Of a stretch of 64,000 nt of DNA, positions 1 through 64,000 are shown piece by piece. Every line of letters starts with the position of its first letter. Position 1 is the stretch's first letter. Source of the DNA: a virus (Duplodnaviria > Caudoviricetes); the IMG/VR virus record IMGVR_UViG_3300005614_001084, positions 108,311 through 172,310 of that record, one strand, 5' to 3'. The position numbers were made by a program, and so were the translations under genes. The notes beneath the pieces were generated by a model. That model was not told the origin of the DNA. It saw only the letters and a list, made by a program, of their open reading frames with translations, and made no database searches.

Positions 1-465
1 CTCGCTCGGGATCTGCGAGCCGAGCAGCGGCGTCAGCGTGCGCACGCGCAGCAGGTAGCTGCGGTACTCGTCGATGATGTTGCCGCGGCCCGCCTTCTCG
101 TCACCCTGCTTCTCCTTCTTGTCGAAGCCGGACTTCAGATCCTCCAGCTCGACAGTGCGAAGCAGCTCGGGCAGCAGATCGCCGACGTGCGCGTACTCCG
201 GCGGGGACTTCCACCCCAGCTTCTTCATCTCCCAGACCTTCACCATCTTGGAGTTGGCGCCGACCGGGCGCTGGTTCTCCGCGATGATGTCGCGCTTCTT
301 CAGGCCCTTCAGCGCCTGCGTGAGCAGGTTGTTGTTCGGTCCGAAGTTGCAGTCGAGCGCGGTCGCCGCCGTCTCGACGATGTTGGCGATCGTGGCGCTC
401 CCCATCTTCTGCACGATGTAGGTAGCGATGAGCTGGGCTTCGGTCAGGTTCTCGATGATCTTCAT
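1..465 (-). CDS. Hypothetical protein, truncated at window edge; N-terminal winged-HTH-like region, RAMP-like strand at the break
   Basis: Open frame from ATG 465 to base 1 (MKIIENLTEAQ...YLLRVRTLTPLLGSQIPSE), GGGAG SD, CTATCAG motif at 505-511; not in ORF track because it has no stop. Confidence 0.7.
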   Translation of the reverse strand, partial: MKIIENLTEAQLIATYIVQKMGSATIANIVETAATALDCNFGPNNNLLTQALKGLKKRDIIAENQRPVGANSKMVKVWEMKKLGWKSPPEYAHVGDLLPELLRTVELEDLKSGFDKKEKQGDEKAGRGNIIDEYRSYLLRVRTLTPLLGSQIPSE

Positions 466-529
466 GTTCGTTTTCTCCCGTTGATGGGCATGGCCCTTCA
501 ACTACTGATAGCTGATCTTAGAACGAGGT

Positions 530-1042
530 TCAGTGGTACAGGACGTTGGTATCCTTTCCGAGAAGAGGAACGATCAACTCCTCGGCATGGTCGTAGATGG
601 ACATCAGGTACGGCTGCATCTCTTCGAGAGAGGAATCCGTCACGATCTCTCGCATCGCTGCGATGACGCCTTCCGTCGTGGGCTTCTCGCTCCAGACCTC
701 CAGACGATCGCAGCAGAGCGCGATGCTCCACGCGAGCACCGCCGCGATGTTCATGGTGGAGAGCGTGACGTCGCCGTTGAAGACGACATGGATGTGCCGC
801 TGCGAACACATCCCGATGTTGATGGGCTGCGGGAGGGCCGGCTGCACGTCGAAGTGGACCTGCGTCGGGCGCTGGAATCTCCACGCCGTGGCGATCCCAA
901 GCATGTCCGTCAGCATGCTGGGCAGCATCAGGTCGTACTCCACGCGCTCGGCGAGAACCGCGATCCTCTCCTGAATGCTGGGCTCCTTCGGCTTCGCAGA
1001 CTTCGTCCGGGCCGCAGGACGCTTCTTCGTCTTGGGCTTCAC
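530..1042 (-). CDS. Hypothetical protein
   Basis: 170-aa ORF, GGAG SD, GTGA overlap with upstream gene. Confidence 0.75.
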   Translation of the reverse strand: MKPKTKKRPAARTKSAKPKEPSIQERIAVLAERVEYDLMLPSMLTDMLGIATAWRFQRPTQVHFDVQPALPQPINIGMCSQRHIHVVFNGDVTLSTMNIAAVLAWSIALCCDRLEVWSEKPTTEGVIAAMREIVTDSSLEEMQPYLMSIYDHAEELIVPLLGKDTNVLYH

Positions 1043-1449
1043 GGCTTGATCTCCGTCTTCTTGATCTGATAGCCACGGTAGGGCTTACCGTTGCTTCCGA
1101 CCATACTAACGGTCTCGATCGAGTTCGCGAGCTGAAGCGACTTCAGACAGCGCGCCACGGTCTCGAAGCTGTGCGGCACACCGTCCTCGATCTCCGAGAT
1201 GCTCATCGGTCGCTTCGCGATCTTGATGAAGGCGAAGACGTTGTTCTTCGCCGTGGCGATGTCCCTCCGACTACGCTTGCGCTTCGGCGCGGCCTTGGCG
1301 ATGAGCCTGCCCACCACTGCGGGGTCGAGTGTGGTCGCGGTCTTGCCGTTGAGCAGATCCTCCAAGACCTGGTTGTACTTCGCGGCCTCCGCCTCGTGGA
1401 ACGCAGCCTTGGCCGCAGCATCCTTCACTCTGTCGATCAGCTTGGTCAT
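1039..1449 (-). CDS. Putative DNA-binding protein with C-terminal winged HTH
   Basis: ATG 1449 with AGGAG SD; RPMSISEIEDGVPHSFETVARCLKSL HTH-like pattern. Confidence 0.65.
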   Translation of the reverse strand: MTKLIDRVKDAAAKAAFHEAEAAKYNQVLEDLLNGKTATTLDPAVVGRLIAKAAPKRKRSRRDIATAKNNVFAFIKIAKRPMSISEIEDGVPHSFETVARCLKSLQLANSIETVSMVGSNGKPYRGYQIKKTEIKP

Positions 1450-1496
1450 ATGTTCTCCTGGACGCATCCTCGTCCAAGATCTTATAGGGCAAAGAG

Positions 1497-1516
1497 AAAG
1501 GGGCCTTTCGGCCCCT
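1497..1516 (-). terminator. Intrinsic terminator
   Basis: AGGGGCC-GAAA-GGCCCCT hairpin then TTCTCTTT. Confidence 0.75.
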
Positions 1517-1519
1517 CGC

Positions 1520-2110
1520 TCATGCGTACTCGGAATCGACATCCGGGTTCCAATAGGTGGCCACCGGGCACACTCCACTTCCGATCCAGCGCGGTCTTCC
1601 GAAGGTTGGCTCGTTGCGCCCATTCAGCAGGCCCAAGCGCCGCGCGCGCTTGATGCCTCGCCTCCAGAACCGCAGGAACATGTACCGCTCGCCCCACTCC
1701 CTGAGAGCACTACCCGGATACCCGACCTCCGTGACCAGCTGGTAGTCGATCACGCACTTCAGGAAGTAGTCAGCCCAGGATTCTCCGCGCACTAGCCATT
1801 TCGCCAGCTCCAGCTCGAAGGGCATGAGCAGGTAGGCTTCACAGATCACTCGGCTGGGCTCGCCAAGAATGCAGTGCACGATCTCGTGCAGCAGTATCTC
1901 CGGCATCGGATCGTAGGCGTAGACCAGCCTGGCTTTGGTGCTGAAGCCGACGTCACCCTGTGGGCCCCAAGTGAAGTCTTCGGGTAACTGCGGCTGGTTC
2001 TGTTCGACGTCCGGGTCTGAGTGGTGCTCGATGCAGAGCTTGATGCCGTAGCTCTTGGCCAACTCCCCCAACTTCTGAAGGATCTTGCCGTAGTACTCGT
2101 CGTTCACCAC
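1520..2110 (-). CDS. Hypothetical protein with HExxH zincin motif
   Basis: LLHEIVH motif. Confidence 0.6.
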   Translation of the reverse strand: MVNDEYYGKILQKLGELAKSYGIKLCIEHHSDPDVEQNQPQLPEDFTWGPQGDVGFSTKARLVYAYDPMPEILLHEIVHCILGEPSRVICEAYLLMPFELELAKWLVRGESWADYFLKCVIDYQLVTEVGYPGSALREWGERYMFLRFWRRGIKRARRLGLLNGRNEPTFGRPRWIGSGVCPVATYWNPDVDSEYA

Positions 2111-3249
2111 TTCTCGGTCTCGTGAATGAGTTTGATCTTGCCGAACCGAGGGACCCCGGCCGGCGTGCGCTGTGCGAAGTACTTCACCGTTGCCTTCTTG
2201 CCGATCAGCTTGTCGGCGTTCTCGAGGATGGCGACGCGTTCCGCCTTCGTCCCCACGACGTCGGCCTTGAACTTCCGCGTGGGATCGATGTCGAGCTGGA
2301 GCCAGGCCACCTTGGCACCACCGCTGGCGTTGCCTTCACCCTCCAAGATCTCCAACACCACGAACTCGGAGTCCTTGAACTCCTTGCGCTTGAGCAGCTT
2401 GTTAGTCCGCTTCTCCTCGTACTCGCCGTCGATCCTGACCATCTGGCCCTCGTAGCCCATGGCGAGCCACTCCTCGTACCAGGTGTCGAGCGCCTTCTCG
2501 GCGAAGATCGGCATGGTGGGGACGATGACGAGCGGCTTGCCCACCTCGTTCACCACGTCATAGATCCGCGAGAACCTAGCGTGGAAGAGGTCGACGCCGT
2601 TCATCGGCGAATCGTACATGTGGTACTGCACGATCTCTGCGGTCTTGGCCAGATGCTCGGGCGAGGGCTTCAGCGTCTTCACGAGAGAAGTGATCTCGTT
2701 GAAGTTGTCCTTCAGCTCGTGGTTGTACAGCTCGCCGTCGAAGCGCAAACCAGGGATGGCTGCGAAGTACGGCGCCAGCGCCTTCTCGATGTGTGGGCAG
2801 CTCACGATGCGGTCACCCTTGCGCGACCACAGTCCCTTGGCGTCGGCGATGCAGCGGATGCCATCGAGCTTCGGCTGCGCGTACACCGGGGGCAGATGCG
2901 GGAACTGGGGCGAGAAGTTGATCTTCGCCTTGTAGTCGGCGTAGTCCTTGGCCAGCATGGGCTGGAACCGGGTGGAGGACTGCGCAGCATCGACGGTCGT
3001 GGAGTAGCCGTCCTTCTTCTTGCGATCGTAGCCGGACTCCACCTCCAGCAGAGCTTGCTGACCCGGGGTCGTTTCGTTGGCTCGGCCGACGTTCTTCGCC
3101 TTCGCGTTCGTCCACTCCGAAACTACGATCGCCCCATCCTTCTGCCCGCTGTGGGTGCGGTAGCGCCCGTTGGTGGTCTCCAGCTCCAGCCACCACACCT
3201 GAATCGCGCCGGTGCTGGTCCTCTTGTAGAGCTTCTCGCAGTGCATCAC
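2104..3249 (-). CDS. lig: ATP-dependent DNA ligase
   Basis: KLDGIR motif I, FDGELY, YEGQMVR, LLKRK, C-terminal OB-fold ending GVPRF. Confidence 0.95.
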   Translation of the reverse strand: MMHCEKLYKRTSTGAIQVWWLELETTNGRYRTHSGQKDGAIVVSEWTNAKAKNVGRANETTPGQQALLEVESGYDRKKKDGYSTTVDAAQSSTRFQPMLAKDYADYKAKINFSPQFPHLPPVYAQPKLDGIRCIADAKGLWSRKGDRIVSCPHIEKALAPYFAAIPGLRFDGELYNHELKDNFNEITSLVKTLKPSPEHLAKTAEIVQYHMYDSPMNGVDLFHARFSRIYDVVNEVGKPLVIVPTMPIFAEKALDTWYEEWLAMGYEGQMVRIDGEYEEKRTNKLLKRKEFKDSEFVVLEILEGEGNASGGAKVAWLQLDIDPTRKFKADVVGTKAERVAILENADKLIGKKATVKYFAQRTPAGVPRFGKIKLIHETEKW

Positions 3250-3452
3250 ATCCCTCCTTCTCGATCAGGGTCTCTGATCGTGCACTTCACCTTGACGGCG
3301 TCCATGTGCAGCTCGACTTCGAGCACCCACAGCTTACCGGCTTGCAAGACGATCGTGTCTCCCTTGACCGGGCGGTCCGGCAGCTCCACCCACATGCCCT
3401 CGGGGTTGCCCTCCCAGTACAACTTCACTCCGGCGAACGTTCGATAGCCCAT
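3246..3452 (-). CDS. Hypothetical protein
   Basis: GGAGG SD, promoter motif upstream. Confidence 0.7.
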   Translation of the reverse strand: MGYRTFAGVKLYWEGNPEGMWVELPDRPVKGDTIVLQAGKLWVLEVELHMDAVKVKCTIRDPDREGGM

Positions 3453-3484
3453 AGATCCTCCAAGATCTTATAGGGCAAAAGAAA

Positions 3485-3513
3485 AGAGGCGGTACCGAAG
3501 TACCGCCCCTTTC
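3485..3513 (-). terminator. Intrinsic terminator
   Basis: GGCGGTAC-TTCG-GTACCGCC hairpin then TCTTTTCTTTT. Confidence 0.8.
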
Positions 3514-3532
3514 CGAATCGAGCAGGAAGAGA

Positions 3533-3781
3533 TCAGGCCGGCGCTTCGCTGGCCTTCTTCGCCGCGGCCTTCTTCGTCGCCTTCTTGGCCGCCTTCGGCT
3601 TCGGCGCCTTCTTGGCCGCCTTCGGCTTCGCCGGGCCCTGGTACTTCGAGAGCGCGTGGTAGCGCGAGACGCCCATCATCAGGAGACGCTCCTTGGCCGC
3701 CTGCTCCGAGATGTCGTGCTTCTTCGCGTAGGCGCCGACGGTCTTCGCGACGTCGTCCTTGGTCAGCTCCTTCTTTCCCAT
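3533..3781 (-). CDS. Small basic DNA-binding protein with histone H1-like PAKK/AAKK tail
   Basis: C-terminal PAKPKAAKKAPKPKAAKKATKKAAAKK; helical head similar to 42433-42612. Confidence 0.8.
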   Translation of the reverse strand: MGKKELTKDDVAKTVGAYAKKHDISEQAAKERLLMMGVSRYHALSKYQGPAKPKAAKKAPKPKAAKKATKKAAAKKASEAPA

Positions 3782-3890
3782 GATCAGAACCTTCTTTCGT
3801 TTGCTTGTCCGGACAGGGGCACCGCGCCCCCGATCTTCTAGCGGGGATCGGTGAGTAGTTACACACCCTGGATCGGGTGTCAAGGACAGA

Positions 3891-4256
3891 TCAGATATCC
3901 ATCCCACCGTCGGTCACCAGCTCGCGAAACACCGCGATGGCGACCTGCTTGGTCGTGAAGTGGCGATACTCTTCGAGCATCTCCTCGTTGTCCGGCGGCA
4001 GTGATGCCACGAACATGGTCTCCAGATCGACCCACACGTCGGCGATACGACCCTCGGCCCAAGCTTCCAGCTCGGACACCGCCGAGACGTACCCGGGCCA
4101 GTCGGAGAACTCGTGCGAGTCCTTGTAGTACTCCGCGCCCATGGGGCCGAAGTGTAGATCGAAGAGGGCGCAGAAGCGGAGGGACTTGGTGCGATCATCC
4201 ATCTCTTCGATGAAGTGCTTCCGTACGGCCTCCTCCGCCTTGTCCTGCCGGTTCAC
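3891..4256 (-). CDS. Hypothetical protein
   Basis: Coupled ORF with GAGGAG SD. Confidence 0.7.
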   Translation of the reverse strand: MNRQDKAEEAVRKHFIEEMDDRTKSLRFCALFDLHFGPMGAEYYKDSHEFSDWPGYVSAVSELEAWAEGRIADVWVDLETMFVASLPPDNEEMLEEYRHFTTKQVAIAVFRELVTDGGMDI

Positions 4257-4465
4257 GGCTCCTCGTCGTTCTCGTCTTCTCCGATCTCGTCTTCCTCGTC
4301 GTCAGAAGAACCCTGGTTGTTCATGTCCTCGTCGTCGGCGAGAGCATCGACGTGGTCGCGGCAGTGCGCCCACAGTTCGGAGAACTCCATCTCCTCGTCG
4401 ACCTCACCGTCGAGAGCCTTGTCGATGTGCTTGAGCAGCTTCTCGCGGAACTTGTTGATCCTCAT
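4253..4465 (-). CDS. Small acidic hypothetical protein
   Basis: Coupled ORF, D/E-rich C-terminus. Confidence 0.7.
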   Translation of the reverse strand: MRINKFREKLLKHIDKALDGEVDEEMEFSELWAHCRDHVDALADDEDMNNQGSSDDEEDEIGEDENDEEP

Positions 4466-4827
4466 TCACCCCTCAGCATAGCCGCAGTAAGTTTGATCAC
4501 CAACTCTTGCGGCGGCAGAGGCAGTGACAGGTCGGGAACCAGGATAGCGAAGCCGGAGATGTCGGCCTCGCCGGTCTTGTACAGGTCGAACGACGCATGC
4601 ACAACCACGAACTCCCGTGGAGGATCTTCGAGGAGCTGCACCGTGGCTCCGGCGAAGACGCGCTGGTAAGGGATGCGCTGGGTCAGCGAGAGGCAGGTCT
4701 CCTGGTCGAGCCTGAGCCGTGGAATGGCGACGAGTCGGTGCCCCCCGTACGCCTTCACCAGCCAGAGCGTGGTCCAGGCCAGCGCGGTGCCGTCACGTAG
4801 GAGTTCGAGCCGGCTCTGCTCGGGCAT
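4462..4827 (-). CDS. Hypothetical protein
   Basis: ATG 4827 chosen by SD. Confidence 0.6.
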   Translation of the reverse strand: MPEQSRLELLRDGTALAWTTLWLVKAYGGHRLVAIPRLRLDQETCLSLTQRIPYQRVFAGATVQLLEDPPREFVVVHASFDLYKTGEADISGFAILVPDLSLPLPPQELVIKLTAAMLRGE

Positions 4828-5200
4828 TCTCTTCCTGCATCTTCGTGATCCAGACACGTAGCGCTCGCGCCTCGGGCACTGTCATGCGATGGCGAAGACT
4901 CGACTCTTGGTCCAGCGCCTCGACTATCTTGGCCGCCACGAGATCACCCAGCGTACCAGACATCTCGATGCGGTTCCGCTCTCCGTCCATCTGACGCACG
5001 GAGATAAGCACGCCCGTGATCTTGCCACCGCTGCGCATGTAAGACATACGCGTACGGATCTTCGTGGCGTTCTCGATGTTGTCCTGCCACGCCATGGCCG
5101 CAGCATCTTCGATGATGTCGACCAGCTCGTGGCCAGGAAACATCACACTCGGGCGATCTTTACCCTTGGCCTTCGTCACCCGATCGTACAGTTCTTTCAC
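4793..5200 (-). CDS. Hypothetical protein
   Basis: Coupled ORF in operon. Confidence 0.7.
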   Translation of the reverse strand: MKELYDRVTKAKGKDRPSVMFPGHELVDIIEDAAAMAWQDNIENATKIRTRMSYMRSGGKITGVLISVRQMDGERNRIEMSGTLGDLVAAKIVEALDQESSLRHRMTVPEARALRVWITKMQEENARAEPARTPT

Positions 5201-5460
5201 TTCTTACCTCTTGGGTCTCTTGCCCAGCCTTTCGGTGGCGGGGGTGGAGGTGGAGGGTCCGGGGCGTTCTGCGGCCGCATGTCCTCCTTCCCGCACCGAG
5301 GACAGCACGCGTCCTGCCCCATCCCCTGCGTCGGCAGGGGTTCGTTGATCGGCCACGGGTACGCTGGCATGTGGAGCATCCTGAATGCCCCACAGCTTCC
5401 GCACTTCAGCTTGAAGAGGAACCGGTAGTCCTGATCCTTCGGGTCCGACACCACTGCCAC
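5197..5460 (-). CDS. Zn-ribbon protein with polyproline tract
   Basis: CGSC...CPRC, PPPPPPP. Confidence 0.65.
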   Translation of the reverse strand: MAVVSDPKDQDYRFLFKLKCGSCGAFRMLHMPAYPWPINEPLPTQGMGQDACCPRCGKEDMRPQNAPDPPPPPPPPKGWARDPRGKK

Positions 5461-5653
5461 CTTTCAGGAGGCCACCTTCGAGGATGTAGGCTTCGAGCCA
5501 GTGCCCAGCCATCTGCTTCGCACGGTCGATGAGCTGAGTGATTTCTCGCTCAGCTTTCTCGGCCAACGTAAAACACGGCGTGCAGATGAGTATCTTGCCG
5601 AAGATCTTTGTTGAGGTCGCGCTCAACTCGTTTCCGCACGACATGCACCGCAT
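5204..5653 (-). CDS. Zn-finger hypothetical protein
   Basis: CMSC...CTPC, AAGGAG SD; C-terminal part overlaps next gene. Confidence 0.6.
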   Translation of the reverse strand: MRCMSCGNELSATSTKIFGKILICTPCFTLAEKAEREITQLIDRAKQMAGHWLEAYILEGGLLKGGSGVGPEGSGLPVPLQAEVRKLWGIQDAPHASVPVADQRTPADAGDGAGRVLSSVREGGHAAAERPGPSTSTPATERLGKRPKR

Positions 5654-6077
5654 CTGTGGTCTCCTTTGCCATCTCTACCACGAGACGCAGCCCAGCGGCG
5701 AGGTAAGGCCAGTTCGCGTAGTGATCCCGCCGAAAGACCGGGCGCTCCTTCGTGCCTACCACCGCATCTCGATCTATGCCGTAATACACCACGAATGCCT
5801 GCGCTCGATCATAGACTTGATGACGCTCTGACTTCTCCTTCGACCCCTTGGGCCCTGTCTTGGGAGGAAGAAGTACGGACTGCTTGATCTCCTCGTACGT
5901 GATGCTCGGCGGAGGCGCGACGTCCGCATGGACGTACGTCAACCACTCCCGAAGACCCCAGGTGTCCGGCAGCTCGTCGAGGATGCGCCACGCCATTCTC
6001 CACGCCTGCCAGTCGAAGGGATCAAACAGATCACCAGTACGAGGGATTGTCGAGGGCCAACTTGATAGCGATCGCAT
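5550..6077 (-). CDS. Hypothetical protein
   Basis: ORF filling operon; start uncertain. Confidence 0.55.
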   Translation of the reverse strand: MRSLSSWPSTIPRTGDLFDPFDWQAWRMAWRILDELPDTWGLREWLTYVHADVAPPPSITYEEIKQSVLLPPKTGPKGSKEKSERHQVYDRAQAFVVYYGIDRDAVVGTKERPVFRRDHYANWPYLAAGLRLVVEMAKETTDAVHVVRKRVERDLNKDLRQDTHLHAVFYVGRES

Positions 6078-6369
6078 GCCACCTCGCCATGATGAAGCCG
6101 GGGTACTCTTCGCCCGCCCAGGCGATCAATCGTCTGATCGCCGTCTCCACATGTTCGTTGTCACAGAAAAGAAGATCGAGATCGGTATACCGAAGCTGCT
6201 CATCCATGTCGCTCCGTGAGGGCAGGAGGAAGCCCAGGGGTTTACCCATGGCCTCCAACCAGCCCTCACGGTCCACGTACAGCTCAGTCCACCTTGCGGT
6301 GTAGTGAGCTACGAGGTGAGCGATCTGGATTGCTTCGGCGTCGAACTCATCCGTATCGACGGACGACAT
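6031..6369 (-). CDS. Hypothetical protein
   Basis: ORF in operon. Confidence 0.6.
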   Translation of the reverse strand: MSSVDTDEFDAEAIQIAHLVAHYTARWTELYVDREGWLEAMGKPLGFLLPSRSDMDEQLRYTDLDLLFCDNEHVETAIRRLIAWAGEEYPGFIMARWHAIAIKLALDNPSYW

Positions 6370-6901
6370 CGTCCACCGACTTCAGAGCCGCGATGCCCAT
6401 GTAGTGCACCGCCTCCGACTTCGACGCCTCCATGCCGGCACGGATGACCGTGGCGGCATCGTTGGCGTAGCCGAGATAGGCGTTGCGCCCCCAGCTCGGA
6501 GGATCGGTGATGAGGTCGGCGACGTTCGACCACTTGTCCGCGATCTTGATGATGCGGCCGGAGTCGTTCATCTGCTTCATGACGTCGGATTGGTGCTTCG
6601 TCTTGGCGACGTAGTCGTCTCCGATGCTCTTCGGCAGTGTGAGCCACCCCACGATGAGAGCGACTTCCGGATCGAAGAACTTCTCGATCTCGGGGATCGT
6701 GACCGCGGTGTCCTCAACAGTGTCGTGCAGCAGGGCGCCGCAAAGCACCACCGGCGCCGTCACACCGAACGACTCCACACGCCGGGCGACGTCCATCACG
6801 TGAGTGACGTAGGGCACGCCCTTGCCTCCGCGCTTCTGATTGGCGTGGGCGGTGGCGGCGAACTTCGCCGCCTCCCACACCGAGTTCCGATCGACGCTCA
6901 T
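6347..6901 (-). CDS. HD-domain small alarmone ((p)ppGpp) hydrolase-like protein (Mesh1/SpoT-HD family)
   Basis: AHANQKR, PYVTH, ALLHDTVEDT, IKIADKWSN motifs. Confidence 0.9.
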   Translation of the reverse strand: MSVDRNSVWEAAKFAATAHANQKRGGKGVPYVTHVMDVARRVESFGVTAPVVLCGALLHDTVEDTAVTIPEIEKFFDPEVALIVGWLTLPKSIGDDYVAKTKHQSDVMKQMNDSGRIIKIADKWSNVADLITDPPSWGRNAYLGYANDAATVIRAGMEASKSEAVHYMGIAALKSVDDVVRRYG

Positions 6902-7347
6902 TCCGCCGCGCTCGTCTTCTGCGGCGCCGCGGCCTCCGCACGAGCCACGGCACGGCCGAGCTGCTTCTCCAGGTTCGCGGTGAGCGCGCCCTTGGCCGAC
7001 TTGATGGCGTTGTTGTGCGCCACCTTCGCCTCGGCCGACGCCTTCTGGAGCGCGATGATGAACTCCGTCACGCGCTCGTCCGGCATGTGGCTGGTCGGGA
7101 TGAACTTCTCGTCCACCTCCCAGCCGATCTTGTAGCTGAACTTCACGCGGTCGACCCCGTTCTTGTGGTCGAAGCCGGCCGAAGCGATCTCGACCAGAAC
7201 GGCGGCCTTACGGCGCGCCTTCTCCTTCACGTGCTCGGGGAGGTTGTCGGGGACCACGGGATCCGGCCCGGTGAAGACGGCGAGCGGCCTCCACTCCAGC
7301 GGCGGACGTTGCAGACGAGTGGCGTTGCTGCGGCTGTTGTTACCCAT
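6898..7347 (-). CDS. Hypothetical protein
   Basis: ORF with ATGA coupling. Confidence 0.7.
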   Translation of the reverse strand: MGNNSRSNATRLQRPPLEWRPLAVFTGPDPVVPDNLPEHVKEKARRKAAVLVEIASAGFDHKNGVDRVKFSYKIGWEVDEKFIPTSHMPDERVTEFIIALQKASAEAKVAHNNAIKSAKGALTANLEKQLGRAVARAEAAAPQKTSAAE

Positions 7348-7373
7348 GTTCTCTCTTTCGGTTCGTTGTTGGA

Positions 7374-7886
7374 TCAGCGCGGAATCTTCGGATAGGTACG
7401 AAGGAAGTGGTCGACGAGGGAGCCGGTCGTGCCCTCTTCCTTGGGGAAGGGCACGACCGGTCTGTTCGGGAACCTCGCCTCTCGCCCCTCGGGCGTAATG
7501 AGCGCATCCTCGGGCCGGTCGATCTTGAAGCTGAAGTGTGCCCGGAAGAACGGCACCTCGATCGCCATGAGGTAGCGGCGGTTCATGTCACGGGCGAGGC
7601 GCTTCGCCGTGAGCCGACGATGGCGAGCGCGCTTCATCGCGACGAGCTGCTGAAGACCAGGAGCCTCCCGGTCCCCGAACCCGGTCAGCAGGCAGTTCTT
7701 CCAGTCGAGGCTCGCCGACCGAGCTTCGTGGGACGCCTTCTGGAGCGCCCGGCGCGCGTTGTCGATCTCGATGCGCTGACGCTCCGACCTTCGATGCTGC
7801 GCCGCCTCCGGTAGAACACCGCGATTCTGACGGCCGGTCTGCCTCATGTAGTCGTTTCTGAGGCGCTTGTATTGATCCCAGTCCAT
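7374..7886 (-). CDS. Basic hypothetical protein
   Basis: GGAGG SD, CTATCAG motif at 7901. Confidence 0.7.
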   Translation of the reverse strand: MDWDQYKRLRNDYMRQTGRQNRGVLPEAAQHRRSERQRIEIDNARRALQKASHEARSASLDWKNCLLTGFGDREAPGLQQLVAMKRARHRRLTAKRLARDMNRRYLMAIEVPFFRAHFSFKIDRPEDALITPEGREARFPNRPVVPFPKEEGTTGSLVDHFLRTYPKIPR

Positions 7887-7913
7887 GGTTCCTCCACGAA
7901 CTGATAGCTGATC

Positions 7914-8681
7914 TCAACGCTTCTTCTTCGACTCTTCTCGGTCTTTCCGTAGCTGCGCCGTGATCTCAGGATACGCGATGTGGGGCGGAGGATTGTGCTT
8001 CCTGTAGTCGGCCTCGGTACCGAGACGATACGTCATGAACTTGCCGTCCCGGACTCCCGTGGCCACGATCCAGCCACCATTCCGCCACCGCGTCACATCG
8101 ATCTTATGCTGACGGAAGTCAGCCAAGGTACAGTGCCCCTTCTCCTCGATGTAGAGAATCAGCTTGATGCTGCTCACCTTCCACGGAGAGATGGTGCTGG
8201 GGCTCTTCACACCCGCTGGTGTCCAGATCACGGTATCGGGCTTCCACGCAGGAGCATCGTAGTACGTCCGAAAGGTCTCGGGGATGCTGCTGAGAAGGTG
8301 ATCGACGCCCGGTCTGTGCTCCACCACCGCCCTACCCGTGGAATAGGACGTACGATCCTTGGAAGCGGAGAAGAGCACGATGTTGAGGCGGCGACACAGC
8401 GACGCAAACTCCTTGGTGGCGAACGGCACCAGCACGGCGTGGAAGTTCGGGCCTGCCTCGCCCCAGTCCTTCGGCATCGCCTGGAACAACACCTCGATGT
8501 TGCAGTGCACCTTCGCCTCTACTCCGATTTGATCTCCGGGACGCGTACCACGCGTCTGCACCCTGTCGGTAGCTACCAGAAGAAGATCGAAGCCAGTCTC
8601 CGGATACACCTCCCAGCCCTGCTCTCTGGCCCGAGCAACGAAGGCTTCGCAGAGCGCAGCTTCACTGTGATACAGCTTCAT
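7914..8681 (-). CDS. PD-(D/E)xK nuclease-like protein
   Basis: E...YPETGFDLLLV...IGVEAK pattern. Confidence 0.65.
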   Translation of the reverse strand: MKLYHSEAALCEAFVARAREQGWEVYPETGFDLLLVATDRVQTRGTRPGDQIGVEAKVHCNIEVLFQAMPKDWGEAGPNFHAVLVPFATKEFASLCRRLNIVLFSASKDRTSYSTGRAVVEHRPGVDHLLSSIPETFRTYYDAPAWKPDTVIWTPAGVKSPSTISPWKVSSIKLILYIEEKGHCTLADFRQHKIDVTRWRNGGWIVATGVRDGKFMTYRLGTEADYRKHNPPPHIAYPEITAQLRKDREESKKKR

Positions 8682-8693
8682 AGATCAAATGAA

Positions 8694-8714
8694 AAGGGCG
8701 GCCGAAGCCGCCCC
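8694..8714 (-). terminator. Intrinsic terminator
   Basis: GGGCGGC-TTCG-GCCGCCC then TTTTCATTT. Confidence 0.8.
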
Positions 8715-8727
8715 ATTCCTCCTTGGT

Positions 8728-9408
8728 TCAGTCCCTACATCGATCGGCCGTGTAGACCTGAACCCTACTCCCACCTGTCCCTGTCATCATGACCGGTCGG
8801 TAGCACCGAACCGCATCCTGATCGAGAGCGTAGAAGTGATTGTTCAGTAGCACGAAGCCGTCGTCTACCACCGAGGCGATCACCCGCGGCATCGGAATGC
8901 CTCGATGCGGGTTACCGTCGTCTGTCGAGCCCCAGTTCATCGCACCGGGCAACGGGTCGCGTAGCGCGCCGGTCTCGAACAGCGTGACGGTCTCTCTCGC
9001 ATAGTCCCAGTCGTCGACCCAGTTCCTCCAATCCGTCTGCTCGGGATCCATGCCGGGGTTGGTCTCCATCGTTCCCCACGGCAACGCACGCACCCAAGTC
9101 TGGTGCGGCGAAGGGGACGACGTGCGGTGCACGGCACAATAGTCTCGAATCTGATCTTCGAAACTGTAGGTGGAACCGGGATGCATCCGCAGATACCGGC
9201 GCCACCTTCGCAAGAGCACGTAGGCCATGGCTGCGTGCTCGGTCCGGTTCCTCCACCGATTCTCCGCCACGTAGCACTGCCCGAGCGCGAGCCGCGTGGA
9301 GTCGTTCCACGAGATGCTGGGCTCCGTACTGGCCTGTGCCTGGGCCTCCACGAGCCCGCTGCAAGCCAGCACGCTTCCCACGATCAAGAACCCTAGGATC
9401 AATCTCAT
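8728..9408 (-). CDS. Secreted SleB/hydrolase_2-like cell-wall lytic enzyme
   Basis: Signal/lipobox LAC; LALGQCYVAE..AAMAYVLLRR and DPLPGA resemble SleB catalytic and DPTxGA motifs. Confidence 0.6.
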   Translation of the reverse strand: MRLILGFLIVGSVLACSGLVEAQAQASTEPSISWNDSTRLALGQCYVAENRWRNRTEHAAMAYVLLRRWRRYLRMHPGSTYSFEDQIRDYCAVHRTSSPSPHQTWVRALPWGTMETNPGMDPEQTDWRNWVDDWDYARETVTLFETGALRDPLPGAMNWGSTDDGNPHRGIPMPRVIASVVDDGFVLLNNHFYALDQDAVRCYRPVMMTGTGGSRVQVYTADRCRD

Positions 9409-9526
9409 CACCACTCTCCTTTTTCGATCTCAGCACCAATGCTGGGAACGCATGACGCCGTGAGGCATCGGAAGATGGGCACACCTTCCTATGCCATCTG
9501 GATCCGTTTGTCCAGCCTACGGACGA

Positions 9527-10141
9527 TCAGTGTGTCCGCAAAGACACACCGGCGAGATTCTTTACGGGACGATGCCAGATCGTCTTTCCGTACTTCTCGA
9601 TCGCTGCTTGATGCTCTGGAGTTCCGTAACCGGCGTTCAAGATCCACAGATATTCGGGATACAGAACACTCAGTTCAGCCATGCGATCGTTCCGCAAGGT
9701 CTTCGCCACGATGCTGGCCGCGCTCACCGCCGGAACGGTGGCATCAGCCTTCACCTGAAACTGTACTCGAACACCGGCCCGAAGAAGCTGATCCTTCAGA
9801 GTCAGATCGACGTTGCCGTCTACGATGACTTCGGATTCCGCCCCAGACGGGAGTGCGCTCACCACGTGGATGATCGACGTGTACGCTGCTCGCCTCCACG
9901 CCTCTTTTTGCCCATGGCTCTTGATGTCCTGCACCTCGGCGAAGGCGCAGAACCCAACCACCGCTACCTCCACGATCTCATCCACCAGCTTGCGCCGCCG
10001 GTCGTCGGATAGAACCTTGGAGTCCTTCACGCCCCGCTGCCGAAGCTGCGCCTGGTCCTCGGCGTAAAGCGCCAGCGCGCACACCGTGAAGGGACCTGCC
10101 CAGGCTCCGGTGCCTGACTCATCTACGCCGATGACGATCAT
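9527..10141 (-). CDS. rnhB: Ribonuclease HII
   Basis: GVDESGTGAWAGP, DSK, VDG, KAD..SAASIVAK..R, GYGT..H. Confidence 0.95.
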   Translation of the reverse strand: MIVIGVDESGTGAWAGPFTVCALALYAEDQAQLRQRGVKDSKVLSDDRRRKLVDEIVEVAVVGFCAFAEVQDIKSHGQKEAWRRAAYTSIIHVVSALPSGAESEVIVDGNVDLTLKDQLLRAGVRVQFQVKADATVPAVSAASIVAKTLRNDRMAELSVLYPEYLWILNAGYGTPEHQAAIEKYGKTIWHRPVKNLAGVSLRTH

Positions 10142-10557
10142 CGGTGATCCGGGATCTCGACCGAGTACACCGACCAGAGGTCGAGCACCGCGTGTGACTT
10201 GATGTCGTCGCGCGGCTTGCCGACCCTGTACGGCAGAGCATGACCGAGGTTGGGCGCGATGAGCTGAACCTGCGGAAGCCTGGAGCAGGCATAGGGGTCG
10301 AGGATGCAGGGCGTGCTGTCATCGTCCTGGATCACCAACCACGAGTGTTCGACCGGCCCGTAGTGACCGTCGTAGACCATCACGGTTAGGTGCGGCTCCG
10401 CACGTTCGAGAGCGCGCCGGGCCAGGCGCGCGATCTCGTGGCAGCGGATAGGCTCCTTGTCAACCAGATCGGGAAGAAGCTCAACGAGCCTCGCCACCAC
10501 TCTCATCGACCGGATATACGACAGGGGAAAGATCCGGCTCTCGCTGTAGCTCTGCAT
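10138..10557 (-). CDS. Hypothetical protein (transglutaminase-like C..H..D pattern)
   Basis: RCHE...EHSWL...ILDPY. Confidence 0.55.
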   Translation of the reverse strand: MQSYSESRIFPLSYIRSMRVVARLVELLPDLVDKEPIRCHEIARLARRALERAEPHLTVMVYDGHYGPVEHSWLVIQDDDSTPCILDPYACSRLPQVQLIAPNLGHALPYRVGKPRDDIKSHAVLDLWSVYSVEIPDHR

Positions 10558-10912
10558 GATGAACTCCGTGTAGGTACCAGCCGGCCGCCACACCGGCGTC
10601 GAAGATCGCGAAGGCGAGGACAAGAGTGGCGTAGCGTTTCAATCGCCTGACGTCGTGCTTGAAGCGGAACTCGATGTTCCGTGCTCGGTACCAGCGACGC
10701 CACCACTCACGGGTGAAACGTCGCGGCGGCAGCTCGATGAACCGCTGGTACGCGAAGTGTTGTTCGATCTTGGCCATCGTCACGTTCATGGCCGCAATGT
10801 CTGCGGGCGTCCACGCGCGCACGGGCCCAGGGTAGCGATAGAACTGGGCGATGAACTCGTCCAGCTCAGCCTGTTCGATCTCCGTATCCACGATCGGGGT
10901 CGTAGGGTTCAC
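10481..10912 (-). CDS. Hypothetical membrane protein
   Basis: One hydrophobic segment. Confidence 0.55.
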   Translation of the reverse strand: MNPTTPIVDTEIEQAELDEFIAQFYRYPGPVRAWTPADIAAMNVTMAKIEQHFAYQRFIELPPRRFTREWWRRWYRARNIEFRFKHDVRRLKRYATLVLAFAIFDAGVAAGWYLHGVHHAELQREPDLSPVVYPVDESGGEAR

Positions 10913-11516
10913 GTTGCACCTTCGGCAGCGTAGCTGCCTCCTTCATCATGGACACGAACCAGTGCGCCTGGATGCGCGCATCCTCGATCGCTATGTGTGG
11001 AAGATCGGTGTTCTGCTTCGGAAACCACTCCTTGGGCGAGCGCGAGCGCGAGGAGTCCGGGTAGTCGCGCCCGAGCAGCATCATGCTCATCGTAGGCAGG
11101 TCGACTCCGCCGAGTCCGGCTTTGTTCTGCTCCGCCCACGCCGACCACTTCGCCCCGGCGAAGTCCATGAGGTAGCTGCGCAGGATCGGCATGTCGTACG
11201 CCACGGGGTTGGCGACGAAGGCGATACGCTCGCCTTCGGCCGTGAAGTGCAGGATCCAATCCATGATCGCGTTCATACCCCACCACGGATGCACGGGGTT
11301 GACGCGGCAGGCCTCGAAGACCTCCTTCGGCTGCGAATCCCACCACTGCCTGTAGTCGGGCTCCCAGATCCGCTTCTCCGGGATCCAGAGGTTGAAGCTC
11401 AGCTCACCCGCGCTCTCCCAGACACCGGAGCGGATGGCGACGGCGCCGAAGCTCAGCATCGGAGCGGTATCGGGCCTGCGCCCGCCGGTCTCCAGATCGA
11501 AGTTGAGATAGATCAT
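10866..11516 (-). CDS. DEDDh 3'-5' exonuclease (RNase AS/DnaQ-like)
   Basis: FDLETGG, VAYD, HIAIEDA. Confidence 0.85.
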   Translation of the reverse strand: MIYLNFDLETGGRRPDTAPMLSFGAVAIRSGVWESAGELSFNLWIPEKRIWEPDYRQWWDSQPKEVFEACRVNPVHPWWGMNAIMDWILHFTAEGERIAFVANPVAYDMPILRSYLMDFAGAKWSAWAEQNKAGLGGVDLPTMSMMLLGRDYPDSSRSRSPKEWFPKQNTDLPHIAIEDARIQAHWFVSMMKEAATLPKVQREPYDPDRGYGDRTG

Positions 11517-11746
11517 GTCGAGGCCTCCCGATACTTCGCATGCGCAAGATCAGCATGATGCTTACGCCAGTCAGTCGGATCTTCTCCGGCTTTCCACGCC
11601 CGGCGCAGCTCACGTTGCGGGTCGTACGGATACGAGTAGCCGTAGGCGAACACGTACCCTGGAGTGGTGGGCTCCACGCCTGCCGCGTACGCCCACTCTT
11701 CCCAGGTCAGCCCCTCGACGTTGGTTCTAGAAGCGCTTGTTCCCAT
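11513..11746 (-). CDS. Hypothetical protein
   Basis: Small coupled ORF. Confidence 0.55.
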   Translation of the reverse strand: MGTSASRTNVEGLTWEEWAYAAGVEPTTPGYVFAYGYSYPYDPQRELRRAWKAGEDPTDWRKHHADLAHAKYREAST

Positions 11747-12278
11747 GACGGTAGGACCTCGTCTCGTTGAAGGTGTGCTTCATGCGCGTCAGCTCTCGTA
11801 CGTCGTAGCCCATGGCGTACAACAGATCACAAGCGCGGATGACTGCGTCGATGACCTCGATACCGAAGCCAAGCGGCTTCGACTTGCGGCACAGCGCCAC
11901 CACCAGGGCGCCCCGCAACGCCCAACGCTCGATGCTGGTGGGATCGGAAGCGTCGCCTTGAAGCCCGAGATACGCGATGAGGCTGGACAGCTTCTCGTTC
12001 GCGTTCTCGGACTTCAGGTACGCGGCGTCGAGCAGCGCCTCCAACTCTTTGAGGTGAAGGGTGCCCCACCCCTCCAGCTCCCACCTCGTGTCCCACCGGT
12101 TGTAGCAAGCTTCCGCAGTAGCTTCGCCGATCTCCGTGACGATCATCAGAAGCTTGGTCGGCACCACCGCCTTCACAAGCTCGACGCGCAAGATGCCGTC
12201 GATGATCTCGTCTTTCCACCACCCCTTGTCCACCGCGACTCGATGGATCTCCTTCGACCAGTCCGTGATCTGATTCAT
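11727..12278 (-). CDS. MazG-like NTP pyrophosphohydrolase
   Basis: LMIVTEIGEATAE...KPLGFGIEVIDAVIRACD...KHTFNETRSYRHG. Confidence 0.8.
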   Translation of the reverse strand: MNQITDWSKEIHRVAVDKGWWKDEIIDGILRVELVKAVVPTKLLMIVTEIGEATAEACYNRWDTRWELEGWGTLHLKELEALLDAAYLKSENANEKLSSLIAYLGLQGDASDPTSIERWALRGALVVALCRKSKPLGFGIEVIDAVIRACDLLYAMGYDVRELTRMKHTFNETRSYRHGNKRF

Positions 12279-12682
12279 ACCGCCTCCATCAACGCCGCGA
12301 CGACACGGCGGAAGTCGTTCTCGTTGTCGAGGCAGCAGCTCTCCACCGAGTAGAGCGCGCGCTCGATCCTCGCCTTCTTCTCTTCCGTGGCTTTCCCGGT
12401 GAGCGGGTCCTGATCACCCAGAACCTCGACGAGTCCGACCGTCCCGTCCGGCTCCACGCGAAGCGTGGCGTCGGGGTTGTTGTCGTAGTTCTCGGACGGC
12501 TCGACGGCGATGTCGATGTGCGTGGGCTGAGCCTCGGTGTCGATGCTCCACGTCGGGACCTCACACGCCACGGCGTGGATGTCGCCGAGCCTCTCCTTCA
12601 CCGTCTCGTGGTCCGGTGCCTGCACATCCAGGATGATCTCTTCCTTGATGTAGTGGGACAGGGTGACGCGAAAGCTGCTCAT
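12275..12682 (-). CDS. Hypothetical protein
   Basis: GAGGAGG SD, coupled. Confidence 0.7.
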   Translation of the reverse strand: MSSFRVTLSHYIKEEIILDVQAPDHETVKERLGDIHAVACEVPTWSIDTEAQPTHIDIAVEPSENYDNNPDATLRVEPDGTVGLVEVLGDQDPLTGKATEEKKARIERALYSVESCCLDNENDFRRVVAALMEAV

Positions 12683-13236
12683 GGTTCCTCCTCGAACAGA
12701 TTGATCAAACGATGTGCCGCCGCATCACCACGGGGCGACTTCGGGAAGATGTCGAAGAACTCTCGACACCAGCGCTCGGCCCGGACTGCCTGGGGCGTAC
12801 GTCGATTGCTGATCGGATCGAGCAGCCCGATACGACCGTCGTTCGGCGTCTCGAACCCGTACCCAGCGATCTCCAAGGAGTGCCAGAAATCATCAACTAC
12901 GATGTCTACACCGAGGCGGCGCAGTACTTCAATCGTGACCGCGAAGGTCTCGACCTCGTTCAGCTTCTGGTGGTACTCGGGCGTGCGCTGCATCAGAGCG
13001 GTGAGCTTCTCCATGCAGTCGTGGTCGTGAACGTCGATCCCGAGCAGCGTGCAGTGCGCCAGCTCGTGAATGATGTGCTCGACATCCATGAGGCGGAAGT
13101 CCTCCATGGCGACCAGCCCGTCGTCTCCCAGAAGCGCGATCCCCCTGGGCTCGGCAAACGGCGCGATCTTATCGTGCAGGCGCTGAATCTTCTCTTCGTG
13201 TAGACGCTTGATCTCCTCAACTTCCTCTTCAATCAC
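12679..13236 (-). CDS. Zincin-like metallopeptidase (HExxH...E; IrrE/ImmA-like)
   Basis: IIHELAH...NEVETFAV. Confidence 0.6.
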   Translation of the reverse strand: MIEEEVEEIKRLHEEKIQRLHDKIAPFAEPRGIALLGDDGLVAMEDFRLMDVEHIIHELAHCTLLGIDVHDHDCMEKLTALMQRTPEYHQKLNEVETFAVTIEVLRRLGVDIVVDDFWHSLEIAGYGFETPNDGRIGLLDPISNRRTPQAVRAERWCREFFDIFPKSPRGDAAAHRLINLFEEEP

Positions 13237-13264
13237 AAGGCCTCCTCTGGCTGATAGGCAAAGA

Positions 13265-13286
13265 GCACGGGTGGATCACCCGTGCC
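13265..13286 (-). terminator. Intrinsic terminator
   Basis: GCACGGGTG/CACCCGTGC hairpin then TCTTT. Confidence 0.65.
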
Positions 13287-13304
13287 CCACCTACATCCTG
13301 ATCT

Positions 13305-14342
13305 TCACCAGTTGACGGTGTAGGCCAGGACGCCGGTAGAGGAGTAGCACCGCAGGGTGCTGCCGCTGATGCAGAGACCACGGGCGGTCCAGTCGGTAGC
13401 GCTGCCGATCGGCCACGCCACAGCGTGATCGTGGAAGGCGCCATCGTCCGGAATCACGACATCACCAGGGCTTGGGCCCACGGTGGCGTCGCCGCAGTAG
13501 GTGCCCGACGAGTTGTGCGAACAGCTCATCGAGAAGCCGAGGATGTAGTGATCGCCAACCGGGCGTTCGAGCCCGAAGGCGCCGCCGGTGTCGTGGACGC
13601 AGGAGGCGCGGTGGCCATCGCTGTGGCAGGTTGCCGGAGGATTGAGATCGTAGGCTTCATCACCTACGGCACCGGCCCCGGTTTCACGCGGGAAGGTAGC
13701 GCTCACGGCGATCGGCTGCGTGAGGCCAGCGCCCCAGCGGGTGACCGAGCCGCCGTCAGTCCAGCACACCATCTCGCCCGCCGCACTGAGCCCACAACCC
13801 CGATCGAGGTCGCTGTACTCCGCGATGCTGTCGAGTATCAGCGTGCTGCTGCCATCGATCACCGCCACCATAGACGGCGTGTGGAACTCCGCGCACCACA
13901 CCTCGTGGCCCCGGAGCGCGCAGGAGCCCGAGGCCGAGGCGAAGCCCGTCCCGAGCCGGCGGACGTCCTGGACCGGCGCCCAGCGCCCCCAGCACCACAT
14001 CGTGCCGGCGCGGTCTAGCGCGCAGCGGCTGCCCGTGACGTCGACCGCTTCGCCTTCGGGGCGCGGCGGGCCGGCGTCGGCTTGGGCGTCCCGCCCTCCA
14101 TCAGCTCCAACGTCACCAACGCTCGATCCAGCGTCCGCTGCGTCGGGTGGTAGTCCTGCATCAGCGCCGGGGTCTCCAGCGTCGGTGCCGGCGTCTTCTT
14201 GTGGCGCTTGCCACGCGTCTGCTTGGACTTGGCCATCACTCTCCATCCAGGCGTCGCCCATGACGCCTGCATCGGTCTGCGGTTGAAGATTCATCTGCTC
14301 GGAACACCCGAGCAGGAGTAACGCGATCGTGAGTTGCTTCAT
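13305..14342 (-). CDS. Lipoprotein with DAG-repeat linker and RCC1-like beta-propeller repeats (myxobacterial style)
   Basis: LLLLGC lipobox; many DAG/DAW repeats; CALDRAGTMWCWG, CGLSAAGEMVCW repeats. Confidence 0.75.
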   Translation of the reverse strand: MKQLTIALLLLGCSEQMNLQPQTDAGVMGDAWMESDGQVQADAWQAPQEDAGTDAGDPGADAGLPPDAADAGSSVGDVGADGGRDAQADAGPPRPEGEAVDVTGSRCALDRAGTMWCWGRWAPVQDVRRLGTGFASASGSCALRGHEVWCAEFHTPSMVAVIDGSSTLILDSIAEYSDLDRGCGLSAAGEMVCWTDGGSVTRWGAGLTQPIAVSATFPRETGAGAVGDEAYDLNPPATCHSDGHRASCVHDTGGAFGLERPVGDHYILGFSMSCSHNSSGTYCGDATVGPSPGDVVIPDDGAFHDHAVAWPIGSATDWTARGLCISGSTLRCYSSTGVLAYTVNW

Positions 14343-14388
14343 GGGTTCCTCCTTCGATCGCTTATAGCCGGAATCCGGCCCTTCTTGA

Positions 14389-14628
14389 CTACCGCAGCAG
14401 ATCAACGCGATCAATGATCACGATGTCGGTGTGCGGCCTGTGAGAAATGGTGCGGCCGACGGGCGGCAGTTGCTGCGTGGTCCAGACGACCACGCGATAC
14501 TTCTTCGCCAGCTCCTTGAGATCAGAGGCGAGTGACTTCATCTCCGCGTAGTCTCTCACGCCAGCACCTGAAGCGCTTCCTGAAGCGTAACACCCTTCGG
14601 TAGCGGGTCTGTGATCTTGCGCCGACAC
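14389..14628 (-). CDS. Mini-protein resembling a DnaB helicase C-terminal fragment
   Basis: LKELAKKYRVVVWTTQQ and DIVIIDRVDLL. Confidence 0.45.
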   Translation of the reverse strand: MSAQDHRPATEGCYASGSASGAGVRDYAEMKSLASDLKELAKKYRVVVWTTQQLPPVGRTISHRPHTDIVIIDRVDLLR

Positions 14629-15074
14629 TTCTCGATGGCCCTCCGACGCTTGCGGCTGTCGATGACCTCCGTCTTCGAGGTCTCGGCACGGTAGGCGAAG
14701 AGCAGCATGATGAGCTTCTGGCCCACCTTGTTGATCTTCTCCACCACGGCCTCACGGCGACTCTGCGTCACTCCGATGTAGCCCGGGCTCACGACGAAGT
14801 CGGTGAGATCGGTACGCACGAACTCCATGAAGTCGGCCGGGACCGAGTTCTTCGGCGGCTTCGGGTTGCTGCTCTTCGGATGCTTCTTCTCGAAGAACTC
14901 CGTCATCGCTGCGGCAAGCCGGATCTCCATCGAGGCGTAATCGATATCGACGTTGTGGTCCCGCTCGGCGGCACGAAAGATCTCCTGAACTGCCCGACCC
15001 TCCTCCGTACGAAGAGGGAGGCGCTGAAGTGCCGGCCCGTCGACCACAACGAGCCCGGAAGGACTTTCACTCAT
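14556..15074 (-). CDS. Hypothetical protein
   Basis: ATG 15074 coupled to upstream stop; contains DYASMEIRLAA. Confidence 0.6.
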   Translation of the reverse strand: MSESPSGLVVVDGPALQRLPLRTEEGRAVQEIFRAAERDHNVDIDYASMEIRLAAAMTEFFEKKHPKSSNPKPPKNSVPADFMEFVRTDLTDFVVSPGYIGVTQSRREAVVEKINKVGQKLIMLLFAYRAETSKTEVIDSRKRRRAIEKCRRKITDPLPKGVTLQEALQVLA

Positions 15075-15532
15075 GTCTCGTCTCCTGGAATCCACGACGT
15101 AGCTCCGCTTCTTCGTACCACCAGCACCGGTAGCTGGAGCATCTTCACCACCGGCGCAAGCCGAGGATCTGCCTCGGTCCAGGGTCGCTCGATCTTCTCT
15201 TCTTCTGTAGGCTCGGGAGGGAAGGCCACCACCAACGAGACGCCCTCCAACATCTCGGCGTCCCGTAGCGCGCGACCCTGCTCGTCGTTGCCCTCTGCCG
15301 GATAGACCACGCACGCCAGTCCGATCAGCTTAGCCACCTCGGACATTACGAAGTCGAAGCCTCGCGGATCCGAATGTACCGGCATGAACATCGCGGTGTC
15401 CCGCATGATCTCCATGACGACGCAGGCAGTGTCCCAGTCCGAGAACCAGGTGCGGCTCACTGATCCGATGAACGCAACCCTTACGGGCCCGCTCTTCGCC
15501 TGCGTCGCCAGGTAAAGCAGCGCCTCCTTCAT
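15071..15532 (-). CDS. Divergent SLOG (YspA/DUF2493-like) protein
   Basis: VAFIGS...GRALRDAEML..VVAFP. Confidence 0.5.
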   Translation of the reverse strand: MKEALLYLATQAKSGPVRVAFIGSVSRTWFSDWDTACVVMEIMRDTAMFMPVHSDPRGFDFVMSEVAKLIGLACVVYPAEGNDEQGRALRDAEMLEGVSLVVAFPPEPTEEEKIERPWTEADPRLAPVVKMLQLPVLVVRRSGATSWIPGDET

Positions 15533-15533
15533 C

Positions 15534-15938
15534 TCACGCCGCGTGATGAAGGTACTGGTCGATCACGTTGTACAGCACGCCGAGGTCGGCGCCGTCGCCG
15601 TCCAACGCCTTGCCGATGGCGACCTTGGTACGCTGAAGCAGCTCGCGCGGGTCGTTCGGGTCGTGAATGCCGATCTCGTCGGCATCGATGCGCCGACGCT
15701 GCTCCACGATCCAGTCCTTCAGGAAGGAGTGGTCGGTCTTCTTGTAGATCAGGCGCGCGTGAGCCGACTTACGCCAGCTCTGATACTCCTTGCTGGTGAG
15801 AAGCCGGTTCAGGCCCCGATCGAAGTGGGTCTTCTCAGCGAGCTGGCGTTCGATGTTCCAGATGTCCTTCTCCAGCTCACGCTTCCAGCGCAGAGCTTGA
15901 GACAGGCTCGGGGGACTTCGGTAGTTCGGGTCGTTCAC
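15534..15938 (-). CDS. Hypothetical protein
   Basis: GAGGAG SD. Confidence 0.7.
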   Translation of the reverse strand: MNDPNYRSPPSLSQALRWKRELEKDIWNIERQLAEKTHFDRGLNRLLTSKEYQSWRKSAHARLIYKKTDHSFLKDWIVEQRRRIDADEIGIHDPNDPRELLQRTKVAIGKALDGDGADLGVLYNVIDQYLHHAA

Positions 15939-15950
15939 GATTCTCTCCTC

Positions 15951-16304
15951 TCACACACGATAGACGAATACGAGCAGTCCGTGTGCACGAGCTTGCTCGA
16001 TCATGTTTCTGGTTCCTCCGCTATCACCGTCCCACACCGCGATGAGGGCCTCAGCGTAGCGCGCCATGCGGCCGTTGCGCTTGTGGCCTGCGCCGTACGG
16101 ATCCTTCTTCCACTCGTAGTCGGGCACGCTGAAGTCCGGACCGAGCCGGACCTTGTTGAGCAGCGCCCACTCCTCGCCCAACGAATCGACACCGCGGGCA
16201 CCTCCGCTCACCACCTCAGTGATGTGGTAGCCAGAGGCTGCGATCGCTGCTTCTACGTGAGCCATGTCCTTAATGTCGCGGCTACCCGCGATGATGACTC
16301 TCAC
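15951..16304 (-). CDS. SLOG family protein (YspA/DUF2493-like)
   Basis: IIAGSR, VSGGARGVD, AGHKRNGRMA, WDGDSGGT. Confidence 0.85.
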   Translation of the reverse strand: MRVIIAGSRDIKDMAHVEAAIAASGYHITEVVSGGARGVDSLGEEWALLNKVRLGPDFSVPDYEWKKDPYGAGHKRNGRMARYAEALIAVWDGDSGGTRNMIEQARAHGLLVFVYRV

Positions 16305-16408
16305 AGAAAGCGATCCTCGTCCGGGTTGTAGGGACGGCTCGGGTCCCAGTTCCACACGATGTAAACCCCGACCCCGACGATGATCACGAAAAGCACGATC
16401 TTATCCAT
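16301..16408 (-). CDS. 35-aa membrane peptide
   Basis: GGGAGGG SD, MDKIVLFVIIVGVGVYIVW...; below ORF-track cutoff. Confidence 0.6.
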   Translation of the reverse strand: MDKIVLFVIIVGVGVYIVWNWDPSRPYNPDEDRFL

Positions 16409-16417
16409 GTGCCCTCC

Positions 16418-17635
16418 CTACTTGAGCTGAAGCCGATCTGCCAGAGTAGTCATCCTCCGGCGCGGCTCGTCGTTACTGAGCGCCGCGCTCAGCCCTTCAT
16501 TGTTGCCCACGATCACGACACCCTTCTTCGCTCGGGTGACCGCGGTGTACAGAAGCTGCTGGCTCCACATGTAGTCGTGCATGCCGTGGCACACCACGAC
16601 CACCCAGTCCCACTCCGAGCCCTGCGCCTTGTGCACCGTGAGCGCATAGGCGAGGCGGAGGGTCTTCGCCGACTCTCGATCGTACTCCACGTGACGACCG
16701 TCGAAGTCGATGCTGAGACGCCCACGCTCGTTGTCGACGTCGGTGACTACCCCGATCTCGCCGTTGAAGACGAAACGGTCGTAGTCGTTCTCCGTCGCCA
16801 GGACGCGGTCTTTCGCCCGAAGCTGATACGTCGTGCCGTTGCCCGTACGAACGCGCCACTGCGCGTCGTGCCTACCATCTATGGGATTGATCTTGGACTG
16901 AAGGTAGTTGTTGAGCGTCTCGATACCGAGGCTGCCGCCGTTCTGCGGCGCAAGCACCTGGATGTTCGTCACGCCGGCAGCCGGCATCTTCTCGGTCACC
17001 AGCTTCACCACGTTGTTCGCAAGAACCTCGGCATCATCGATCTGGTAGTACCTGAAGTCCTCCGCCGGCGTGTGAATATCGAGATCGCCGTTCAGAATGT
17101 AGGGTGCGTTGCGGCACACCCAAGACTTCAGCGCCGAGCGATGCACGGTCTTGAGCCGGATGGTGGGCAGGCGGTCGCTGTTGAGCAGATCGTAGAACAC
17201 CTGTCCCGGTCCCACGCTGGGGAGCTGGTCCGCATCTCCGATGAAGAAGACGCGCGTTCGCATCACGTTCACTGCGGCAAGCAGGGACTCACACGTCTCC
17301 GCATCCAGCATCGAGGCTTCATCGCACACCACGATCTCGTGGCTCAAGGGGTTCGTTTCGTTGAAGTCGAACTGCCACACGCCGCCTCGCGGCTTGCCGC
17401 CGAGGAGGCGGTGCACGGTGAACGCCTCGTGCTCCGTGACTTCAGCGATCCGCTTCGCCGCCTTCCCCGTTGGTGCGCACAGGGCCACCCTCCAGCGACT
17501 CTGCACTCGATCCAGGAAGCTCCCAAGGATCGTCGACTTCCCGGTGCCCGGTCCTCCGGTCACTGCTCCGACCCGCTTGGTCAGCATCATCTGCACTGCC
17601 AGCTCCTGATCGGGATCCAGGATGAGGTTCGACAT
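16418..17635 (-). CDS. recD2: RecD2-like SF1B helicase, C-terminal ATPase half
   Basis: GGPGTGKST, APTGKAA, DEASM, GDADQLPSVGPG, AYALTVHKAQGSE, LYTAVTRAK. Confidence 0.92.
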   Translation of the reverse strand: MSNLILDPDQELAVQMMLTKRVGAVTGGPGTGKSTILGSFLDRVQSRWRVALCAPTGKAAKRIAEVTEHEAFTVHRLLGGKPRGGVWQFDFNETNPLSHEIVVCDEASMLDAETCESLLAAVNVMRTRVFFIGDADQLPSVGPGQVFYDLLNSDRLPTIRLKTVHRSALKSWVCRNAPYILNGDLDIHTPAEDFRYYQIDDAEVLANNVVKLVTEKMPAAGVTNIQVLAPQNGGSLGIETLNNYLQSKINPIDGRHDAQWRVRTGNGTTYQLRAKDRVLATENDYDRFVFNGEIGVVTDVDNERGRLSIDFDGRHVEYDRESAKTLRLAYALTVHKAQGSEWDWVVVVCHGMHDYMWSQQLLYTAVTRAKKGVVIVGNNEGLSAALSNDEPRRRMTTLADRLQLK

Positions 17636-18533
17636 CGATGTTCTCCAGTAGCTTGGTGATCTTGACCGCGATTCCACGCTCGGCTTCAGCATACCGCGGC
17701 AGCATGATGAGCCCGAACCCAGCGATCACATGCTCGTCCCGAAGCGCCATCATGAGCCCGTCCCTGATATAGCGCGCGTTGACGCCCGCCAGCGCCGCCG
17801 CGTTCTCCTCGATCCAGTCCTCGTCCGCTCCGATGTGACCGTCAGAGCTGGCCTCCTTCAGAACCTGGAGGATGGCAGAGACGAGGCGCGAAGGAGCGGT
17901 GCGCGACGCGTTCGCCTTCGAAGCGAGGTAATCGTTCCGGGCGAAGCTGATTCCGCCGATCTCCATGTAGAGTGCGAACGGGTCCCGCTTCAGCTTCTCC
18001 GCCGACAACTCTGCCTTGGCCGCAGAATGCGCCTCTCGATGCGTCAGACCGATCTCGTAGTACGGGACGTACAGCTCCCGGTCCTTCTTGTGCTCGGTCC
18101 ACGCTCGGATGATGGCGTCGACACGGTCGGGCGTAATGCCATCGATCTCCAGCAGATCGTGCGGCGTCTTCTCGATGACTTCCCAGAGCCGATCACCCCA
18201 ACGTTGCGCGATGATGTCGGCACGCTTGGGACCTATCTGAGGGATACGGTCGATGATCCACTGCCGAACACCCTTCATATCAGAGGGATCGTCCATGACG
18301 ATCGTCTCGACCTTGAGCTGGCGCCCGTGTTTCTCCGACTGGACGTACTGGCCCACGATGCTGACGTGCATCCCCATGCGGAAGCCTTCGAGCTGGCCCA
18401 CGATCTTCAGGCGCTTGCCATCCGAAGGACGCAACTCGCCGAACCCCCAGCCATCGTTCCAGAACTTCGCAGAGATGGATACGATCTCGCCCTTGAGCGT
18501 GACCTGCTCGTCTTTCTTCTCCTCGTCCATCAC
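17442..18533 (-). CDS. recD2: RecD2-like helicase, N-terminal OB/HhH half
   Basis: HGRQLKVE, IPQIGPKRA, LLEIDGI, DPFAL..IGGISF, GH, AERGIA typical of RecD2 N-terminus. Confidence 0.85.
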   Translation of the reverse strand: MMDEEKKDEQVTLKGEIVSISAKFWNDGWGFGELRPSDGKRLKIVGQLEGFRMGMHVSIVGQYVQSEKHGRQLKVETIVMDDPSDMKGVRQWIIDRIPQIGPKRADIIAQRWGDRLWEVIEKTPHDLLEIDGITPDRVDAIIRAWTEHKKDRELYVPYYEIGLTHREAHSAAKAELSAEKLKRDPFALYMEIGGISFARNDYLASKANASRTAPSRLVSAILQVLKEASSDGHIGADEDWIEENAAALAGVNARYIRDGLMMALRDEHVIAGFGLIMLPRYAEAERGIAVKITKLLENIDVEPHPGSRSGAGSADDADQAGRSSDRRTGHREVDDPWELPGSSAESLEGGPVRTNGEGGEADR

Positions 18534-18850
18534 TCCTCCAGCAGCCTCCGTAGTGCCGGAGGTAGCTCGAATACCACCGCCCCCTCGGGCGGGTCGAGCA
18601 CGAAGGGCAGATACGACTCTGCCCGAAAGATCAACCAGAGCAGCCCGTTGCGTCGGTCGTCATACGCCAGGATGTCCTGGTAGTCGACCTCGATCGCTCC
18701 GCCGTCCGGGAACACGAACCAGATCTGTGTGGTGTCTCCGATGATGTAGTACCCGAGCCAGCCCCGGCCCCAGTTGTGACTGAAGACAGGGCTGGCTTCG
18801 AGGTGCGAATAGCGCTTAGGCAGATCGCTTGCGACGCGTCCTCTCAGCAT
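18530..18850 (-). CDS. Hypothetical protein
   Basis: AAGGAG SD, CTATCAG motif at 18864. Confidence 0.7.
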   Translation of the reverse strand: MLRGRVASDLPKRYSHLEASPVFSHNWGRGWLGYYIIGDTTQIWFVFPDGGAIEVDYQDILAYDDRRNGLLWLIFRAESYLPFVLDPPEGAVVFELPPALRRLLEE

Positions 18851-19199
18851 GTTTCTCCTTCTGCTGATAGAGGATCTCGCCCTGTTTCACGTAGTACTCC
18901 GAGGCGCCCGGGCACTGCCGGTGGTGCTCGACGTCGCGCTCCTCCGTCCCTGCGCCGTACACGCTGGCGTGGCAGGCGAAGTCGCCTCCCATCATGTCGC
19001 GCTCCCGCTTCACCTCGTCGCGCGCCCACTGGATCTCTTCGTCCGTGACGGGACGTGGGTCGTGGTTCTTCTGTCGCAGCTTGGTGAGGATGGTGCCGAA
19101 CTGCTTGTTGTTGTCGGTGCCGAAGGGGCAGCCCGCGCACGCTCCGCCTTCTCTCGGCGGCAGGCGCGGTCTCCAGAGCTTACGGTGATTGTTCATCAC
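18816..19199 (-). CDS. Cys/His metal-binding hypothetical protein
   Basis: CAGCPF...FACH...QCPGA. Confidence 0.65.
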   Translation of the reverse strand: MMNNHRKLWRPRLPPREGGACAGCPFGTDNNKQFGTILTKLRQKNHDPRPVTDEEIQWARDEVKRERDMMGGDFACHASVYGAGTEERDVEHHRQCPGASEYYVKQGEILYQQKEKHAERTRRKRSA

Positions 19200-19788
19200 C
19201 CACCCTGATCCTGGCCAGAACCTCCTCGATGGTGAAGCAGATCAGCCCGGGGTCGCCGCCCACGAGGTACATCAGCTCGGGCTCGAACTCCCATTGCGGC
19301 GTGAGGAAGCCCGTACCCTTGCACGTAGTGCACACCAAGTGATTGTACTGCCCCTGCTTACCCTCGCCCCCGCAGTCCCAGCAGTATTGGTTCACCGGCG
19401 GCATGTAGACGACGAGCTTGCGTCCAGATCCTGCCATCCAGCCGGCTTCGATGTGCGCGCTACGTCCGCACGGCAGCACGAGCACGCAGGTGTCCGCCCA
19501 CTTCATCGCCCCAAAGTCTGCGGCGAAGCTACGCTGCGAGATCTCGTGCTTCAGCATGTCTCGATACATCACCAATGCGTTGGGATGCATGATCTTGAAC
19601 TCCGGGTTCGCGTCGAGCCAGCGGAAGCCCGTCGGGCTCACGCCGTCGGGCGGAATCGGACCACCAGACAACGGATTCCTGAAGTCGTAGCAATCGTGAT
19701 GCTCGCGCAGTTGTGGCAAGATCGCTTCATAGAACGTGTTGCGCCAGCTCGATGCGACATAAAGTCGGTGCCTGTCAAAGATCTTCAT
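19180..19788 (-). CDS. Nucleoside 2-deoxyribosyltransferase-like protein with inserted CxxCxGxG zinc finger
   Basis: YVASSWRN, DFRNP, D..AMKWADTCVLVLPCGRSAHIEAGW, EPELMY. Confidence 0.75.
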   Translation of the reverse strand: MKIFDRHRLYVASSWRNTFYEAILPQLREHHDCYDFRNPLSGGPIPPDGVSPTGFRWLDANPEFKIMHPNALVMYRDMLKHEISQRSFAADFGAMKWADTCVLVLPCGRSAHIEAGWMAGSGRKLVVYMPPVNQYCWDCGGEGKQGQYNHLVCTTCKGTGFLTPQWEFEPELMYLVGGDPGLICFTIEEVLARIRVGDEQSP

Positions 19789-20201
19789 TCGACGTCTACC
19801 TCCACCGGATGTACCAAACAGTTGATCAGGCTTGAACGCAGGTAGCCCTGCATCTGTGGTTGCGTGCCCTCCGGCACGCCTATCTCTATGCCCCACGGCA
19901 TCTGCTGGCACATCGGGCGAGACGTGCCCCAGATCACGATGAGGTCGGGGTCGTCCTCCTCGTGCGCGAACACGAAGTGGTAGCGATGGTTCACGGCGTT
20001 GAGCCGGTCGAGCACCTGCTGGACGAGGTGCTCGCTGACGTCGAAGTACGGGTCATCGGGGCTCGCCTGGACCGACACCGTGACGTCGCGTCGCGGGAAC
20101 GGGCGCTGCCTGAAGAAGTCGTACGCCCCGTAGAGCCCGAACGCACAGAGCAGGAGCGCGGCGTACGACAAGATCACGACGAGCCGGTCACTCGGACTCA
20201 C
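19785..20201 (-). CDS. Membrane-anchored hypothetical protein
   Basis: N-terminal TM segment. Confidence 0.6.
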   Translation of the reverse strand: MSPSDRLVVILSYAALLLCAFGLYGAYDFFRQRPFPRRDVTVSVQASPDDPYFDVSEHLVQQVLDRLNAVNHRYHFVFAHEEDDPDLIVIWGTSRPMCQQMPWGIEIGVPEGTQPQMQGYLRSSLINCLVHPVEVDVE

Positions 20202-20425
20202 ATCAGCCCCCGATCTTTCGCCAGCCACTCCGGAATGAAGAGCTTGCCCTTGCGGTTCTCGTCGTAATCGAAGCACTCCGACTCCTCTCCGATCATCTTG
20301 CGGGGGATCCAGACAGTCTTGCGTCGGCTCCCATCCTTGGTCAGCGGCACCACGATCTCCAGTGAAGTACCGCGCTCTCCCACGACTTCGCAGTTCGCGA
20401 AGTCGATCATCTTCTTGTCACCCAT
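20198..20425 (-). CDS. Hypothetical protein
   Basis: VWIPRKMI...IPEWLAKDRGL small beta-rich protein. Confidence 0.7.
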   Translation of the reverse strand: MGDKKMIDFANCEVVGERGTSLEIVVPLTKDGSRRKTVWIPRKMIGEESECFDYDENRKGKLFIPEWLAKDRGLM

Positions 20426-20598
20426 CAGGTGCCGTCCCAGTCCAGGATACCCAGACGCCTATCTTCGGCCCACTGATCTGCGGCGCTTCGCTCCCAGTAC
20501 CCGGGGGACCTGCCCTTGGCCTTTTCTGCGTCCGTCAGCGGGCGGTCGGTCTTCTCTGCTTCGGGCTTCTTCTTTTCTTCGATCTCTTTCTCGTGCAC
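20425..20598 (-). CDS. 57-aa hypothetical protein
   Basis: AAGGAGGAG SD, GTG start, ends QWAEDRRLGILDWDGT; stop overlaps next ATG; not in ORF track. Confidence 0.65.
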   Translation of the reverse strand: MHEKEIEEKKKPEAEKTDRPLTDAEKAKGRSPGYWERSAADQWAEDRRLGILDWDGT

Positions 20599-20878
20599 GC
20601 TGCATCTCCTCCTTCGACGTTTCCCACAAGATCTTGCGGCCGCACCACGGGCACTTGTTCAAGAAGACGCCCCGATCAGCGGGGGCCTTCTTGTACACGA
20701 TGCCGATGACACGGATGTTGTGGTTGCGGGTCTCGATCGCATAGACCGAGAAGCCCTTGCGGTGCGGGTTCGCTTCCTCTTCGAGGGCTACCGCCATCGC
20801 CTGGCACCACGTGGTGCGGGAGCAGGTGGTCGCGACATCGGGTCGCTCCACCTCGCGCCACTCCTCTGCAAGGCGCAT
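20459..20878 (-). CDS. Hypothetical protein with CPWCG motif
   Basis: AGGAGG SD; C-terminal tail overlaps next gene. Confidence 0.65.
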   Translation of the reverse strand: MRLAEEWREVERPDVATTCSRTTWCQAMAVALEEEANPHRKGFSVYAIETRNHNIRVIGIVYKKAPADRGVFLNKCPWCGRKILWETSKEEMQRARERDRRKEEARSREDRPPADGRRKGQGQVPRVLGAKRRRSVGRR

Positions 20879-20885
20879 AGGCCTC

Positions 20886-21290
20886 CTATCTGTTCGGTAT
20901 GATCTCCTTGCTCAGTCTCAGCCTCGGCTTGTCGGCGTACAGCTTCGCCATCTCCTCGTGCTGCGTTCGGATGTCGAAGGTGGTTCGATACGTCGTGCTC
21001 ATCTCCTCGCTCTGCTTCGCGCAGTCGCGCGCCCAGCGCAGCCAGCACTCGTTCGTGATGTTGCGGCCGGCTCTCCAGTCGTCATACGACCCGTAGTACA
21101 ACGATCGCCAGGCATCATCGGGCAAGACGATGACGAGGTCGAAGTCTCTGGGCTCGTTCGGTAGGTCGCGAAGAGCCCCACCCACGAGATACACCGGGTA
21201 CCCGTAGTACCGGCGTGACAGATCGTGGGTGAGGCACTGCACGAACCTGATGCGGTTCCCGAAGTCAGGAACGATGTCGAGGCTGATCAA
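20886..21290 (-). CDS. Minimal nucleotidyltransferase (Pol-beta superfamily)
   Basis: VYLVGGALRD...RDFDLVIVL...FDIR; TTG start overlaps upstream stop. Confidence 0.7.
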   Translation of the reverse strand: MISLDIVPDFGNRIRFVQCLTHDLSRRYYGYPVYLVGGALRDLPNEPRDFDLVIVLPDDAWRSLYYGSYDDWRAGRNITNECWLRWARDCAKQSEEMSTTYRTTFDIRTQHEEMAKLYADKPRLRLSKEIIPNR

Positions 21291-22177
21291 AGGTTTCGCG
21301 GCATGAGGGCGTGGACGAGGTCGAGCGACCAGAGCCCGCTCTTCTCCACCGCGACTCGGGTGGAGTCGTAGCGGCTGCCCTGGTCCTGCGGGTCGTCGTG
21401 CCAGCGCGCGAAGTCGCTCTTGCCGAACCGGCTGATCAGGTCCTTGGCGAAGTCGTGTGGAGCGGTGGCACCACTGCCGTAGTGCGCCAGGGCCTGCATG
21501 AGGATGTCGGCCGCAGGCGTCGGCGCGTTCACGCTGAAGCAATGGTAGACCGACATCGCCATGTCGATCTCGGGCTGAAGCTGCGAACGTAGCACGAGCT
21601 TGAGATCACCGCTTATCCCGAACTTCGCGTACGCCTGCTGCTCGGTCGCCGCCTTGCCCTTCGCCAACCACAGGATGGCGAACGCGATCTGGGTATCGAA
21701 CGTCGAGGGATCGGAGAAGAGGAGGCTGAAGCCCTCCGCCCATTCCTTGCCGCGGGTGTAACCGGGCAGCCCATTGCCGTCGGGCGATCCGACGAACTCC
21801 TGTCGGATCTCGGCGCCGGTGACCTGCTTGCCGCCCTTCATCAGCACGCCGCCCGCGGTGAGCGCCCAACCCGCCGCCGCCATCTTGACCCCCACGATGC
21901 CCAGGGACCCGACGGCGTCGCGCATGTGGGCGATGAGCAGCCAGAGGTCGCCCTGCGTCATCGTGGAGGGCAGCACGGCCACGTTGTGGAGCAGGCCCGC
22001 GCTCATCCCGGCGCCGTCGTAGCTCTGCACCGTGCCGAACTTCCCGCCGGTCTCCACCTGCGAGACCAGATACGCCACGGCTTCCATGTGCGAGGCGCCC
22101 GAAGGACGAGGCACCACCGCGTTGCCGCGCACCATCCAGCCGGCGTGGTTCTTGAACGTGATGAACGATGCACTCAT
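21287..22177 (-). CDS. Putative lysozyme-like peptidoglycan hydrolase
   Basis: VETGGKFGTVQSYDGAGMSAGLLH resembles E-G..YD..S.G..Q muramidase pattern; GGAGG SD. Confidence 0.5.
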   Translation of the reverse strand: MSASFITFKNHAGWMVRGNAVVPRPSGASHMEAVAYLVSQVETGGKFGTVQSYDGAGMSAGLLHNVAVLPSTMTQGDLWLLIAHMRDAVGSLGIVGVKMAAAGWALTAGGVLMKGGKQVTGAEIRQEFVGSPDGNGLPGYTRGKEWAEGFSLLFSDPSTFDTQIAFAILWLAKGKAATEQQAYAKFGISGDLKLVLRSQLQPEIDMAMSVYHCFSVNAPTPAADILMQALAHYGSGATAPHDFAKDLISRFGKSDFARWHDDPQDQGSRYDSTRVAVEKSGLWSLDLVHALMPRNL

Positions 22178-22208
22178 TGGATCCTCCGTTAGCTGATAGG
22201 AGCAAAAT

Positions 22209-22247
22209 CGAAGGGCCCGGATCGGCGCGATGCCGGCGGGCCCTTCG
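22209..22247 (-). terminator. Intrinsic terminator closing ncRNA locus
   Basis: CGAAGGGCCCG...CGGGCCCTTCG then ATTTT. Confidence 0.75.
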
Positions 22248-22405
22248 GCAGGTTGTATGCGGGTCGTTACTCCCGCGGCGTCATGATCAGCCTCCAACTA
22301 TTCGTTGAACACGGGACGCATGATGCGCGTGACGAAGTCACTCTACTACCGCAACCAGGAACCGTCACCCTTAGATCACATGGTTACTAGCGCATGTTGC
22401 ACCTC

Positions 22406-22582
22406 AGACGCTGGGAGGACTTGAACCTCCAAGGGCACCGGGACTCGAACACCAGGGGGTTTGCTTTTGGTATTACAACTTTGAGATCAGTGGCCGCGGG
22501 CAAGTAGAGGTGCGGCATGAACTCTTCAGACCCTGATGATCTTCGCCTTCGATGTTGTTCCCTCATCACCTGATTCAGCGCC
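22406..22582 (-). ncRNA. tRNA-like structured RNA (177 nt, no canonical anticodon arm)
   Basis: Acceptor stem GGCGCTG/CAGCGTC; T-arm GGAGG-TTCAAGT-CCTCC; second GTTCGAGTC T-loop. Confidence 0.65.
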
Positions 22583-22584
22583 GA

Positions 22585-22971
22585 TGGACCTGCCGGGAAT
22601 CGAACCCGGGTCCGCGATTGCTTCTTCTGTGCGTCTACGTGCGTAGCAGCGCTCTTACGCCTTGATAACGGAGTGCGTGAGCTGCGTTGCCTGCTCTCTC
22701 CGAGGGATGCACGGTTGCCCGCGAATCCTCCACCATCGATCAGATCTACTGCCGCGGCCTCTCACACTGATCGCACTGTGAGAGGTTGTGCCGACTTGAA
22801 TGACGTCGGGATAGGCGAATCGGACCACCTACCCCAACGGCTCAGGCCGCTCGGGCCTGGGCGTAGCTCGAATCGTTCGCAGCTACAGATGATCGGCTTT
22901 TAGAGGAGCCCACCGATCAACTCCTGCACGCAACACAGTCGTCGTCAACCACGTCGAAACCTGTCAGGCCC
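22585..22971 (-). ncRNA. ssrA: tmRNA (387 nt), tag peptide ANDSSYAQARAA
   Basis: 5' GGGCCTGACAGGTTTCGAC; 3' GGACCCGGGTTCGATTCCCGGCAGGTCCA; G3-U acceptor wobble; tag frame 22880-22842. Confidence 0.93.
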
Positions 22972-23313
22972 AGAACAGAAACACGGATCCACAGGGGAAC
23001 CCTTCCTGGCTCCCCCGTGGATTGCGGGGACCGAACCCCGCCCGAGTATGGCGGGCTGTGGACCCGGTGTACCACCTCGCGTGGTATCGATGCGCCAGCG
23101 CCATAACTTGGGGCGCGCTGGACCGTTCCCCGCACTCAGCGATCGGCCCAACTTCGGGGCCTGATGAGTCGCACACCGACAAGGTCTGACGATGTGCGAT
23201 CTCGCGCTCTTCGAACCGCTCCCAACTCGGAGCGACGAGCGCGACGAGAAGGACAGCAGCCATGATGATGAAGAGCATTCCACTCGCTTATAGCAGAGAT
23301 TTCGGTCTCTGTT

Positions 23314-23496
23314 CTAGTAGGTGATCCAGCCCTGGGTGCCCCGCTTCCGAGGCAGTTCATCGTAACGGCCCGCGCGCATGAGGTGGGAGCAGCGGTGACG
23401 CCACTCCCGCATCGTGATGCGCTTCGCCGTCGTGCACTCCTTGTCGTATCGAGCCATGTGGTGGACGCGCCGTCCACAGTGCTTGCTTCGAGACAT
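23314..23496 (-). CDS. Small basic hypothetical protein
   Basis: GGAGG SD. Confidence 0.65.
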   Translation of the reverse strand: MSRSKHCGRRVHHMARYDKECTTAKRITMREWRHRCSHLMRAGRYDELPRKRGTQGWITY

Positions 23497-23582
23497 CGAT
23501 CGATCCTCCGACTGGCACCACGCCAGTACTTAGAAGACCGCGTACTTCCTCGACATATATCACCTCTACAGCTTCTAACCGA

Positions 23583-24875
23583 TCAGGCCTTCTCCTCGAT
23601 GGTCTGCTTGCCCCGGCGCGTGTCCCAGGTATCCGGGGACATGTCGGCGTGGCAAGCGATGCCGGGGTTCCTCTGCATGAAGATCGTTGCCTCTTGCTGC
23701 GCGATCCGGCGCAGCGTCGGATGCACGCTCGGACTCGTGCGCAGCTCGATCCGATAGAGGAACGCAGGCAGCGGCTGCGTGACGTGGCACGAGACGAGGA
23801 AGCCCATCGCGCAGTAGTACTGCCGCTGCTCCGGCGACGCATCGAGCGACTGAATGCGCCGGATCTGCGTCGCGATGAGAGCCACCGCTGCATCCCGCAT
23901 CTCTTCCGGTAGCTGTTCGAGGTACCACGGATGGAAGCCGCGAGACGGGGAGAGCAGAGGCATGCGCATCACACCGTTGCGATGCCGCTGAAGATCACGG
24001 AAGCTGCCGAAGTCCAGCTCGAACCGAGATTCGATCGAACCGTACTGGCCCAACCAGTGCGGCAGAGGCGCCCGTTTCGGGCGATCCTTCAGCATCTCCA
24101 GCACACCGTTGGGCGTGTAACCGAATCCCGAGAAAGTGAGCTGCACGTTCTTCGGCGCCGGCTCTACGTCGTACGTGTAGTACTCCGAGACCTGGTTCAT
24201 CCACGCCGACACCTCGTCGCTGACCTTGCGGCCGAAGCTCGACGGATAGGTCTGGGCGAGCTTGTCGTAGATGGCATCGGCGAGGTCCGCGATCTCCAGG
24301 TCCGGATGGCGTCGCATCCAGGCGAGGTGGTCGGCGGCCTGCCGCAGATCGGTGTGCCAAGAGAGGTTGGTGGTGACGCCTGCGGGCAAGAAGGCACGCA
24401 GGATGTCGAAGCTTCGTGCCTTGATCGCCCGTCCGTACACCTTCTCGTCTTCGCCCTCACTGATCGGGTAGAGCGAGCGCAGGTGTTCGACCACGCGCGG
24501 CTCGGCTCTCCGATAGAAGTCCATCCACGTCGCCTGGATCAGCTCTCCCTCTTTCGACTCGATCGGGTTCGCTGGCATGGATTCCGAGAAATCCATGTAC
24601 CGGGTACTGGCCTCCTGGCCCCGATACAACGGCCAGTCCTGGATCGCCTTGGCCGCCAGCATCGAGACGCCCTCGACGAAGATCGTGGTGGTGCCGCAGT
24701 CCCCGATGCTGTCGTGGCCGTAACCGACGTAGTACTGCCCCATGAACTTGTCGGCGCCGACCTGCTCCACCTTCTTCAAATGCTCGATGACGCTTGCCGG
24801 GCTGCGCGAGTACAGCGCCTGCACCATCGCCTCGCTCTCCGGATGAAGGTCATCCTTGATCAGAATCAGCGTCAT
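23583..24875 (-). CDS. thyX: FAD-dependent thymidylate synthase (long, two-domain type)
   Basis: ALYSRS, YYVGYGHDSIGD, EASTRY, FDILRAFLPAG, DFGSFRDLQRHR, ELRT..VHP. Confidence 0.9.
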   Translation of the reverse strand: MTLILIKDDLHPESEAMVQALYSRSPASVIEHLKKVEQVGADKFMGQYYVGYGHDSIGDCGTTTIFVEGVSMLAAKAIQDWPLYRGQEASTRYMDFSESMPANPIESKEGELIQATWMDFYRRAEPRVVEHLRSLYPISEGEDEKVYGRAIKARSFDILRAFLPAGVTTNLSWHTDLRQAADHLAWMRRHPDLEIADLADAIYDKLAQTYPSSFGRKVSDEVSAWMNQVSEYYTYDVEPAPKNVQLTFSGFGYTPNGVLEMLKDRPKRAPLPHWLGQYGSIESRFELDFGSFRDLQRHRNGVMRMPLLSPSRGFHPWYLEQLPEEMRDAAVALIATQIRRIQSLDASPEQRQYYCAMGFLVSCHVTQPLPAFLYRIELRTSPSVHPTLRRIAQQEATIFMQRNPGIACHADMSPDTWDTRRGKQTIEEKA

Positions 24876-25380
24876 CGACGATCACCTCCGATTGGTTGTT
24901 GTGGTCGAGCAGGTTGGAAGAGTGCTCCCCGAGCGGGCTGATGAGTTCGAGCACCCCCATGCCGAACCTCTCCGCCACGCCATCCAGCAACGCCGCGATC
25001 TCTTTCGAGCTGTCCGACTTCTTGAGCAACTCCGAGTAGAGCGCATAGACCTGCGCCGCGTTTCGAATGTTGTCGAGCTTGTCGAACTCCGTGCGCACCA
25101 CGCTCGCGGTGAGCCCGTCGCTCAGAGAGGTTCGAGCGATCACTCGATAGGCGACCGCCACCTCCTGAAGCGCGTTGGTCTGCGACATCAGACGGGCGGC
25201 ACGCAGCACCGCCTTGTCCCTTTGCTTCGTGGTGGTGTCGAGCTTGCGCTGGACCGCCGCCTTCTCTGTGGTGAGACGCTTGATCTCGTTGTCCTGCTGC
25301 TGGATCTTGTGCAGGAAACCATTGCTGATCGCCCGCGCCGACTCCAGCTCCGCCCTCAGGTTCGATACTTCGTCGCTCAT
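24850..25380 (-). CDS. Coiled-coil hypothetical protein
   Basis: Heptad-rich ORF, coupled. Confidence 0.7.
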   Translation of the reverse strand: MSDEVSNLRAELESARAISNGFLHKIQQQDNEIKRLTTEKAAVQRKLDTTTKQRDKAVLRAARLMSQTNALQEVAVAYRVIARTSLSDGLTASVVRTEFDKLDNIRNAAQVYALYSELLKKSDSSKEIAALLDGVAERFGMGVLELISPLGEHSSNLLDHNNQSEVIVDDADSDQG

Positions 25381-25985
25381 GTACGGTCCTTGCGTGACAG
25401 GCTCGGGACAGCCGAGGCCTGGTTCTGGTACTTCGAACGCCGACCACTGTCGCCGTAGGGGCGGCGGGCCGGGAAGTCGAGCTTCTCGAAGCGGACCTGG
25501 CAGATCCGATCTCCGGGATACAGAAGCATGGGACGGCTACTGTCGAGGCTGATCTCCAAGGTGATGGCACCCTGGAAGCCAGCATCGATGAGACCGGCGG
25601 TGCTGTGGATGCGAAGGCCCCAGCGCCCGTAACTGCTGCGCCCGTCGACGAAGGCGACAAGATCGTCGGGCACGCAGATATGCTCCATCGTGACGCCGAG
25701 CGCGAAACCCGCCGGCCCTGGATTCATGATGAACGGTGAGCCCGGAGGAACTTCTTCCTGGTAGAAGAAGTCGATGGCATCCGACGATCGTGGATCGATG
25801 ACCTTTTCGTAGGTGCCAGCGAACACCGGCGCCACGTCGTACATGCGCCAGAACATGCTGCCCAGGCGAAGATCGATGGTGCTGGGCTGAAGCTGCTCGC
25901 TGAGGTTGATGGTGTTGTTCGATCCCTTGTCCTTGGGAAAGAACTCTTCGATTCGCTTTTCGAGACTTCGATCACTGAGATTCAT
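25377..25985 (-). CDS. dcd: dCTP deaminase
   Basis: LSDR, QLQPSTIDLRLG, GRSSYGRWGL, TAGLIDAGFQGAITLE, SKYQNQ. Confidence 0.93.
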   Translation of the reverse strand: MNLSDRSLEKRIEEFFPKDKGSNNTINLSEQLQPSTIDLRLGSMFWRMYDVAPVFAGTYEKVIDPRSSDAIDFFYQEEVPPGSPFIMNPGPAGFALGVTMEHICVPDDLVAFVDGRSSYGRWGLRIHSTAGLIDAGFQGAITLEISLDSSRPMLLYPGDRICQVRFEKLDFPARRPYGDSGRRSKYQNQASAVPSLSRKDRT

Positions 25986-26464
25986 GCGCGTCCTACGTTC
26001 GTTGGCCCGTACACATCTGCGGGCAGACAGGTCGGGAACTTGGTGAAGGTACTGGAGAGGCGAACCCACTCGCCATCGGGATGGTCGAAGATCCAGGTTC
26101 GGAAGCCGAGGTAGACGTGCTCGACGTGCAGCACTGCAACGACGTCGGGGATCCTATCGAGTGCGTCGCCCACGGGTACGTACTCCGCCGCGACGTCGCG
26201 CGGCAAGCACGCCAAGAACCCACCAGCTTCTAGCCGTCCCTCGGTATGGATCGAGCGCGCGGTGTACTGGAGGAACGACTGTAGCCCTACCCGCGTGCGG
26301 ATGAGCTGCTTCGCTGCGATGACGCTGAGCCCGTTCTCCTCCGCAGTCTTGGCGATGAAGCCAAGGCCGTGCGGGAAGAACATCGTATCCGAGCGAAGTG
26401 CCGCCTCCGTCTTGTTGCGGTACTCGTCCGTGATCTGTTCGATTCGATCCCAGTTGTAGAACAT
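25982..26464 (-). CDS. Hypothetical protein
   Basis: 160-aa coupled ORF. Confidence 0.65.
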   Translation of the reverse strand: MFYNWDRIEQITDEYRNKTEAALRSDTMFFPHGLGFIAKTAEENGLSVIAAKQLIRTRVGLQSFLQYTARSIHTEGRLEAGGFLACLPRDVAAEYVPVGDALDRIPDVVAVLHVEHVYLGFRTWIFDHPDGEWVRLSSTFTKFPTCLPADVYGPTNVGRA

Positions 26465-26480
26465 AGCCTGATCGATGCAA

Positions 26481-26506
26481 AGGGAACGCGCACGAGGCGC
26501 GTTCCC
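26481..26506 (-). terminator. Intrinsic terminator
   Basis: GGGAACGCGC/GCGCGTTCCC then TTT. Confidence 0.7.
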
Positions 26507-26522
26507 GGGATAGGAGCCCAGA

Positions 26523-27077
26523 CTACCAGGGTCGCAGCAGGTCAGCGAGTTTCGTCGTCGCCGGCTTCTCCGGCTCGGGCTCGACGTACTGACGATGCAG
26601 GACCGGCGCCTGAGGCTCGGGTTGCGGAATGACCACCGGAGCCAGCGGCTCCGGCTCGGGCGGTGGCGTTCGACCGTGGGACTCGTGGAAGTCCGCCTTC
26701 ATCCGGAGGAGATGAGACTTCATATCCACGAGCGCCTTGGTGAACAGTCCGACGTCCAACGTGCTAAGCGGGATCGCATTCCGCTCCACGTCACCGGCAT
26801 ATGACGGCCGGTATCCGTTGATCTTGCCTTCCGCGTCGAGGCTCAATGTCCTCAGCATCGGAATGAAGAAGATCTCTGGCGTTTCGTCGGGATTTTTCGA
26901 GACGTAGAATCGGGCGACGGTCAGATCGTTGTGCAGCTCCGTGCCCACGACACTATCGTGGTACCACGCAGTTGTACGACGAGGCCGGCGCCTGCGACGC
27001 ATCTGTCTTCTCGGGATCCTCGGCTCTGCTTCGTCCGACGTTCCCGCTTCTCGATTCGCTTCGTTATTTTGCTCCAC
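26523..27077 (-). CDS. Hypothetical protein
   Basis: GGAGG SD, CTATCAG motif at 27101. Confidence 0.7.
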   Translation of the reverse strand: MEQNNEANREAGTSDEAEPRIPRRQMRRRRRPRRTTAWYHDSVVGTELHNDLTVARFYVSKNPDETPEIFFIPMLRTLSLDAEGKINGYRPSYAGDVERNAIPLSTLDVGLFTKALVDMKSHLLRMKADFHESHGRTPPPEPEPLAPVVIPQPEPQAPVLHRQYVEPEPEKPATTKLADLLRPW

Positions 27078-27117
27078 TGGAGCACCTCCGTGTTCGCCTG
27101 CTGATAGCCGAAATCGA

Positions 27118-27591
27118 CTACCGAGTGAGCAGGGATCCAGGTGCTCCGAAGAGCTGTTCCATCGCAGCGATGATCTCGGCGAGGTAGGGCGAGACGCGCA
27201 CCATCTCCGCCGCAGCGTTCGAGCGATACTTCGCCTCGACGTGATCTGCCCAGCGCGACTTGGGGAGCGGTGCGCAGAGGCTGGTGTACTCCGCCGTCAT
27301 CGCGCGGTACGACTTGTAGTCGATCTTGCCGTTCGCATCACGCGGCGCTTCGAGGAGGGGACCACGCTGGCTCTGCATGATGATGACCAGAGCGCGCAGC
27401 GAGTTCTTGCGCGCCGACATCTCGTACTCCTGAAGCATCGTGGACAACGTGTTGCACCGCGCGCGAAAGTCCGAAGACACGATGATGGCGTCGATCACCT
27501 TGTAGGCGTCGTCCATCGTCGCCTTGTTCTCCCGCTCGGTAGCCGAGCCCATGATTCGCAGCAGAGGGCCACCAAGGTTCTCGCTTGACAT
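27118..27591 (-). CDS. Hypothetical protein
   Basis: Coupled ORF. Confidence 0.7.
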   Translation of the reverse strand: MSSENLGGPLLRIMGSATERENKATMDDAYKVIDAIIVSSDFRARCNTLSTMLQEYEMSARKNSLRALVIIMQSQRGPLLEAPRDANGKIDYKSYRAMTAEYTSLCAPLPKSRWADHVEAKYRSNAAAEMVRVSPYLAEIIAAMEQLFGAPGSLLTR

Positions 27592-27887
27592 CAAACCTTC
27601 CTTACGATCGGACCATAGTGAATCGGCAACCCGTCGCCTCCGATGTCGACGCGCACCTTACCGTCTAGAACAGACGTCTTGATCGAGAAGCGGATGAAGC
27701 CCGCTCTACGACCGTACTCCGCCCAGGCCAACCGGCCGGCGGGCGTATGCTTGAGATGGGTCATGCCCATCATCAGATCTCCGGCGGTGAGGGCGTCCAG
27801 GATCCCTTGCAGCTCTTCGGGCTCTGGTGCGTGCGTCCAGCTCACCAGCCGGATCAGTTCTTTCGAAACGATACTGTCGCTAGGCAT
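27591..27887 (-). CDS. Hypothetical protein
   Basis: Coupled ORF. Confidence 0.7.
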   Translation of the reverse strand: MPSDSIVSKELIRLVSWTHAPEPEELQGILDALTAGDLMMGMTHLKHTPAGRLAWAEYGRRAGFIRFSIKTSVLDGKVRVDIGGDGLPIHYGPIVRKV

Positions 27888-28255
27888 CAGCCTCCGATGT
27901 TGAAGTTGTAATCGTCGATCAATGTCCAGCCCACGATGCCGGCACGATCTGGCGTGACCTGGACGTTGGTGGGGTTCGTTGCCTGGGTCGTCAGAACCTG
28001 ATCGACATCGGCGCGTGTGATGCTCCGTTCGAGCACGAGAGGAAAGGTCTGAGACGGGGGCCAGCCCTTACCCAGCTCGATACGCGGCGGAGGCACGCCA
28101 CCGACGTCCTCCCAGCGGATGTAGAGGAAGAAGCGGCGGATGCCGTTCGCCTTGTCGACGATGTCGCGCAGAGACCCCCCATTCACCGGGTCCTGCTTGA
28201 TCGCCAGATTGCAGAGGGCTTCGTACTGCTCGCGCGACATCGTGACGTTGGCCAT
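27887..28255 (-). CDS. Hypothetical protein
   Basis: Coupled ORF. Confidence 0.7.
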   Translation of the reverse strand: MANVTMSREQYEALCNLAIKQDPVNGGSLRDIVDKANGIRRFFLYIRWEDVGGVPPPRIELGKGWPPSQTFPLVLERSITRADVDQVLTTQATNPTNVQVTPDRAGIVGWTLIDDYNFNIGG

Positions 28256-28265
28256 GGGCCGAAGT

Positions 28266-28766
28266 CTACTCCTTCACGAGCCGGACGGCGCCATCTCCGA
28301 ACACCGGCAGCGGATAGAGGACCCGCGCCGGGCGATTATGCCGATGCGTCGCCACCTGTGCGAAGCGGATGACGTCGATCTCCCGAAGGGCCGACTTCTC
28401 GGAGTCCGAGCCGTGCACCGCGTTGTACATGATCGGCTTGTCCTTGGAGCCGAATCGCTGCCTGATGGTGCCGGGATCCGCCGCCTTCGGGTCCGTGGCC
28501 CCCATGAGCGTCCGCCAGCGCGCCACCGCGTCGTCGCCCACCAGACTCACCGCGATGATGGGCCCCGAGACCATGAACGCGATGAGGTCGAGGAAGAACG
28601 GGCGATCCTTGTGTTCGCTGTAGAACTCGCGCACCAGGTCTGCTGGCCACTTGCAGCCGTGCATCTCTCCGATGGTGAAGTTCTGCTCCATCTCCGTGAT
28701 GAGCTGTCCCGCGCAACCGGAGAGGACTGCGTCGGGCTTGATGAGGGCGAGAGTGATCTGTTTCAT
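28266..28766 (-). CDS. ndk: Nucleoside diphosphate kinase
   Basis: TLALIKPDAV, FYSEHKDRPFF, FMVSGP, RTLMGATDP, PGTIR, NAVHGSDS. Confidence 0.96.
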   Translation of the reverse strand: MKQITLALIKPDAVLSGCAGQLITEMEQNFTIGEMHGCKWPADLVREFYSEHKDRPFFLDLIAFMVSGPIIAVSLVGDDAVARWRTLMGATDPKAADPGTIRQRFGSKDKPIMYNAVHGSDSEKSALREIDVIRFAQVATHRHNRPARVLYPLPVFGDGAVRLVKE

Positions 28767-28840
28767 GTCTTCTCCATCCAAAAACGACTACGGGCCGCGC
28801 CTACGTGAGGCACGACCCGTAGTAACCCGACCGAGCTTGA

Positions 28841-29722
28841 TCACTTCTTCGCGGGAGGCGACATCGCGACGAGCATCTTGGCCGACTCCATCTGGAACGC
28901 GGGATCGTTGACGTGGAGATCGATGATCTCCCCCATCTTGTCCACCCACCCCAGCATGGTCTCGCGGGTGAAGATGAAGATGCCGTCGGGCAGCTTCGCG
29001 TTCGGCAGCTCTCCGCTCTCCACCGCGGCGTCGAGGTCGTCGCCGAGGCTCGCGGCGCCCGGCGAGAGGTAGAAGATCACCTGGATCTGCCCCTCCTCGT
29101 CGGAGCGCTTCACGATGTTCGCGACGTCGGCGGGGCTACCGCCCATGAAGAAGTCGTTCTTCAGCGCCTCGGGCGTGAACTTGTGCGCGAGGAACGAAGC
29201 GTTCCGCAGGTCCATCATGACCTCGGGGATCTTCTCGAAGCCCTCGTCCTCCTCGCCCAGCTCCATCGCCTGGCGGATCTCCGAGTAGTTGAAGCCCGCG
29301 CTCTTGTCCTCCTGCGCGGCGAACACGCCCATCACCTTCTTGTGCCACGAACGATCGGCGTTCTTGGTTCCGCTCTTCTTCTTGCCTGCCATCGAGATCT
29401 CCTTCTTGTCGGGAACGGTTTCGGGAGCGGACTTCGGGGAGCCGCTAAGCCCAGGGATAGCGTAGACGTATGCCGGGCGTCCAGAGGTGTTCTTACGAAC
29501 CTCGCCCGTCTTGATCAGCGCCCCACGGTTGAACAGCGCGTTGATACGTGCCGACACCGACTGGTGCTTCTGCTTGAGCGCAAGCTCGACCTCCTCGGTC
29601 GTACAGCCTGCGGGTGTGAGGACGAACACTGCGTAGACCTCGGCCTCCCTCTTCGCGAGGGAGGCTTCGACGCTGCGCGCAGCAGCGATCGAGGTCGCGG
29701 TGTAGTTGTGCGGCGCCTTCAT
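28841..29722 (-). CDS. Winged-HTH protein fused in frame to an acidic domain
   Basis: GCTTEEVELALKQKHQSVSARINAL...RKNTSGRPAYVY wHTH; internal AAGGAG-ATG at 29392. Confidence 0.7.
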   Translation of the reverse strand: MKAPHNYTATSIAAARSVEASLAKREAEVYAVFVLTPAGCTTEEVELALKQKHQSVSARINALFNRGALIKTGEVRKNTSGRPAYVYAIPGLSGSPKSAPETVPDKKEISMAGKKKSGTKNADRSWHKKVMGVFAAQEDKSAGFNYSEIRQAMELGEEDEGFEKIPEVMMDLRNASFLAHKFTPEALKNDFFMGGSPADVANIVKRSDEEGQIQVIFYLSPGAASLGDDLDAAVESGELPNAKLPDGIFIFTRETMLGWVDKMGEIIDLHVNDPAFQMESAKMLVAMSPPAKK

Positions 29723-30042
29723 CGCGTCTTCAGCTCGTCGTAGCCGAGCAGGCGCGCCTCCTCCACACTGCCAACGCGCAGTGGCTTCGGGTCGCCCATG
29801 ACGACGAAGTGCTCGGTCTCGCAGTCCGCGCAGATGATGGGGCCGCGGATTGTCTGGTCGGGGCCGTTCTCCTGGCCACCCAGCTTGTCCCAGCTTGCCT
29901 TGAGGTCAGCCTGACCGATCTTCTGGCCGCCGATCTTGATGGTCCAGTTGCGGTCGGCGAGGGGTACGATCTTCTGGATGGTGACCTTCGCCCGCAGATC
30001 CTCGCTACCGCAGCTACCGCACTTCTTGCTCGTTCCGCTCAT
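29719..30042 (-). CDS. Zn-ribbon protein
   Basis: CGSC...CADC. Confidence 0.7.
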   Translation of the reverse strand: MSGTSKKCGSCGSEDLRAKVTIQKIVPLADRNWTIKIGGQKIGQADLKASWDKLGGQENGPDQTIRGPIICADCETEHFVVMGDPKPLRVGSVEEARLLGYDELKTR

Positions 30043-30407
30043 CTCTCCTCCAGTACTTTCTCCAGAGACTTGATCACTTCTTCGCTCGCCTCCACCTCCA
30101 CGGGGGAGTCGCCCATGTTACTGCGCATCTGCTTGATGAGGTGCCTGACGCTCTCCTCAGTGAGACGCCATTCCCAACACAGGTCGGGCGGGCTGTCCAG
30201 CAGCCATTTCTCTGCGTCCTTGCCACGAAGCACGGTTCCTTCGGGCGGGCTTCGCGGATCGACGTCGCGCCCATAGTACTCGGGCCGGTCATTTCCGAAG
30301 CCCGAGCCCATCGAGGCCCAGGAGAAGAACGCCTGCTTGATGTCGGCGTCCTGCGATCGAGCGACGAACTCCTCCGCGATCTTGACGACCACTAGCCTGT
30401 CAGGCAC
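30039..30407 (-). CDS. Hypothetical protein
   Basis: GTG start overlapping upstream gene. Confidence 0.6.
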   Translation of the reverse strand: MPDRLVVVKIAEEFVARSQDADIKQAFFSWASMGSGFGNDRPEYYGRDVDPRSPPEGTVLRGKDAEKWLLDSPPDLCWEWRLTEESVRHLIKQMRSNMGDSPVEVEASEEVIKSLEKVLEER

Positions 30408-30585
30408 GGGCAGCCGTTCGCAAGATCTGAAGCTCGTCGTTGATGGTGTCCAGGAACTCGCGGTAGTCATCCTGCTTCATCTTGTTGGGGTTGCCCAAGT
30501 CTTCGATGAGGACGATGACCTGCTTGACCGGGTCGTGAGAGGGGGTGGTCGTACGGCGCGGCGGAACGGGCTTGCTCTTGGGCAT
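30400..30585 (-). CDS. Small hypothetical protein
   Basis: GAGGAG SD, GTATCAG motif at 30601. Confidence 0.65.
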   Translation of the reverse strand: MPKSKPVPPRRTTTPSHDPVKQVIVLIEDLGNPNKMKQDDYREFLDTINDELQILRTAARA

Positions 30586-30657
30586 AGATCTCCTCACATG
30601 CTGATACGCGAAACACGAAGAGAAGCGGAAAAGGCCTATCAGCAAGCGGAGGAAACG

Positions 30658-31374
30658 ATGCAGTTCAGCCTTGCGAATGGTTCCATGTCCCCCGATCTTC
30701 CCATCACCATTGTGGACCAGTCCTCGATGACGATGGCGGACGAAGAGATGATCGTCGCCTTCGGCGAACACATGCCGGAGTCCAAGTTCCATCCCGGTGA
30801 TCTCGGCTACCTGACGGAGGCGACGTCGTACCTGAAGCAGCGGGGCAAGACGTTGCCGCGACTGTGGCAGGTACGCTTCATCATCTCGATGTGGCAGCAC
30901 GAGCTGATGGCTCTGGCCCACACCCACAACGGCCTGATGGGTATCGATCACGCCCACTCCCTGCTCCAGAGCAGGGGGATGGTGGAGATGAACTACCGCA
31001 AGCCGATGCTGTACTGCCACGCCTTCCCGCACGGCATGTACCCCGACACCGCGGCTTGGATCCCCGAACGTGCCCTCCGGAAGATCAGCTTCCGTGAACA
31101 GAACCAGCAGTGGCAGCGCATCCTCGACGAGGCGAAGGCCCCGTTCGTCGGGTACGACACCTCTCACCTCATGGCGCCGTACATCTACGATCTTGCGCCC
31201 GACCGCTACAGCAGTGGCGAGAACCTCGGACGCCCCTTCAGCTTCGAAGAAGCCACGGTCCATACCGCCGCGCTGCTCGGGCTCGAAGAGGTGATGTTCA
31301 GGCCCGTCGACGCCTACTACATCAACAGCAACCGGATCATCGATCCGCAGCACGACATCTTCAAGGGGAAGTGA
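30658..31374 (+). CDS. Hypothetical protein
   Basis: GGAGG SD, CTATCAG motif at 30636. Confidence 0.75.
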   Translation: MQFSLANGSMSPDLPITIVDQSSMTMADEEMIVAFGEHMPESKFHPGDLGYLTEATSYLKQRGKTLPRLWQVRFIISMWQHELMALAHTHNGLMGIDHAHSLLQSRGMVEMNYRKPMLYCHAFPHGMYPDTAAWIPERALRKISFREQNQQWQRILDEAKAPFVGYDTSHLMAPYIYDLAPDRYSSGENLGRPFSFEEATVHTAALLGLEEVMFRPVDAYYINSNRIIDPQHDIFKGK

Positions 31375-31375
31375 C

Positions 31376-31846
31376 ATGACCAAGAACGGAACGATCGCCG
31401 TATTTCTCGCCCTGTGCATGAACTACGGGTGCCTGCTCTGTATCGCATACGTGCTGCACAACGGCATCGACCTGTGGCAGCACGCCATCCCACCTGCCGA
31501 GCTTCTGGCCCAGGATCAGGCACAGCGAGAAGCCAACATCGCAGAGCACGAGGACTACCTCCGAGAGCATCCTCCGCAAGACGCCGCGGTGATCTACCAG
31601 GATGCTGGACTGGAGCCCGCGTACCCCGATGGCGGCATGTCGGCGACGCGCTACATCGAGCACTGCCGGATGCTGTGCGAGACACCACGTCGGCACTTCG
31701 TCAGCGACCCACCGCCGCTACCCGGAGTCCCTCACGTTCTGTCCGTCAACCCCGAGGCCAACACCTGCACGTGCTGGAGACCGGATCGCCCCTACTGGGG
31801 ACCCGTCGAGGTCTACTACAACTGGAGTCGGAGGAGCGGAGGATGA
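31376..31846 (+). CDS. Membrane-anchored Cys-containing protein
   Basis: N-terminal TM, CRMLC...CTC. Confidence 0.65.
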   Translation: MTKNGTIAVFLALCMNYGCLLCIAYVLHNGIDLWQHAIPPAELLAQDQAQREANIAEHEDYLREHPPQDAAVIYQDAGLEPAYPDGGMSATRYIEHCRMLCETPRRHFVSDPPPLPGVPHVLSVNPEANTCTCWRPDRPYWGPVEVYYNWSRRSGG

Positions 31847-32103
31847 ACACGATCACGGAAGAAGCACTCGCCAAGATGAAGGCCGGAGCACACGAAGGTA
31901 CGCGCTGGGCCGCCTACGAGAACAAAGCGCTGGACAGCGCAACTCTCGGCGATCTGCGGTTCCTGAAGGTGGGCAAGGACTGCACGTTCAAGGAGCCGCC
32001 GGCACGCTACCCCGACACCGTGCACGGCACGGGCTGGCGCCACGTCTTCGTCGGTTACGTCGACCTGGAGAAGGGAATCATCGATGATCGAACCCACGGC
32101 TAG
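31843..32103 (+). CDS. Hypothetical protein
   Basis: GGAG SD, ATGA coupling. Confidence 0.7.
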   Translation: MNTITEEALAKMKAGAHEGTRWAAYENKALDSATLGDLRFLKVGKDCTFKEPPARYPDTVHGTGWRHVFVGYVDLEKGIIDDRTHG

Positions 32104-32341
32104 CATCGGCATCATCGTGGTGCCGCAGAAGATGGTGCAGGCGGCTCGCGTCAACAAGGATCACTTCGGGCATCACCTGGTGTGGTGGCTGAAGATCGGA
32201 GAACAATGGGTGAGCACGGGAGTCCCGGCTGGAGAGACCGAGGAAGAACGCTCGAAGTCGGAACGGGCGCTGTGCGACGCCCTGGGCTGGGAGACCCCGA
32301 AGGCTCATCGCATCATCCCGCCAGGCCCGTGGCCCGCCTGA
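32084..32341 (+). CDS. Hypothetical protein
   Basis: ORF in operon. Confidence 0.6.
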   Translation: MIEPTASIGIIVVPQKMVQAARVNKDHFGHHLVWWLKIGEQWVSTGVPAGETEEERSKSERALCDALGWETPKAHRIIPPGPWPA

Positions 32342-32733
32342 ACCTGAGTAAGATCACCTCGACATACTTCTATGACTTCGAGGACCCCAACGTCATCAAC
32401 AGCGGATGGTGCTTCGTCTGGGCGTGGCTCGCGCACCTGAAGTGTGGCGGCGAGCTGTGGACGTACGACGAGCCGCTCACGATGCAGTACCGCGACTGCC
32501 ACGCCTTCATCAAGGTCGGATCGCTGTACTACGACAGCAGCCGGCCCCGCGGCGTCCGCAAGATGGAACGGCTCAGCTTCTTCGGTAGCCCACCGGAGAA
32601 GGAGTTCCTGATCCCGAAGCAGACGCCCGAGGAGTTCAGGAGGTTCTGGGAGCGCAACGGAAGGAACATCTCCTGGGAGACACAGATGCTCGATCCATGG
32701 CCTAAGATCCTGCCAAAACGCCCCGATCTCTAG
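32338..32733 (+). CDS. Hypothetical protein (papain/transglutaminase-like C..H..D)
   Basis: INSGWCFVWA...HAFIK...YYDS; start uncertain. Confidence 0.55.
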   Translation: MNLSKITSTYFYDFEDPNVINSGWCFVWAWLAHLKCGGELWTYDEPLTMQYRDCHAFIKVGSLYYDSSRPRGVRKMERLSFFGSPPEKEFLIPKQTPEEFRRFWERNGRNISWETQMLDPWPKILPKRPDL

Positions 32734-32758
32734 CTATAAGCAGGTAGAGGAGGGACTC

Positions 32759-32971
32759 ATGCAGATCTTCAAAGGGCTGTGGTCGTTACCGAGTGTCGCC
32801 GAGGTCATCACGCTGGATCAAGAGCTTCAGCGCCTGGCCCAGCGGAGCAAGAAGTCGCCGGAGCAGCGCAACCTCGTTCGTCGTCGCATCACCGCAACGA
32901 TGCAGGCGCGCGAGCAGGTCATCGGCATCACGAATGCGGAGCGCAGGCTTCGCGAGTACCTGGGCAACTGA
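32759..32971 (+). CDS. Hypothetical protein
   Basis: GAGGAGG SD, CTATAAG motif at 32734. Confidence 0.7.
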   Translation: MQIFKGLWSLPSVAEVITLDQELQRLAQRSKKSPEQRNLVRRRITATMQAREQVIGITNAERRLREYLGN

Positions 32972-33008
32972 TCGAATCGTACAACCAAAAAGAAGAGACA
33001 ACACGAAC

Positions 33009-33440
33009 ATGCTGAACAAGATCAAGAACTTCCTGTCCGAGGTGGGCAAGCGTGTGTGGCATGCCTGCAAGTCGCTGGTCGTCGGCATCGGCGGCGGCGT
33101 GGTGGCATCGATGGGCGCGGCTCCGGTCTCGATCGGCATCGGGGTCGTGACGCCGCTGCTCCTGGTCTCGAACGAGGGGCTCGGCGCGCTCCCGATGGGC
33201 CTGATGGCCGGCGTGCTCAGCATGCTGAGCACCCTGGCGGTCTTCCAGGTCATCGCCGTGATGTCGCCGCTCGTCGGCGTCTACGATGCCGTGGCCTGGC
33301 TCGCTCTGGGCGAAGGCAGCGGGGTCGACAAGATCGGAGACGTCATCAACGACATCTCCGTGGTCATGGAAAAGAACACGGACGACCTGGTACGGCGGCG
33401 CACCGTCGAAGTGGTGGAGGCCCCGGCCGTGAACGCCTGA
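33009..33440 (+). CDS. Membrane protein
   Basis: Long Gly-rich hydrophobic segments. Confidence 0.7.
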   Translation: MLNKIKNFLSEVGKRVWHACKSLVVGIGGGVVASMGAAPVSIGIGVVTPLLLVSNEGLGALPMGLMAGVLSMLSTLAVFQVIAVMSPLVGVYDAVAWLALGEGSGVDKIGDVINDISVVMEKNTDDLVRRRTVEVVEAPAVNA

Positions 33441-33445
33441 GATCG

Positions 33446-33474
33446 TGGCGCTCTCCCGCAAGGGATGAGCGCCA
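33446..33474. terminator. Hairpin terminator between convergent genes
   Basis: TGGCGCTC-TCCC-GCAA-GGGA-T-GAGCGCCA. Confidence 0.65.
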
Positions 33475-33486
33475 GATCTCTTTGCC

Positions 33487-34071
33487 TCAATCCTTGAGCC
33501 ACTCCTCGCTGAGCTTGGTGTAGCTGTTCGCGACCGGACGACCGCCCATCATCTCCGGCACGATCTTCATCAGGATGTCGGCGTCATTGAGCGCGTTGTG
33601 TGCTGCTTCCGGATCGTAGTTGATCTGAAGCGCGCCAGCGACATCGAGCAGCTTGTGGTGTGCACGCATGCGCAGACTCGGATGGTGCTTCTTCGCGAAC
33701 TCCATGGTGCAGAGAGTGGGGACGCCCCGCGGCCACTCCTCGCGCGGAATCACGTAGCTCAACATCCGGGCGTCGAAGTTCATCTGATGCGCCACCCACG
33801 GCACATCCATCCGCAGCATGTCGAGGACCTGCGGACGTATCTCGTAGAACTCCGGAGAGTTCTCCACGTCCTCGTCCGAGATGCCGTGAACCGCTCGGGC
33901 TCCTTCGGAGATCGCACGCTTCGGGTTCACGAGAGAATGGAAGACACGAATGATCTTCCCCTGACGCGCCAGGATGATTGCGATCTCGCAGATGCGGTCC
34001 TCTCTGCTGAAGCCCGTGGTCTCGGTGTCGATGGCGAGATAGGGCGTCTCGGACCAGGTAAGGTCGATCAT
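33487..34071 (-). CDS. dnaQ: DnaQ-like (Pol III epsilon-like) 3'-5' exonuclease
   Basis: AIDTETTG, VHGISD, VAHQMNFD, AHNALND. Confidence 0.9.
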   Translation of the reverse strand: MIDLTWSETPYLAIDTETTGFSREDRICEIAIILARQGKIIRVFHSLVNPKRAISEGARAVHGISDEDVENSPEFYEIRPQVLDMLRMDVPWVAHQMNFDARMLSYVIPREEWPRGVPTLCTMEFAKKHHPSLRMRAHHKLLDVAGALQINYDPEAAHNALNDADILMKIVPEMMGGRPVANSYTKLSEEWLKD

Positions 34072-34700
34072 GGAGTCTCCTTGTGGATCAGCTCGTGGTT
34101 GGCGGTGTTGGGGTCGACGAAGGCACGGAACATCTCCATCGCGGCGCGGTGGCAGATGCCTTCGATGTCTTGGGCGTAGAGCGTGTAGACCGAGTGCTCG
34201 GGCTCCAGGTGGTTCTCCTCCTGTGGCCTCAGCTTCTCGTGAAGGATCTCCCGGAGCTTCAGCGCGACGACGGTGAGCCGGTCCTGGATCTCCGGATCCT
34301 CCAACGTTCCCTTCACCTCGACCTCGGTGGGGATCGGAGGAGCGAAGCCACGAAGCCATTGCTTCGCCATCTCCGCAGCAAGACCGAGGATCGAGGCGTA
34401 GGCCTTCGCCGTCAGCACTCCTCCTCGATCGTTGTAGTTCTGTGCTTCCTTGAGGATCGCCTCCTCAGCTCGATCGAGAAGATCCTTGGTCTTCATCCCC
34501 GCGTTGGCAGGGATCTTACCGGAGGCGATGCCTACGGCCAGCATCACCTCTGCGATCGCCTCCAGCATCACCTGAGTGTTGCCTTTCTCGCAGTGGGCTC
34601 TGACGAGCTTCTGAGCTTCAGCACTCAGCACGCCGTAGGCTCGAAGCACCCCGCCTATCCTGGACTCAGTCACGGCCGTCTCCCCATTCCTCCCCAACAT
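34068..34700 (-). CDS. Hypothetical protein
   Basis: 210-aa ORF divergent from 34883; alternative GTG start at 34673. Confidence 0.7.
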   Translation of the reverse strand: MLGRNGETAVTESRIGGVLRAYGVLSAEAQKLVRAHCEKGNTQVMLEAIAEVMLAVGIASGKIPANAGMKTKDLLDRAEEAILKEAQNYNDRGGVLTAKAYASILGLAAEMAKQWLRGFAPPIPTEVEVKGTLEDPEIQDRLTVVALKLREILHEKLRPQEENHLEPEHSVYTLYAQDIEGICHRAAMEMFRAFVDPNTANHELIHKETP

Positions 34701-34733
34701 CCTTACTTACTGTCATCTCGTCTCTCTTTCACT

Positions 34734-34763
34734 CGTATAAGGGTCTGTGGATAGCTGTGTCAA
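34734..34763 (-). promoter_or_regulatory. Possible divergent sigma70-type promoter
   Basis: TTGACA-18 nt-TATACG (weak -10). Confidence 0.45.
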
Positions 34764-34775
34764 GGAAATGGTGTG

Positions 34776-34804
34776 TTGACTCTGGTTTGAGATATATGTA
34801 TTCT
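34776..34804 (+). promoter_or_regulatory. Sigma70-type promoter
   Basis: TTGACT-17 nt-TATTCT. Confidence 0.7.
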
Positions 34805-34882
34805 CTCTTTTTCATCAAGATCTATCTCTCTTCGATACTGACATCACGTAGGAGAGATACAACGAGATGACAGGATGTAAGG

Positions 34883-35545
34883 ATGTCCAGGCGCACACTC
34901 CCGGGTGAACTTCGAGCGAGACTGGGCCTGCTGGTCTCTCAGGCCGAGAAGCAGGTCCGGCTACCCAGTCCGAGCCAGATGGAAGCCGACCGTGCCCCGA
35001 GGATCCGCTACAAGCCGTCGGGACAGAAGACCCAGGCGGAGAGCTTCAAGGACCTCGACCACTGGCTGGAGGAGGCGCAGGCCGGCATGCCGGACGACTC
35101 CTTGGCTCGTGCCGCCAACGTCTCGATGACGGCGGTGCTGGAGTGGAGGAAGGCCAGAGGGGTGAAGCGCAAGCGAGGCTGGCAGGCGAGGCGAGAAGCC
35201 GACGTCTGGGCGATGGACGCCTTCGGTGACGGATTCATCTCCGAGATCCAGCAAGCACAGTCGCAGCTCAAGGGTGCCTGGGATCTTCCGGAGTACGTGC
35301 TTCGTCTACCGCTAAAGTACGACTCGCTGTGCCGAGCCGCGTACCATCTCGCCGCTGATCTCGGTATGACGCCGGACGAGATTGCCGGAGCCATCGGACT
35401 CAGGATCCGCGACGTCGAGATGGCGATCGCGGTGGAGACGGCATACCTCACACGCGTATCGATCTCTTGCTCAAACTGTGGTCGCCCGTGCGATCCCAAC
35501 TACGGAGAGTTCTGTTCCACTCGATGCAAGGCGGAGAAGACATGA
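34883..35545 (+). CDS. Putative transcription regulator: two HTH-like motifs and a C-terminal Zn finger
   Basis: PDDSLARAANVSMTAVLEWRK; MTPDEIAGAIGLRIRDV; CSNC..FCSTRC. Confidence 0.7.
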   Translation: MSRRTLPGELRARLGLLVSQAEKQVRLPSPSQMEADRAPRIRYKPSGQKTQAESFKDLDHWLEEAQAGMPDDSLARAANVSMTAVLEWRKARGVKRKRGWQARREADVWAMDAFGDGFISEIQQAQSQLKGAWDLPEYVLRLPLKYDSLCRAAYHLAADLGMTPDEIAGAIGLRIRDVEMAIAVETAYLTRVSISCSNCGRPCDPNYGEFCSTRCKAEKT

Positions 35546-36213
35546 GACCCCTGACCTGGTGGGAGTGGCTGATCGCAGACAGCGCCAGCATCCGGCGCCT
35601 CGGCCACGACCCGACGCAGCGGCTGCCCCATACCGGACACCAGCGTGCGCTCAGCTCTCGCTGGGCACAAACGATCGGCAAGTGGGGCCGGAGCAGCCCG
35701 GCCTCCATCATCAAGCTGTACCGCGGCGAGTCCGAGACCGCGATCTCGGAACAGAAGGCACGGTGGGCATACGATCTGTTCAAGAACCGGAACCACCTGT
35801 GGTCGCCCGGCGACTGGATCTCGCTGCTCGACGCCGAGCCCATCGACTTCCTGCGCATCGGAGGGGTGATGATTGCGTCACTCGCACATGCTCGCGTGAT
35901 GTTGTGGAAGGTCACCCACCCCACGCTGAGCCTCGGCGCAGCGGCTCGGGAGGCAGTGCTCTACGAACAACCTCAGGACAAGGCGAAGGAGAAACTGAAC
36001 TACCTCGGCATGCTGCCGATCGAAGCTCTTTTGTACTACCACGCGATCGAGCATGTGCTGGAGGAAAGCGGCATCACCAAGATGGTGTGGAGCGACTGCC
36101 AAGGGATCGAAGCCTGGGGCGAGCGCGCCGACCTCTGGAAGCGCCACGAATGCGACGAGCTGGTCTCCTTGCCCGCGCACGCGCTGGCCGCCTATCCTGT
36201 GGACTATGCGTAA
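35542..36213 (+). CDS. Hypothetical protein
   Basis: GGAG SD, coupled. Confidence 0.7.
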   Translation: MRPLTWWEWLIADSASIRRLGHDPTQRLPHTGHQRALSSRWAQTIGKWGRSSPASIIKLYRGESETAISEQKARWAYDLFKNRNHLWSPGDWISLLDAEPIDFLRIGGVMIASLAHARVMLWKVTHPTLSLGAAAREAVLYEQPQDKAKEKLNYLGMLPIEALLYYHAIEHVLEESGITKMVWSDCQGIEAWGERADLWKRHECDELVSLPAHALAAYPVDYA

Positions 36214-36769
36214 AGACACCCTCGATCACGACTACGCCGCGGCGTTCATCGCGCAGCACGCGCCTCGTCATGACGCACTCGACGCGTTCCGCAGCCTCAT
36301 AGCGGCGAAGCCGGAACAGAAGGCAGAGGCGCTGGCCACCTTCAACGGCCTCTTCACGCATACCGCCGACACCACCTCGTCGCAGCCCAAAGATCTGATC
36401 GAGCTGTATGGCATCGATCTCCGTGCGATGTGGCGCGACTACGAGGACCGCCCAGACCATTACACGGCACGCCAGCACGAGATCTTGCTGTTCCTCGTGA
36501 TGCAGCGGCCGATCAACAAAGAGCCCACGGCAGAGGAGAAGAACGGCCTCGTACTGAGCTTCCTCGGCCAGTCCGCCACCGACAAGCACCAGGAGATGGC
36601 GCGTAAGCGATACGACGAGGCGCAGCGCGCGCGACGTGAGGCAGAGGAGAACGACGGCATTGTGCTCGATGACGGGCGCACCGCCAACGATCTCATCAAC
36701 GAGGAGAGGACCAGGTCACACGAACCCACGTTCGAGAAGCAGGACTACGGCGACAAGGTCTTGATCTGA
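36206..36769 (+). CDS. Hypothetical protein
   Basis: ORF in operon. Confidence 0.7.
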   Translation: MRKDTLDHDYAAAFIAQHAPRHDALDAFRSLIAAKPEQKAEALATFNGLFTHTADTTSSQPKDLIELYGIDLRAMWRDYEDRPDHYTARQHEILLFLVMQRPINKEPTAEEKNGLVLSFLGQSATDKHQEMARKRYDEAQRARREAEENDGIVLDDGRTANDLINEERTRSHEPTFEKQDYGDKVLI

Positions 36770-37068
36770 TGAACCTCGATATGCTCCCCACGTCAGAACC
36801 CATTACTGCCGAGACGCTGCGCACGATGTTCGATCGCATGTACAGGGCGGTAGCGTTGCCGCCCCAGTACCTCGTCACGCCCCAGACCTGGAGGCGCTTC
36901 GAAGAGATGCGGGCCAATCCTCGTCTTGATCACTACGATTCCTCTACTCTGCTCGCCTACGCCGAGGTCGGCGCCACACCACGGCTGCGTACCGCTAGCT
37001 ATGCGCTGGGCAAGTCGTACCGCCGGGCCACGCGCCGCGCCCGCAGGAAAGCGCGATCGCAGCGCTAA
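36769..37068 (+). CDS. Hypothetical protein
   Basis: TGATG coupling. Confidence 0.65.
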   Translation: MNLDMLPTSEPITAETLRTMFDRMYRAVALPPQYLVTPQTWRRFEEMRANPRLDHYDSSTLLAYAEVGATPRLRTASYALGKSYRRATRRARRKARSQR

Positions 37069-37101
37069 GATCACCTATAAGCGTGTGAAGGAGGCTCCAA
37101 C

Positions 37102-37449
37102 ATGAACACGCACTTCCACGGTCTCAATCCCTCTATCGTTCTCGACATGAACCGTCTCGGCACCGCCGCGCTCACCGACATGCAGAGGATGTGGCGCGAC
37201 TACCCCGACATCCTCGGGCTCATCGACGATCAGATCGATCTTATGCACAAGAACGTGATGCTGAAGCACAACGCATCGAACACCCTGCATTCCGTGAAGA
37301 TGGGGTACATGAACCACATGGCCGGCGCGGTCACTTACGCCGCGATCAACCGAGCGGTAGCGGATAACGCCGCGGTCATCCGCGCCAACGGGCGGATCAT
37401 CTTCGACGTCATCACCGCCCACATGACTGGGCGTGTGGCGGAGGCCTGA
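37102..37449 (+). CDS. Hypothetical protein
   Basis: AAGGAGG SD, CTATAAG motif at 37075. Confidence 0.75.
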   Translation: MNTHFHGLNPSIVLDMNRLGTAALTDMQRMWRDYPDILGLIDDQIDLMHKNVMLKHNASNTLHSVKMGYMNHMAGAVTYAAINRAVADNAAVIRANGRIIFDVITAHMTGRVAEA

Positions 37450-37450
37450 C

Positions 37451-37654
37451 GTGAGATCGCTGGAGCGGGCGTTGCGGCGATGGGCCGCGACGCCGATCAA
37501 CGACCACGGCACGCCCCACCTCAACATGCCGGCGCACTACACCATCGCCGAGCAGAACATCTTCGTCGACTTCGTGAACCAGGATCGATTCGTCTCGGCG
37601 GAGGAACAGTACGCCAAGCACGCCGAGATCATGGCTGCCCGGGAGAAGAAGTGA
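37451..37654 (+). CDS. Hypothetical protein
   Basis: GGAGG SD, GTG start. Confidence 0.55.
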   Translation: MRSLERALRRWAATPINDHGTPHLNMPAHYTIAEQNIFVDFVNQDRFVSAEEQYAKHAEIMAAREKK

Positions 37655-37983
37655 TGGCACACGGCGCATGCGACCACTGCGGTTGTGCGTTCGAGGAGCA
37701 CGAGTGCGACGGCACTCCCGTCAACACCAGGCTGGAGCGCGCACGACGCGCGCTCGCCAACCCCCAGAAGGAGAAGCCGAAGACCCAGCTCGGCCGGGAC
37801 GACTGGGTTCGTGTGCGGAAGGGGCACCGGCTCGCAGGAGCTGCGGGCCAGGTGAAGCACGTGGACCGAAGCGTGGTACCGGCCTTGGTACGCGTCCGGC
37901 AGCTCAACGGCAACGAGCTGCGACTGCCCCTCGGGCTGTTCGAGTTCGTCAGCTATTCCAACGTGGAGCCCGACGTTCTGTGA
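37654..37983 (+). CDS. Protein with KOW/SH3-like domain
   Basis: DDWVRVRKGHRLAGAAGQVKHVD. Confidence 0.55.
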   Translation: MAHGACDHCGCAFEEHECDGTPVNTRLERARRALANPQKEKPKTQLGRDDWVRVRKGHRLAGAAGQVKHVDRSVVPALVRVRQLNGNELRLPLGLFEFVSYSNVEPDVL

Positions 37984-38291
37984 GTGAGCTGAAGAAGATG
38001 GGCCTGAAGTTCTGGCCGCTCACTCACGACGAAGAGATCGCCGAGGTCAAGAAGGAAGATCTCAAGCTGCTGCCGATTGGCAGTTGGCCGCCCGATCTCT
38101 TCAAGGTGTACATCGAGGCCGACATCAAACTCACCGCACACTACTGGACTCCGTACCTCTGCCGCCGCTGGGGATGCCCGGCGTGCTGGCTGAATCAAGA
38201 GGCGAAGCTCGAACAACTGGAACCACAGCGCTGGCTCGACGATGGCGGGCCGGACATCCCCGATACGATGACCCGAATCTGGAGAGACTGA
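37980..38291 (+). CDS. Hypothetical protein
   Basis: GTGA coupling; RWLDDGG motif. Confidence 0.6.
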   Translation: MSELKKMGLKFWPLTHDEEIAEVKKEDLKLLPIGSWPPDLFKVYIEADIKLTAHYWTPYLCRRWGCPACWLNQEAKLEQLEPQRWLDDGGPDIPDTMTRIWRD

Positions 38292-38293
38292 TC

Positions 38294-38593
38294 ATGGGAA
38301 TGTTCGTCAACCCGCAGCCGAAGTGGCTGGCACCGCTGGCCCGTCTGCTCGGCTATGCGCCGCGCTACACCGAGCCGTATCACCTCCGAGTGACGACGGA
38401 TCGTGGCGCGCTCATGGTCGGCTACCCATCGGGCGCTCACACCGCGATCGAGATGGCCGCGCAGGTCGTCACCCACGACAGCTCCATGCTCGACATCGAC
38501 GAAGAGGCGACCAGCATCCAGGTGCTGGACGCCGACGACAAGATCGTCTTGAGCATGAAGCGCACGCACAACGGACTCTGGGAGTTCGTGTGA
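38294..38593 (+). CDS. Hypothetical protein
   Basis: GGAG SD. Confidence 0.65.
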   Translation: MGMFVNPQPKWLAPLARLLGYAPRYTEPYHLRVTTDRGALMVGYPSGAHTAIEMAAQVVTHDSSMLDIDEEATSIQVLDADDKIVLSMKRTHNGLWEFV

Positions 38594-38907
38594 CCGAGAT
38601 GTTCGATCCCCACCAGGTACAGCGCGAGTACCTGGTGGGGAGCGGCTTCAAGGAGAAGCTCTACTCCGCGCTTCGCGACATGCACGCCATAGGCGGTGAT
38701 GATCATCGCACGTGGCTACGCCACATGATCAAAGTTCTTCTTTCCGTACAGATCGATACGCCGATAGTGATCGCAGGCGCATCTGTTGGCACGATGACAC
38801 TGGGATTCGGCACTGGGCTGACCGGGCTGATTGGACTCGCCGCCACTACCAGAACCGAAGACCTTCAGGCTCTCGTCAACATGATCATCATGAAGTACCA
38901 ACTATGA
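38590..38907 (+). CDS. FDP-motif paralog 1
   Basis: MTEMFDPHQVQREYL..GF. Confidence 0.7.
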   Translation: MTEMFDPHQVQREYLVGSGFKEKLYSALRDMHAIGGDDHRTWLRHMIKVLLSVQIDTPIVIAGASVGTMTLGFGTGLTGLIGLAATTRTEDLQALVNMIIMKYQL

Positions 38908-39161
38908 CGGAGATGTTCGATCCTATCCGCGTGCAAGGTGACTATCTGCGCGAGACAAACTTTCGCGGTCGTCTGAAGATCATAGCTACAGTCCGCAACG
39001 ATCTCAACCAGGTTGGAATCGCGGAGAGGCAGTATCTGCGAAGTCTGATGCCGATCTTCTCGTTCTTGAACTGGCGCCGAGACATGAGCAACGACTGGGT
39101 GCTCGACTTTGCCGACTTCCTGATCCGAGCGTACGACCTGGGAGACCCGATCCGTGCCTGA
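38904..39161 (+). CDS. FDP-motif paralog 2
   Basis: MTEMFDPIRVQGDYL..NF. Confidence 0.7.
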   Translation: MTEMFDPIRVQGDYLRETNFRGRLKIIATVRNDLNQVGIAERQYLRSLMPIFSFLNWRRDMSNDWVLDFADFLIRAYDLGDPIRA

Positions 39162-39558
39162 ATGGTTTGATCCCACCCGCATCCAGCGCGAGCATCTCGA
39201 ACAGATCGGATTCCGGGCCATGCTTGTCGAGTTGTGCCGCGTCGCCAGTCGGGTGCTGGTCCCCGGCTACGAGATCAACAACTACAACGAAGTGGACCGC
39301 ATCGAAGCCTCCAAGCGGCTTCAGAGGATCGGGGAGTTCGCGCCGCCGGTACCAGGCGTCGATCTGGCGATGCGGCTACCTTCGTCCTTGAGAAGCCTCG
39401 CCGCTCGAACTGAGATCGCGGAGTTGGTCCGTCTATCCAACGCGCTGATCTACACGTACGGATTGGGAGAACTGATCCACTACGAGGAGCTGCACGGCGA
39501 ACTACCCGCCGCGGCATGGCCTCCCATGAAGAAGATCAAGTATCCGTACAGTAGGTGA
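39154..39558 (+). CDS. FDP-motif paralog 3
   Basis: MPEWFDPTRIQREHL..GF. Confidence 0.7.
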   Translation: MPEWFDPTRIQREHLEQIGFRAMLVELCRVASRVLVPGYEINNYNEVDRIEASKRLQRIGEFAPPVPGVDLAMRLPSSLRSLAARTEIAELVRLSNALIYTYGLGELIHYEELHGELPAAAWPPMKKIKYPYSR

Positions 39559-39600
39559 CGAGGCGTGGCGTACCCCTCCCGAGGGGACGCCCCGCCCCGC

Positions 39601-41352
39601 CTAGATTGCTCGGCCCGGACCGTAGAACGCCGCCGGTGCCAGCGGAGATTCCGCTGGACTCGACAGGATGTTCGAGGCCGTCTGGATCCCCTTGTACCCG
39701 CCGTAGGTCGCAAGACCTCCGGCTGCCGCGACACCGCCGAGCGCGAGGTTTCGCGGGGTCAGGGGATTCAGCGATCGCCGCTGTGCAGCCGGAGCCGCAG
39801 CAGTGGTGGTCACGGGGGTCGGGACTCCCCCGGGCGCCGGAGACGGAGGTGCGACGTTCGGCGGCGCCTTGGGCGCCAGCGCAGGCCTCGCGCGGCCCGC
39901 TTCTGCCATCGTGGCTCCACGCGGATCGAGGATGGTGGGTCGGCCTCCGGCGTTGCGTGATGCCAGGCTGGCCTCCATCTGACGACCGCGCTGCATCACC
40001 GCCGGAGACACCTCGCGGCCCAGACGCGCGCTCTGGAACGCCGCCTGAGCCCGGTTCGCCATGCCCGGAGCGCCACCGGCCACCAGCGCCTTGGCGCCGG
40101 CCACCGCCTGCTCGCCGTGACGCACGAGCTGACCGCCGATACGACCGAGCTGTTCGAGGAGCGCCGTCTTCTCCTGCTCCGTGCGGTACTCGAAGTCCGG
40201 GTACAAACGGGTCGCGATCTTCTCCAGCTTCATCTTGCGATTGACGACCCGCTCCGCCACTTCGTCGGCTTCGCAACCACCGAGTCCCCGTCGCTCCATC
40301 TCGGCCTGGACGGCCTTGAAGGTATTGGGATCGTGCTTCTGGTCCGCCTGCTTCTCCGCCGGCAGTACCTTGTTGATGCCCTTGGCGATCGAGTGGGTGA
40401 CACCCGGCGCCACCATCGCGAGGCCCGCCAGCTCGCGCGCGTGGCTGTGGCCGAACGCGGAGTCCGGACCGAACTTCTCCAGCGCGCGCCCGGCGAGCTG
40501 AAGCTTCGGGTTCTTCGCCTTCGACAGCATGTGACCGGCCGCGCCCGCGGCGTACGGAGCTGCGAGCACACCAATGCCGACGTCGTCGACACGATCTGCG
40601 ATGCGGGACGTGCGGTCGTTGTCGGCCGCGGTCTTCACTTCTCGTTTGCCCTGATCGCGCTCCTGGCGACTCATCGAGGCCTGCGAGTAGTTGGTCACCG
40701 CCGGCAGCGTGGAGATCCCGGGCGTCCCCTCGCCGAGCAGGTCACCGTTGGCCACCTTCGGCAGAACGAGATCTTCTCCGAGGCTGAGCTTGACGAGGTT
40801 CAGCTCGGTGAGCAGCGAGGCGTGCTTCTTCCGCTTCGCGTCGCGCTCCTTCTTCTCCTTGAGCTTCTCGGGGTGATCCATGAAGTACTGGATCATGTCG
40901 CCATTGGCGATCTTCTGGCCGTGGTTGTCCTTGTGTAGGACCTTCGCCTTGAAGTCTTCCACGCTCATCTCCTTCATGCCGCCGAAGAACCGATGATCAT
41001 CGTACTGCTTGAGGTAGGCGAACTTCGCCTCTGCCGCGTTCTTGAACGCGAGCATCACCTTCTGCTCGTCGAACTGCTTCCAGTCCTTGCCGTCGTCCGG
41101 GGTAGACGGCTTCTTCATCTGATCGACGATGTACACTTTCGTGGCTTCGAGATCCGGGCCGACGTAGACATCGACGTGGTCGCCGTCGGTGCCCTTGGTG
41201 CCGCGGATGTAGCCGTAGTCGAAGTGCATCTTCGTGTGGCCAGTCTCCTTGCCGTGCGGATCGTACCAACGACGGACGGAGCCCTTCGCGTTCTCGATGC
41301 TGATGTCGAGCCCGTACAGCTTCGTGCGTCCCTGGAGCTTGTGAGCGACCAT
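39601..41352 (-). CDS. Probable virion protein with N-terminal inorganic-pyrophosphatase-like (InPase) domain
   Basis: ISIENAKGSVR, DYGYIRGT.GTDGDHVDVYVGP, FDEQKVMLAF; K-x-A motifs downstream. Confidence 0.8.
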   Translation of the reverse strand: MVAHKLQGRTKLYGLDISIENAKGSVRRWYDPHGKETGHTKMHFDYGYIRGTKGTDGDHVDVYVGPDLEATKVYIVDQMKKPSTPDDGKDWKQFDEQKVMLAFKNAAEAKFAYLKQYDDHRFFGGMKEMSVEDFKAKVLHKDNHGQKIANGDMIQYFMDHPEKLKEKKERDAKRKKHASLLTELNLVKLSLGEDLVLPKVANGDLLGEGTPGISTLPAVTNYSQASMSRQERDQGKREVKTAADNDRTSRIADRVDDVGIGVLAAPYAAGAAGHMLSKAKNPKLQLAGRALEKFGPDSAFGHSHARELAGLAMVAPGVTHSIAKGINKVLPAEKQADQKHDPNTFKAVQAEMERRGLGGCEADEVAERVVNRKMKLEKIATRLYPDFEYRTEQEKTALLEQLGRIGGQLVRHGEQAVAGAKALVAGGAPGMANRAQAAFQSARLGREVSPAVMQRGRQMEASLASRNAGGRPTILDPRGATMAEAGRARPALAPKAPPNVAPPSPAPGGVPTPVTTTAAAPAAQRRSLNPLTPRNLALGGVAAAGGLATYGGYKGIQTASNILSSPAESPLAPAAFYGPGRAI

Positions 41353-41432
41353 TCGCCGAGTATAGCCGGGCCGTTGGCGCTGTGGAAACCCCTATAAGAG
41401 ATCGAGGGAAAGGTCCCTCTGGGAGACCGATC

Positions 41433-42047
41433 ATGCAAACCGTGAAGACGAAGACGAAGGCGAGGAAGAAGATGAGCGAAGACAAGACCCCGGGCACGCA
41501 GACGATCAACGGCAGCATCAACCGCATCCTCTCGGACGAGAATCTGACGGATAGCGACCGTCAGCAGCAGCTCGACTCGCTGCTGGGCCGCACCAACATC
41601 CCTCAGCCCGCGCTGTTCGAGACGTTCGAGCGCGTGCTGCCGGGCCGGCCTCGCGTCATCGCGGTGAGCGGGACCGCGCTCAACGTGAACATCGACCTGA
41701 AGCCGGAGGCGGTGTGGCCGGTCGTCGAGGTCTTCGAGATCGGAGACGACGGTCTGATCGAGACCGCGAAGCCGGTCATCCTGCTGGACGCGAACGGTCA
41801 TGAGCGCGAGGTGTTCCGTCACGTCGAGATCCTCGGTCCGTGCAGGATCATCCACATGCCGAAGAACCCGCTCGGCTACAACATGCGCCGTACCGCCGTG
41901 ATGCAGACGGAGGCACCGCTGCGCATTCACGTCGACACCGCCGCGCAGGCGGCGAAGAACGGCACGCACGACCGCGTCGCGATCCGGCAAGGTACGGTCA
42001 GCGGAAAGCCCGAGCGCAGCACCATCCGCCGACCCTACGGCTGCTGA
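41433..42047 (+). CDS. Hypothetical protein
   Basis: GGGAG SD, CTATAAG motif at 41392. Confidence 0.7.
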   Translation: MQTVKTKTKARKKMSEDKTPGTQTINGSINRILSDENLTDSDRQQQLDSLLGRTNIPQPALFETFERVLPGRPRVIAVSGTALNVNIDLKPEAVWPVVEVFEIGDDGLIETAKPVILLDANGHEREVFRHVEILGPCRIIHMPKNPLGYNMRRTAVMQTEAPLRIHVDTAAQAAKNGTHDRVAIRQGTVSGKPERSTIRRPYGC

Positions 42048-42385
42048 TGCCGCGCAGGGCATGGGCGGCGACCGTGAGTCGAGGAGGATCACCTCCACGT
42101 GTCATCGCGGTCGCTCTGGACCAACGCTCGATCCTCTTCTCCGTTCGCAAGCACATCCTCGGGTGTGTCTATGCGCTGCCGAGGAGCGAACGAGAGAAGA
42201 AGAACGAGATCATCAAGCGGTTGCGCCGGAACGACAGCGGCGACGTGATCAACGCAGCACAGCTCCTGTGGCAAGCCGGAGGCCCGGAAGTGCATTGGGG
42301 CGAGGCTGACCTGGAGGAGCCCTCGGACGAGACACTCCAGACGATGGACGAGACGACGGAGGCACTGGCACGCAGCCTGCTGTAG
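42047..42385 (+). CDS. Hypothetical protein
   Basis: TGATG coupling. Confidence 0.6.
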   Translation: MPRRAWAATVSRGGSPPRVIAVALDQRSILFSVRKHILGCVYALPRSEREKKNEIIKRLRRNDSGDVINAAQLLWQAGGPEVHWGEADLEEPSDETLQTMDETTEALARSLL

Positions 42386-42432
42386 TCGGCGCCGGTCTGT
42401 TCTCTCATCTCACCGAACCTGGAGTACTCCCG

Positions 42433-42612
42433 ATGCTCAACGCCGTTCGCGTCTCACCCGAGGCAACCATCCACATCGCCGAGGTCGCCAACAAGGAAGG
42501 CCTCACCATCTCCGAAGCCACCAATCGTCTCATCGAGACGGGATTCGCCAGGCGCACCGCTCTGACGAAGTGGCGTCGCAAGGAGCGACGCGCGCGCCGC
42601 AGCCACGCCTGA
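42433..42612 (+). CDS. Ribbon-helix-helix-like small DNA-binding protein (59 aa)
   Basis: GGAG SD; AVRVSPE..IAEVANKEGLTISEATNRLIETG; not in ORF track. Confidence 0.65.
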   Translation: MLNAVRVSPEATIHIAEVANKEGLTISEATNRLIETGFARRTALTKWRRKERRARRSHA

Positions 42613-42948
42613 GGCAGCGTCGCACACCACAACTTCGAGGCCCCTGGGACCCACCGGTCCTGGGGGCTTCGTCGTTCGGGGTCGAGTTCGTGGGTGCTCC
42701 CCCGTCACTACAAGCAGGCCCAAAACGGGCTGATCGAAGTTCTCCGCCATGCTGGTAAGGCGTGAATCCACGCACCTCAACGGCGATCGCACCGCGATCC
42801 TGCAATGGAAGTCGAGCTTCGGGGTAGTCCCCGATCCATGGCTCGGGGAGACGATTGGACCGCGCCGGGAGGCCCGTCGCCAATCTCTTCTTGCCTCGAT
42901 CGCCAGATCGGGCTGGATTCCGGCTATAAGCGGATGAAGGAGAACCCC

Positions 42949-43215
42949 ATGACCAAGAATAAGATCAAGACTGTGGCCAGTGCCGACTTCGGCCGCATGA
43001 TCGGCATTCCGGACGATGACGGCCATCGTCACGAGAAGAACAAGACCGACGTCGTGTGGATCTCTGCACGGCACATCGTCAGCATCACGCCCACCAGCAA
43101 CGGTGGGTGCACCATCGCTACGATCTCGGTCGACGCGATGCACGGCAACCTCGTCGCCACCTCAGTTGGTGTGGATGAGATCTTCAAGGCCCTTGGACTT
43201 CAGGAGGAATCATGA
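42949..43215 (+). CDS. Hypothetical protein
   Basis: AAGGAG SD, CTATAAG motif at 42924. Confidence 0.7.
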   Translation: MTKNKIKTVASADFGRMIGIPDDDGHRHEKNKTDVVWISARHIVSITPTSNGGCTIATISVDAMHGNLVATSVGVDEIFKALGLQEES

Positions 43216-43427
43216 GCACCACGTTTCTCGTCCGCCGTCGCGTCGGTGACAGCTTCCTCGGCAAACAGAACCTCAAGATCGAAGATGCCCTCGACCTGTT
43301 CCAGTCCTGGGTCAAGGACCCCGGACGTACGGGCGAGACCATCATCCAGTTGGTGGACGAGACCACCAATGCATCAACCCTCACCCTCCGGTACTCGGAG
43401 AGTGAGGGCGAGTGGAAGAAGATCTGA
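43212..43427 (+). CDS. Hypothetical protein
   Basis: AGGAGG SD, coupled. Confidence 0.7.
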   Translation: MSTTFLVRRRVGDSFLGKQNLKIEDALDLFQSWVKDPGRTGETIIQLVDETTNASTLTLRYSESEGEWKKI

Positions 43428-43460
43428 AGAACGGGGCGTGCGGTGTTAGCCGTCTGCGCC

Positions 43461-43946
43461 CTAGTTCTTTGCTTGCTTCTGTTGGTCGACGATGACGCGG
43501 TCGAAGGCGGCGACCTCGTCCGGGTTGTCCAGGTACCAGTCCTTGCCGTACGCCAGCGCCACCAGGCTGCCCGCGATGTAGCAGAGCCACGGACTGAGGG
43601 CCCAGATGGCCAGCGCGGCCCAGGGAGCCCAGTAGGCGCAGGACGCCGCCATCACGGCTCCAGCGATGGCATGGGTCTCGTACTGGATCGTGTGCCGGTG
43701 CTCGTGGTCCATGTACGCGTCGAACTCGGGCTCACCGCAGGGCACCACGAGCATGGTGTGGCCGATCGTGGTCGCGCCGTACTTGTAGAGCTTGAGGAAC
43801 CAGTTCCCGACCGCCATGCGAACGACGAGGCATCCGTCGTTCCACACCAACTCGCCGCCGCCAGTGCGCAAGATGAGGATCCAGAGCACGCCGATGATGT
43901 CGGTGGGGAGTAGAAGCGGGTAGAGCAGGTAGCGTGTCCAGCGCAT
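43461..43946 (-). CDS. Membrane protein with HExxH-type motif
   Basis: ATTIGH...DHEHRHTIQ...DNPDE; TM segments. Confidence 0.65.
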   Translation of the reverse strand: MRWTRYLLYPLLLPTDIIGVLWILILRTGGGELVWNDGCLVVRMAVGNWFLKLYKYGATTIGHTMLVVPCGEPEFDAYMDHEHRHTIQYETHAIAGAVMAASCAYWAPWAALAIWALSPWLCYIAGSLVALAYGKDWYLDNPDEVAAFDRVIVDQQKQAKN

Positions 43947-43959
43947 GATGTACTCCTGA

Positions 43960-45672
43960 TCAGAGACCAGCCGCAACGGGAAGGTTGGTCCCGTAATCCG
44001 ACTGGCCGATGGGGCCGGGGTGGATGCTGTCGTCGCTGTCGCCGAGCGTGTAAAGAGTAGTGCCGTCGATGATCACGCCGAACCCAGAGGCGGATACCGC
44101 TGCGGCATCGGCCGCACGGAACTGCGCGAGAGTCTGTCCGCGCCCGTTGGTGGGCTCGTCGGTACGCGGTCCTGCGGTCTGCTTCCAGATCCGCCCGAAG
44201 TACGGCCCCACGATGCTGTAGAAGGTCGTCTTCGCCGCCTGGTAGTCCGAGACCAAGACCCACTGGTTCTTGCCGAAGTCGTTTGTCGATAGCTGATCTA
44301 GAAGATCGTTGCCTACGGTACCGTCGGCCTGTGCGATCACCGCGGCCGCAAAAGCCGCGGGACTGGCGAACCGAACGAAGCACATGTCGTAGAAAGAGAA
44401 CGTCCCACCGGCGAGGAAGGTCGTACGTCCGCCACCTGTGCTGGTGGCGTACGCCGCTCGCCACGCGATGCCTGCGCCTCCTGCCTGCGACTGCCCCGCC
44501 TTCTGACCCTGGAGGATCGAATCGAACAACACCACGCAGCGGTGTGCCGGCGGCGTTGGAGTACTCGGGATGAAGCTGTATCCGGGAGGCAGCCAGAGTT
44601 CCTTCAAATAAGATCCAGCATTCGGCGGCGTGACGTTCAACGTCTGAGGACCCACCTCGATCGCGACCGTTTTTGAAACACCAGGATTGCCGAGAGAGAT
44701 TCCGGGATACGCGATGGTAGCCACGTCGATGACACTCCGCACTCCATCTACTGTCACAGCGATGGTGTACTGCGGGGTGTCGGTCTTCTCGACGGTAAGA
44801 AGTTGAAGCTGATCCGACGTCGTCGTTCCCACGATCGACGAATACACGGACACGATGTCATAGCCCGGGCCCGGGACGGCTGGAGCGGAGTCGAAGTACG
44901 GGACGCCGGCCAACGAGACCTTCGTGGTACCGCTGGCTGCGGCGAGCAGCGCGGCAAGCTGTGCGTCGTCGGCGTCGGAGAGGGCGTCCGGAAACACGAC
45001 GACGAAGCGCGCCGTCATCGTGGGGCTCAGGCCTGCGCTTGCGATGACACCACCGATCGCTACCTGACCTGAAGGCAGCGTTAGCCCTGAGACATCAGCA
45101 GATCCGGCGTTCGTTCCGAAGAGGTCGGTTCCGTTAAGTCGTTGCGGCTTCACCGCGGACGAGCCATCGGAGAACTTCGCGCGTCCTGACCAGATGCCCC
45201 AACTGTCGCTGTACCTCGCGGACTGGTAGTAGCAGACGCTGCTCCCGCCCTTGATCGCGATCATGCCGATGTGGCCGCTGTTGCGTGCGTACAGGCCAAC
45301 GTAGTCCGTCGCCGTACCTGCGTTCACGGCGTAGCTCTCGCTTGCCCCGCCCGCCAACGAGCCAACAAGATAGATCGATGCCCCAGGGGCGCCGGTAAGA
45401 AGGTTGTCCAGTCCCTTCATGACGGTGGTGGGCGTGAAGAGCACCGTGTTCGTCGAGGGACTTGCAGTCGGTCGTGCGGTAGATCCCGATGCCGCAGTCA
45501 CAGGAGCTTGGCCAGTGAGCGGGGCCCACGACGTCATGCGCTGGCCCGCTTCGACGACGCGTCCCGACGCTCCATCAAGAAGAGCCCCGCCACCTCCGTG
45601 CGTGCTTACGAAAGAGATCAACGCCGACAGGGCACTTGCTGCTCCGCCGGCGAGAAGGAGCGATCGACTCAC
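43960..45672 (-). CDS. Virion fibre/appendage protein: lectin-like beta-sandwich plus SGNH esterase
   Basis: LFDSILQG, STNDFG, DDSIHPGPIG (SGNH blocks I, III, V); N-terminus MSRSLLLAGG. Confidence 0.7.
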   Translation of the reverse strand: MSRSLLLAGGAASALSALISFVSTHGGGGALLDGASGRVVEAGQRMTSWAPLTGQAPVTAASGSTARPTASPSTNTVLFTPTTVMKGLDNLLTGAPGASIYLVGSLAGGASESYAVNAGTATDYVGLYARNSGHIGMIAIKGGSSVCYYQSARYSDSWGIWSGRAKFSDGSSAVKPQRLNGTDLFGTNAGSADVSGLTLPSGQVAIGGVIASAGLSPTMTARFVVVFPDALSDADDAQLAALLAAASGTTKVSLAGVPYFDSAPAVPGPGYDIVSVYSSIVGTTTSDQLQLLTVEKTDTPQYTIAVTVDGVRSVIDVATIAYPGISLGNPGVSKTVAIEVGPQTLNVTPPNAGSYLKELWLPPGYSFIPSTPTPPAHRCVVLFDSILQGQKAGQSQAGGAGIAWRAAYATSTGGGRTTFLAGGTFSFYDMCFVRFASPAAFAAAVIAQADGTVGNDLLDQLSTNDFGKNQWVLVSDYQAAKTTFYSIVGPYFGRIWKQTAGPRTDEPTNGRGQTLAQFRAADAAAVSASGFGVIIDGTTLYTLGDSDDSIHPGPIGQSDYGTNLPVAAGL

Positions 45673-46658
45673 AGCCCGGCGCCGTTCTTCAGGTACGCTT
45701 CTGCATCCGCCAGATCGCCGTCCTGAGCCTGCCCCGACAAGAACATCAGGGCGGGCCCTGATGTACCTGCCCACGGACTCGCGAGACCTCCGTTGCGGGC
45801 GCCGTAGTTCAACTGCGCGTTCGCGAAGTTGCCGGGACCGCACGAGTTGACGGCGGTGCTGAGCGAGAGAGGTGTTCCGTTCTTGCGGATGAACACGCAG
45901 CCCTTGGTGAGCGTGGTTGTGACGCCGAACGACATCACGCACGGCGAAGCCAGAGACTCGACCGCGGTACATGCGCCGAAGCCCGCAGATCCGCGGGCGA
46001 AGACGCCTACGCTCGGATTGCTGTCGTTCACGTCGATGAGGAAGCCGCCGTTATTGCTGGTGGCGTCCGCGGTCAGTTCCAAGATCATCGCCGCGGCCGT
46101 CTGACCGTCGGTCAAGGCAGCGACGATGCGCAGCGAGTTGTACGGCGAGAAGTCGCAGACACCCGCCAGCACGGAGTTGAAGCCCGGGCCCTGGAACTGA
46201 AGACCGGGCTTGCTGTTGAAGCTCGACTGCGAGGCGATCGGCTTCTGTCCTGCCACGGACTGGGTGAGGGCGAAGCCGGCCTTGGATCCGGTGAGGGCGC
46301 CTACGGCACCCGGGGCGAGCGCGCTCTGCTCCAGGACGTCGATCACCGCGGCGACGGTGGCGTACGTGTAGTGCAGCACGTTGCTGTTCGTCGTGCCCCC
46401 GGGGCCCGTCGTGACGCATCGAATCGCGTAGCCGATGTCCGCCGACGTCGGGCTGTACGTAGTTCCGGTGGCACCGCCGATGTCGGAGTACGTGCCGATA
46501 CCGGACTGACCCCACGCATCCCCGCGCTGCCACTTCCGCGACGTGACGGAGCCGCCCTCCGTGGCGGTGAGCGTCCCTCCGATGGTGACCTGTCCGGCGA
46601 TGGACACCGTCGGTGGAGCCGCCACCTGGGCTCCACCGAGCAGCAAAGACCGGCTCAC
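45669..46658 (-). CDS. Virion appendage protein: Ig-like plus LamG/ConA-like domain
   Basis: WQR..IGGATGTTYSPTSADIGYAIRC Ig repeat; LTQSVAGQKP...AEAYL. Confidence 0.7.
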   Translation of the reverse strand: MSRSLLLGGAQVAAPPTVSIAGQVTIGGTLTATEGGSVTSRKWQRGDAWGQSGIGTYSDIGGATGTTYSPTSADIGYAIRCVTTGPGGTTNSNVLHYTYATVAAVIDVLEQSALAPGAVGALTGSKAGFALTQSVAGQKPIASQSSFNSKPGLQFQGPGFNSVLAGVCDFSPYNSLRIVAALTDGQTAAAMILELTADATSNNGGFLIDVNDSNPSVGVFARGSAGFGACTAVESLASPCVMSFGVTTTLTKGCVFIRKNGTPLSLSTAVNSCGPGNFANAQLNYGARNGGLASPWAGTSGPALMFLSGQAQDGDLADAEAYLKNGAGL

Positions 46659-46661
46659 GGC

Positions 46662-47120
46662 TCAGGCTCCCGAGAACCAGTTCAGGCCATCCTTCGAGAC
46701 GAGCGAGATCCGCTTCCGCCCCGTCCCACCGTCGAAGGCCACGCCGACACCGGCGTTGTCGATCTGAACCGTGCCTGCCGGAGTGATGGTGACGTGCGTC
46801 GCGTTCCCCGTGCACTGGATGGTCAGGATCAGCGCGGTGCCGGGCGCCTTCACCAGAGCAGCGGAGAGATCGGGGAGCGTGAACGCCTGCGCACCGGCGC
46901 CAGTGGCGAACACCACCGCGCCGATGTCGGCCGCGACCAATCCGTACGCGCCTCCTTGCGGGTTGGCGGCCGGCTGCGCCATGGCCAGCGTCATGGCGTC
47001 GAGCGCGTTGGCGACCTGGGTGCGGAAGAAGCGAACCTCCTCACCGAGCCCGCTACCGGGACGAGTGAGGTGGGGCTTCTTCGAATGACGCGGGAACGGC
47101 GGTAGCGGGAACAGCGGCAT
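46662..47120 (-). CDS. Probable virion structural protein
   Basis: Position in tail module; FTLP...W beta-rich C-terminal domain. Confidence 0.6.
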   Translation of the reverse strand: MPLFPLPPFPRHSKKPHLTRPGSGLGEEVRFFRTQVANALDAMTLAMAQPAANPQGGAYGLVAADIGAVVFATGAGAQAFTLPDLSAALVKAPGTALILTIQCTGNATHVTITPAGTVQIDNAGVGVAFDGGTGRKRISLVSKDGLNWFSGA

Positions 47121-47169
47121 GGCGATCTCCTCAGCTCAAGAAGGGAGCCTGTTCAAACCAGCGAGAAGC

Positions 47170-47877
47170 TCAGGCGATCAGCTCGATGCTGCGCGTCGCG
47201 ATCGGGATGAGCAGCTCGAACTGCACCGCCACGCTCTCCTGGACCAGCACGCCCTGGGCGTCGGTCGCGAAGGTGTGGTTCGGCACGTAGCAGCTCTCCA
47301 GGTAGAACGCGCCGTAGGTGTCCTGGTTGGAGTCCTTGACCACGACCAAGAGCCCGATGGGCTGGCCGAAGAGATCCGACGCCAGGTTGGCGAAGAAGTT
47401 CTCGTAGCCCGGCGGGATGACGACGTCGTGCGGGTTCGGCATGGAGCCGGCACCGACGTTCGGGAACACCGAGGGGACCAGGGTGTTCGGGATGAGATCC
47501 TGGTAGTATGCGTAGAGCACGCGCAGGATCGAGGGGCCGTGGTAGAGCACGCGGCTCAGCCCAAGCTGACCGATCGTGCGCCCGCTGATGAAGTAGCTGC
47601 GCTCCGAGCCCAGCTCGAAGATGCGGCTGAACTGTCGGTTGTGCGACAGATTCATGTTCTGCGTCACGCCGACCGGGTAGACGATCTGACTCGCCGTCGC
47701 CGGGCTGCTGAGCGCCGCACCCAGGCTCAGCGCGCCACCGACCGTGGCGAGGCGCGGAGGCCCGGCGAAGATGCCCATGAATGCGCCCGACACGAACTGA
47801 CCGTCCACCATGCCGGGGCCTTCGCCACCGCTCTGGACGTAGTTCTCGTACGGCTTCCAGTTGCTGAAACTCGCCAT
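47170..47877 (-). CDS. Tail tube protein
   Basis: VGVTQN..RIFELGS, LESCY..ESVAVQFE; downstream of sheath. Confidence 0.75.
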   Translation of the reverse strand: MASFSNWKPYENYVQSGGEGPGMVDGQFVSGAFMGIFAGPPRLATVGGALSLGAALSSPATASQIVYPVGVTQNMNLSHNRQFSRIFELGSERSYFISGRTIGQLGLSRVLYHGPSILRVLYAYYQDLIPNTLVPSVFPNVGAGSMPNPHDVVIPPGYENFFANLASDLFGQPIGLLVVVKDSNQDTYGAFYLESCYVPNHTFATDAQGVLVQESVAVQFELLIPIATRSIELIA

Positions 47878-47897
47878 GATCGTTCTCTCCTACGGCT

Positions 47898-48203
47898 TCA
47901 GCCGTTCTTCGCCTGGGTGATGAACTCGTCGATGCTGGTCTGCCGCGCGACGTCGAAAGCGGCGAGCTTCTTCTTCGTGGTGTGCTGGCGGATCTCTTCC
48001 TCCGCCGACTTGTGCCTGGTGGAATCGATCAGCTCACGCACCTCGTCCAGCGGAGACTTCTCCGCCAGACGGGCGATGCCGTTGGGCTCGTTCTGGCGGT
48101 CGGCCTCCTTCTTGGCGGTCTTCTCCGCCTCGTAGGCGACGAGGTCCTTCTCCAGTTCCTCGTCGAACGTCCGCGCCTTGTCGTCGTATCGGAAGTCCTT
48201 CAT
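47898..48203 (-). CDS. Charged hypothetical protein
   Basis: GAGGTG SD, ATG 48203. Confidence 0.65.
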   Translation of the reverse strand: MKDFRYDDKARTFDEELEKDLVAYEAEKTAKKEADRQNEPNGIARLAEKSPLDEVRELIDSTRHKSAEEEIRQHTTKKKLAAFDVARQTSIDEFITQAKNG

Positions 48204-48211
48204 GACGCACC

Positions 48212-51200
48212 TCAGATGACGAGCGTGATCTTGACGTAGTTGAGCGGGTACAGCACGCCGACGGTGACGTCGATCTCCAGGGTGTCGGGCGCCGAGGCGC
48301 TCTGGCGGATGGCGTTCACCTCGAAGCTCTTGAGCACACCGTTCTTCACGAGGAAGGCGGCGAGGCCGTCGAGGACGATGCTGATCGCATCCTGGACGTT
48401 CGTCGTGATGTTGTAGCGACCGATGAAGTTCTTCAGGCCGCCGCGGATGAACTTCGCCGTGAAGTCGAGGGCGCGCGTGATCGACGTCTCGCGCTTCTCG
48501 ATCGTCGACATGTCGGTGGTGAGCTGGTGCCGCGTCTTCACCGGCTGCCCGTCGGCTTCCTGGTAGAGCACCCACAGACCACCGCCGCTCAGGATCTTGA
48601 GCTGCGCCTCGGAGTAGCGGTCCTGGGAACCCAGGACGCCGGTGAAGCCCGCGATGCTCTCCTCGGTGAGCGGCTGGCTCGGGTCCACCGCGCTCATCTT
48701 GCCGGCGAGCGCCGCCGCCAGGTAGTAGCCGGCGATGGCGGTCTCCAGGCCGCCGAGCGAGGCCTTGGCCTGGTCGGGTGCCGTGGCGATGACGCGACGG
48801 TCGAGGTAGCCGCGCGCGATGTCGGCGTACGCGATGGCCTCGTCGGTGCGGTTGCCCAGCGCGCCGCCCAGGATGAACACCGAGACCGGACGGTCGACGA
48901 TCGCCGAGGTGAACACCGGGCTGCCCTCGCCGTCGAAGAACAGCGTGTTGCCGGCGCTCAGCGGACCATCGTTGATCGTGGCGTTCGGGCCCACGACGCT
49001 CTCCACGAGGTAGCGGTTGGTGTCGTCCTCGAACATGAGGAAGACGCCATCGGCCTCGACGTACGTCGGGCCGGGCTTGCCGAGGGCGGCCAGCTTCGCC
49101 TGGAGATCGGCGATGCCGGTGTTGACGACGTTCGTCGGCGGGCCCGCCACGTTCGCCGTGGGAGCCGAAGCGACGAGGGTGTCACTCTTCCGCGTCGGAC
49201 GCGTCGGGTTGAGGATCGCGATGCGCTCCAGGCCGTTCTCCGGCTTGCTCAGCTCGTCCACGTGGACCTGGGCGACCTGCCCGACGGTGCCGGCGTGGGT
49301 GAGCGGCGCGATGCCGTAGACGTCCTTCGACTCCAGGTACTCGAAGCCGCGGGTGTAGGCGTCGAGCGTGCCCTCGGGCTCGCCTGCCGAGATCGCATCG
49401 ACACCGAGCCCCGTGACCTCGACGCCCGGGGCGTTGAGGATCGCGAAGTACATGCCGAGACCGAGCGGGTTCTGGGTGTCGAGCGGGGCCAGCGCGGCCT
49501 CCAGCGCGGTCGTGGTGCCGAAGCGGAGGAGGTTGAAGTCCGTGCCGCTCGTCGTCACGTCCTTGCGAAGCGCGTTGTACGCGACGTACGTCGCCAGCGG
49601 GCCGACGTTCGACGGATCGCCGTTGGTGGCGCGGAACAGCTCGTGCTTCACACGAACCGCGCCGCTCGTCACGTCGACCCGAAGATCGGACGAAGGACGC
49701 GAGGTCGTGGAGTCGGAGTTGTCGAGCGCCTTGGCCTGGATGTACCAGGAGCTGCCGGTGTAGCTGAGGAGCTGTTCCACGCTGATGCGCAGGCGGTTGT
49801 CCGGCGTCGCCGGCACCTCGGTGATCTGACCGAGGCGCACGCCGTTGACCCACACCTCGTCACCGACGATCGGCGAGAAGGCGTTGCCGTACACGGCCGA
49901 GACCGTGTTGAACGGCGCGCCACTGCCCGTGAGACCGAGGGCGGTGAGGAGCGTGGAGTCGCTGGCGTTGAGGTCGATGCGGACCTCGCTCTCGCGCCCG
50001 CCGTTGGTGTCGAGGCCGTGCAGCACGAGGTTGTTCGCCCCGTTCAGCGACGCCGCGCCTGCGCCCCAGAGCGCGTTGATAGCGGTGATGAGCGTCGCCG
50101 CGCTCGTCACCGACGTGCTGAACACGATCTGCTGGAACTGGTCGCCACCGATGCTCATGCGGAGCACGCGGCCCTGCACGCTGGCCGAGTACGTCACGGC
50201 CGTGAGGTCGGTGTTGCCCTGCGCGCGAGCCTTGCTCGGCTTGCCTGCGGCGTAGCTGCCGATCGCGAGACCGATCGTGGCCTCGTTGATGGTGCCGCCC
50301 GCACCGATCTCGATGCCCGACACCGCGCCCGTGGCGAGCGACGTGATGACGGGGTGGTTCGCGCCGTTCAGCACCGCCGTGGCGAAGCCGGAGAGGCCCG
50401 AGTTGAGCTGACCGATCGCGGCCGGCGCGTTGCCCGGGCTCGCGAACGTCACGGTGTGCGACACGCCGTCCACGAGGACTTCGAGCGTGAAGGTGCCGAA
50501 CTCCGCGGGGTACGACAGCGTCGTCCAGTCGACCGTGCCGGTGAGCGCGGCGGCCTTGTCGTGGAACACCGCGTTGGCGAAGTTCAGGTACGGCGAGAGG
50601 TTGTCGCCGTCCCCGTCGTTCTGCACCGTGACCGCCGACGTCGCGCCGTCGAGGAAGCTCTCCGTGCGGAGCACCTCGCGGACGTTGCCGCTGCCGTCGT
50701 TGATGAAGACGCGGACGGTATCGAACTCGATCGTCACCTGGTCGATGATCTTGCGCGGATCCGGGTAGTCGGGCAGGCCGATCTTGAGGTCCCAGAAGTT
50801 GTTGTAGCCGGACGCGCCGACGTTCGTGTAGCCCTTCGTGATGGCGAAGGCCGTGAGCACGGCACTGCTCGTGCTCGCGCCGACCTGGAGGCTGGCGTTC
50901 TCGCCCGTGACCTCGGTGTAGACGACGACGCGCTTCTGCGTGCCGCTGATCTCCACCGTGGCGTGCAGGCCCGGGATCTCGGCCGAGTTGATGGCATCCG
51001 CCACCTGATCGACCGTGAGGTTCGGGCCCGTGCCGAACACGACCTGATCGGGGGCGGCGTTGTTCACGCTGACCTCGAACGTGTTCGTGCCGACGCTGGC
51101 GTACTCGAACGGCGAGCTGACGTACTTGAACGCGATGCGCGCGGGTTCCGCGATGCGCGCGTCGGGGTTCAGGCTCCCGTCGTCCTGCACCGCTTCGATG

Positions 51201-51316
51201 ACCTGGATGCAAGGGCCCATGATGCACGCCGGCATCGTGGGGGTGAGGATCGTCGGGCTGACGGTCTGGAAGTCCTGGATGACCTGGACACTGGGACGCT
51301 CGATGGTGGCAACCAT
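48212..51316 (-). CDS. Contractile tail sheath protein (1034 aa)
   Basis: N-terminal RPSVQV; C-terminal YLAAALAG, RHQLTTD, E.SITRALD, YPLNYVKITLVI. Confidence 0.88.
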   Translation of the reverse strand: MVATIERPSVQVIQDFQTVSPTILTPTMPACIMGPCIQVIEAVQDDGSLNPDARIAEPARIAFKYVSSPFEYASVGTNTFEVSVNNAAPDQVVFGTGPNLTVDQVADAINSAEIPGLHATVEISGTQKRVVVYTEVTGENASLQVGASTSSAVLTAFAITKGYTNVGASGYNNFWDLKIGLPDYPDPRKIIDQVTIEFDTVRVFINDGSGNVREVLRTESFLDGATSAVTVQNDGDGDNLSPYLNFANAVFHDKAAALTGTVDWTTLSYPAEFGTFTLEVLVDGVSHTVTFASPGNAPAAIGQLNSGLSGFATAVLNGANHPVITSLATGAVSGIEIGAGGTINEATIGLAIGSYAAGKPSKARAQGNTDLTAVTYSASVQGRVLRMSIGGDQFQQIVFSTSVTSAATLITAINALWGAGAASLNGANNLVLHGLDTNGGRESEVRIDLNASDSTLLTALGLTGSGAPFNTVSAVYGNAFSPIVGDEVWVNGVRLGQITEVPATPDNRLRISVEQLLSYTGSSWYIQAKALDNSDSTTSRPSSDLRVDVTSGAVRVKHELFRATNGDPSNVGPLATYVAYNALRKDVTTSGTDFNLLRFGTTTALEAALAPLDTQNPLGLGMYFAILNAPGVEVTGLGVDAISAGEPEGTLDAYTRGFEYLESKDVYGIAPLTHAGTVGQVAQVHVDELSKPENGLERIAILNPTRPTRKSDTLVASAPTANVAGPPTNVVNTGIADLQAKLAALGKPGPTYVEADGVFLMFEDDTNRYLVESVVGPNATINDGPLSAGNTLFFDGEGSPVFTSAIVDRPVSVFILGGALGNRTDEAIAYADIARGYLDRRVIATAPDQAKASLGGLETAIAGYYLAAALAGKMSAVDPSQPLTEESIAGFTGVLGSQDRYSEAQLKILSGGGLWVLYQEADGQPVKTRHQLTTDMSTIEKRETSITRALDFTAKFIRGGLKNFIGRYNITTNVQDAISIVLDGLAAFLVKNGVLKSFEVNAIRQSASAPDTLEIDVTVGVLYPLNYVKITLVI

Positions 51317-51325
51317 GGTTCTCTC

Positions 51326-52153
51326 CTATCGGGTCTGGATCTCGACCGTCAGAGGCTCGCTAGATTGTGCCTCGTCCGGGCCTGTTTGTGGAAGGGGACC
51401 CGCGCCGACCGCAGCATCACGGTCTGTCGGAGTCTGATTCGGCTGCTGGACGGCCGAGCCCTGGAGCGGGCTCACCGCCACCGGGCGATCCGGTGGGATC
51501 GCCGGAGTGGTCGTCATCGTCGTGTTGATCTTGCCCACGATCGGCTTGTTGAGCGGCAGCGCCGTGTCCTGGATGTGCAGGTACGTCGGGATGGCGACCA
51601 CCACGACGGTCCAGTCGGTGTCGACGGTATCGATCAGCGAACCTGCGGGAGACGGCGGGGACAACATCATCTTCGAGCCCGTGTACATCACGAGACCGTT
51701 CGACGCCTTGCAGATGTCGTCGCGCAACGCCGAGATCTCTTTACGGACGAACCACGCCAGACCTTCGGCCTCCACCTGCTCGCGGGACAGGCAGTTCACC
51801 ATGATGTTCGTCGGGATCATGTCCATGCGGACCTTGGCGCCCGTAGCGAGGTCGAGGAACGCACGGTCTCCGATACCGAGACCAGCGAATGCGGCCTGGC
51901 TGCGAAGCACCGTGATCGCAGGACGTTTGCCCACTACCGAGGTCTGAATCGGAGAATCGGAACCAATGAAGATCTCGGTGTCAGACTCTTCCGGCCCGAC
52001 ACTGGTGTCGACGTAGCGGTACGAGCCCTGAGGCGCGAGGCTGAATCGCCACTGCAAGAAGTTGACGAACAGACGCACCACGTCGAAGAGAGGGGAGAAC
52101 TGTCCCCTCCCTACGATCGGACCTTCCGGTACCGTGGGCGACTGCGCGGTCAT
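51326..52153 (-). CDS. Probable tail terminator/completion protein
   Basis: RPAITVLR, VNCLSR..EAE.LA; directly upstream of sheath. Confidence 0.55.
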   Translation of the reverse strand: MTAQSPTVPEGPIVGRGQFSPLFDVVRLFVNFLQWRFSLAPQGSYRYVDTSVGPEESDTEIFIGSDSPIQTSVVGKRPAITVLRSQAAFAGLGIGDRAFLDLATGAKVRMDMIPTNIMVNCLSREQVEAEGLAWFVRKEISALRDDICKASNGLVMYTGSKMMLSPPSPAGSLIDTVDTDWTVVVVAIPTYLHIQDTALPLNKPIVGKINTTMTTTPAIPPDRPVAVSPLQGSAVQQPNQTPTDRDAAVGAGPLPQTGPDEAQSSEPLTVEIQTR

Positions 52154-52683
52154 GCCTTCTCTGCTTCCTCTCGCCGATCTGCCATGGCGTGGCGCGACTG
52201 CGCCGCGGCGAGCGCACCGACGAGCGAAAGCCCGCCCGTCACCACCGGCATTGCAGCAAGCCAGCCAGGTCGCTGTCCGCTTCGTGCCACGCTGTCCCCG
52301 ATGATCTCGGCTAGCGTACGGCCGATGCCGTACCCGATGCCGCCTCCGATTGCGGCCACCGGCAGATCCTTGAGGGTCCGTTTCCAGCCGGCCGGCGACA
52401 GGGTCTCGGAGGCGTGCTGAACATCGGGATGCACCATCGACTGCTTCTTCATCAGCTCTCGCTGCGTCTTGCGGGAGCTGGGAAGATCATCTTCGTGCAT
52501 CGCGCACATGTCACCGACGGTGCCCGGGCCTTCGAGCGCGGTCTTGGTGACCGTCTTGATCCCGAAGCTTCCCGGCAGAGGAGCGCGCATCACCGACGTG
52601 GGACGCGGCGTCATCAGACGCGTCTGCGCCTTGGCCAGCATCCCGGGCTGAACCATCGGCGCGAGCATGGCGAGCTTGTCCAT
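52150..52683 (-). CDS. Glycine-zipper K-x-A virion protein
   Basis: AIGGGIGYGIG; MDKLA, TKTA. Confidence 0.6.
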   Translation of the reverse strand: MDKLAMLAPMVQPGMLAKAQTRLMTPRPTSVMRAPLPGSFGIKTVTKTALEGPGTVGDMCAMHEDDLPSSRKTQRELMKKQSMVHPDVQHASETLSPAGWKRTLKDLPVAAIGGGIGYGIGRTLAEIIGDSVARSGQRPGWLAAMPVVTGGLSLVGALAAAQSRHAMADRREEAEKA

Positions 52684-53213
52684 CAGCGCTTCGTCGCCTC
52701 GTAGGCCGCCGCGCCGGCCGCGCCGGCACCCAGCGCCGCGGTGCCCTGTCCGACTCGCTTCGCCAGCTCCAGGCGTCCGGCGATGCCCTTGCCGCCCAAC
52801 GCTGCGGTACCCTTGTTCACCAAATCCAAGGCGCGGCCCTGCTGCCCCACGGCCTTCGCCGCGCGCATGCCGGCGCCCATGACGTGCTGGCCGATCGTCG
52901 TGAACGCATCGGCCTTCTTGATCCGGTCCTCGAACCCCTCCAGCGCTGCCTTCTTCATCCGTGCCTCCCGACGCTCCTGCGTGACGGTGTCTCGAAGTGT
53001 ACGTTCCTTGCCGCGCAAGCGCCCGATCCTCGCGCCCGAGTCTGCGCCCAGGAGCGCTCCGGCCGCCATGCCTGCCGCATGATACTTCGGATGCGCATGC
53101 GTCAGCGCGCGCCCCACCGCTGCTCCGATGAGGCCGCCCTTCGCCGAGTGGTGGATCTCGTCGTTCTTCTCCATCACGGCGTGGAGCTTGCCCTCGTGTT
53201 CCGCCTTGTTCAT
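52683..53213 (-). CDS. Glycine-zipper K-x-A virion protein
   Basis: GGLIGAAVG, AAGALLGA; KKAA, KKAD. Confidence 0.6.
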   Translation of the reverse strand: MNKAEHEGKLHAVMEKNDEIHHSAKGGLIGAAVGRALTHAHPKYHAAGMAAGALLGADSGARIGRLRGKERTLRDTVTQERREARMKKAALEGFEDRIKKADAFTTIGQHVMGAGMRAAKAVGQQGRALDLVNKGTAALGGKGIAGRLELAKRVGQGTAALGAGAAGAAAYEATKR

Positions 53214-54124
53214 CACTCCTCCGGATCTCTGGGGTACGTGGGGTAGTTGGCGAAGATGTCCGGAGACATCTCGTCGATGCTGTCCATCAGATCGGTCGGA
53301 TTCGTGAACATCCGCGGCGGTGATGCCTGGATGTCCTTCAATGCTTGCTCGATCTTGATCGGAATCCGGTACTCGATGTCGGTGTCGTTGAGCTGAAAGA
53401 GCACCAGCTCCTGCTTGATGGGCGTGCGCAGGCGTTCCGACTGCGTCTGCTTCTCCACCCGCCAGCGCTTGTTCTCCGATTCCACGATCAGATCCTTGGG
53501 CCGGACGTTCGGATAGAACGTCATGCGAGCGGTCGTCATCGTGGTCTGCGACGTCTGCTGCGAGTTGTTCTGTACCGCCTTCGCCGCGGGATCGATCTGA
53601 ATCCAAACTTCGATCGGGTTGTTGTATCCACGAAGGAAGCCGGTGTCGTAGCAGGAGAGGCAGTTCGCACGCGTCTTACGCTTGCTGATGCTGTCCCAGC
53701 ACGAAAGACAGCGCAGCCCTGTAGAGCGCCGCGGGAAGAGCCAGCAGAGCCGTCCCGTGGCCTGGGTAAGGAGCGTCTGCTCCATCCGGCGGGTGTAGTT
53801 GGCGATCAGGTCTGGTTCCGCCTCGCGACACACAGGGCCGTAGTCCTTGAGTGCTCCGCTGGCCTTGTGCTTGGTCTGTAGCCGGTACCAGATCTGACGA
53901 AACTTGTCGCCGGCCGGCAAGCGTCGATCGACGAAGATGTACCGCTCCTCGAACGGCTGCGTGATGGCATCGAAGGGTCCTTCCGGCGACTCCGAGCGCA
54001 GGATCTGGAACGTGTAGTCGAGCGCGTCCTCCAGGGTGCCGTCAGCCAGCTCCCAGGTGATCTCGTTCTCGTCTGCGTCCAGGCTGCGAACCCGAAGCCG
54101 CTCGATCGGAAGAACCTTGGCCAT
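53213..54124 (-). CDS. Probable neck/head-closure protein with Zn-binding insert
   Basis: FN3-like N-terminus; RCLSCWD..CLSCYDTGFLRGY; DLIVE..RWRV. Confidence 0.6.
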   Translation of the reverse strand: MAKVLPIERLRVRSLDADENEITWELADGTLEDALDYTFQILRSESPEGPFDAITQPFEERYIFVDRRLPAGDKFRQIWYRLQTKHKASGALKDYGPVCREAEPDLIANYTRRMEQTLLTQATGRLCWLFPRRSTGLRCLSCWDSISKRKTRANCLSCYDTGFLRGYNNPIEVWIQIDPAAKAVQNNSQQTSQTTMTTARMTFYPNVRPKDLIVESENKRWRVEKQTQSERLRTPIKQELVLFQLNDTDIEYRIPIKIEQALKDIQASPPRMFTNPTDLMDSIDEMSPDIFANYPTYPRDPEE

Positions 54125-55074
54125 CACCCCTCCGCCGGCTGACGCCGATAGAGACCGAGGACCTGGGCCTTGGGCGTCGTCATGAAGTCCGACGGTACCA
54201 CGGCGCTGCGACTGCGGTTCGGTACGAGCTTGGTGCCGAAGCTCTTCGAGATGAGCGTCGAGCAGATCTCGTTTTCCAGCTTGCGGCTGTCCGACCCCAC
54301 GGGGAGCACGCGGCTGCCCAGGGTGTGGAAGAGCTGGGGCACCGAGTAGCGGACCTTGTCCGGCGTCTCTTTCGCCTTCAAGATCTTGGACAGCGCCTTC
54401 TCTCGTCCCTCGTCGCTGACGTTCGGGCGCACCACTGCGATGTCGACCTCCTTGGCCATGTCGGCGAGGTTGCGCTCGTGGATGCCGCCGTCGAGGCGGA
54501 AGTCGATGACCTTCCCCTTGCCGGCGTACATCGCGGAATGCGTGAGATCACCCTGGATGGCGTGACTCACGGTATTGAAAGCGCGCTGGGTGAGCGTGGG
54601 CCCACCCGGATCGGGCTTCGGTGACATGACGAGGATGTCGCCACGACGCGCCGTGCGTTCGAGATGCGCGTAGTCGGCGAGCGTGGGGTGCTCGGCCGAG
54701 CCCATCTTGAGGATCGGTGGAGGCGCGATGTTGGGCCGGAAGGGATTGGCACCGGGCGCCGGCACGTGCCCCATGGCCTGCGCAAGCTGTCCGGCACCAC
54801 GCGCCTGCACGCGGGCACGAAGCTGCTGCCCCAGCACCTCCGGAGTCGCCTGCTGCATCGCCGAAGCGACTGGAGCCGCCCGAGCCGTCAGCGCGGCCTG
54901 AGCGGCTTGGTGAGCCGGCGTCGAACTGACGCCCTTGTAGTAGTTGGCCAGGCCCGCGACCTCGGCCTTACGCGCCACTCCAGCGCCCTGCTGCGCCAGA
55001 CGTGCCGCTGATGTGACGTGCCGGGCAAGCTGCCCAGCTTCCAGGCCGATCGTTGCGAGACCGGCCGCCTTCAG
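54124..55074 (-). CDS. Permuted papain-like amidase (YiiX/NlpC-P60-like) module, probably translated by -1 frameshift from the upstream gene
   Basis: RGDILV, THSAMYAG, YS, ICSTLIS, VPSDF; frame open back through slippery site. Confidence 0.75.
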   Translation of the reverse strand: MKAAGLATIGLEAGQLARHVTSAARLAQQGAGVARKAEVAGLANYYKGVSSTPAHQAAQAALTARAAPVASAMQQATPEVLGQQLRARVQARGAGQLAQAMGHVPAPGANPFRPNIAPPPILKMGSAEHPTLADYAHLERTARRGDILVMSPKPDPGGPTLTQRAFNTVSHAIQGDLTHSAMYAGKGKVIDFRLDGGIHERNLADMAKEVDIAVVRPNVSDEGREKALSKILKAKETPDKVRYSVPQLFHTLGSRVLPVGSDSRKLENEICSTLISKSFGTKLVPNRSRSAVVPSDFMTTPKAQVLGLYRRQPAEG

Positions 55075-55096
55075 AAAGGGCCGGGGCGGCCCTCCC
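55044..55096 (-). promoter_or_regulatory. Programmed -1 ribosomal frameshift signal
   Basis: GGAGG, 10 nt, C CCT TTC heptamer before TGA, 7-nt spacer, 8-bp hairpin. Confidence 0.75.
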
Positions 55097-56210
55097 GGAC
55101 CGCCGAGAGGAGAGACGACGTCTTGCTGATCGTTTCCTTGACCGTGGGCTCCGAAGGCTTCGAAGCATCGGTCTCCTTCACGCCCGGGAACTTGCGATGC
55201 ACAGCGGCTCGCACCTTCGCCTGCACCTCCGGCGATCCGAACTGCGCCGCTCGGGCCAGGGCATTGCGCGCGTGCGCCTCGTCCGGAATCGGGAACTTGC
55301 GCTGAGCCGGAAGCGCGAACTGTCCGCCCTTGAGCGAGTCCCGTTTCTTCTCCGTCAGATCACCGGCCTTCTTTTCGCGATGCTCCTTGAGCTTCTTGAG
55401 CCCATAGCCCGCTGCGGCCACCGGAGCACCCATCATCGCAGCTTCGGCCGCCAGTGCCTTCATGCCCGTACCGGGATTCGGCGCCGCCTGCTTCACCGCA
55501 TCGAGCAGCGTCGCCGACTTCGTGCCGTGCTCCGGGTTGTGGAAGCTGGCGTCCGGCGTCGCGGGGTTCGCGGCGAGCCCGGTCTGCTTCTGCTCCGCCT
55601 CTTCCTCGGGCGTCGCGCGACGCCCCGCGGAGTCGAGCCCGAGCGTGCTGCGTGGCCAGCTCGGGTCCTGCGGATCACCGTTGTTGATCTGACCCACCGT
55701 CTGGATGTCCGCACCGTTGGCTTCGGCGGTCTTGTCCCCTTCCTCAGATGCGGGCATGACCTGCTCGGTGGGCTGCGGCTTCATGGTCGGATCCTTGCCG
55801 CCGCCCTGTCCCTTCATCGCCTTGTGCAGCTCCAGCGCGAGCTGAGCCTTCTGAAGGCGGAGGATGTCCTTCTTCGTCCAGATGTCGTCCTCGGACTCCA
55901 TCTGCGCTTCCATCTTCTCGCGTTCCGCCCGGCGCTTCAGGCGCTGCTGAAGCTCCTGCTGCTCCAGCGCCAGCTCCTGCTCGCAGAGCTGGACGGCCTT
56001 GGCGTGCAGAGGCGAGTCGCAGAACTGGTCGAGCCAGGCGTCACCGCCCGTGCCCTCGGCGAGGCAGCGCGAGAGGTACGCCACCTTCTCGGCCTCGGGT
56101 AGCACGATGAGCGCTTCGAGCTGCTCGATGCTGAGATGATCGAGGTCCGTGGCGGCGATCTTGGTCGGAAGGACCAGGCCGTGAACGAAATCGTGAAGAT
56201 CGTTGTCCAT
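55071..56210 (-). CDS. K-x-A head protein with DUF6582-like domain
   Basis: RDSLKGGQFALPAQRKFPIPDEAHARNALAR. Confidence 0.7.
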   Translation of the reverse strand: MDNDLHDFVHGLVLPTKIAATDLDHLSIEQLEALIVLPEAEKVAYLSRCLAEGTGGDAWLDQFCDSPLHAKAVQLCEQELALEQQELQQRLKRRAEREKMEAQMESEDDIWTKKDILRLQKAQLALELHKAMKGQGGGKDPTMKPQPTEQVMPASEEGDKTAEANGADIQTVGQINNGDPQDPSWPRSTLGLDSAGRRATPEEEAEQKQTGLAANPATPDASFHNPEHGTKSATLLDAVKQAAPNPGTGMKALAAEAAMMGAPVAAAGYGLKKLKEHREKKAGDLTEKKRDSLKGGQFALPAQRKFPIPDEAHARNALARAAQFGSPEVQAKVRAAVHRKFPGVKETDASKPSEPTVKETISKTSSLLSAVREGRPGPF

Positions 56211-56221
56211 CGTCGTCTCCC

Positions 56222-57577
56222 TCACGCCGCCGTGGCGGCTGCTGCCTGCTGGGTCTGTTGCTGTGCTTCGCCCTGTGCGCGCTGCGCCTGGGCGGTTTCC
56301 TTCTTCGCCTTCGAGCCTCCCTTGGCCCCGGCGGCATCCTGCTCCGCCGCCATCTGCTCGGCTGCGGCCTGCTCCTGCGCCATCTGGTTCTGCTGCGACG
56401 AGGTGGCGACGGTGCCGGGACCGGCGCCCTGGCCCTCACCGAAGCCCACGCCCTCCTCCTGAACCGGATCGGCGGAGACGATGTTGGCGAGGTCCTGCCG
56501 AAGCTGCTGGATGCGGATGGACAGACGCATCTTCGCGTCGGCCTGCGCCGCGGCCTGCTCCGCGCTCATCTGGGCCTGCTCGGTGGCCTGATGCGCCATG
56601 TCGGCGCTCTGCTGCGCCTGCATCTGTAGCCCCTCGTTCTCCGCGCCGAGGCTTTCGATCGTCTGCTGCGCCTGCACCTGCTGCTGACCAGCCTGGTCCA
56701 TGCGCCGACGCAGATCTGCGTTCTCGTTCATGAGCTGCGCGCTCTGGAGCATCGCCTCACGGCCGAGCACCGTGCCCAGCGGTTCGGAGCCCGGCGGACC
56801 GACCGGAACGTCGCCCTTCTGCGGCGAGGGCTGGTTCGGTGCGGCGAGCTTCTGACGAAGGATGCGGGTTGCCGCTGCGATCTTCGACGCGGCCTTCGGC
56901 TGCTCGGCCGGAGCTTCGGTCGCCGGCATGTACTGCCAGAGCTTGTCGAGGTGCTCCTGGGCATCCGTCATGATGCTCTCGATCGTGAACTTCATCGGGT
57001 TCTCGCCGAGCATGGCGTGCAGGGTCTTGAACAGGACGATGGCCTGCTGCTCACCTGCGATCAGGAACTTGAGCGCGACCGTGACGTCCGCGCTCGGCTC
57101 CGGCGTCGGGGCGACGGGGATGGGCACGCCGCCAGGGCTGAGCACGCTCATGCGCCGGAGGAAGTACTTCATCTCCTTCAGCTCGCCCTTGGCCTGATCG
57201 GTGAACAGCTCGGCCAGCTCACCACGACCGACGTCGCGCATCGTCTCGCCGTAGTACGTGTACGCCGTGTGCTGGCGCATGCTGTTCGACACGATCTGCG
57301 CCAGGGTCATCACGACCTGACTCAGATCGACAGCGAACTCGCCTTCGAGGTGCCCGGTCTCGTCGGGCGCGCCCTGCTGCGTCGCCGCCGCACCTTCCTG
57401 GGGCGTCGCTTCGTTGCCCATCGCGACGTCGGCGGCGTGCTCGCTGAGGTCGGCGTCGGGCTGGGGCCCTGCCGCGATCTTCTTCAGCCCGACGAAGAAC
57501 ACCGAGGCATCGGCGCGACCCACCGGGGCCACGAGGTCGGCGGTGAGATCCTGCTCCAGCTTGTCGTAGTTGTTCAC
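56222..57577 (-). CDS. K-x-A head protein with ferritin-like four-helix domain and Gln/Ala coiled coil
   Basis: HTAY..ELAELF..QAKGELKE..RR..L.....GEQQAI..F...IMTDAQEHLDKL. Confidence 0.7.
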   Translation of the reverse strand: MNNYDKLEQDLTADLVAPVGRADASVFFVGLKKIAAGPQPDADLSEHAADVAMGNEATPQEGAAATQQGAPDETGHLEGEFAVDLSQVVMTLAQIVSNSMRQHTAYTYYGETMRDVGRGELAELFTDQAKGELKEMKYFLRRMSVLSPGGVPIPVAPTPEPSADVTVALKFLIAGEQQAIVLFKTLHAMLGENPMKFTIESIMTDAQEHLDKLWQYMPATEAPAEQPKAASKIAAATRILRQKLAAPNQPSPQKGDVPVGPPGSEPLGTVLGREAMLQSAQLMNENADLRRRMDQAGQQQVQAQQTIESLGAENEGLQMQAQQSADMAHQATEQAQMSAEQAAAQADAKMRLSIRIQQLRQDLANIVSADPVQEEGVGFGEGQGAGPGTVATSSQQNQMAQEQAAAEQMAAEQDAAGAKGGSKAKKETAQAQRAQGEAQQQTQQAAAATAA

Positions 57578-57587
57578 GGTGTCCTCC

Positions 57588-58046
57588 TCAGGAAAGATCG
57601 ATGATGGTGGCGAGGTTTCCGGCCGACGTGCCCTGCGTGAATCCGAGGACCTTGCCCGACGGCACCGCCCCCGCACTGACGGTGTCGGTGGTGGTGCTGA
57701 AGCCGAACACCGGGTTCGCGGTGCCGTCGCTCTGCACCGTGAAGCCGGCGTCCTTTTGGAACGCCAGGACCACCTGCACGTGCATCTTGCCGTCGGGACC
57801 CGACGTGACGGCCGGTGCATTCTGCACACCCCGCTTCTGCACGATGTTGGAGCCGTAGCCGGAGTTGATGGCCGCGACGATCTGATCCGCCGACATGTCG
57901 CTGCCGAAGGTGATGGTTGCCGCATCGATCTTCAGCGTCAGCCCGTTGACCGGGTTGAGCATGTTGTCGATCTTGGCGGTGAGGATGACGCCGTTGAGCC
58001 GGTCGCCGGTTCCCACCACATCGCTGACGAAAATCTCGTATGCCAT
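57588..58046 (-). CDS. Probable virion structural protein
   Basis: GLTLKID..TITF..QIVAAIN..TANPVFGF resembles the sheath insertion repeats. Confidence 0.6.
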   Translation of the reverse strand: MAYEIFVSDVVGTGDRLNGVILTAKIDNMLNPVNGLTLKIDAATITFGSDMSADQIVAAINSGYGSNIVQKRGVQNAPAVTSGPDGKMHVQVVLAFQKDAGFTVQSDGTANPVFGFSTTTDTVSAGAVPSGKVLGFTQGTSAGNLATIIDLS

Positions 58047-58056
58047 GCTGATCTCC

Positions 58057-58566
58057 TCAGTAGAAACCGATTGCCGAGAGGGCGTAGTAGTCGGAGTGAA
58101 CGCCGCTCGGGCCGGCGTCCATGATACTTGCGACGTTGATCGCGGTCTTCACCTGGCGCTTGTCCTGCTCGTACGCCGCCTGGAAGAGCTGGAGCGTGGC
58201 CTGGATGATGCCGGCCTTGTCGTTGAAGTTCACGCTCATCCCGCCGTCACTGAACGGCAGGTGGTTGCGCATGTAGATGAACATCACGCTCTGAAGCAGC
58301 GAGATCACGGTCCCGCGCAGGCAGAGGTGGTTGAGGTTGTAGGAGTAAATGAGATCGTCGAGGGTGTATCGGGAGAAGGGCGGGGTGCCGTTGAAGTTCG
58401 ACAGGAAGTCCATGGTCGCCCACGCAATCATGCGATCGCTGCTCTCCTCGCCTCGAATGAGGAGGTTGAGCATCGCGTAGTCGCGCATGAAGAGGCGGAC
58501 CTCCTGGACGTGACCGGCCAGCGTCTGCATCTGCGGCTGACCGAATCCCTGTAGCTGCTGCGTCAT
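58057..58566 (-). CDS. Probable head-tail adaptor/neck protein
   Basis: VRLFMRD..N.L..EESSD..FNGTPP..RNHLPFSDGG; position after capsid genes. Confidence 0.6.
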   Translation of the reverse strand: MTQQLQGFGQPQMQTLAGHVQEVRLFMRDYAMLNLLIRGEESSDRMIAWATMDFLSNFNGTPPFSRYTLDDLIYSYNLNHLCLRGTVISLLQSVMFIYMRNHLPFSDGGMSVNFNDKAGIIQATLQLFQAAYEQDKRQVKTAINVASIMDAGPSGVHSDYYALSAIGFY

Positions 58567-58580
58567 CCCGCCCTCCTATC

Positions 58581-59420
58581 TCAGCCGGCCAACCAACCCT
58601 GAAGAAGCTCGATGAGCTTCGTGTTCGACACGCGATCGGACTCGATCACGATGCCGCGCTCCTTGCAGAACTTGACGAGATCCTTCTTGCTCTTCTTGTC
58701 CCAGCCGTCGGGCAGCGTGCGCGCGACCTTCGCCTCGGACGTGGTGTCGGCCGTGGCCTCGACGACGTCCTTGACCTCGGGCTCCGCTTCCGGCTGCTCG
58801 GTCTCCTCGACCTGCTCGACCTGCTGCTCGGCCTCGGGGGTCTCCTGGGTCTCCGGAGCGGTCTCCGGGACCTCGGCTTCACCGTCGTCGACCAGACGCT
58901 CCTGGAGCGCTTCCTGGGCCTCCTTGAGGTTCGGGTCGCTGTCCGGGGTCTCCTGGACCTCCTGGGCGGGCGTGGGAGGCGGCGCGAGCACCGGGGGCAC
59001 CTCGGCATCCGGGGGTGCGGCCGGGTTGGTGCCGTCGCCTTCCGGAAGGTCGGGGACCTCGGCGTCGTCGGCCTCCTCGACTTCCTCGGGCTCCGGCGGA
59101 GCGGGGAGCGTGGGGACCTCGCTTTGCACCACGGTCTCACCACGCATCGCGGCGACGAGGGCGCGAAGCTCTGCCTCGTCCATGAACTTGTCGTGACGAT
59201 GCTGGACGATCAGCGTGCCGTCTTTGACGTGCTCCAGGATCGCATCGAGGTGCTTCTCGATGAACGCCGGGTTGACGTCCTTGCGACGATTCGGGCGGAT
59301 GGTGATGCCCGCGATCTGGAAGACGCGGCGCTCGAAGCGCGCGGCGCGGCGCGCGGTCTTCGTCGTGGGGTGCCGGCCACCGCCGACGAGGTAGAGACGC
59401 TGGGGAATCTGTTCGGTCAT
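58581..59420 (-). CDS. Acidic Pro/Glu-rich protein with C-terminal SAP/HeH-like motif
   Basis: SKKDLVKFCKERGI...NTKLIELL. Confidence 0.65.
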   Translation of the reverse strand: MTEQIPQRLYLVGGGRHPTTKTARRAARFERRVFQIAGITIRPNRRKDVNPAFIEKHLDAILEHVKDGTLIVQHRHDKFMDEAELRALVAAMRGETVVQSEVPTLPAPPEPEEVEEADDAEVPDLPEGDGTNPAAPPDAEVPPVLAPPPTPAQEVQETPDSDPNLKEAQEALQERLVDDGEAEVPETAPETQETPEAEQQVEQVEETEQPEAEPEVKDVVEATADTTSEAKVARTLPDGWDKKSKKDLVKFCKERGIVIESDRVSNTKLIELLQGWLAG

Positions 59421-59451
59421 GTCGGGATCTCCTCGGGAGGTTGAAGTACTG

Positions 59452-59480
59452 AAGGGGCACCGGCAGTGCCGATGCCCCTC
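59452..59480 (-). terminator. Hairpin after major capsid gene
   Basis: AGGGGCATCGGCA/TGCCGGTGCCCCT; weak U tract. Confidence 0.55.
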
Positions 59481-59513
59481 CGGTAGTTGGGTCGCTCTGC
59501 TTCCAGCTCCGGA

Positions 59514-60635
59514 TCAGCCGATGCTGACCACCTGCGGGAAGAACTGGCGGTTGCCCGCGCGGTTGTTCTGCTTGCCGAGATCTTCCTCGGCGACCGGCGT
59601 GACGCTCGACAGGATGCTGTCCGCGTTCGTCGTCGGGTTCGCGTCGCCGGAGTACAGCTCCAGCTTGCGGACCGACGCGATGTTGATGATGGACATGCCG
59701 ACGTCCTTCCACGCGACGAACTTGATGAGGTTGATCACCTTGTCGATGTAGAACTTCACGTTGTTCAGCACGTAGAACTTCCCGAGGAAGTCCGGGCTGG
59801 TGAAGCAGTACACGTTGCCCGGACGGAGGATGTCCGTCTTGATCGTGCGCACGTACCGCTTGCCGAGGAGCAGGTTGTACTTGTACCCCTGCACCGCGGT
59901 CTCCGACTGGAGCTTGTCGCCCTGATCTTCGACCGTCCACTGGAGGATGTCGTCCCAGTCCACCGAGGTGAGCAGGATGAGATCCGACTCCAGGCGGTTG
60001 CCATCGAGCAGCTTGATGAGCCGCACGATGTCGGGGCGCTGGATCGGCAGCGCCGTCGCCGTGTAGGGACCCGACGCGACGATGCGCGCCAGCTCACCCT
60101 TCGTCGCCGAGAACTCGACGACGCTGCCCGAGAGGACGTTCGGCGCGTTGAGCGCCGTCGCCGTGCCGCCGTTGGCCTCCGTCTGGAGCGCCTGGATGGC
60201 CGCCTCGATGTGGATGAGGAACTCGCGGTCCTGCACCTCACCGAGGTCGCGCACGGCGTTCTGCTCGATCACCCTCCCGATCGGGAAGGCATACGCGAGG
60301 AACTCCTGCTCCGGCTTCTGGAACATGTCGCTCATCACCGTGATGAACGGCACCTCCACCTTCTCGCCGCGGATGAAGTTCGCGCGCGGCTCGCCGCGGA
60401 ACGTGACGGTCATCGCGCGCGAGCGGGGCTCCAGGTACTCGATCTTCACGAGCGAGTCGTGCTGGGTCGAGACCTGGCACTGCGAGCGGTCGACGTTCTC
60501 GGGCGGGATCACCTGCTCGGCGAACGACGACTCGCGCAGGCGGTCGCGGATGTACCCACCGAACCGCGCGGCGATCTTGGTCTTCGCTGCCGGATCGGAG
60601 AGCTGGTTGAGGAGCATCTCCTTGTTGCTGGCCAT
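59514..60635 (-). CDS. Major capsid protein
   Basis: 373 aa, AAGGAG SD, YIRDRLRESSF, VQDREF, TIKTDI..GNVY.F..PDFLGK; HK97-like layout and position. Confidence 0.8.
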   Translation of the reverse strand: MASNKEMLLNQLSDPAAKTKIAARFGGYIRDRLRESSFAEQVIPPENVDRSQCQVSTQHDSLVKIEYLEPRSRAMTVTFRGEPRANFIRGEKVEVPFITVMSDMFQKPEQEFLAYAFPIGRVIEQNAVRDLGEVQDREFLIHIEAAIQALQTEANGGTATALNAPNVLSGSVVEFSATKGELARIVASGPYTATALPIQRPDIVRLIKLLDGNRLESDLILLTSVDWDDILQWTVEDQGDKLQSETAVQGYKYNLLLGKRYVRTIKTDILRPGNVYCFTSPDFLGKFYVLNNVKFYIDKVINLIKFVAWKDVGMSIINIASVRKLELYSGDANPTTNADSILSSVTPVAEEDLGKQNNRAGNRQFFPQVVSIG

Positions 60636-60679
60636 GGTCTGGTTCTCCTTCTCTCGTTGTCTCGTTGAGGGTCTGGGGC

Positions 60680-61156
60680 TCAGACCAGGGTCTGGAGGAT
60701 GCGCAGGAGACCACCGTTGGTGGCCGCCGGACGCGTGACGTAGCCGATGATGATGCCACCCGCCGAGGCGACGAGGCCGGAGCGGTTGACGCTGCCGGAG
60801 AGCGAGTTGTTGACGGTGCCCTGCTGGACACCGGCACCGACCGCCACGATCGCCGGGTTGTAGACGATGGTGTCGCACTCGAACGCGCCACCGCCCATGA
60901 TGGCGCTGAGCTTGCGCGACGCCTGCACGCCGTAGTCGCCACGATCTTCGATCGTGAAGAACGACGGCTTCGTGGCATCGCTTCCGCGGTTCCACTTGTA
61001 GCTGGCGTCGAGCTGCACCAGCTCGCCCTGGATGAGCGCGACCGGCGACGTGGACGTCGGGTCGAGCAGCTTGACGTCCGAAGCCTCCAGCGGCTTGCGG
61101 ATGAGACGGTCCAGGGTGGGCTGGACGACCTCGAACTTGCGATCGTAGCTGGCCAT
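60680..61156 (-). CDS. Probable head decoration/cement protein
   Basis: 158 aa beta-rich, directly upstream of MCP, IIGYVTRP. Confidence 0.6.
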   Translation of the reverse strand: MASYDRKFEVVQPTLDRLIRKPLEASDVKLLDPTSTSPVALIQGELVQLDASYKWNRGSDATKPSFFTIEDRGDYGVQASRKLSAIMGGGAFECDTIVYNPAIVAVGAGVQQGTVNNSLSGSVNRSGLVASAGGIIIGYVTRPAATNGGLLRILQTLV

Positions 61157-61210
61157 GATCTCTCTCCTTCTTTCCTTGCCTGTTCTCTATCTACCCAGGT
61201 CGTCCATCCT

Positions 61211-61612
61211 TCACGAAGTGAAGGCAGCCTGGCTCTCGATGAAGTCCTCCAGCGGATCCGAGTCGGACTCACCCGGGGCACGCTCCGAAGCGGTCTTGTG
61301 TCCCGTCTCGGTCTGCTGGAGCTGGGGCATGCGTACGCCACCGGCGGCCAGCTCGATGGCGGCCTCCGTGGTGGCGAGCTTTTCGAGCGAAAGATCGCGA
61401 AGCGACGCGACCTTCTCCTCGAAGCTGAGGTTCTGGTGCAGGCCGCGAAGGTCCATGAGCCGCGCGATCTTCATCACGCGGTTCTCGTGCTCCGCCGCCT
61501 CTGCGCGCTTCACCAGCTCGACGTTCGAGCTGGCGAGCTTGCGCATGTGGGTTGCTGCGCTGTGCATGACCGCGGGGACGTCGGCGGCCAGCTTGTTCAT
61601 GTCCTTGCTCAT
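61211..61612 (-). CDS. K-x-A head (scaffold-like) protein
   Basis: KLAA, KLAS, KIAR, KVAS, KLAT, KTAS. Confidence 0.65.
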   Translation of the reverse strand: MSKDMNKLAADVPAVMHSAATHMRKLASSNVELVKRAEAAEHENRVMKIARLMDLRGLHQNLSFEEKVASLRDLSLEKLATTEAAIELAAGGVRMPQLQQTETGHKTASERAPGESDSDPLEDFIESQAAFTS

Positions 61613-61643
61613 GTTCGTGATCTCCTCTGTTGCTGGTTCTGCT

Positions 61644-62852
61644 TCAGCCCAGCAGCGTGGAGGGATCCACGCCGAGCTTGCCCTTGACCTTCGTGAGCAG
61701 CGACGCCGCCTTCTGACGCATCACCGGATCCGCGTTCTGATCCTGGGCCGTCTTGATGGCCTGCGCCAGCAGAGCGCGCCCCACTTCGGGGTTGAAGGAC
61801 GCGGCGGCCTTCTTCTCCGCCTCTTCCTTCTCCTTGCGCTCCTTCTCCGCCTTGGCCTTCGTCTCGTCCTTCTGCTCCTGATGATCGCTGGCCGTCTTCA
61901 TCTGAAGGACGTGGCTGATCTTCTGGCCGTCGGCGCGAAGCGTGTGCGCGGGGACCGCGTTGTCCTTCTTCGGGGTCTCCGAGAAGTGCTGCGTGGTCTC
62001 GCGGACCGTCGAGTCCTTCGCCTGCGCCTTGGTCATGTTGATCAGGCCGGCGTTGTCCGGGATGTGCGACGCGCCACCCGGCTCCGTGCTGAGCATGAAC
62101 GCGTTGCTGTGTGCCGGCATGACGGGCTGCGGCGACGACGGATCCTGGGCGAGCTTCGCCTGGACCGCCTCGACCTCACGGAGCAGGCGCTCTGCCTCGG
62201 CGTCCTGGCCCAGCTCGATCATCGTCTCGGCCTGCGCGACCTTGGCGCGCAGCATCGCGGTGGCCGCGCCGCGGTCACGCGTGATGTCGCTCGCCGTCTT
62301 GCCGCCGCCCGGATGGTTGTGCGGCGCACCGCCGCGATCGCTGGTGCTGGTGAAGTCCGACTTCGTCGTCGGCAGGCCGGTGCCCGGAGGACCGTCGACC
62401 GTCGGACCAGTGATCTTGTCCGAGACGTTGGCCTGGGCCTTCGGCACCTGGACCGGCGTGGAGTTCATGCCGGACTCGTGGACCTGTGGACCGGGGGCGC
62501 TGAGCGCCGTGCCGTCCGAAGCGAGCTTCGACGAGATCAGGCCGGCGCCCACGTCGAGAGCCTCCGCGAGCTTCATGCCGAAATCGGCGTCGTCGAGGAT
62601 CGCCTGGAACGAGGCCTTCTTCTCGGGCTCGTCCTTCTTGTCCTTGTCCTTCGCCTTCTTCTTGCCCTCGTCGTCCTCGTGATCGAACGGCGAGTCGTCG
62701 CCAGCGATCTTCTCCGAGCTGCTCAGCTCGGAATCGAGGAAGTCGAGCGACCCCGCCGCTGCCGGACGCGCGTCGCGCGCCGAAGCCAGCTTGGTCTTGG
62801 TCTCCGCGCCACTGAGCGCGTTGGAAACGATGTCTGCGAGAGTGGGGGTCAT
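61644..62852 (-). CDS. K-x-A head/internal protein
   Basis: About 8 K-x-A sites separating low-complexity segments. Confidence 0.65.
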   Translation of the reverse strand: MTPTLADIVSNALSGAETKTKLASARDARPAAAGSLDFLDSELSSSEKIAGDDSPFDHEDDEGKKKAKDKDKKDEPEKKASFQAILDDADFGMKLAEALDVGAGLISSKLASDGTALSAPGPQVHESGMNSTPVQVPKAQANVSDKITGPTVDGPPGTGLPTTKSDFTSTSDRGGAPHNHPGGGKTASDITRDRGAATAMLRAKVAQAETMIELGQDAEAERLLREVEAVQAKLAQDPSSPQPVMPAHSNAFMLSTEPGGASHIPDNAGLINMTKAQAKDSTVRETTQHFSETPKKDNAVPAHTLRADGQKISHVLQMKTASDHQEQKDETKAKAEKERKEKEEAEKKAAASFNPEVGRALLAQAIKTAQDQNADPVMRQKAASLLTKVKGKLGVDPSTLLG

Positions 62853-62859
62853 GTCTTCC

Positions 62860-63087
62860 TCACGTCACTGGTGGTGGGATCAGGGCCTTCTGAGAAACGA
62901 TCGTATCGGGGCGGGTCTGCGCTGCGGGCGGGTTGGGCTGCGAGTACTCTTGGCGGTCTCTGCCGACGTCCCGCTGTTGCATCCGCCTCCGGGTGTCACC
63001 CAGCCCCTGAGGACGCTGAAGATCTTCGGCTTCCTTCAGGAAGCACTCCAGCATCAACAGGGGCTGAGTGTCACGTCGCACGATCAC
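62860..63087 (-). CDS. Small hypothetical protein
   Basis: Coupled ORF, FLKEAE. Confidence 0.5.
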   Translation of the reverse strand: MIVRRDTQPLLMLECFLKEAEDLQRPQGLGDTRRRMQQRDVGRDRQEYSQPNPPAAQTRPDTIVSQKALIPPPVT

Positions 63088-64000
63088 TCCTGCGGGATGT
63101 AGTTCGCCGCCTTGAGCATCTCGATCGCCTCGGCGGCGACCTCCTCGTCCGTGAAGGTCTCCTCGGCCGCCGCGGCGACCTTCGGCTGACCCGTCGCCGG
63201 ATCGAAGCCCATCTCCTCGACGATCTCCTGCGCGATCTTCAGCGCCGCTTCCTTCTTGCGCGACATCGCCGCGCCCGTGGCCGCCGCGCCCGCCGCCGCG
63301 CCACCCGCACCGGCCGCGTAGTGGCCCTTGTGCTTCGCGCCGTGCTCCTTGACCGCCGCGACGAGGTGCTTGCCCTTGTCGGCCGCCGCACCCATGTGCT
63401 TCTTGACCATGTCCTTGGCCACGCCGAGCGCCGCCTTGCCGTGGCCGGCGATCTCGGAAGCCGCGGAAGCCTCCTTCTTGGCCTCCTCTTCCTTCTTCGC
63501 CTTTGCCTTCTCCTCGTCCTCGCGCTTCTTCGACTCCTCGTCCTCGGCGCGCTTGATGCGCGCGAGGAAGCCGTCCGCGATCCGCTCGCCGTGCTCGAAC
63601 GCCGCCTTGTCGGCCGCGATCTTCTCCGCCTCCTGCGCCGCGGCGACCTTCGCCGCCTCGGTGGCCGACGCGTAGTTCGGATCCGCCATGCGGTCCGCCA
63701 GCTCGTTGAAGCTGGCCACGTAGTCGGCCTCCGAGATCTTCGTGAGGTCGATGTTCTTCGCCGCTGCGATCTTGGTCAGCTCGATGCCGACCTCGGCGTA
63801 CGAAACGGTCTTGGGCTCGGTCTGCTGGCTCATGGCGGATGCTTCCTTCCGGGTCTCGTTGGTGGGGGTCTGCTGGGTCTGCTGGGTCTGCTGGGATGCG
63901 GTCTTCGGCGGCATGAGATCCGCCATCAGCTCCGCGATCTGAGCATCGCTGAGGGATCCGAGGTCGACATTGACCTCCTCCGCCAGCTTCGTGAGGACGA
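63084..64000 (-). CDS. K-x-A head/internal protein (5' truncated)
   Basis: Frame open to window end; internal repeat LTKLAEEVNVDLGSLSD / LTKIAAAKNIDLTKISE. Confidence 0.7.
   Translation of the reverse strand, partial: VLTKLAEEVNVDLGSLSDAQIAELMADLMPPKTASQQTQQTQQTPTNETRKEASAMSQQTEPKTVSYAEVGIELTKIAAAKNIDLTKISEADYVASFNELADRMADPNYASATEAAKVAAAQEAEKIAADKAAFEHGERIADGFLARIKRAEDEESKKREDEEKAKAKKEEEAKKEASAASEIAGHGKAALGVAKDMVKKHMGAAADKGKHLVAAVKEHGAKHKGHYAAGAGGAAAGAAATGAAMSRKKEAALKIAQEIVEEMGFDPATGQPKVAAAAEETFTDEEVAAEAIEMLKAANYIPQE

What the first reader, a model, noticed from the sequence alone, without database searches (positions are those of the whole stretch)
22406..22582. Unrecognised 177-nt tRNA-mimic RNA with two T-loops, 2 nt downstream of tmRNA
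Seen: a 7-bp acceptor stem GGCGCTG/CAGCGTC (wobble at position 2, not the Ala G3-U) and a perfect T-arm GGAGG-TTCAAGT-CCTCC. The D/anticodon region is replaced by about 145 nt of hairpins (TCAG..TGATGA/TCATCA..CTGA; GAG.TCA.GCCGC/GCGGC.TGA.CTC) plus a second T-loop hairpin CTGGTG-TTCGAGT-CCCGG. It is too long for a tRNA, too short for tmRNA or a group I intron-containing tRNA, and has no clear anticodon. Inference: a new tRNA-like ncRNA cut from the same precursor; RNase P cleavage at its 5' end would also trim the tmRNA 3' end. It could decoy anticodon nucleases or uncharged-tRNA sensors. Best candidate for an undescribed system here.
Basis: partly seen in the sequence, partly recalled or inferred. 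Interest (0 to 1): 0.85.

Follow-up and report, generated by a model that had tools for sequence, protein, structure and literature searches.

The report
Anticodon-less tRNA-shaped RNA behind phage tmRNA
Two bases after its own ribosome-rescue RNA (tmRNA), a 172-kb uncultured phage carries a 177-base RNA with the outer shell of a tRNA but a 109-base branched arm where the anticodon loop should be; it cannot read codons, and it belongs to the long-known but unexplained "tRNA-like stable RNAs" of phages, not to a new system.

Summary
The core observation holds. On the minus strand at 22582..22406 there is a perfect 7-bp acceptor stem abutting a canonical T-arm. It starts 2 nt after the discriminator of a full-length phage tmRNA. 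This is far from chance: 5 T-arm motifs against 0.7 expected, and a closure at that spot has p about 0.004.

Rfam and ARAGORN do not recognise it. A covariance model built from it matches ordinary tRNAs end to end by skipping positions 34-142. So it is a tRNA shell with a 109-nt insertion in place of the anticodon loop. The shell keeps the acceptor, a degenerate D region with GG, a 5-bp anticodon stem, a 5-nt variable loop, the T-arm and U73, with no CCA.

The "second T-loop" is only a motif, and the favoured fold uses it in a long helix. No homologue was found, so there is no covariation evidence.

It is not a tmRNA, a Y RNA or an intron-bearing tRNA. The closest known things are T5 RNA1/RNA2 and T4 RNAC/RNAD. 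This scan has noted similar anticodon-less tRNA-like RNAs in other phages, including behind tmRNA.

Most likely the host tRNA enzymes process it, which also frees the tmRNA 3' end. Any role in trans is unknown.

The parts
22585..22971 (-). Phage tmRNA, standard one-piece form. Tag ANDSSYAQARAA, G3.U70, discriminator A at 22585, no encoded CCA (UCG follows).
   Evidence: ARAGORN; Rfam RF00023 at 120.7 bits, full length
22583..22584 (-). 2-nt spacer (U, C) between the tmRNA discriminator and G1 of the tRNA-like RNA.
   Evidence: sequence
22406..22582 (-). The 177-nt tRNA-shaped RNA. RNA position i corresponds to window coordinate 22583 - i. U at 22406 is the discriminator, and no CCA is encoded.
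22576..22582 (-). Acceptor stem, 5' strand: GGCGCUG (RNA 1-7).
   Evidence: pair probability 1.0
22555..22575 (-). D-region equivalent (RNA 8-28). It has A8 instead of U8, no proper D stem, and GGG at 21-23. The best fold makes a 3-bp mini hairpin 9-11/16-18.
   Evidence: aligned to the D loop of real tRNAs
22550..22554 (-). Anticodon-stem equivalent, 5' strand: CAUCG (RNA 29-33).
   Evidence: p 0.99
22441..22549 (-). 109-nt insertion in place of the anticodon loop (RNA 34-142). It continues the stem (36-38/139-141, 45-52/126-133) and ends in hairpins 59-100 and 105-122.
   Evidence: skipped as one block when model R2 matches real tRNAs
22438..22455 (-). T-loop-like motif (RNA 128-145, GUUCGAGUC inside). 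It is an imperfect hairpin and is used by the long helix in the best fold.
22436..22440 (-). Anticodon-stem equivalent, 3' strand: CGGUG (RNA 143-147).
22431..22435 (-). Variable-loop equivalent CCCUU (RNA 148-152). In the best fold it pairs with 19-23 instead.
22414..22430 (-). Canonical T-arm GGAGG-UUCAAGU-CCUCC (RNA 153-169).
   Evidence: 12.3 bits to Rfam tRNA positions 46-63
22407..22413 (-). Acceptor stem, 3' strand: CAGCGUC (RNA 170-176).
22251..22405 (-). Structured 3' trailer of the same unit.
   Evidence: fold z = -2.76 together with the terminator
22205..22250 (-). Strong hairpin followed by GAUUUUG: the likely terminator of the tmRNA / tRNA-like unit.
22987..23022 (-). Terminator-like hairpin ending 15 nt before the tmRNA 5' end. 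It bounds the unit upstream.

Best explanation
This is a gene for a tRNA-derived RNA that cannot decode. It keeps the parts that tRNA-processing enzymes read: a 7-bp acceptor stem stacked on a canonical T-arm, a D-region remnant with GG, a 5-bp anticodon stem and a 5-nt variable loop. The 7-nt anticodon loop is replaced by a 109-nt extension that prolongs the anticodon arm into a long irregular helix ending in two hairpins.

It is transcribed with the phage tmRNA between two terminator-like hairpins.

Inferred steps:
- Host RNase P cuts before G1 (22582). This separates the two RNAs and leaves the tmRNA with only a 2-nt 3' trailer.
- 3' trimming and the CCA-adding enzyme then finish both RNAs, since neither encodes CCA.

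The one function I commit to is that it acts as a tRNA-type processing module for the tmRNA 3' end and is released as a stable tRNA-like RNA. It falls in the same operational class as T5 RNA1/RNA2 and T4 RNAC/RNAD. Whether the released RNA acts in trans is unknown.
For: - Acceptor stem and T-arm are perfect and certain in the ensemble, and their number and placement exceed chance.
- A covariance model made from this sequence alone matches genuine tRNAs of many isotypes across model positions 1-177, with E down to 8e-5. It does so by skipping exactly positions 34-142.
- The RNA sits 2 nt after the tmRNA discriminator, and neither RNA encodes CCA.
- The unit is bounded by hairpins at 23022..22987 and 22250..22205.
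- No gene was called in this gap in an independent 188.8-kb assembly of the same phage.
- The 3' 19-mer is in no tRNA of 185,579 species genomes, so it is not a copied host tRNA end.
- Annotated analogues exist in T4 and T5.
- An unrelated IMG/VR phage has a 176-nt two-elbow tRNA-like RNA about 160 nt after its permuted tmRNA.
Against: - No homologue was found in IMG/VR, JGI metagenome contigs, INPHARED phages or 1.5 Mb of phage tRNA-region loci. There is therefore no covariation and no proof of selection.
- The folding energy is not exceptional (z = -1.69).
- The D region is degenerate (A8, no D stem), so the tRNA elbow may not form.
- Relatives of the flanking genes carry neither the tmRNA nor this RNA, and a phage with a related tmRNA (L019) lacks it. 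The tmRNA therefore does not need it.
- No expression data could be obtained.
Confidence: 0.5

Rival explanations
1. Relic. A former phage tRNA gene next to the tmRNA received a roughly 100-nt insertion in its anticodon loop and lost its D stem. It is transcribed passively and has no function of its own.
For: - It is an orphan with no homologue.
- The D region is degenerate, and the folding z-score is ordinary.
- A related tmRNA in L019 has no such element.
- The genome has no other tRNA, as if a tRNA set had been lost.
Against: - All 12 pairs of the acceptor/T-arm minihelix and the T-loop consensus are intact.
- The 5-bp anticodon stem and the long helix above it pair well.
- Similar non-decoding tRNA-like RNAs are kept in many phages, with covariation in one family.
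Confidence: 0.22
2. Trans-acting tRNA mimic. The released RNA binds a host or phage protein that reads the tRNA top half. Candidates are a tRNA-directed defence enzyme, the CCA-adding enzyme, an aminoacyl-tRNA synthetase or EF-Tu. It would titrate or recruit that protein.
For: - The top half is intact, with U73 and a GGCGC 5' strand.
- The phage also carries Y-RNA-like tRNA mimics with a DUF7873 protein.
- A mini nucleotidyltransferase with a CCA-enzyme head motif lies two genes downstream.
Against: - There is no anticodon loop, so it cannot bait anticodon nucleases.
- No partner protein is linked to it: relatives of the nucleotidyltransferase are not next to any such RNA.
- There is no experimental or comparative support.
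Confidence: 0.15
3. A second, tag-less tmRNA-like RNA (tRNA-like domain plus a long helix 2) that competes with or modulates trans-translation, as reported for the CDS-less tmRNA of phage DS6A.
For: - The best fold has tmRNA topology.
- RNA 118-146 resembles the tmRNA's own 3' region (z 3.3).
- DS6A precedent (PMC11915505).
Against: - The wobble pair is G2.U71, not G3.U70, and the discriminator is U73, not A73.
- No tmRNA model matches it.
- There is no plausible tag frame; the best is AAPLLARGH, by eye on the sequence.
- The genome has no SmpB.
Confidence: 0.05
4. A tRNA gene with a spliceable intron in the anticodon loop.
For: Shell geometry fits a tRNA with a 109-nt block in the loop.
Against: - There is no group I or other intron or ribozyme match at E up to 10.
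- 109 nt is below known group I sizes (my own knowledge).
- None of 1,682 single deletions gives an ARAGORN tRNA.
- The bases flanking the stem (AAGG.. / ..GUCC) give no U33-anticodon-R37 loop.
Confidence: 0.03

Closest known systems
Phage T5 RNA1 and RNA2 (AY543070 30501-30644 and 32959-33083, annotated 'tRNA-like stable RNA with unknown functions')
   Same: - They are 125-144 nt, encoded flush within the tRNA-type gene region.
- They have an acceptor-like terminal stem plus a canonical T-arm, a much extended anticodon arm and no usable anticodon.
- RNA2 also has an internal UUCGAUU hairpin, that is, two T-loops.
- There is a weak local likeness of the 5' D-like region to RNA2 at the same offset (UGAUG.GGGAA.CAAC; z 2.6).
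   Different: - Apart from that weak 5' stretch, no similarity exceeds the T-loop.
- The T5 RNAs sit among real tRNAs, not after a tmRNA.
- T5 RNA1 keeps a good class II D-arm, whereas here the D stem is lost.
- The element here is 177 nt long.
Phage T4 RNAC (species 1) and RNAD (species 2), AF158101 70908-71171
   Same: They are small stable RNAs at the end of the tRNA cluster, directly after tRNA-Arg. RNAC has a T-arm next to a terminal stem and long internal hairpins. Their function is unknown.
   Different: The terminal stem of RNAC is irregular, and there is no sequence similarity except the T-loop. The T4 RNAs are shown to accumulate, whereas here expression is untested.
tmRNA and its CDS-less forms (phage DS6A, jakobid mitochondria, some plastids; PMC11915505)
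   Same: A tRNA-like domain with a long helix in place of the anticodon arm, and no decoding. These forms are phage-encoded in some cases. The element here is adjacent to a genuine tmRNA.
   Different: - The alanine identity pair G3.U70 and the A73 discriminator are absent.
- No tmRNA covariance model matches.
- There is no tag frame.
tRNA-like 3'-end processing signals (mascRNA behind MALAT1; plant mitochondrial t-elements); from my own knowledge, not checked here
   Same: A tRNA-shaped module placed right behind another RNA, so that RNase P cleavage makes that RNA's 3' end. Rfam mascRNA-menRNA gave the only, non-significant, whole-minihelix match (15.6 bits, E 0.9-2.4).
   Different: Those are eukaryotic or organellar, small (about 60 nt) and experimentally shown. 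Here cleavage is only inferred.
YrlA bacterial Y RNA (Rfam RF02553)
   Same: A tRNA mimic without an anticodon. The same phage has YrlA-like mimics at genome 60.9-61.4 kb.
   Different: YrlA is circularly permuted, with a closed acceptor loop and its ends at the anticodon-stem position. This RNA is in normal tRNA order. It gives no RF02553 hit, and the genome has no Ro60/TROVE gene.

Membership tests
Canonical tRNA (Rfam RF00005 / ARAGORN) | 7-bp acceptor stem abutting a 5-bp T stem with a UUCRANY loop | tested here: met
Canonical tRNA (Rfam RF00005 / ARAGORN) | D-arm (3-4 bp stem, loop with GG) and U8 | tested here: not met
   A8. GGG is present at 21-23, but no D stem pairs.
Canonical tRNA (Rfam RF00005 / ARAGORN) | 5-bp anticodon stem closing a 7-nt loop with an anticodon | tested here: not met
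   The stem 29-33/143-147 is present, but the loop is 109 nt. ARAGORN gives no call, even with the intron option or after any of 1,682 single deletions.
Canonical tRNA (Rfam RF00005 / ARAGORN) | Score at or above the Rfam gathering threshold (29 bits) | tested here: not met
   12.3 bits, T-arm only
tmRNA, including CDS-less forms | G3.U70 alanine identity pair and A73 | tested here: not met
   G2.U71 and U73
tmRNA, including CDS-less forms | Match to a tmRNA covariance model (RF00023, RF04321, RF01849-51, RF02544) | tested here: not met
   No hit on the element at E up to 10. The RF04321 hit at E 0.003 rests on the real tmRNA's T-arm.
tmRNA, including CDS-less forms | tRNA-like domain joined to a long helix 2 | tested here: inconclusive
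   Present in the best fold, but without covariation.
YrlA / bacterial Y RNA | Permuted order with a capped acceptor stem, an RF02553 match and a Ro60 partner | tested here: not met
   Normal order; no hit; no TROVE domain in the genome.
tRNA with a group I intron | Intron core recognisable, and exons joining to a canonical tRNA | tested here: not met
Phage tRNA-like stable RNAs (T4 RNAC/RNAD, T5 RNA1/RNA2): an operational class, not a homology family | Encoded flush against a tRNA-type gene in one transcription unit; terminal acceptor-like stem plus T-arm; no usable anticodon | tested here: met
Phage tRNA-like stable RNAs (T4 RNAC/RNAD, T5 RNA1/RNA2): an operational class, not a homology family | Sequence homology to a described member | tested here: not met
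   Only T-loop matches, plus a weak 5' likeness to T5 RNA2 (z 2.6).
Phage tRNA-like stable RNAs (T4 RNAC/RNAD, T5 RNA1/RNA2): an operational class, not a homology family | Accumulates as a stable processed RNA during infection | not testable with these tools
   10.1 bits, T-arm only
tRNA-like 3'-end processing signals (mascRNA, t-elements) | RNase P cleavage that creates the upstream RNA's 3' end | not testable with these tools
   The position fits (2 nt after the discriminator), but cleavage is inferred.

The most novel reading that the evidence does not exclude
Phage tmRNAs may travel with a dedicated tRNA-shaped partner RNA. The partner might be charged or CCA-tailed, and might act with or against trans-translation or tRNA-directed host defence during infection. 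That would make it a functional two-RNA module, not just a processing signal.
Probability: 0.12. Interest if true: 0.75.

Novelty: new variant of a known kind. Interest (0 to 1): 0.42.

Why it matters
Phage tRNA-like stable RNAs have been known since the T4 and T5 sequencing era, and no function has been assigned to them. This example is unusually clean. The phage has no decoding tRNA at all, yet it keeps a tmRNA and, glued to it, a tRNA shell whose anticodon loop has been replaced by a large arm. If the RNA is processed as predicted, it shows a bacterial virus using a tRNA-shaped module to make the 3' end of another RNA, as MALAT1/mascRNA and plant mitochondria do. It also gives a simple substrate for asking what these RNAs do. 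As a single orphan sequence without covariation or expression data, its weight is modest for now.

Tried and rejected
- **Homologue searches, all negative.**
  - blastn of the 901-nt region against INPHARED phages.
  - Exact 22-mer in IMG/VR.
  - Relatives of the flanking proteins P0001 and the mini nucleotidyltransferase in IMG/VR and the 5.8-billion-protein set. Their contigs have no non-coding gap or tmRNA.
  - The only other assembly of this phage has no DNA on hand.
  - Tandem T-loop patterns in IMG/VR and JGI metagenomes gave other tRNA-like RNAs but none alignable to this one.
  - Model R2 over 1.5 Mb of loci hit only ordinary tRNAs.
  - The scan's own index has no look-alike.
- **Host tRNA 3'-end copy (attP-like).** The 19-mer is in no tRNA of 185,579 genomes.
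- **Repeat or mobile element.** The sequence is single copy in the genome.
- **Hammerhead or other ribozymes, C/D-box RNA.** Only non-significant Rfam hits.
- **Duplicate of the tmRNA.** Only the 3' T-loop region is alike (z 3.3); the 5' and middle parts are not.
- **Protein-coding.** A 60-codon GTG frame spans the element. By eye there is no ribosome-binding site before it, and it was not called in the other assembly.
- **Energies.** The values for two constrained folds were wrong because I mis-indexed pairs; one search replaces them.
- **The genome search on loci from the look-up of encoding contigs** is not possible.

Full report
**Where it is.** The window is bases 108311-172310 of a 172,310-bp IMG/VR virus record of about 62% G+C, rated complete by CheckV. 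ARAGORN and Rfam find one RNA gene in the window. It is a standard one-piece tmRNA on the minus strand, 22971..22585, with tag ANDSSYAQARAA. The whole genome has no canonical tRNA (RF00005 search; ARAGORN). It also has no SmpB, Ro60/TROVE or RtcB gene.

**The observation.** I read the minus strand.
- The tmRNA ends ...CAGGUCC-A at 22585. U and C follow.
- GGCGCUG (22582..22576) then pairs 7/7 with CAGCGUC (22413..22407), with a G2.U71 wobble.
- That 3' strand directly follows GGAGG-UUCAAGU-CCUCC (22430..22414).
- U at 22406 takes the discriminator place, and no CCA is encoded.
- Both helices have probability 1.0 in the thermodynamic ensemble.

The features exceed chance. A strict T-arm motif occurs 5 times on both strands of the genome, against 0.73 +/- 0.86 in first-order Markov simulations. 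Four of the five lie in RNA loci. A 7-mer able to pair with the 3' strand within six positions of the tmRNA end has probability about 0.004. So the core observation is real.

**What the inside looks like.**
- After the acceptor stem comes a 3-bp mini hairpin (9-11/16-18, loop AGGU).
- A long irregular helix follows: 19-23/148-152, 29-33/143-147, 36-38/139-141 and 45-52/126-133, each at p of 0.9 or more.
- The 'second T-loop' (128-145) has the loop letters GUUCGAGUC, but its arms pair only 4+1 with a bulge.
- Forcing that hairpin costs 10.5 kcal/mol.
- The overall energy is ordinary for this composition (z = -1.69).
- Without homologues the choice between the two folds stays open.

**It is a tRNA shell with an insertion in the anticodon loop.** Rfam at E up to 10 recognises only the T-arm (12.3 bits to tRNA), plus a non-significant minihelix match to mascRNA. 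ARAGORN calls nothing, with or without introns, and none of 1,682 single internal deletions yields a tRNA.

I built a covariance model from this one sequence and its best fold (R2). It matches genuine tRNAs of many isotypes (Gly, Pro, Phe, Asn, Trp, Cys, Leu, Thr...) over model positions 1-177, at E down to 8e-5. In the top alignment the 109 nt of positions 34-142 stand against 8 nt of the tRNA.

Read this way the numbering is that of a tRNA:

| tRNA part | RNA positions |
|---|---|
| Acceptor stem, 5' strand | 1-7 |
| Two linker bases | 8-9 |
| D region | 10-27 |
| One linker base | 28 |
| Anticodon stem (5 bp) | 29-33 / 143-147 |
| Variable loop (5 nt) | 148-152 |
| T-arm | 153-169 |
| Acceptor stem, 3' strand | 170-176 |
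| Discriminator U73 | 177 |

The D region has GGG but no stem, and position 8 is A, so the core is degenerate. The RNA cannot decode.

**What it is not.**
- It is not a tmRNA or a tag-less tmRNA. The wobble pair is at 2:71, not 3:70. The discriminator is U. No tmRNA model matches, and no credible tag frame exists. Only the T-loop region resembles the neighbouring tmRNA.
- It is not a Y RNA. The order is not permuted, and RF02553 does not match.
- It is not an intron-bearing tRNA. There is no intron or ribozyme family match, and the bases next to the stem give no anticodon loop.
- It is not a copied host tRNA end. The 19-mer spanning the T-loop and acceptor is in no tRNA of 185,579 species genomes.
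- It is not a repeat.
- It is not a member of the roughly 90-nt two-T-arm family that I found in IMG/VR tRNA arrays (model R1, 10 bits).

**Homologues.** None could be found.
- The flanking gene P0001 (21287-22177, minus) and the mini nucleotidyltransferase after it have relatives in large phage contigs. There the genes are packed together, without a tmRNA or a gap.
- L019 carries a related tmRNA but has only hairpins and a terminator after it.
- Pattern scans of IMG/VR and JGI metagenomes, and model R2 over 1.5 Mb of phage tRNA regions, gave nothing alignable.
- There is therefore no covariation evidence for or against function.

**What is known that resembles it.**
- T5 annotates RNA1 (144 nt) and RNA2 (125 nt) as 'tRNA-like stable RNA with unknown functions'. 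Both have a terminal acceptor-like stem, a T-arm and a greatly extended anticodon arm. RNA2 has a second UUCGAUU hairpin.
- T4 has RNAC and RNAD right after tRNA-Arg, and their roles are still unknown (PMC3014915, PMC9697503).
- CDS-less tmRNAs exist, including one in phage DS6A that inhibits the host tmRNA (PMC11915505).
- In IMG/VR contig L152, a 176-nt tRNA-like RNA with two elbows lies about 160 nt after an alpha-type permuted tmRNA.
- Earlier notes of this scan describe anticodon-less tRNA-shaped RNAs in other phages, one of them 5 nt after a tmRNA. I could not test those directly.

So the kind is known, and this is a new, non-homologous variant of it.

**How it most likely works.**
- Shown: the anatomy, the position and the missing CCA.
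- Inferred from established knowledge of tRNA maturation: RNase P and the CCA-adding enzyme recognise the acceptor/T-arm minihelix.
  - RNase P should cut before G22582. That frees the tmRNA with a 2-nt trailer, to be trimmed and CCA-tailed.
  - The 177-nt RNA would be matured in the same way.
- That is the function I commit to, at confidence about 0.5.
- A role in trans for the released RNA (decoy, or partner of the tmRNA) is possible but unsupported.
- A fresh relic is the main rival, at about 0.22.

**Verdict.** Interest is moderate.

Noticed in passing
G000:C1:60163-61400 (outside the window; L006:1164-2400): A DUF7873 protein (Pfam E 1e-83) is followed by about 470 nt of RNA carrying two circularly permuted tRNA mimics (T-arm, acceptor 3' strand, short loop, acceptor 5' strand, D-arm). 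Each 3' half pairs best with the 5' half that follows it. The first mimic is a full-length but weak YrlA match (22.7 bits, E 0.11). No Ro60 gene is in the genome.
   Followed up: partly
window 20886-21290 (-): A 134-aa mini nucleotidyltransferase whose TTG start overlaps the stop of the upstream gene (TTGA). It has the class II CCA-enzyme/poly(A) polymerase head motif VYLVGGALRD..PRDFDLV. The AlphaFold model has pLDDT 84, and the best (weak, E 0.02) fold matches are CCA-adding enzymes, then MNT antitoxins and MenT toxins. It lies two genes after two RNAs that lack CCA, but its relatives are not next to such RNAs.
   Followed up: partly
L112:480-569, L052:2413-2501, L056:11841-11929, L113:2272-2361, L122:4691-4780, L140:4375-4465 and others (IMG/VR): A recurrent tRNA-like RNA of about 90 nt inside phage tRNA arrays. 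It has a 7-bp acceptor stem, a D-like hairpin, a 5-bp hairpin with a GACG tetraloop where the anticodon loop should be, and two complete T-arms. In an 11-sequence alignment, 11 of 26 pairs change on both sides (0 of 500 shuffles reach this). Rfam does not know it. Earlier notes of this scan report the same RNA in other genomes.
   Followed up: partly
L152:3385-3560 (-), IMGVR_UViG_3300033114_000024: A 176-nt tRNA-like RNA with an outer acceptor/T-arm shell and what looks like an inner mini-cloverleaf with its own T-arm. It lies about 160 nt downstream of an alphaproteobacterial-type permuted tmRNA (tag ANDNSFGDMRLAA). It is a second case of a long tRNA mimic behind a phage tmRNA.
   Followed up: partly
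L007 about 3590-3663, and L008, L013, L017, L020, L021, L023, L025 (IMG/VR): RNAs of about 73 nt that start GGGCCUGA.. and end ..GGUUCGAUUCCCGGCAGGUCCA. They have the same acceptor and T-arm as this phage's tmRNA, including G3.U70, but no tag region. They look like the CDS-less tmRNA reported for phage DS6A.
   Followed up: no
whole genome G000: This 172-kb phage has a tmRNA, the tRNA-like RNA and Y-RNA-like mimics, but no decoding tRNA and no SmpB.
   Followed up: yes
window 22267-22295 (-): A GGAGG box 6 nt before a 5-codon frame (AUG ACG CCG CGG GAG UAA), in the trailer between the tRNA-like RNA and the terminator. It may be chance.
   Followed up: no
window 21287-22177 (-): P0001, a 296-aa protein with no Pfam or PHROG family, has 40 or more relatives in phage contigs of 100-300 kb. 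In several it lies just upstream of the large terminase. It is translationally coupled here to the mini nucleotidyltransferase.
   Followed up: partly

Follow-up and report, generated by a model that had tools for sequence, protein, structure and literature searches.

Inverted repeats around an AT-rich divergent promoter region of an uncultured tailed phage are candidate operator-type sites

The stretch of DNA analysed here (the window; 64 kb, GC 0.63) is the end of the complete 172-kb genome of an uncultured tailed phage. At the locus of interest, two genes diverge from an AT-rich spacer that is enclosed by the two arms of an inverted repeat. The features are listed below in window coordinates.

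33487–34071, minus strand: DnaQ/RNase T-type 3'-5' exonuclease, second of the two leftward genes
34068–34673, minus strand: left gene, P0001 family; 201 aa from GTG 34673, or 210 aa from ATG 34700
34697–34721, minus strand: left arm, reading ACGAGATGACAGTAAGTAAGGATGT on the minus strand
34721–34857, no strand: second motif, three copies of TCTCTCTT plus an inverted GAGAGA at 34852 (four copies)
34722–34861, no strand: spacer, 140 bp, GC 0.40, with back-to-back predicted promoters
34734–34763, minus strand: candidate leftward promoter TTGACA-18-TATACG, read by eye and below the scan thresholds
34746–34754, plus strand: DnaA-box-like TGTGGATAG (8/9)
34776–34804, plus strand: predicted sigma70-type rightward promoter TTGACT-17-TATTCT
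34809–34816, minus strand: inner repeat unit GATGAAAA, at the predicted rightward transcription start
34838–34845, minus strand: inner repeat unit GATGTCAG, which pairs with the first right-arm unit
34862–34886, plus strand: right arm, ACGAGATGACAGGATGTAAGGATGT
34883–35545, plus strand: right gene, P0002, 220 aa

The inverted repeat reported in a first-pass annotation of this DNA is present: its arms of 25 nt each match in 23 of 25 positions and are separated by 140 nt. When a 300-nt region was shuffled 200 times, the best 25-nt inverted match was at most 17/25 in every case. Across the whole 172-kb genome, it is the sole inverted repeat with at least 21/25 matches and arms about 16–375 nt apart. 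The search for further copies that the annotation had proposed yielded no third arm in the genome, even if six mismatches were allowed. The right arm is built from 8-bp units (GATGACAG, GATGTAAG, GATG...), includes an SD-like CAGGA as well as the ATG at which the regulator gene starts, and occupies about +52 to +76 of the predicted rightward transcript. Counted from the predicted leftward transcription start, the left arm lies at about +6 to +30, 24–48 nt upstream of the likely GTG start; it has retained 23/25 identity although the SD-like GGA is lost. The units are spaced by 7–8 bp, except in the left arm, where the spacing is 4 bp. The inner unit at 34838 and the first right-arm unit form a small palindrome, CTGACATC-N20-GATGACAG. 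The three copies of TCTCTCTT that had been described were found at 34721, 34802 and 34825. Together with the inverted copy, the density of this second motif is four per 140 bp, compared to 0.51 per kb genome-wide; its outer two copies prolong the inverted repeat imperfectly.

Two other readings of the arm sequence were tried and rejected. The first was a VIPR-like guide/target tract: the period-4 G run of the arms is one among about 39 such tracts in the genome, and none of the (GNNN)n tracts matched the locus under skip 0, 1 or 2. The second was a match of the 19-base arm pattern before a gene start on a 5-kb contig (L012), which was judged to be due to chance because BLAST gave no relation of this contig to the window. 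A pattern scan for a second record containing flank and arm found none.

The spacer had been called strikingly AT-rich, and its GC content of 0.40 is indeed the lowest of any 140-nt stretch of both the window and the genome. The good rightward sigma70 promoter was recovered by prediction and is among just five intergenic sites of the genome that match in 9/12 positions or more. The weaker leftward promoter fared less well. It is readable by eye, but failed the rule of the scan for the last -10 base. The two -35 boxes are 12 bp apart, and the DnaA-like box, found at the position and in the form previously described, sits between the -35 and -10 boxes of the candidate leftward promoter. A phage-specific promoter, TTTTGCC(C)TATAAGATCT, was considered and dismissed; there are six clean copies elsewhere in the genome, and the spacer holds just a loose look-alike.

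The arms had been thought to include both start codons. For the right gene this is correct, as the N-termini of homologues align with ATG 34883. The ATG at 34700 in the left arm, however, is probably not a start. Judged from homologues, the left gene most likely starts at GTG 34673, and the ATG is therefore probably just part of a repeat unit. The left protein is all-helical and carries an invariant Cys and two His close to its C-terminal end. Fold and sequence searches against solved structures gave weak, generic matches, and a known fold or family was not found. The DnaQ/RNase T-type exonuclease also lies downstream of the P0001 homologue in two related loci (L006 and L009).

P0002 is the product of the first gene of a 12-gene rightward block. 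It is predicted to consist of two HTH-like three-helix modules with a disordered linker between them and a C-terminal CxxC...CxxxC zinc ribbon. Its earlier label as a double-HTH Zn-finger protein can be kept with reservations: for P0002 itself, the AlphaFold model is of moderate confidence and the Pfam matches are below threshold, whereas a homologue (P0100) and more distant relatives score above the HTH_23/HTH_28 thresholds. These distant relatives carry 2–5 tandem HTH_23 modules, a design that is suited to tandem DNA units. The family comprises 137 clusters at 50% identity, all of them uncharacterised. In searches of P0002 against solved structures, by fold and by sequence, the matches were again just weak and generic.

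The locus was compared with five further loci that contain the P0001/P0002 gene pair (L005, L006, L007, L008 and L009) and were drawn from related phages and metagenomes. Additional IMG/VR scans with three alignments led to two more genomes, and three of the genomes are complete (G000, G001, G002). Identical copies of P0001 and P0002 are present on a 188,773-bp contig of a second assembly. The nearest other homologues of the left and right proteins are P0003 and P0021, with 78% and 70% identity, respectively. DNA and protein searches of a phage collection gave no match to a cultured relative, nor did a genome_contigs scan; the group concerned consists of uncultured phages of about 170–180 kb.

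In all six loci the two genes are divergent. The spacers have a length of 183–318 bp and a GC content of 0.37–0.50, compared to 0.57–0.66 in the flanks. Each locus contains two to four repeat copies, which are built of 7–8-bp units and point outward on either side of the AT-rich spacer. The relatives have three to four, some of them just 13–15 bp long and at a distance from the start codons. Copies left of the centre have the sense of the left gene and those right of the centre the sense of the right gene; the only exception is the inner pair of L006, and the outermost copies match the sense of the adjacent gene in 6/6 loci. The distance from the right-side copy to the start codon varies between 0 and about 40 nt. 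In L008, two copies lie on each side of a central AT palindrome. A calculation of the distances between copies gave no consistent helical phasing over the loci.

The sequence of the repeats is lineage-specific, with four families over the six loci. The units GATGACAG/GATGTAAG of the window correspond to GATAAGAT in L008, which is identical in 16 of 20 positions to the repeat of the window; L005 and L007 contain GTTAGTA, L006 contains GTATAGA and L009 contains GTTAGATTCTTAG. In each of the three complete genomes, the motif is confined to this spacer. The spacer is also the most AT-rich segment of 200 bp in all three (GC 0.41 in G000, 0.375 in G001 and 0.485 in G002), and the next AT trough is well above this value in each case. 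A rightward TTGAC -35 box is present in all three loci whose promoter can be predicted, and in most of the six, the leftward promoter is either weak or cannot be recognised. A near-match to the DnaA box (8/9) occurs in one of the five related spacers (L009), which leaves four of the six spacers without such a box. The first-pass annotation had made its reading dependent on conservation in relatives; the layout is kept in the five other loci, with differing repeat sequences.

Two close relatives, L005 and L007, share 80% of positions in coding DNA and 76% of third codon positions. Their repeat copies are 86–100% identical, compared to 50–62% (about 54%) in the remaining spacer: the left copy matches in 14/14 positions, and the inner copy plus the -35 box in 19/22. 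The inner copy adjoins the TTGAC -35 box. Over the whole rightward leader (-10 box to ATG), identity is 93%. The repeats are under purifying selection.

With a probability of roughly 0.5, the arms are operator-type protein-binding repeats that control back-to-back early promoters and are probably bound by the adjacent HTH protein. Lineage-specific repeats that are confined to the spacer are what one would expect if a factor acts locally on its own sites. Because of this confinement, the conserved architecture, the purifying selection and the neighbouring HTH gene, symmetric operators for the regulator are the best fit of the three alternatives of the first-pass annotation, which had also named a replication origin and, as its headline, an invertible switch. 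The latter is disfavoured.

We infer the following mechanism. The arms would form the outer ends of a small series of repeats for protein binding, with 8-bp units GATGWHAR, that brackets the main AT-rich early control region of the phage. The left promoter would drive expression of the helical protein and the DnaQ-like exonuclease, and the right promoter that of the double-HTH/zinc-ribbon protein and of the eleven small genes behind it. A DNA-binding protein of the phage, most likely P0002 with one HTH module per unit, would bind the repeats on both sides and also the inner units at 34809 and 34838. Binding might tune or shut off both promoters, which would result in autoregulation and an early-to-later switch, possibly with bridging of the two arms over the 165-bp promoter segment. 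The SD and ATG of the regulator would lie within the right arm only because the site abuts the gene in this lineage, and the ATG of the left arm would be a by-product of the GATG unit. The positions of the units, at the predicted rightward start site and just downstream of the predicted leftward start (+6), can be read in these terms, as can the inner copy beside the -35 box of L005/L007. The right arm, about 50 nt past the predicted start site, is at a weak place for a classical repressor, and the 7–8-bp unit spacing does not match the helical repeat of DNA. The near-invariant predicted recognition helices of P0002 (see below), the lack of consistent phasing and the weak leftward promoter in most loci also count against operators.

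Several known control regions resemble the locus in part. The heteroimmune phages P2, WPhi and P2 Hy dis possess direct-repeat operators that differ in sequence, length, position and spacing (PMC1904268). As here, close relatives among the P2-like phages retain the regulatory layout around the operators of their C repressors (PMC1904268, PMC1904263). The P2 promoters are convergent, whereas here clusters of 7–8-bp units are inverted on both sides of divergent promoters. Furthermore, neither an integrase nor any other sign of lysogeny is seen in this phage, the recognition helices of the candidate binder hardly vary, and binding is a prediction. In the central control region of phi29, the early promoters A2c/A2b and the divergent late promoter A3 are under the control of the regulator p4 (PMC2731898). 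The likeness consists of a lytic phage with several regulator sites in about 200 bp that span divergently oriented promoters. In phi29, one and the same protein, p4, acts as repressor of the early promoters and as activator of the opposite promoter; each p4 site is a palindrome in itself, and p4 does not belong to the HTH proteins. In contrast, the sites here are not of the individually palindromic type, the candidate binder is an HTH protein, and activation is seen only in phi29. The sites of coliphage 186 Apl and P2 Cox are short direct-repeat arrays between or over early promoters (PMC7498355), on which an HTH protein polymerises, as might be the case here. However, Apl sites are one helical turn apart and not 7–8 bp (4 bp in the left arm), and Apl acts at attP too, whereas this phage lacks an integrase.

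A replication origin is a tentative alternative that we consider rather unlikely. The AT-rich core would be a DNA-unwinding element, and the outward repeat clusters would be iteron-like sites for P0002 or P0001 as initiator. Archaeal origins are flanked by ORB elements, and as in iteron and ORB origins, asymmetric opposed repeats flank here the most AT-rich segment beside the gene of a DNA-binding protein. The tandem-unit repeats are symmetric about this core, most clearly in L008 with its two copies per side of the AT palindrome, and the core is the single most AT-rich 200 bp of all three complete genomes. The DnaA-like boxes of the window and L009, the DnaQ-type exonuclease in the left operon and nucleotide-metabolism genes nearby are also consistent with an origin. 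Neither neighbour protein matched a known initiator family or fold. On the other hand, most of the spacers lack the box, and the units are far shorter than ORBs and than the classical iterons of 17–22 bp. The DNA polymerase A and a DnaB-like helicase are encoded about 120 kb away on the record. Host sigma70 promoters also need AT-richness in a genome of 63% GC, where such promoters are rare. The suggested GC-skew analysis was uninformative in all three genomes: the extremes of cumulative skew lie 8–70 kb off the locus and track gene orientation. Since many phage origins are activated by transcription, an origin could coexist with promoter control. A more far-reaching variant, which we regard as improbable, is that the AT island is a combined early-promoter and bidirectional origin module, and that the double-HTH/zinc-ribbon family represents a new phage initiator-regulator reading tandem 7–8-bp units outward on both sides, like Orc1/Cdc6 on archaeal ORBs.

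The conserved sense of the copies can also be explained at the level of RNA. Because the genes diverge, both early mRNAs would carry the same unstructured purine-rich 25-nt sequence, and a trans-acting RNA-binding factor could co-regulate translation, stability or antitermination of both operons. Leader elements of this kind are lambda nutL/nutR, T4 RegA-type translational operators and CsrA-type sites. The lambda nut elements are near-identical, lineage-specific and present in the same sense in both divergent early transcripts, and they therefore look like an inverted repeat on DNA. Given the predicted start sites, both arms would likewise be transcribed in the same sense, the right arm covers SD and AUG, the outermost copies agree in sense with their neighbouring gene in each of the six loci, and the rightward leader of L005 and L007 is highly conserved. 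Nevertheless, we think that a shared RNA leader element is quite improbable. The arms fold at 0 kcal/mol and leader structure is not significant (z about -1.1), so that there is no boxB-like hairpin, whereas the boxB of lambda nut is an RNA hairpin. The distance from the right copy to the start varies among loci, and one conserved copy of L005/L007 lies upstream of the -35 box, outside the rightward mRNA. A complementary third copy able to encode an antisense RNA was not found in the genome. Both arms contain AAGGAUGU, which we take to match the CsrA SELEX consensus at its core, ARGGAUGU. The CsrA idea cannot be extended to the relatives, though: GGA is missing from the repeats of most of them, including L005/L007 and L006. 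A CsrA gene was not found in the phage either.

In the invertible switch, recombination between the arms would flip the 140-bp segment and thereby exchange the strong promoter of one operon for the weak promoter of the other. As in the Hin/Gin/Cin and Fim systems, a promoter-bearing segment lies between inverted repeats (23/25, 140 bp apart), and the 12-mer TATGTATTCTCT (34795), which covers the -10 region of the window, recurs in reverse complement as the -10 region of L005/L007. The p value of the local alignment is about 0.003 before correction for 30 comparisons, and the match could be a trace of an evolutionary inversion. However, a simple flip leaves it unexplained, because both lineages have the canonical TTGAC -35 box on the rightward side of this 12-mer. 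The box points rightward in all three loci with a predictable promoter, and the repeat before GTAGGAGAGAT is oriented alike in the window and L007. No recombinase had been seen in the window, and this extends to the whole 172-kb genome: the proposed search for an invertase, made with Resolvase, Phage_integrase and DEDD_Tnp_IS110, gave no match there but did so in control genomes, and thus covers serine, tyrosine and IS110/Piv-type enzymes. Unlike in the Hin/Gin/Cin and Fim systems, number and length of the repeats in the relatives (3–4 copies, some of 13–15 bp only) are unsuited to inversion, and the pattern scan for flank and arm brought up no record with a second orientation. General recombination works poorly on a repeat of 25 bp that contains two mismatches. 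The switch is accordingly very unlikely. A recent local duplication or gene conversion of the translation-initiation region, functionless in itself, would agree with just two copies in the genome, one of which overlaps a real start codon, but is scarcely credible given the equivalent repeat sets at the same position of five other divergent loci, the conservation of the repeats above coding level in L005 and L007, and the 23/25 identity of a left copy that has lost its SD-like GGA and is probably not a start site.

The locus is thus a probable master early control region of this group of uncultured phages, and possibly an origin. It also offers a testable pairing of lineage-specific 7–8-bp tandem sites with an uncharacterised two-HTH/zinc-ribbon family. 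Should the pairing be true, the natural variants would be a ready series on the reading of tandem DNA units by several HTH modules; should it be false, the locus would represent ordinary phage regulatory architecture. A true pairing would also pose a small puzzle, as the predicted recognition helices of P0002 stay nearly the same across lineages with differing repeats. Residues 81–92 (SMTAVLEWRKAR, predicted recognition helix) are identical in the window and L007, and L006 differs by a single exchange of K to R. Either P0002 reads just the shared TAG/AAG core, or specificity is set by another part of the protein or by another protein. In a search for residues that might co-vary with the repeat family, made on just six sequences and thus too small for a conclusion, eight positions joined the window and L008 against the others. 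Among them are the zinc knuckle (CSNCGRPC in the window and L008) and residues 155–162.

The 25-bp inverted repeat that the first-pass annotation had described between the divergent genes of P0001 (left) and the candidate regulator P0002 (right) is present. Its arms are 25 nt each, match in 23 of 25 positions and enclose 140 nt; the best 25-nt inverted match obtained by chance was 17/25 (300 nt around the repeat, shuffled 200 times). A genome-wide search yielded neither a second inverted repeat scoring 21/25 or better with its arms separated by about 16-375 nt nor a third copy of an arm, even when 6 mismatches were allowed. Both arms are composed of 8-bp units, and five units of the pattern GATGWHAR are found in 220 nt, compared to 0.37 expected. 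One of the inner units falls on the predicted rightward start site.

Features of the locus (window coordinates; transcript positions are relative to predicted start sites)
34697-34721: left arm, GATGACAG-TAAGTAAG-GATG, about +6 to +30 of the leftward transcript
34862-34886: right arm, GATGACAG-GATGTAAG-GATG, about +52 to +76 of the rightward transcript
34809 and 34838, minus strand: two extra GATGWHAR units within the spacer
34776-34804, rightward: predicted sigma70 promoter, TTGACT-17-TATTCT
34763-34734, leftward: predicted promoter, TTGACA-18-TATACG
34867-34908, plus strand: short frame MTGCKDVQAHTPG, overlapping the regulator's ATG
34716-34666, minus strand: short frame MTVSKDVGEEWGDGRD, ending in a stop codon that overlaps the left gene's likely GTG start (GTGACTGA)

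The proposal that both arms contain a start codon is borne out for the right gene only. The right frame has its first start at ATG 34883, where the N-termini of the homologues align (M..TLPG). The left frame opens at ATG 34700, inside the left arm, but its real start is likely GTG 34673, which is preceded by GGGGAG six bases upstream. In the P0001 family, 22 of 23 members comprise about 200 residues, and the closest homologue (70% identical) starts with MTESRI, the exact product of GTG 34673. The two mismatches between the arms (GGATG versus GTAAG) leave the left arm without the Shine-Dalgarno-like GGA. A start codon is therefore demonstrable in the right arm only; the left arm sequence is kept for another reason. 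The ATG within each arm (ACGAG-ATG-ACAG) begins a short reading frame; these frames may be accidental or coupling uORFs.

The window corresponds to bases 108311-172310 of a 172,310-bp virus record (GC 63%), which is rated complete by CheckV; its genes include one for a tail-sheath-like domain protein and nucleotide-metabolism genes. The AT-richness noted for the spacer extends to the genome scale: with a GC content of 0.40 it is the lowest 140-nt stretch of both the window and the entire genome. The reported DnaA-box-like site (8/9 match) and all three TCTCTCTT copies were also located, the latter with inverted GAGAGA nearby. In the 172 kb of this genome (G000), only five intergenic sequences match a sigma70-type promoter at 9/12 or better, the rightward promoter among them. 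The weaker leftward promoter can be recognized by eye, but its last -10 base fails the scan rule. The two predicted -35 boxes are 12 bp apart.

Sequence searches found 18 homologues of P0002 and 24 of P0001, all from metagenomes or viral contigs, and no relatives of the locus among cultured phages or cellular genomes. Several pairs match in the length of their contigs, from which we infer that the two genes travel together. Five related loci were read.

Related loci and their repeats
L005: in the 171.9-kb genome G002; (GTTAGTA)2
L006 (same place as L004): in the 177.5-kb genome G001; (GTATAGA)2
L007: metagenome contig; (GTTAGTA)2
L008: metagenome contig; (GATAAGAT)n, inside a 44-bp inverted repeat
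L009: metagenome contig; GTTAGATTCTTAG

The gene pair is divergent in all five. Their spacers span 183-318 bp, have a GC content of 0.37-0.50 versus 0.57-0.66 in the flanks, and contain two to four repeat copies. Copies on either side are oriented like the gene on that side, with the exception of the inner pair of L006. The motif of the window is identical to that of L008 in 16 of 20 positions, and reading the spacers by eye reveals a TAG/AAG core every 7-8 nt in the motifs of all lineages. L008 further contains a central AT-rich palindrome (2824-2864; TTTATATGTAGTATAT / CTATACTACATATATA) with two repeat clusters on each side. In each of the complete genomes G000, G001 and G002 (about 172-177 kb), the motif is confined to the spacer. 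Selection was assessed by comparing L005 and L007, which have a common motif and whose coding DNA is 80% identical (76% at third positions). The left copy is identical in 14/14 positions, the inner copy plus the adjoining TTGAC in 19/22, and the stretch from the -10 box to the ATG in 93%; the rest of the spacer is only 50-62% identical and contains a 12-nt indel. The repeat copies are therefore under constraint.

The double-HTH zinc-finger assignment of P0002 is in line with its structure model (mean pLDDT 71.5), in which a pair of HTH-like modules of three helices each is accompanied by a disordered linker and, at the C-terminus, a zinc ribbon; the Pfam hits of the family are mostly sub-threshold (YdaS/Cro-like, Sigma70_r4_2, HTH_23, treble-clef zinc families). 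The family member P0100 exceeds the HTH_28/HTH_23 thresholds. Foldseek returned only weak rows: sigma factors, double homeodomains and a transposase DNA-binding domain. A profile search gave 137 clusters. Its most distant matches carry 2-5 HTH_23 modules in tandem, and each of P0151, P0156, P0159, P0160 and P0165 (277-550 aa) matched the first HTH of P0002 several times. P0001 was modelled confidently as all-helical (pLDDT 83.8) and matched no fold or family in structure and sequence searches. Members of its orphan family (alignment A2) carry a C-terminal PN..NH..IH motif with an invariant Cys and two His, which may form a metal site; a loop around residues 145-170 is hypervariable. P0001 is followed by a DnaQ-type exonuclease gene, as in L006 and L009, the loci readable there.

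The element is real and conserved, and probably regulatory. Judged from sequence, it is of an ordinary kind, namely operator or iteron-type repeats at a predicted divergent early promoter, in an unstudied phage group and beside an uncharacterised multi-HTH protein family. Because the repeats are locally confined, lineage-specific, under selection, positioned around predicted promoters and adjacent to an HTH gene, we consider it the best explanation, with a probability of about 0.5, that a DNA-binding protein encoded by the phage uses them as operator-type sites. P0002 is the likely binder and would contact the units with one HTH module each. Against this speaks that its predicted recognition helices are nearly constant across lineages with differing repeats; P0002 may therefore read the shared core alone, or another specificity determinant may exist. 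The zinc knuckle, whose sequence the window shares with L008, is a candidate. Parallels to such predicted operators have been published for heteroimmune P2-like phages, whose direct-repeat operators differ in sequence, length, position and spacing (PMC1904268), for Apl of phage 186 (PMC7498355) and for the phi29 p4 control region between divergent promoters (PMC2731898).

That the spacer is an origin of replication appears unlikely, albeit not incompatible with promoter control. It is mainly suggested by the symmetric, iteron-like layout and by a unique AT trough, the homologous spacer being the deepest in all three complete genomes (GC 0.41, 0.375 and 0.485 in G000, G001 and G002; next-lowest about 0.46-0.535) and containing the most AT-rich single 200 bp (G000 142954-143237; G001 88886-89085; G002 137046-137245). 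However, GC skew was uninformative in these genomes, the DnaA-like box is not conserved in related spacers, and the locus is distant from the genes for the polymerase and helicase. Still less probable is a shared RNA leader element. Such an element would fit the conserved leader sequence and copies that run in sense, but the arms are unstructured, the distance from copy to start codon varies, and one conserved L005/L007 copy lies upstream of the predicted promoter. The invertible switch originally proposed, bounded by repeats holding both start codons, is very improbable, as the whole genome contains no serine, tyrosine or IS110-type recombinase and the repeat sets of the relatives are unlike recombination sites.

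Reverse-complemented, the 12-mer TATGTATTCTCT over the predicted -10 box (34795-34806) corresponds to the conserved -10 region of L005 (2934-2945) and L007 (393-404; local alignment p about 0.003, uncorrected). Chance, an old inversion or symmetry of the -10 element could underlie this match. It is not explained by a simple flip, since in both lineages the TTGAC -35 box is found on the rightward side. In the arms, every fourth base is a G over five units, and the minus strand of 34682-34734, spanning the left arm, continues this for 14 units with two misses. A link to a VIPR-like system with (GNNN)n RNAs (bioRxiv 10.64898/2026.04.26.720920) was dropped; about 39 comparable tracts exist in the genome, and under three skip rules no guide-like tract matches the locus. 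An occurrence of GAGATGACAGGAGGTAAGGATG directly at a gene start in an unrelated 5-kb viral contig (L012:2937-2958) most likely arose by chance, in a Shine-Dalgarno context. A further sigma70-type match with a TATTCT -10 box, as in the spacer, is located at genome position 99799 (minus strand). TTTTGCC(C)TATAAGATCT, a phage-specific promoter type unlike that of the spacer, occurs in six clean copies ahead of gene starts with a Shine-Dalgarno-like site and ATG (window 1481 and 3467, minus strand; four more at genome 101132-107217).

Follow-up and report, generated by a model that had tools for sequence, protein, structure and literature searches.

The locus analyzed here raises the question of how a phage translates a long reading frame that lies behind a virion-module gene, in the -1 frame relative to it, and has no convincing start of its own. 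The stretch studied, referred to below as the window, comprises 64,000 nt of the IMG/VR record IMGVR_UViG_3300005614_001084, an uncultured 172-kb phage, and carries the locus on its minus strand. The first-pass annotation had proposed that a programmed -1 frameshift of the dnaX/IS type appends a papain-like amidase to a head protein, giving products of 379 and about 695 aa and a low copy number of packaged amidase. The comparative evidence across relatives presented below supports a signal of this type joining the upstream ORF (ORF A, encoding the protein called X) to the downstream one; this evidence is comparative throughout, and the sequences all come from metagenome assemblies.

The 3' end of ORF A reads GGC CCT TTC TGA, and all the elements originally described, i.e., the in-phase heptamer, the upstream GGAGG and the 8-bp hairpin downstream, were present on the minus strand at the coordinates listed in Table 1.

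Table 1. Features of the X-hydrolase locus (positions in the 64,000-nt window).
Feature	Position	Strand	Basis or remark
ORF A (X, short product)	55071..56210	-	379 aa; ATG 56210, TGA 55073..55071
DUF6582 / phrog_16160 module of X	55176..55364	-	aa 283-345; phrog_16160 match E 8e-17
SD-like GGGAGG	55091..55096	-	GGAGG (55095..55091) ends exactly 10 nt before heptamer
Slippery heptamer C CCT TTC	55074..55080	-	X XXY YYZ phase with upstream ORF confirmed
Frame-0 stop TGA, directly 3' of heptamer	55071..55073	-	Sequence
Hairpin GGCCGGUC / GAUCGGCC	55044..55066	-	8 bp, 7-nt loop, begins 7 nt after heptamer
-1-frame extension, about 125 aa, LKAAGLATIGLE...ANPFRPNIAPPPILKMG	54700..55074	-	Homologous to C-terminal module of single-ORF X homologues
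Permuted NlpC/P60 (Peptidase_C92 / YiiX-like) cysteine hydrolase domain, stop included	54124..54699	-	Model and family alignment
InPase protein	39601..41352		

The hairpin arms (55066..55059 and 55051..55044) enclose the loop UCGCAAC, and one of the eight pairs is G.U. Alone, this hairpin is unremarkable for G+C-rich sequence (z = -1.3, with 18 of 200 shuffles folding equally well). The heptamer, unlike the hairpin, stands out from chance, because CCT accounts for only 9.9% of the Pro codons of the genome, C CCT TTC encodes just one of the 64 Pro-Phe dipeptides in its long ORFs, and the heptamer recurs in all nine lineages that have Pro-Phe at this place. The motif C_CC.U_UU.C was reported to "exhibit high level frameshifting" in E. 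coli, where the H_HH.U_UU.Y motifs are among the most efficient shifters (PMC4066793), a result that may not transfer to the host of this phage. The junction is not a catalogued frameshift element, since an Rfam scan gave a chance match only (E 8), and a literature search for "CCCUUUC" together with "frameshift" returned only unrelated papers.

Behind the site, the -1 frame reads PFLKAAGL... and stays open for 316 codons up to TGA 54126..54124, with the predicted transframe junction ...EGRPGPFLK.... Together with the length of ORF A, these open codons bear out the two product sizes, the fusion comprising 695 aa. The same layout could also represent two separate genes that give no transframe protein, ORF B being initiated either at GTG 54978 or, through termination-reinitiation, at a CUG overlapping the UGA. 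The GTG is the first ATG/GTG/TTG in the -1 frame, 32 codons past the slip site, and gene callers use it; in three loci (the window, L001 and L012) a CUG does overlap the stop; and in the more distant relatives L005 (GTG 6001), L013 (ATGA overlap), L003 (TAATG) and L004 the amidase is a separate, free-standing and translationally coupled gene. Against this, GTG 54978 is directly abutted by GGAG and has no usable SD spacing, in line with the original remark that the amidase ORF has no good SD of its own, and neighbouring genes have clear SDs. The GTG is replaced by a Thr codon in L001 and the CUG by CGC in L002 and CAC in L005, and the boundary of the amidase domain shows neither a conserved Met nor an SD. 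Moreover, the stretch from the heptamer to the GTG (32 codons) shows conservation at the protein level and is homologous to the interior of uninterrupted X proteins.

In none of four loci (the window, L001, L002 and L012) does the -1 frame contain a start codon between its upstream stop and the heptamer, and the first downstream start lies 32-50 codons on and is not conserved. L001 has a -1-frame stop 13 codons ahead of the heptamer, with no start codon separating the two, and past the site this frame encodes an entire DUF6582 module. A start first becomes available 50 codons downstream, within the module, so that initiation there would split the domain. Two independent genes are thus an improbable explanation.

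Within the 150 nt after the heptamer, the window and L002 differ at 6, 9 and 23 sites in the -1-frame codon positions 1, 2 and 3, respectively, and this distribution shows, as far as substitution patterns can tell, that the -1 frame is under protein-level (purifying) selection. The codon-position counts were used in place of a GC3 frame plot, which does not favour the -1 frame (GC3 downstream of the site is 0.73 in the -1 frame vs. 0.83 in frame 0) and is undiscriminating because the extension is rich in Ala and Gly. The homology of the predicted transframe product to uninterrupted relatives was shown by alignment. In the uninterrupted homologues P0009, P0022 and P0015 the chain continues beyond LPF/RPF, and what follows aligns with the -1 frame of the window; the C-termini of P0012 and P0014 (ANPFHV..PPPLSMLMGG) match aa ~100-125 of the window extension. 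The -1 ORF of L005 ends with VLDxLSRTSFDKLS, the same terminal motif as in P0010, P0015 and P0017.

The existence of uninterrupted homologues (P0009, P0015, P0022 and P0018), together with the tendency of C3T3 runs to attract indel errors, could suggest that a one-base indel has split a single gene, either through faulty assembly or sequencing or through a recent mutation that inactivated it. Yet the same split occurs at the same heptamer in five independent assemblies from different samples whose residues differ by 25-65%; the downstream frame is under purifying selection; split and unsplit genes have the very same complete heptamer, hence no base is missing from it; and in all five split loci a frame-0 stop follows within 0-5 codons of the site. 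We therefore regard an indel as very improbable.

Conservation of the signal in relatives had been suggested as a check on the frameshift, and the same in-phase C CCT TTC was indeed kept in nine of nine lineages (the window included) that retain Pro-Phe, with X proteins 35-75% identical. In these lineages Pro is always encoded by CCT, and the preceding codon always ends in C though it encodes G, R, L or H. As judged from the alignments, the conservation of the heptamer is partly an amino-acid constraint, Pro-Phe itself being a conserved dipeptide. By the same comparison, the shift site is conserved beyond amino-acid demand; among the relatives found, none keeps Pro-Phe with non-slippery codons, which would be the clean control. 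The X homologues found number 43. Scans for further loci with the X alignment recovered only a known 171.9-kb contig (L015, identical with L007), a distant site-less homologue (L016) and a fragment (L017), and scans of viral, metagenome and genome contigs with the amidase alignment yielded no confirmed relatives.

The nine lineages fall into two frame arrangements. In type I (the window, L001, L002, L012 and L005), frame 0 stops 0-5 codons after the heptamer: L001 and L012 share the immediate TGA of the window, and L005 and L002 have their stop 4-5 codons further on. The -1 frame of these loci stays open for 108-399 codons, except in L012, whose contig ends after 22 open codons. In type II (L006/L007, L008, L013 and L018), frame 0 continues past the heptamer: another 109-199 codons follow in L006, L008 and L013, and in L018 the frame runs to the end of the gene (569 aa). 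A -1-frame stop appears 1-2 codons after the heptamer in these genes, which elsewhere carry only 1-7 -1-frame stops each. For L018, the protein sequence by itself had led to a type II prediction, with which the DNA, read afterwards, agreed. From these layouts, type I would require the shift for the long product and in type II the shift would yield a short product, as in dnaX.

The surrounding elements are less uniform; in a signal of this type, an SD-like sequence would be expected 10-14 nt upstream and a structure 5-9 nt downstream. The distance from the end of GGAGG to the heptamer is exactly 10 nt in each of the window, L001 and L002, and 12-13 nt in L005, L008, L013 and L018. In place of GGAGG, L012 and L006 carry just a run of G (GGGGG/GGGGGG) at distances of 15 and 14 nt, respectively. 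A stable stem begins 5-12 nt downstream in five of the five type I loci (z -1.3 to -3.5). L002 keeps the window hairpin as 10 bp; the stems of L012, L001 and L005 differ and are not homologous between loci. Of the three type II loci folded (L006, L008 and L013), two have no stem.

The polymerase slippage known from homopolymers occurs on runs far longer than C3/T3, which counts against the idea that RNA polymerase, and not the ribosome, slips at CCCTTTC and that mRNAs with one base more or less give the fusion. This route would lead to the same protein and is the one used by Thermus dnaX (PMC5009743). The locus instead shows traits of ribosomal shifting (a heptamer conserved in phase, an SD-like element at 10 nt, stems on the downstream side), and transcriptional slippage is extremely improbable here. 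Altogether, we consider it highly probable that a programmed -1 ribosomal frameshift at C CCT TTC fuses X to a cysteine hydrolase, because the site and its phase, the lack of a conserved independent start, the selection on the -1 frame and the homology of the transframe product to uninterrupted relatives all point to it.

The appended part consists of an ancestral X C-terminal module and a divergent Peptidase_C92 (YiiX-like, permuted NlpC/P60) domain. Hence, the claim that the frameshift appends an amidase holds insofar as the enzyme is part of the fusion, but the attachment is not direct, since about 125 aa of the X module come first. The hydrolase ORF, whose stop overlaps the start of the next gene (GTGATG), encodes a His (LTHSA) and a Cys (ICSTLI) that are invariant, the His preceding the Cys. 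This putative catalytic pair (H60 and C152 in domain numbering) is kept in 55 of 55 sequences with 21% mean identity. The AF2 model of the domain (pLDDT 73.6, pTM 0.77) gave 3kw0 and E. coli YiiX 2if6 as top Foldseek hits (probability 1.00, E 2.5e-5 to 1.7e-4, TM 0.58), followed by LRAT/PLAAT and NlpC/P60 structures, at 15-16% identity to solved structures. The papain-like character ascribed to the downstream ORF is thus consistent with a predicted permuted YiiX/C92-type fold and the invariant His and Cys, enzymatic activity being a prediction as well. The window domain itself did not match PF05708 of Pfam even at E 10; among the 55 homologues found with the hydrolase profile, 31 matched PF05708 (best E 1.6e-12) and 19 matched NLPC_P60. 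A PDB profile search with the amidase alignment gave nothing useful.

Elsewhere, the hydrolase domain is fused to ferritin-like, InPase-helicase and glycine-zipper modules. The distribution of free-standing and fused forms suggests that a formerly separate amidase became fused behind the X C-terminal module in the clade of the window. A search for longer in-frame X-amidase fusions found none, and P0051 (652 aa), a candidate by its length, turned out to carry three tandem amidase domains. The DUF6582 module also varies in its placement: in the window it precedes the slip site, in frame 0, in L001 it follows the site, and L002 lacks it. The simpler reading is that DUF6582 is a mobile piece, and the idea of a mobile 60-nt "recoding cassette" hopping relative to it was dropped.

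The nature of X itself is less clear-cut. Its gene starts with a good SD (GGGAG 6 nt before the ATG) and encodes a long helix (aa 69-136), long disordered stretches, the DUF6582 module, an invariant GQINNGDP..WPR..AGRRATPEE motif (aa 173-203) and a C-terminus of Pro-Phe-stop. The model consists of a long helix and disorder (ESM Atlas pLDDT 0.45), and the disorder was too great to justify a fold search. Beyond DUF6582/phrog_16160, X matched no family and no known capsid, scaffold, portal or decoration protein; neither X nor the amidase had a tblastn match among 50,697 phage records, and literature searches on DUF6582 and on frameshift-appended peptidoglycan hydrolases found nothing. The gene lies in the virion block, between the gene for an MCP-like protein and the sheath-like gene (48212..51316), directly after a ferritin-like protein and before the neck/sheath genes. 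The best relative of the MCP-like protein, from Salmonella phage Arash, has 22% identity and is too distant for annotation transfer. A tail assembly chaperone (G/GT) was considered and rejected on account of position, upstream of the sheath-like gene and after the ferritin-like gene; X is 379 aa long. The label "head protein" has gene position as its sole support, the protein being mostly disordered and lacking a homology or fold match. From gene position, disorder and domain fusions, we infer that X is a disordered, packaged virion-module protein, either head-internal or ejected.

By analogy with known -1 signals, ribosomes translating X would halt briefly while tRNA-Pro occupies CCU and tRNA-Phe occupies UUC, the SD-like GGAGG, the hairpin and the adjacent UGA all contributing to the halt, and both tRNAs would re-pair on CCC UUU. 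Without a slip, immediate termination would release the short X; with it, the long product would comprise X, the ancestral C-terminal module and the Peptidase_C92-type hydrolase, so that the shift would set the share of X copies carrying both additions. The hydrolase might then travel with the virion and cut cell-envelope material or act as an injected or processing effector; the chances that it is a packaged enzyme seem to us slightly short of even.

The same analogy bears on the proposed low copy number of the amidase. In dnaX, with an efficiency near 50%, the change of a single base can reverse which of the two products depends on the shift (PMC5009743). The low copy number is unsupported because relatives carry the reversed frame arrangement at the same site, and reversed layouts are easier to tolerate at about 50% efficiency, as argued for dnaX in that review. 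The frame swaps may hint at a product ratio nearer 1:1. We tentatively propose, while holding it somewhat doubtful, that a long-lived cassette (SD-like element, C CCU UUC and stem) has been kept in one gene family of ~170-200-kb uncultured phages through at least two frame reversals, with an efficiency near one half and roughly 1:1 X isoforms, and that the clade of the window co-opted it for attaching a C92 hydrolase, once a free protein, to a disordered carrier that is packaged.

Several known systems resemble parts of this locus. E. coli dnaX (tau/gamma) shares with the window an in-phase heptamer, an SD-like element 10 nt upstream and a downstream hairpin, but its heptamer is A AAA AAG instead of C CCU UUC, and in the window the shift would give the longer product. 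The dnaX logic appears to be copied exactly by the type II relatives L006, L008, L013 and L018, in which the shift would lead to a stop 1-2 codons later and to a product without the C-terminal domains. X, however, is an unrelated phage virion-module gene, and both frame arrangements coexist in its family. In the IS3/IS911/IS150 orfA-orfB elements, as in the window, a short upstream ORF overlaps a start-less -1 ORF, so that the catalytic domain depends on the frameshift for its synthesis (by prediction in the window), and an SD-like element and a stem-loop accompany the site as stimulators, putative ones in the window; A_AA.A_AA.G/A heptamers dominate in IS elements (PMC4066793), and the window has no transposase, the cargo being a cysteine hydrolase behind a structural or packaged protein.

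Phage structural -1 frameshifts, such as T7/T3 gene 10A/10B, those appending Ig-like extensions and lambda G/GT, yield a pair of proteins that share their N-terminus and occur in a set proportion (PMC5009743), and the conserved shift near the end of a virion gene is common to them and the window. The window differs from them in that no test applied here identified X as a capsid, tube or tail-chaperone protein, the extension includes a predicted enzyme and is not Ig-like, and the locus does not lie between tube and tape-measure genes. The domain has the same predicted fold as the YaeF/YiiX Peptidase_C92 proteins (2if6, 3kw0), with His before Cys, but differs from them in being phage-encoded, tethered to a virion-module protein and without a Pfam match of its own. 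Finally, relatives of the hydrolase resemble polyvalent proteins in their fusions to InPase, SNF2 helicase, NUDIX/ligase, kinase-like P-loop and glycine-zipper modules. Polyvalent proteins were argued to be packaged and injected (Iyer et al. 2017, PMC5512222); that survey makes no mention of a C92/papain-like domain, a ferritin-like domain or frameshifting. Unlike one giant polypeptide of this kind, the window has separate genes joined by recoding.

These observations would add a new gene family to the phage virion frameshifts known for tail chaperones, coat proteins and Ig-like extensions. One slip site preserved in both frame arrangements constitutes a natural swap series for the question of efficiency vs. 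architecture. Because gene callers split or truncate such genes, as in L001, where the called start falls midway through DUF6582, databases do not show the long product. The C92/NlpC-P60 superfamily has a large phage branch (310 clusters) that is unannotated; the present case links it to packaged-effector architectures, and this link gives a testable idea of what phage C92 enzymes do. In the clade of the window, fusion across the two frames to a virion-module protein appears to be the only way in which the predicted hydrolytic enzyme could be produced. If the proposed co-option is true, the enzyme would be loaded into virions by recoding, and not by a targeting peptide or gene fusion.

Inspection of the window confirmed the elements on which the first-pass annotation had built its proposal of a −1 frameshift: the heptamer, the GGAGG, the hairpin and the open −1 frame were all found where it had placed them. 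Read in the −1 frame, the sequence gives PFLKAAGL... and runs through 316 codons without a stop to a TGA at 54126..54124, shared in part with the start codon of the following gene; the predicted products of 379 aa (X, encoded by ORF A) and 695 aa (X extended through the 316-codon frame) match the sizes proposed earlier. It seems improbable that translation of ORF B, the downstream ORF carrying the hydrolase, starts independently from GTG 54978 or reinitiates at the CUG that overlaps the stop. This GTG, 32 codons past the slip point, is the sole start codon in the −1 frame, but it is directly abutted by a GGAG that leaves no workable SD spacing, unlike the neighbouring genes with their clear SDs.

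Features of the gene block in the window and heptamer positions in the related type I loci
Feature	Position	Strand	Remarks
MCP-like gene	59514..60995	minus	phrog_2522; phage Arash MCP 22% identical
Three small genes	between MCP-like and ferritin-like genes	minus	
Ferritin-like protein	56222..57925	minus	567 aa; PF00210, E 6e-6; directly upstream of X
X (ORF A)	55071..56210	minus	ATG 56210 to TGA 55073..55071; 379 aa, P0001; GGGAG precedes ATG
GGAGG	55095..55091	minus	ends 10 nt 5' of heptamer
Slippery heptamer C CCT TTC	55080..55074	minus	X XXY YYZ phase; ORF A ends GGC CCT TTC TGA
8-bp stem GGCCGGUC/GAUCGGCC	starts 7 nt 3' of heptamer	minus	one G.U pair
ORF B	54124..54978	minus	as called
Four genes	between ORF B and sheath-like gene	minus	about 180–300 aa
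Sheath-like protein	48212..51316	minus	1034 aa
L001 (type I), heptamer	1561		frame 0: TGA at once
L012 (type I), heptamer	965		frame 0: TGA at once
L002 (type I), heptamer	526		frame 0: TAG after 5 codons
L005 (type I), heptamer	5667		frame 0: TGA after 4 codons

For comparison, contigs carrying homologues of X or of ORF B were retrieved. Four further loci (L001, L002, L005 and L012; type I) have frames split exactly as in the window: each carries C CCT TTC in phase, followed by 108–399 open codons in the −1 frame (in L012, as far as the contig extends). Such recurrence of the split at the same in-phase heptamer makes an indel or assembly error very improbable. In the four type II lineages (L006/L007, L008, L013 and L018) X is a single uninterrupted ORF that retains the in-phase C CCT TTC and with it this Pro-Phe. 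Here the −1 frame is closed 1–2 codons past the heptamer (by TGA, TAA, TAA and TGA, respectively), with merely 1–7 stops per gene elsewhere. The type II layout of L018 was predicted from its protein (GLPFGGE) ahead of the DNA, and the DNA agreed. Judged from the reading frames, both layouts would give the same product pair, a short X ending in Pro-Phe and a long X with a C-terminal module, the sole difference being which product requires the shift; type II corresponds to the dnaX arrangement.

In the tree of the N-terminal 300 aa of X, all site-bearing genes formed one clade (support 100/99) with the type II lineages nested among type I, which indicates that the layout changed at least twice. 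The Pro-Phe cassette is absent from L009 and L016, whose X genes lie outside this clade, and from L010 and P0010 within it. Compared with L006 (7150-7260), protein P0010 has a nearly identical N-terminal region and lacks exactly the ~22-aa slip-site cassette (ESSLLAAVGGHRGLPFGDEGKI); by this alignment, P0010 has naturally lost the recoding site.

Downstream of the heptamer, the −1 frame bears the marks of a translated sequence. Within 150 nt 3' of the heptamer, the window and L002 differ at 6, 9 and 23 sites in −1-frame codon positions 1, 2 and 3, respectively. Uninterrupted homologues P0009 (...LLAAVGGHRGLPFGDEGKIASVMSTLAMDAG...) and P0022 (...GRPFGKKANAMSAL...LRLRTQQRGAQQLAQTLG) align across the junction with the window transframe sequence (...LLSAVREGRPGPF|LKAAGLATIGLEAG...LRARVQARGAGQLAQAMG). 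The C-termini of homologues P0012 and P0014 (ANPFHV..PPPLSMLMGG-end) match residues ~100–125 of the window extension (ANPFRPNIAPPPILKMG), and the −1 ORF of L005 ends in a VLDxLSRTSFDKLS motif common to the ends of P0010, P0015 and P0017. In L001, the −1 frame has a stop 13 codons 5' of the heptamer, no start lies between the two, and the earliest possible start is 50 codons past the heptamer, within the DUF6582 module. The shift is thereby confined to 14 codons, in which CCCTTTC is the sole slippery sequence. The conserved in-phase heptamer, the complementary layouts and the transframe homology thus support the frameshift originally proposed, and it is highly probable that a programmed −1 frameshift joins X to the hydrolase ORF; transcriptional slippage appears very improbable.

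In the window the DUF6582/phrog_16160 module (55176-55364, minus strand) precedes the slip site and is read in frame 0, in L001 (1580-1810) it follows the site and falls in the −1 frame, and L002 has none; the module appears to be mobile within the X gene. It also terminates many unrelated phage proteins (P0030–P0045). The automatic gene call for P0004 (L001 1729) begins at a GTG within this domain, an example of how public protein sets misrepresent frameshifted genes of this kind.

Conservation of the slip site seems to exceed that of the Pro-Phe dipeptide. CCT accounts for 9.9% of Pro codons in the window's genome, and C CCT TTC for only one of 64 Pro-Phe pairs in its long ORFs; among the relatives the codon before Pro specifies Gly, Arg, Leu or His, yet its third base is always C. 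Pro-Phe with non-slippery codons, which would have served as a clean control, was not found in any relative. C_CC.U_UU.C gave high-level frameshifting in a systematic E. coli study, in which H_HH.U_UU.Y motifs ranked among the most efficient shifters (PMC4066793). The GGAGG lies exactly 10 nt 5' of the heptamer in the window, L001 and L002 and ends 12–13 nt 5' of it in L005, L008, L013 and L018, with only a G run in its place in L012 and L006. A stable stem was predicted 5–12 nt downstream in all five type I loci (z of −1.3 in the window and −2.1, −2.2, −2.3 and −3.5 in the others), differing in helix, since L012 and L001 pair with other partners; none was found in two of the three type II loci folded, and an Rfam scan of the junction returned no matching element. 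The SD-like sequence and the stem are plausible stimulators.

According to the alignments, the first ~125 residues past the slip (the extension) represent the C-terminal module that X had ancestrally. The hydrolase domain, which makes up the other ~190 residues, had no Pfam or PHROG match of its own. Its AF2 model (pLDDT 73.6, pTM 0.77) matched a cysteine peptidase from B. cereus (3kw0) and the E. coli protein YiiX (2if6) at prob 1.00, E 2.5e-5 and TM about 0.58, followed by LRAT/PLAAT and NlpC/P60 structures. A profile search collected 310 representative clusters; among 55 free-standing members, 31 match PF05708 (Peptidase_C92), 19 NLPC_P60 and four LRAT, and His60, Cys152 and Pro175 are invariant in the 55-member alignment. 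Altogether, the fold and family matches with the invariant His and Cys bear out the earlier reading of a papain-like amidase at the superfamily level, confirming the class of this putative enzyme. One representative-library protein (P0051, 652 aa) carries three tandem C92-like domains.

In L005, L013, L003 and L004 the hydrolase has a gene of its own, immediately following X or the gene in the equivalent position; it is absent from L006, L008, L009, L010 and L018, and in the window, L001 and L002 it is fused behind the C-terminal module of X. Neither a conserved start nor a Met was found at the hydrolase boundary in these three, so the enzyme would be made there only as part of the long product of the shift. 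The free hydrolase gene of the most distant relatives (L003 3317-4177; L004 5340-6080) has a C-terminal glycine-zipper/membrane-like tail, and a comparable hydrophobic segment rich in Gly and Ala terminates the gene before it.

The window is the final 64 kb of a 172,310-bp contig (63% G+C), and identical gene order was found on other metagenomic contigs of 170–200 kb. The ferritin-like protein keeps its position upstream of X in all related contigs (454–723 aa), and the window ORF 52683-53606 has a weak glycine-zipper match. X is modelled as a long helix (aa 69–136) and mostly disorder (pLDDT 0.45 for P0009 in the ESM Atlas). A linear motif at aa 173–203 (GQINNGDPxxPxWPRxxLGxDxAGRRATPEE; window 55602-55694, minus strand), conserved in 13/13 aligned X homologues within the disordered stretch, suggests a role in binding or targeting. 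Domain fusions link the neighbouring proteins of the block, as read from their architectures: P0061 joins the invariant motif of X to a C92 hydrolase, and P0064, a homologue of the window ferritin-like protein (39% identity), continues in frame into an extension-like module and a C92 hydrolase. In other relatives the hydrolase is fused to InPase and SNF2 helicase, NUDIX/ligase, P-loop kinase-like or glycine-zipper modules. The fusion architectures are like those of polyvalent proteins, for which packaging and injection have been argued; the survey of these proteins mentions neither this hydrolase domain nor frameshifting (PMC5512222). A 583-aa window protein (39601-41352, minus strand) with an N-terminal InPase domain (PF18823, E 1e-36) also matches PHROGs for minor head protein, virion structural protein and DarB-like antirestriction, and is a candidate packaged effector of the polyvalent type.

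For dnaX, it has been argued that layout swaps are easiest to accommodate at a shift efficiency near one half (PMC5009743). By analogy, the repeated swaps seen here would be most easily tolerated at a similar efficiency, with which the strong heptamer, the SD at 10 nt, the stem and the adjacent stop are compatible. The low copy number of the amidase and the label of head protein for X, both put forward in the first-pass annotation, are unproven. As a tentative working model, somewhat short of an even chance, X would be a packaged carrier, and the shift would set the number of its copies bearing the C-terminal module and the enzyme. The locus would represent a −1 frameshift of a phage structural module with enzyme cargo, and the relatives a naturally occurring frame-swap series within one gene family.
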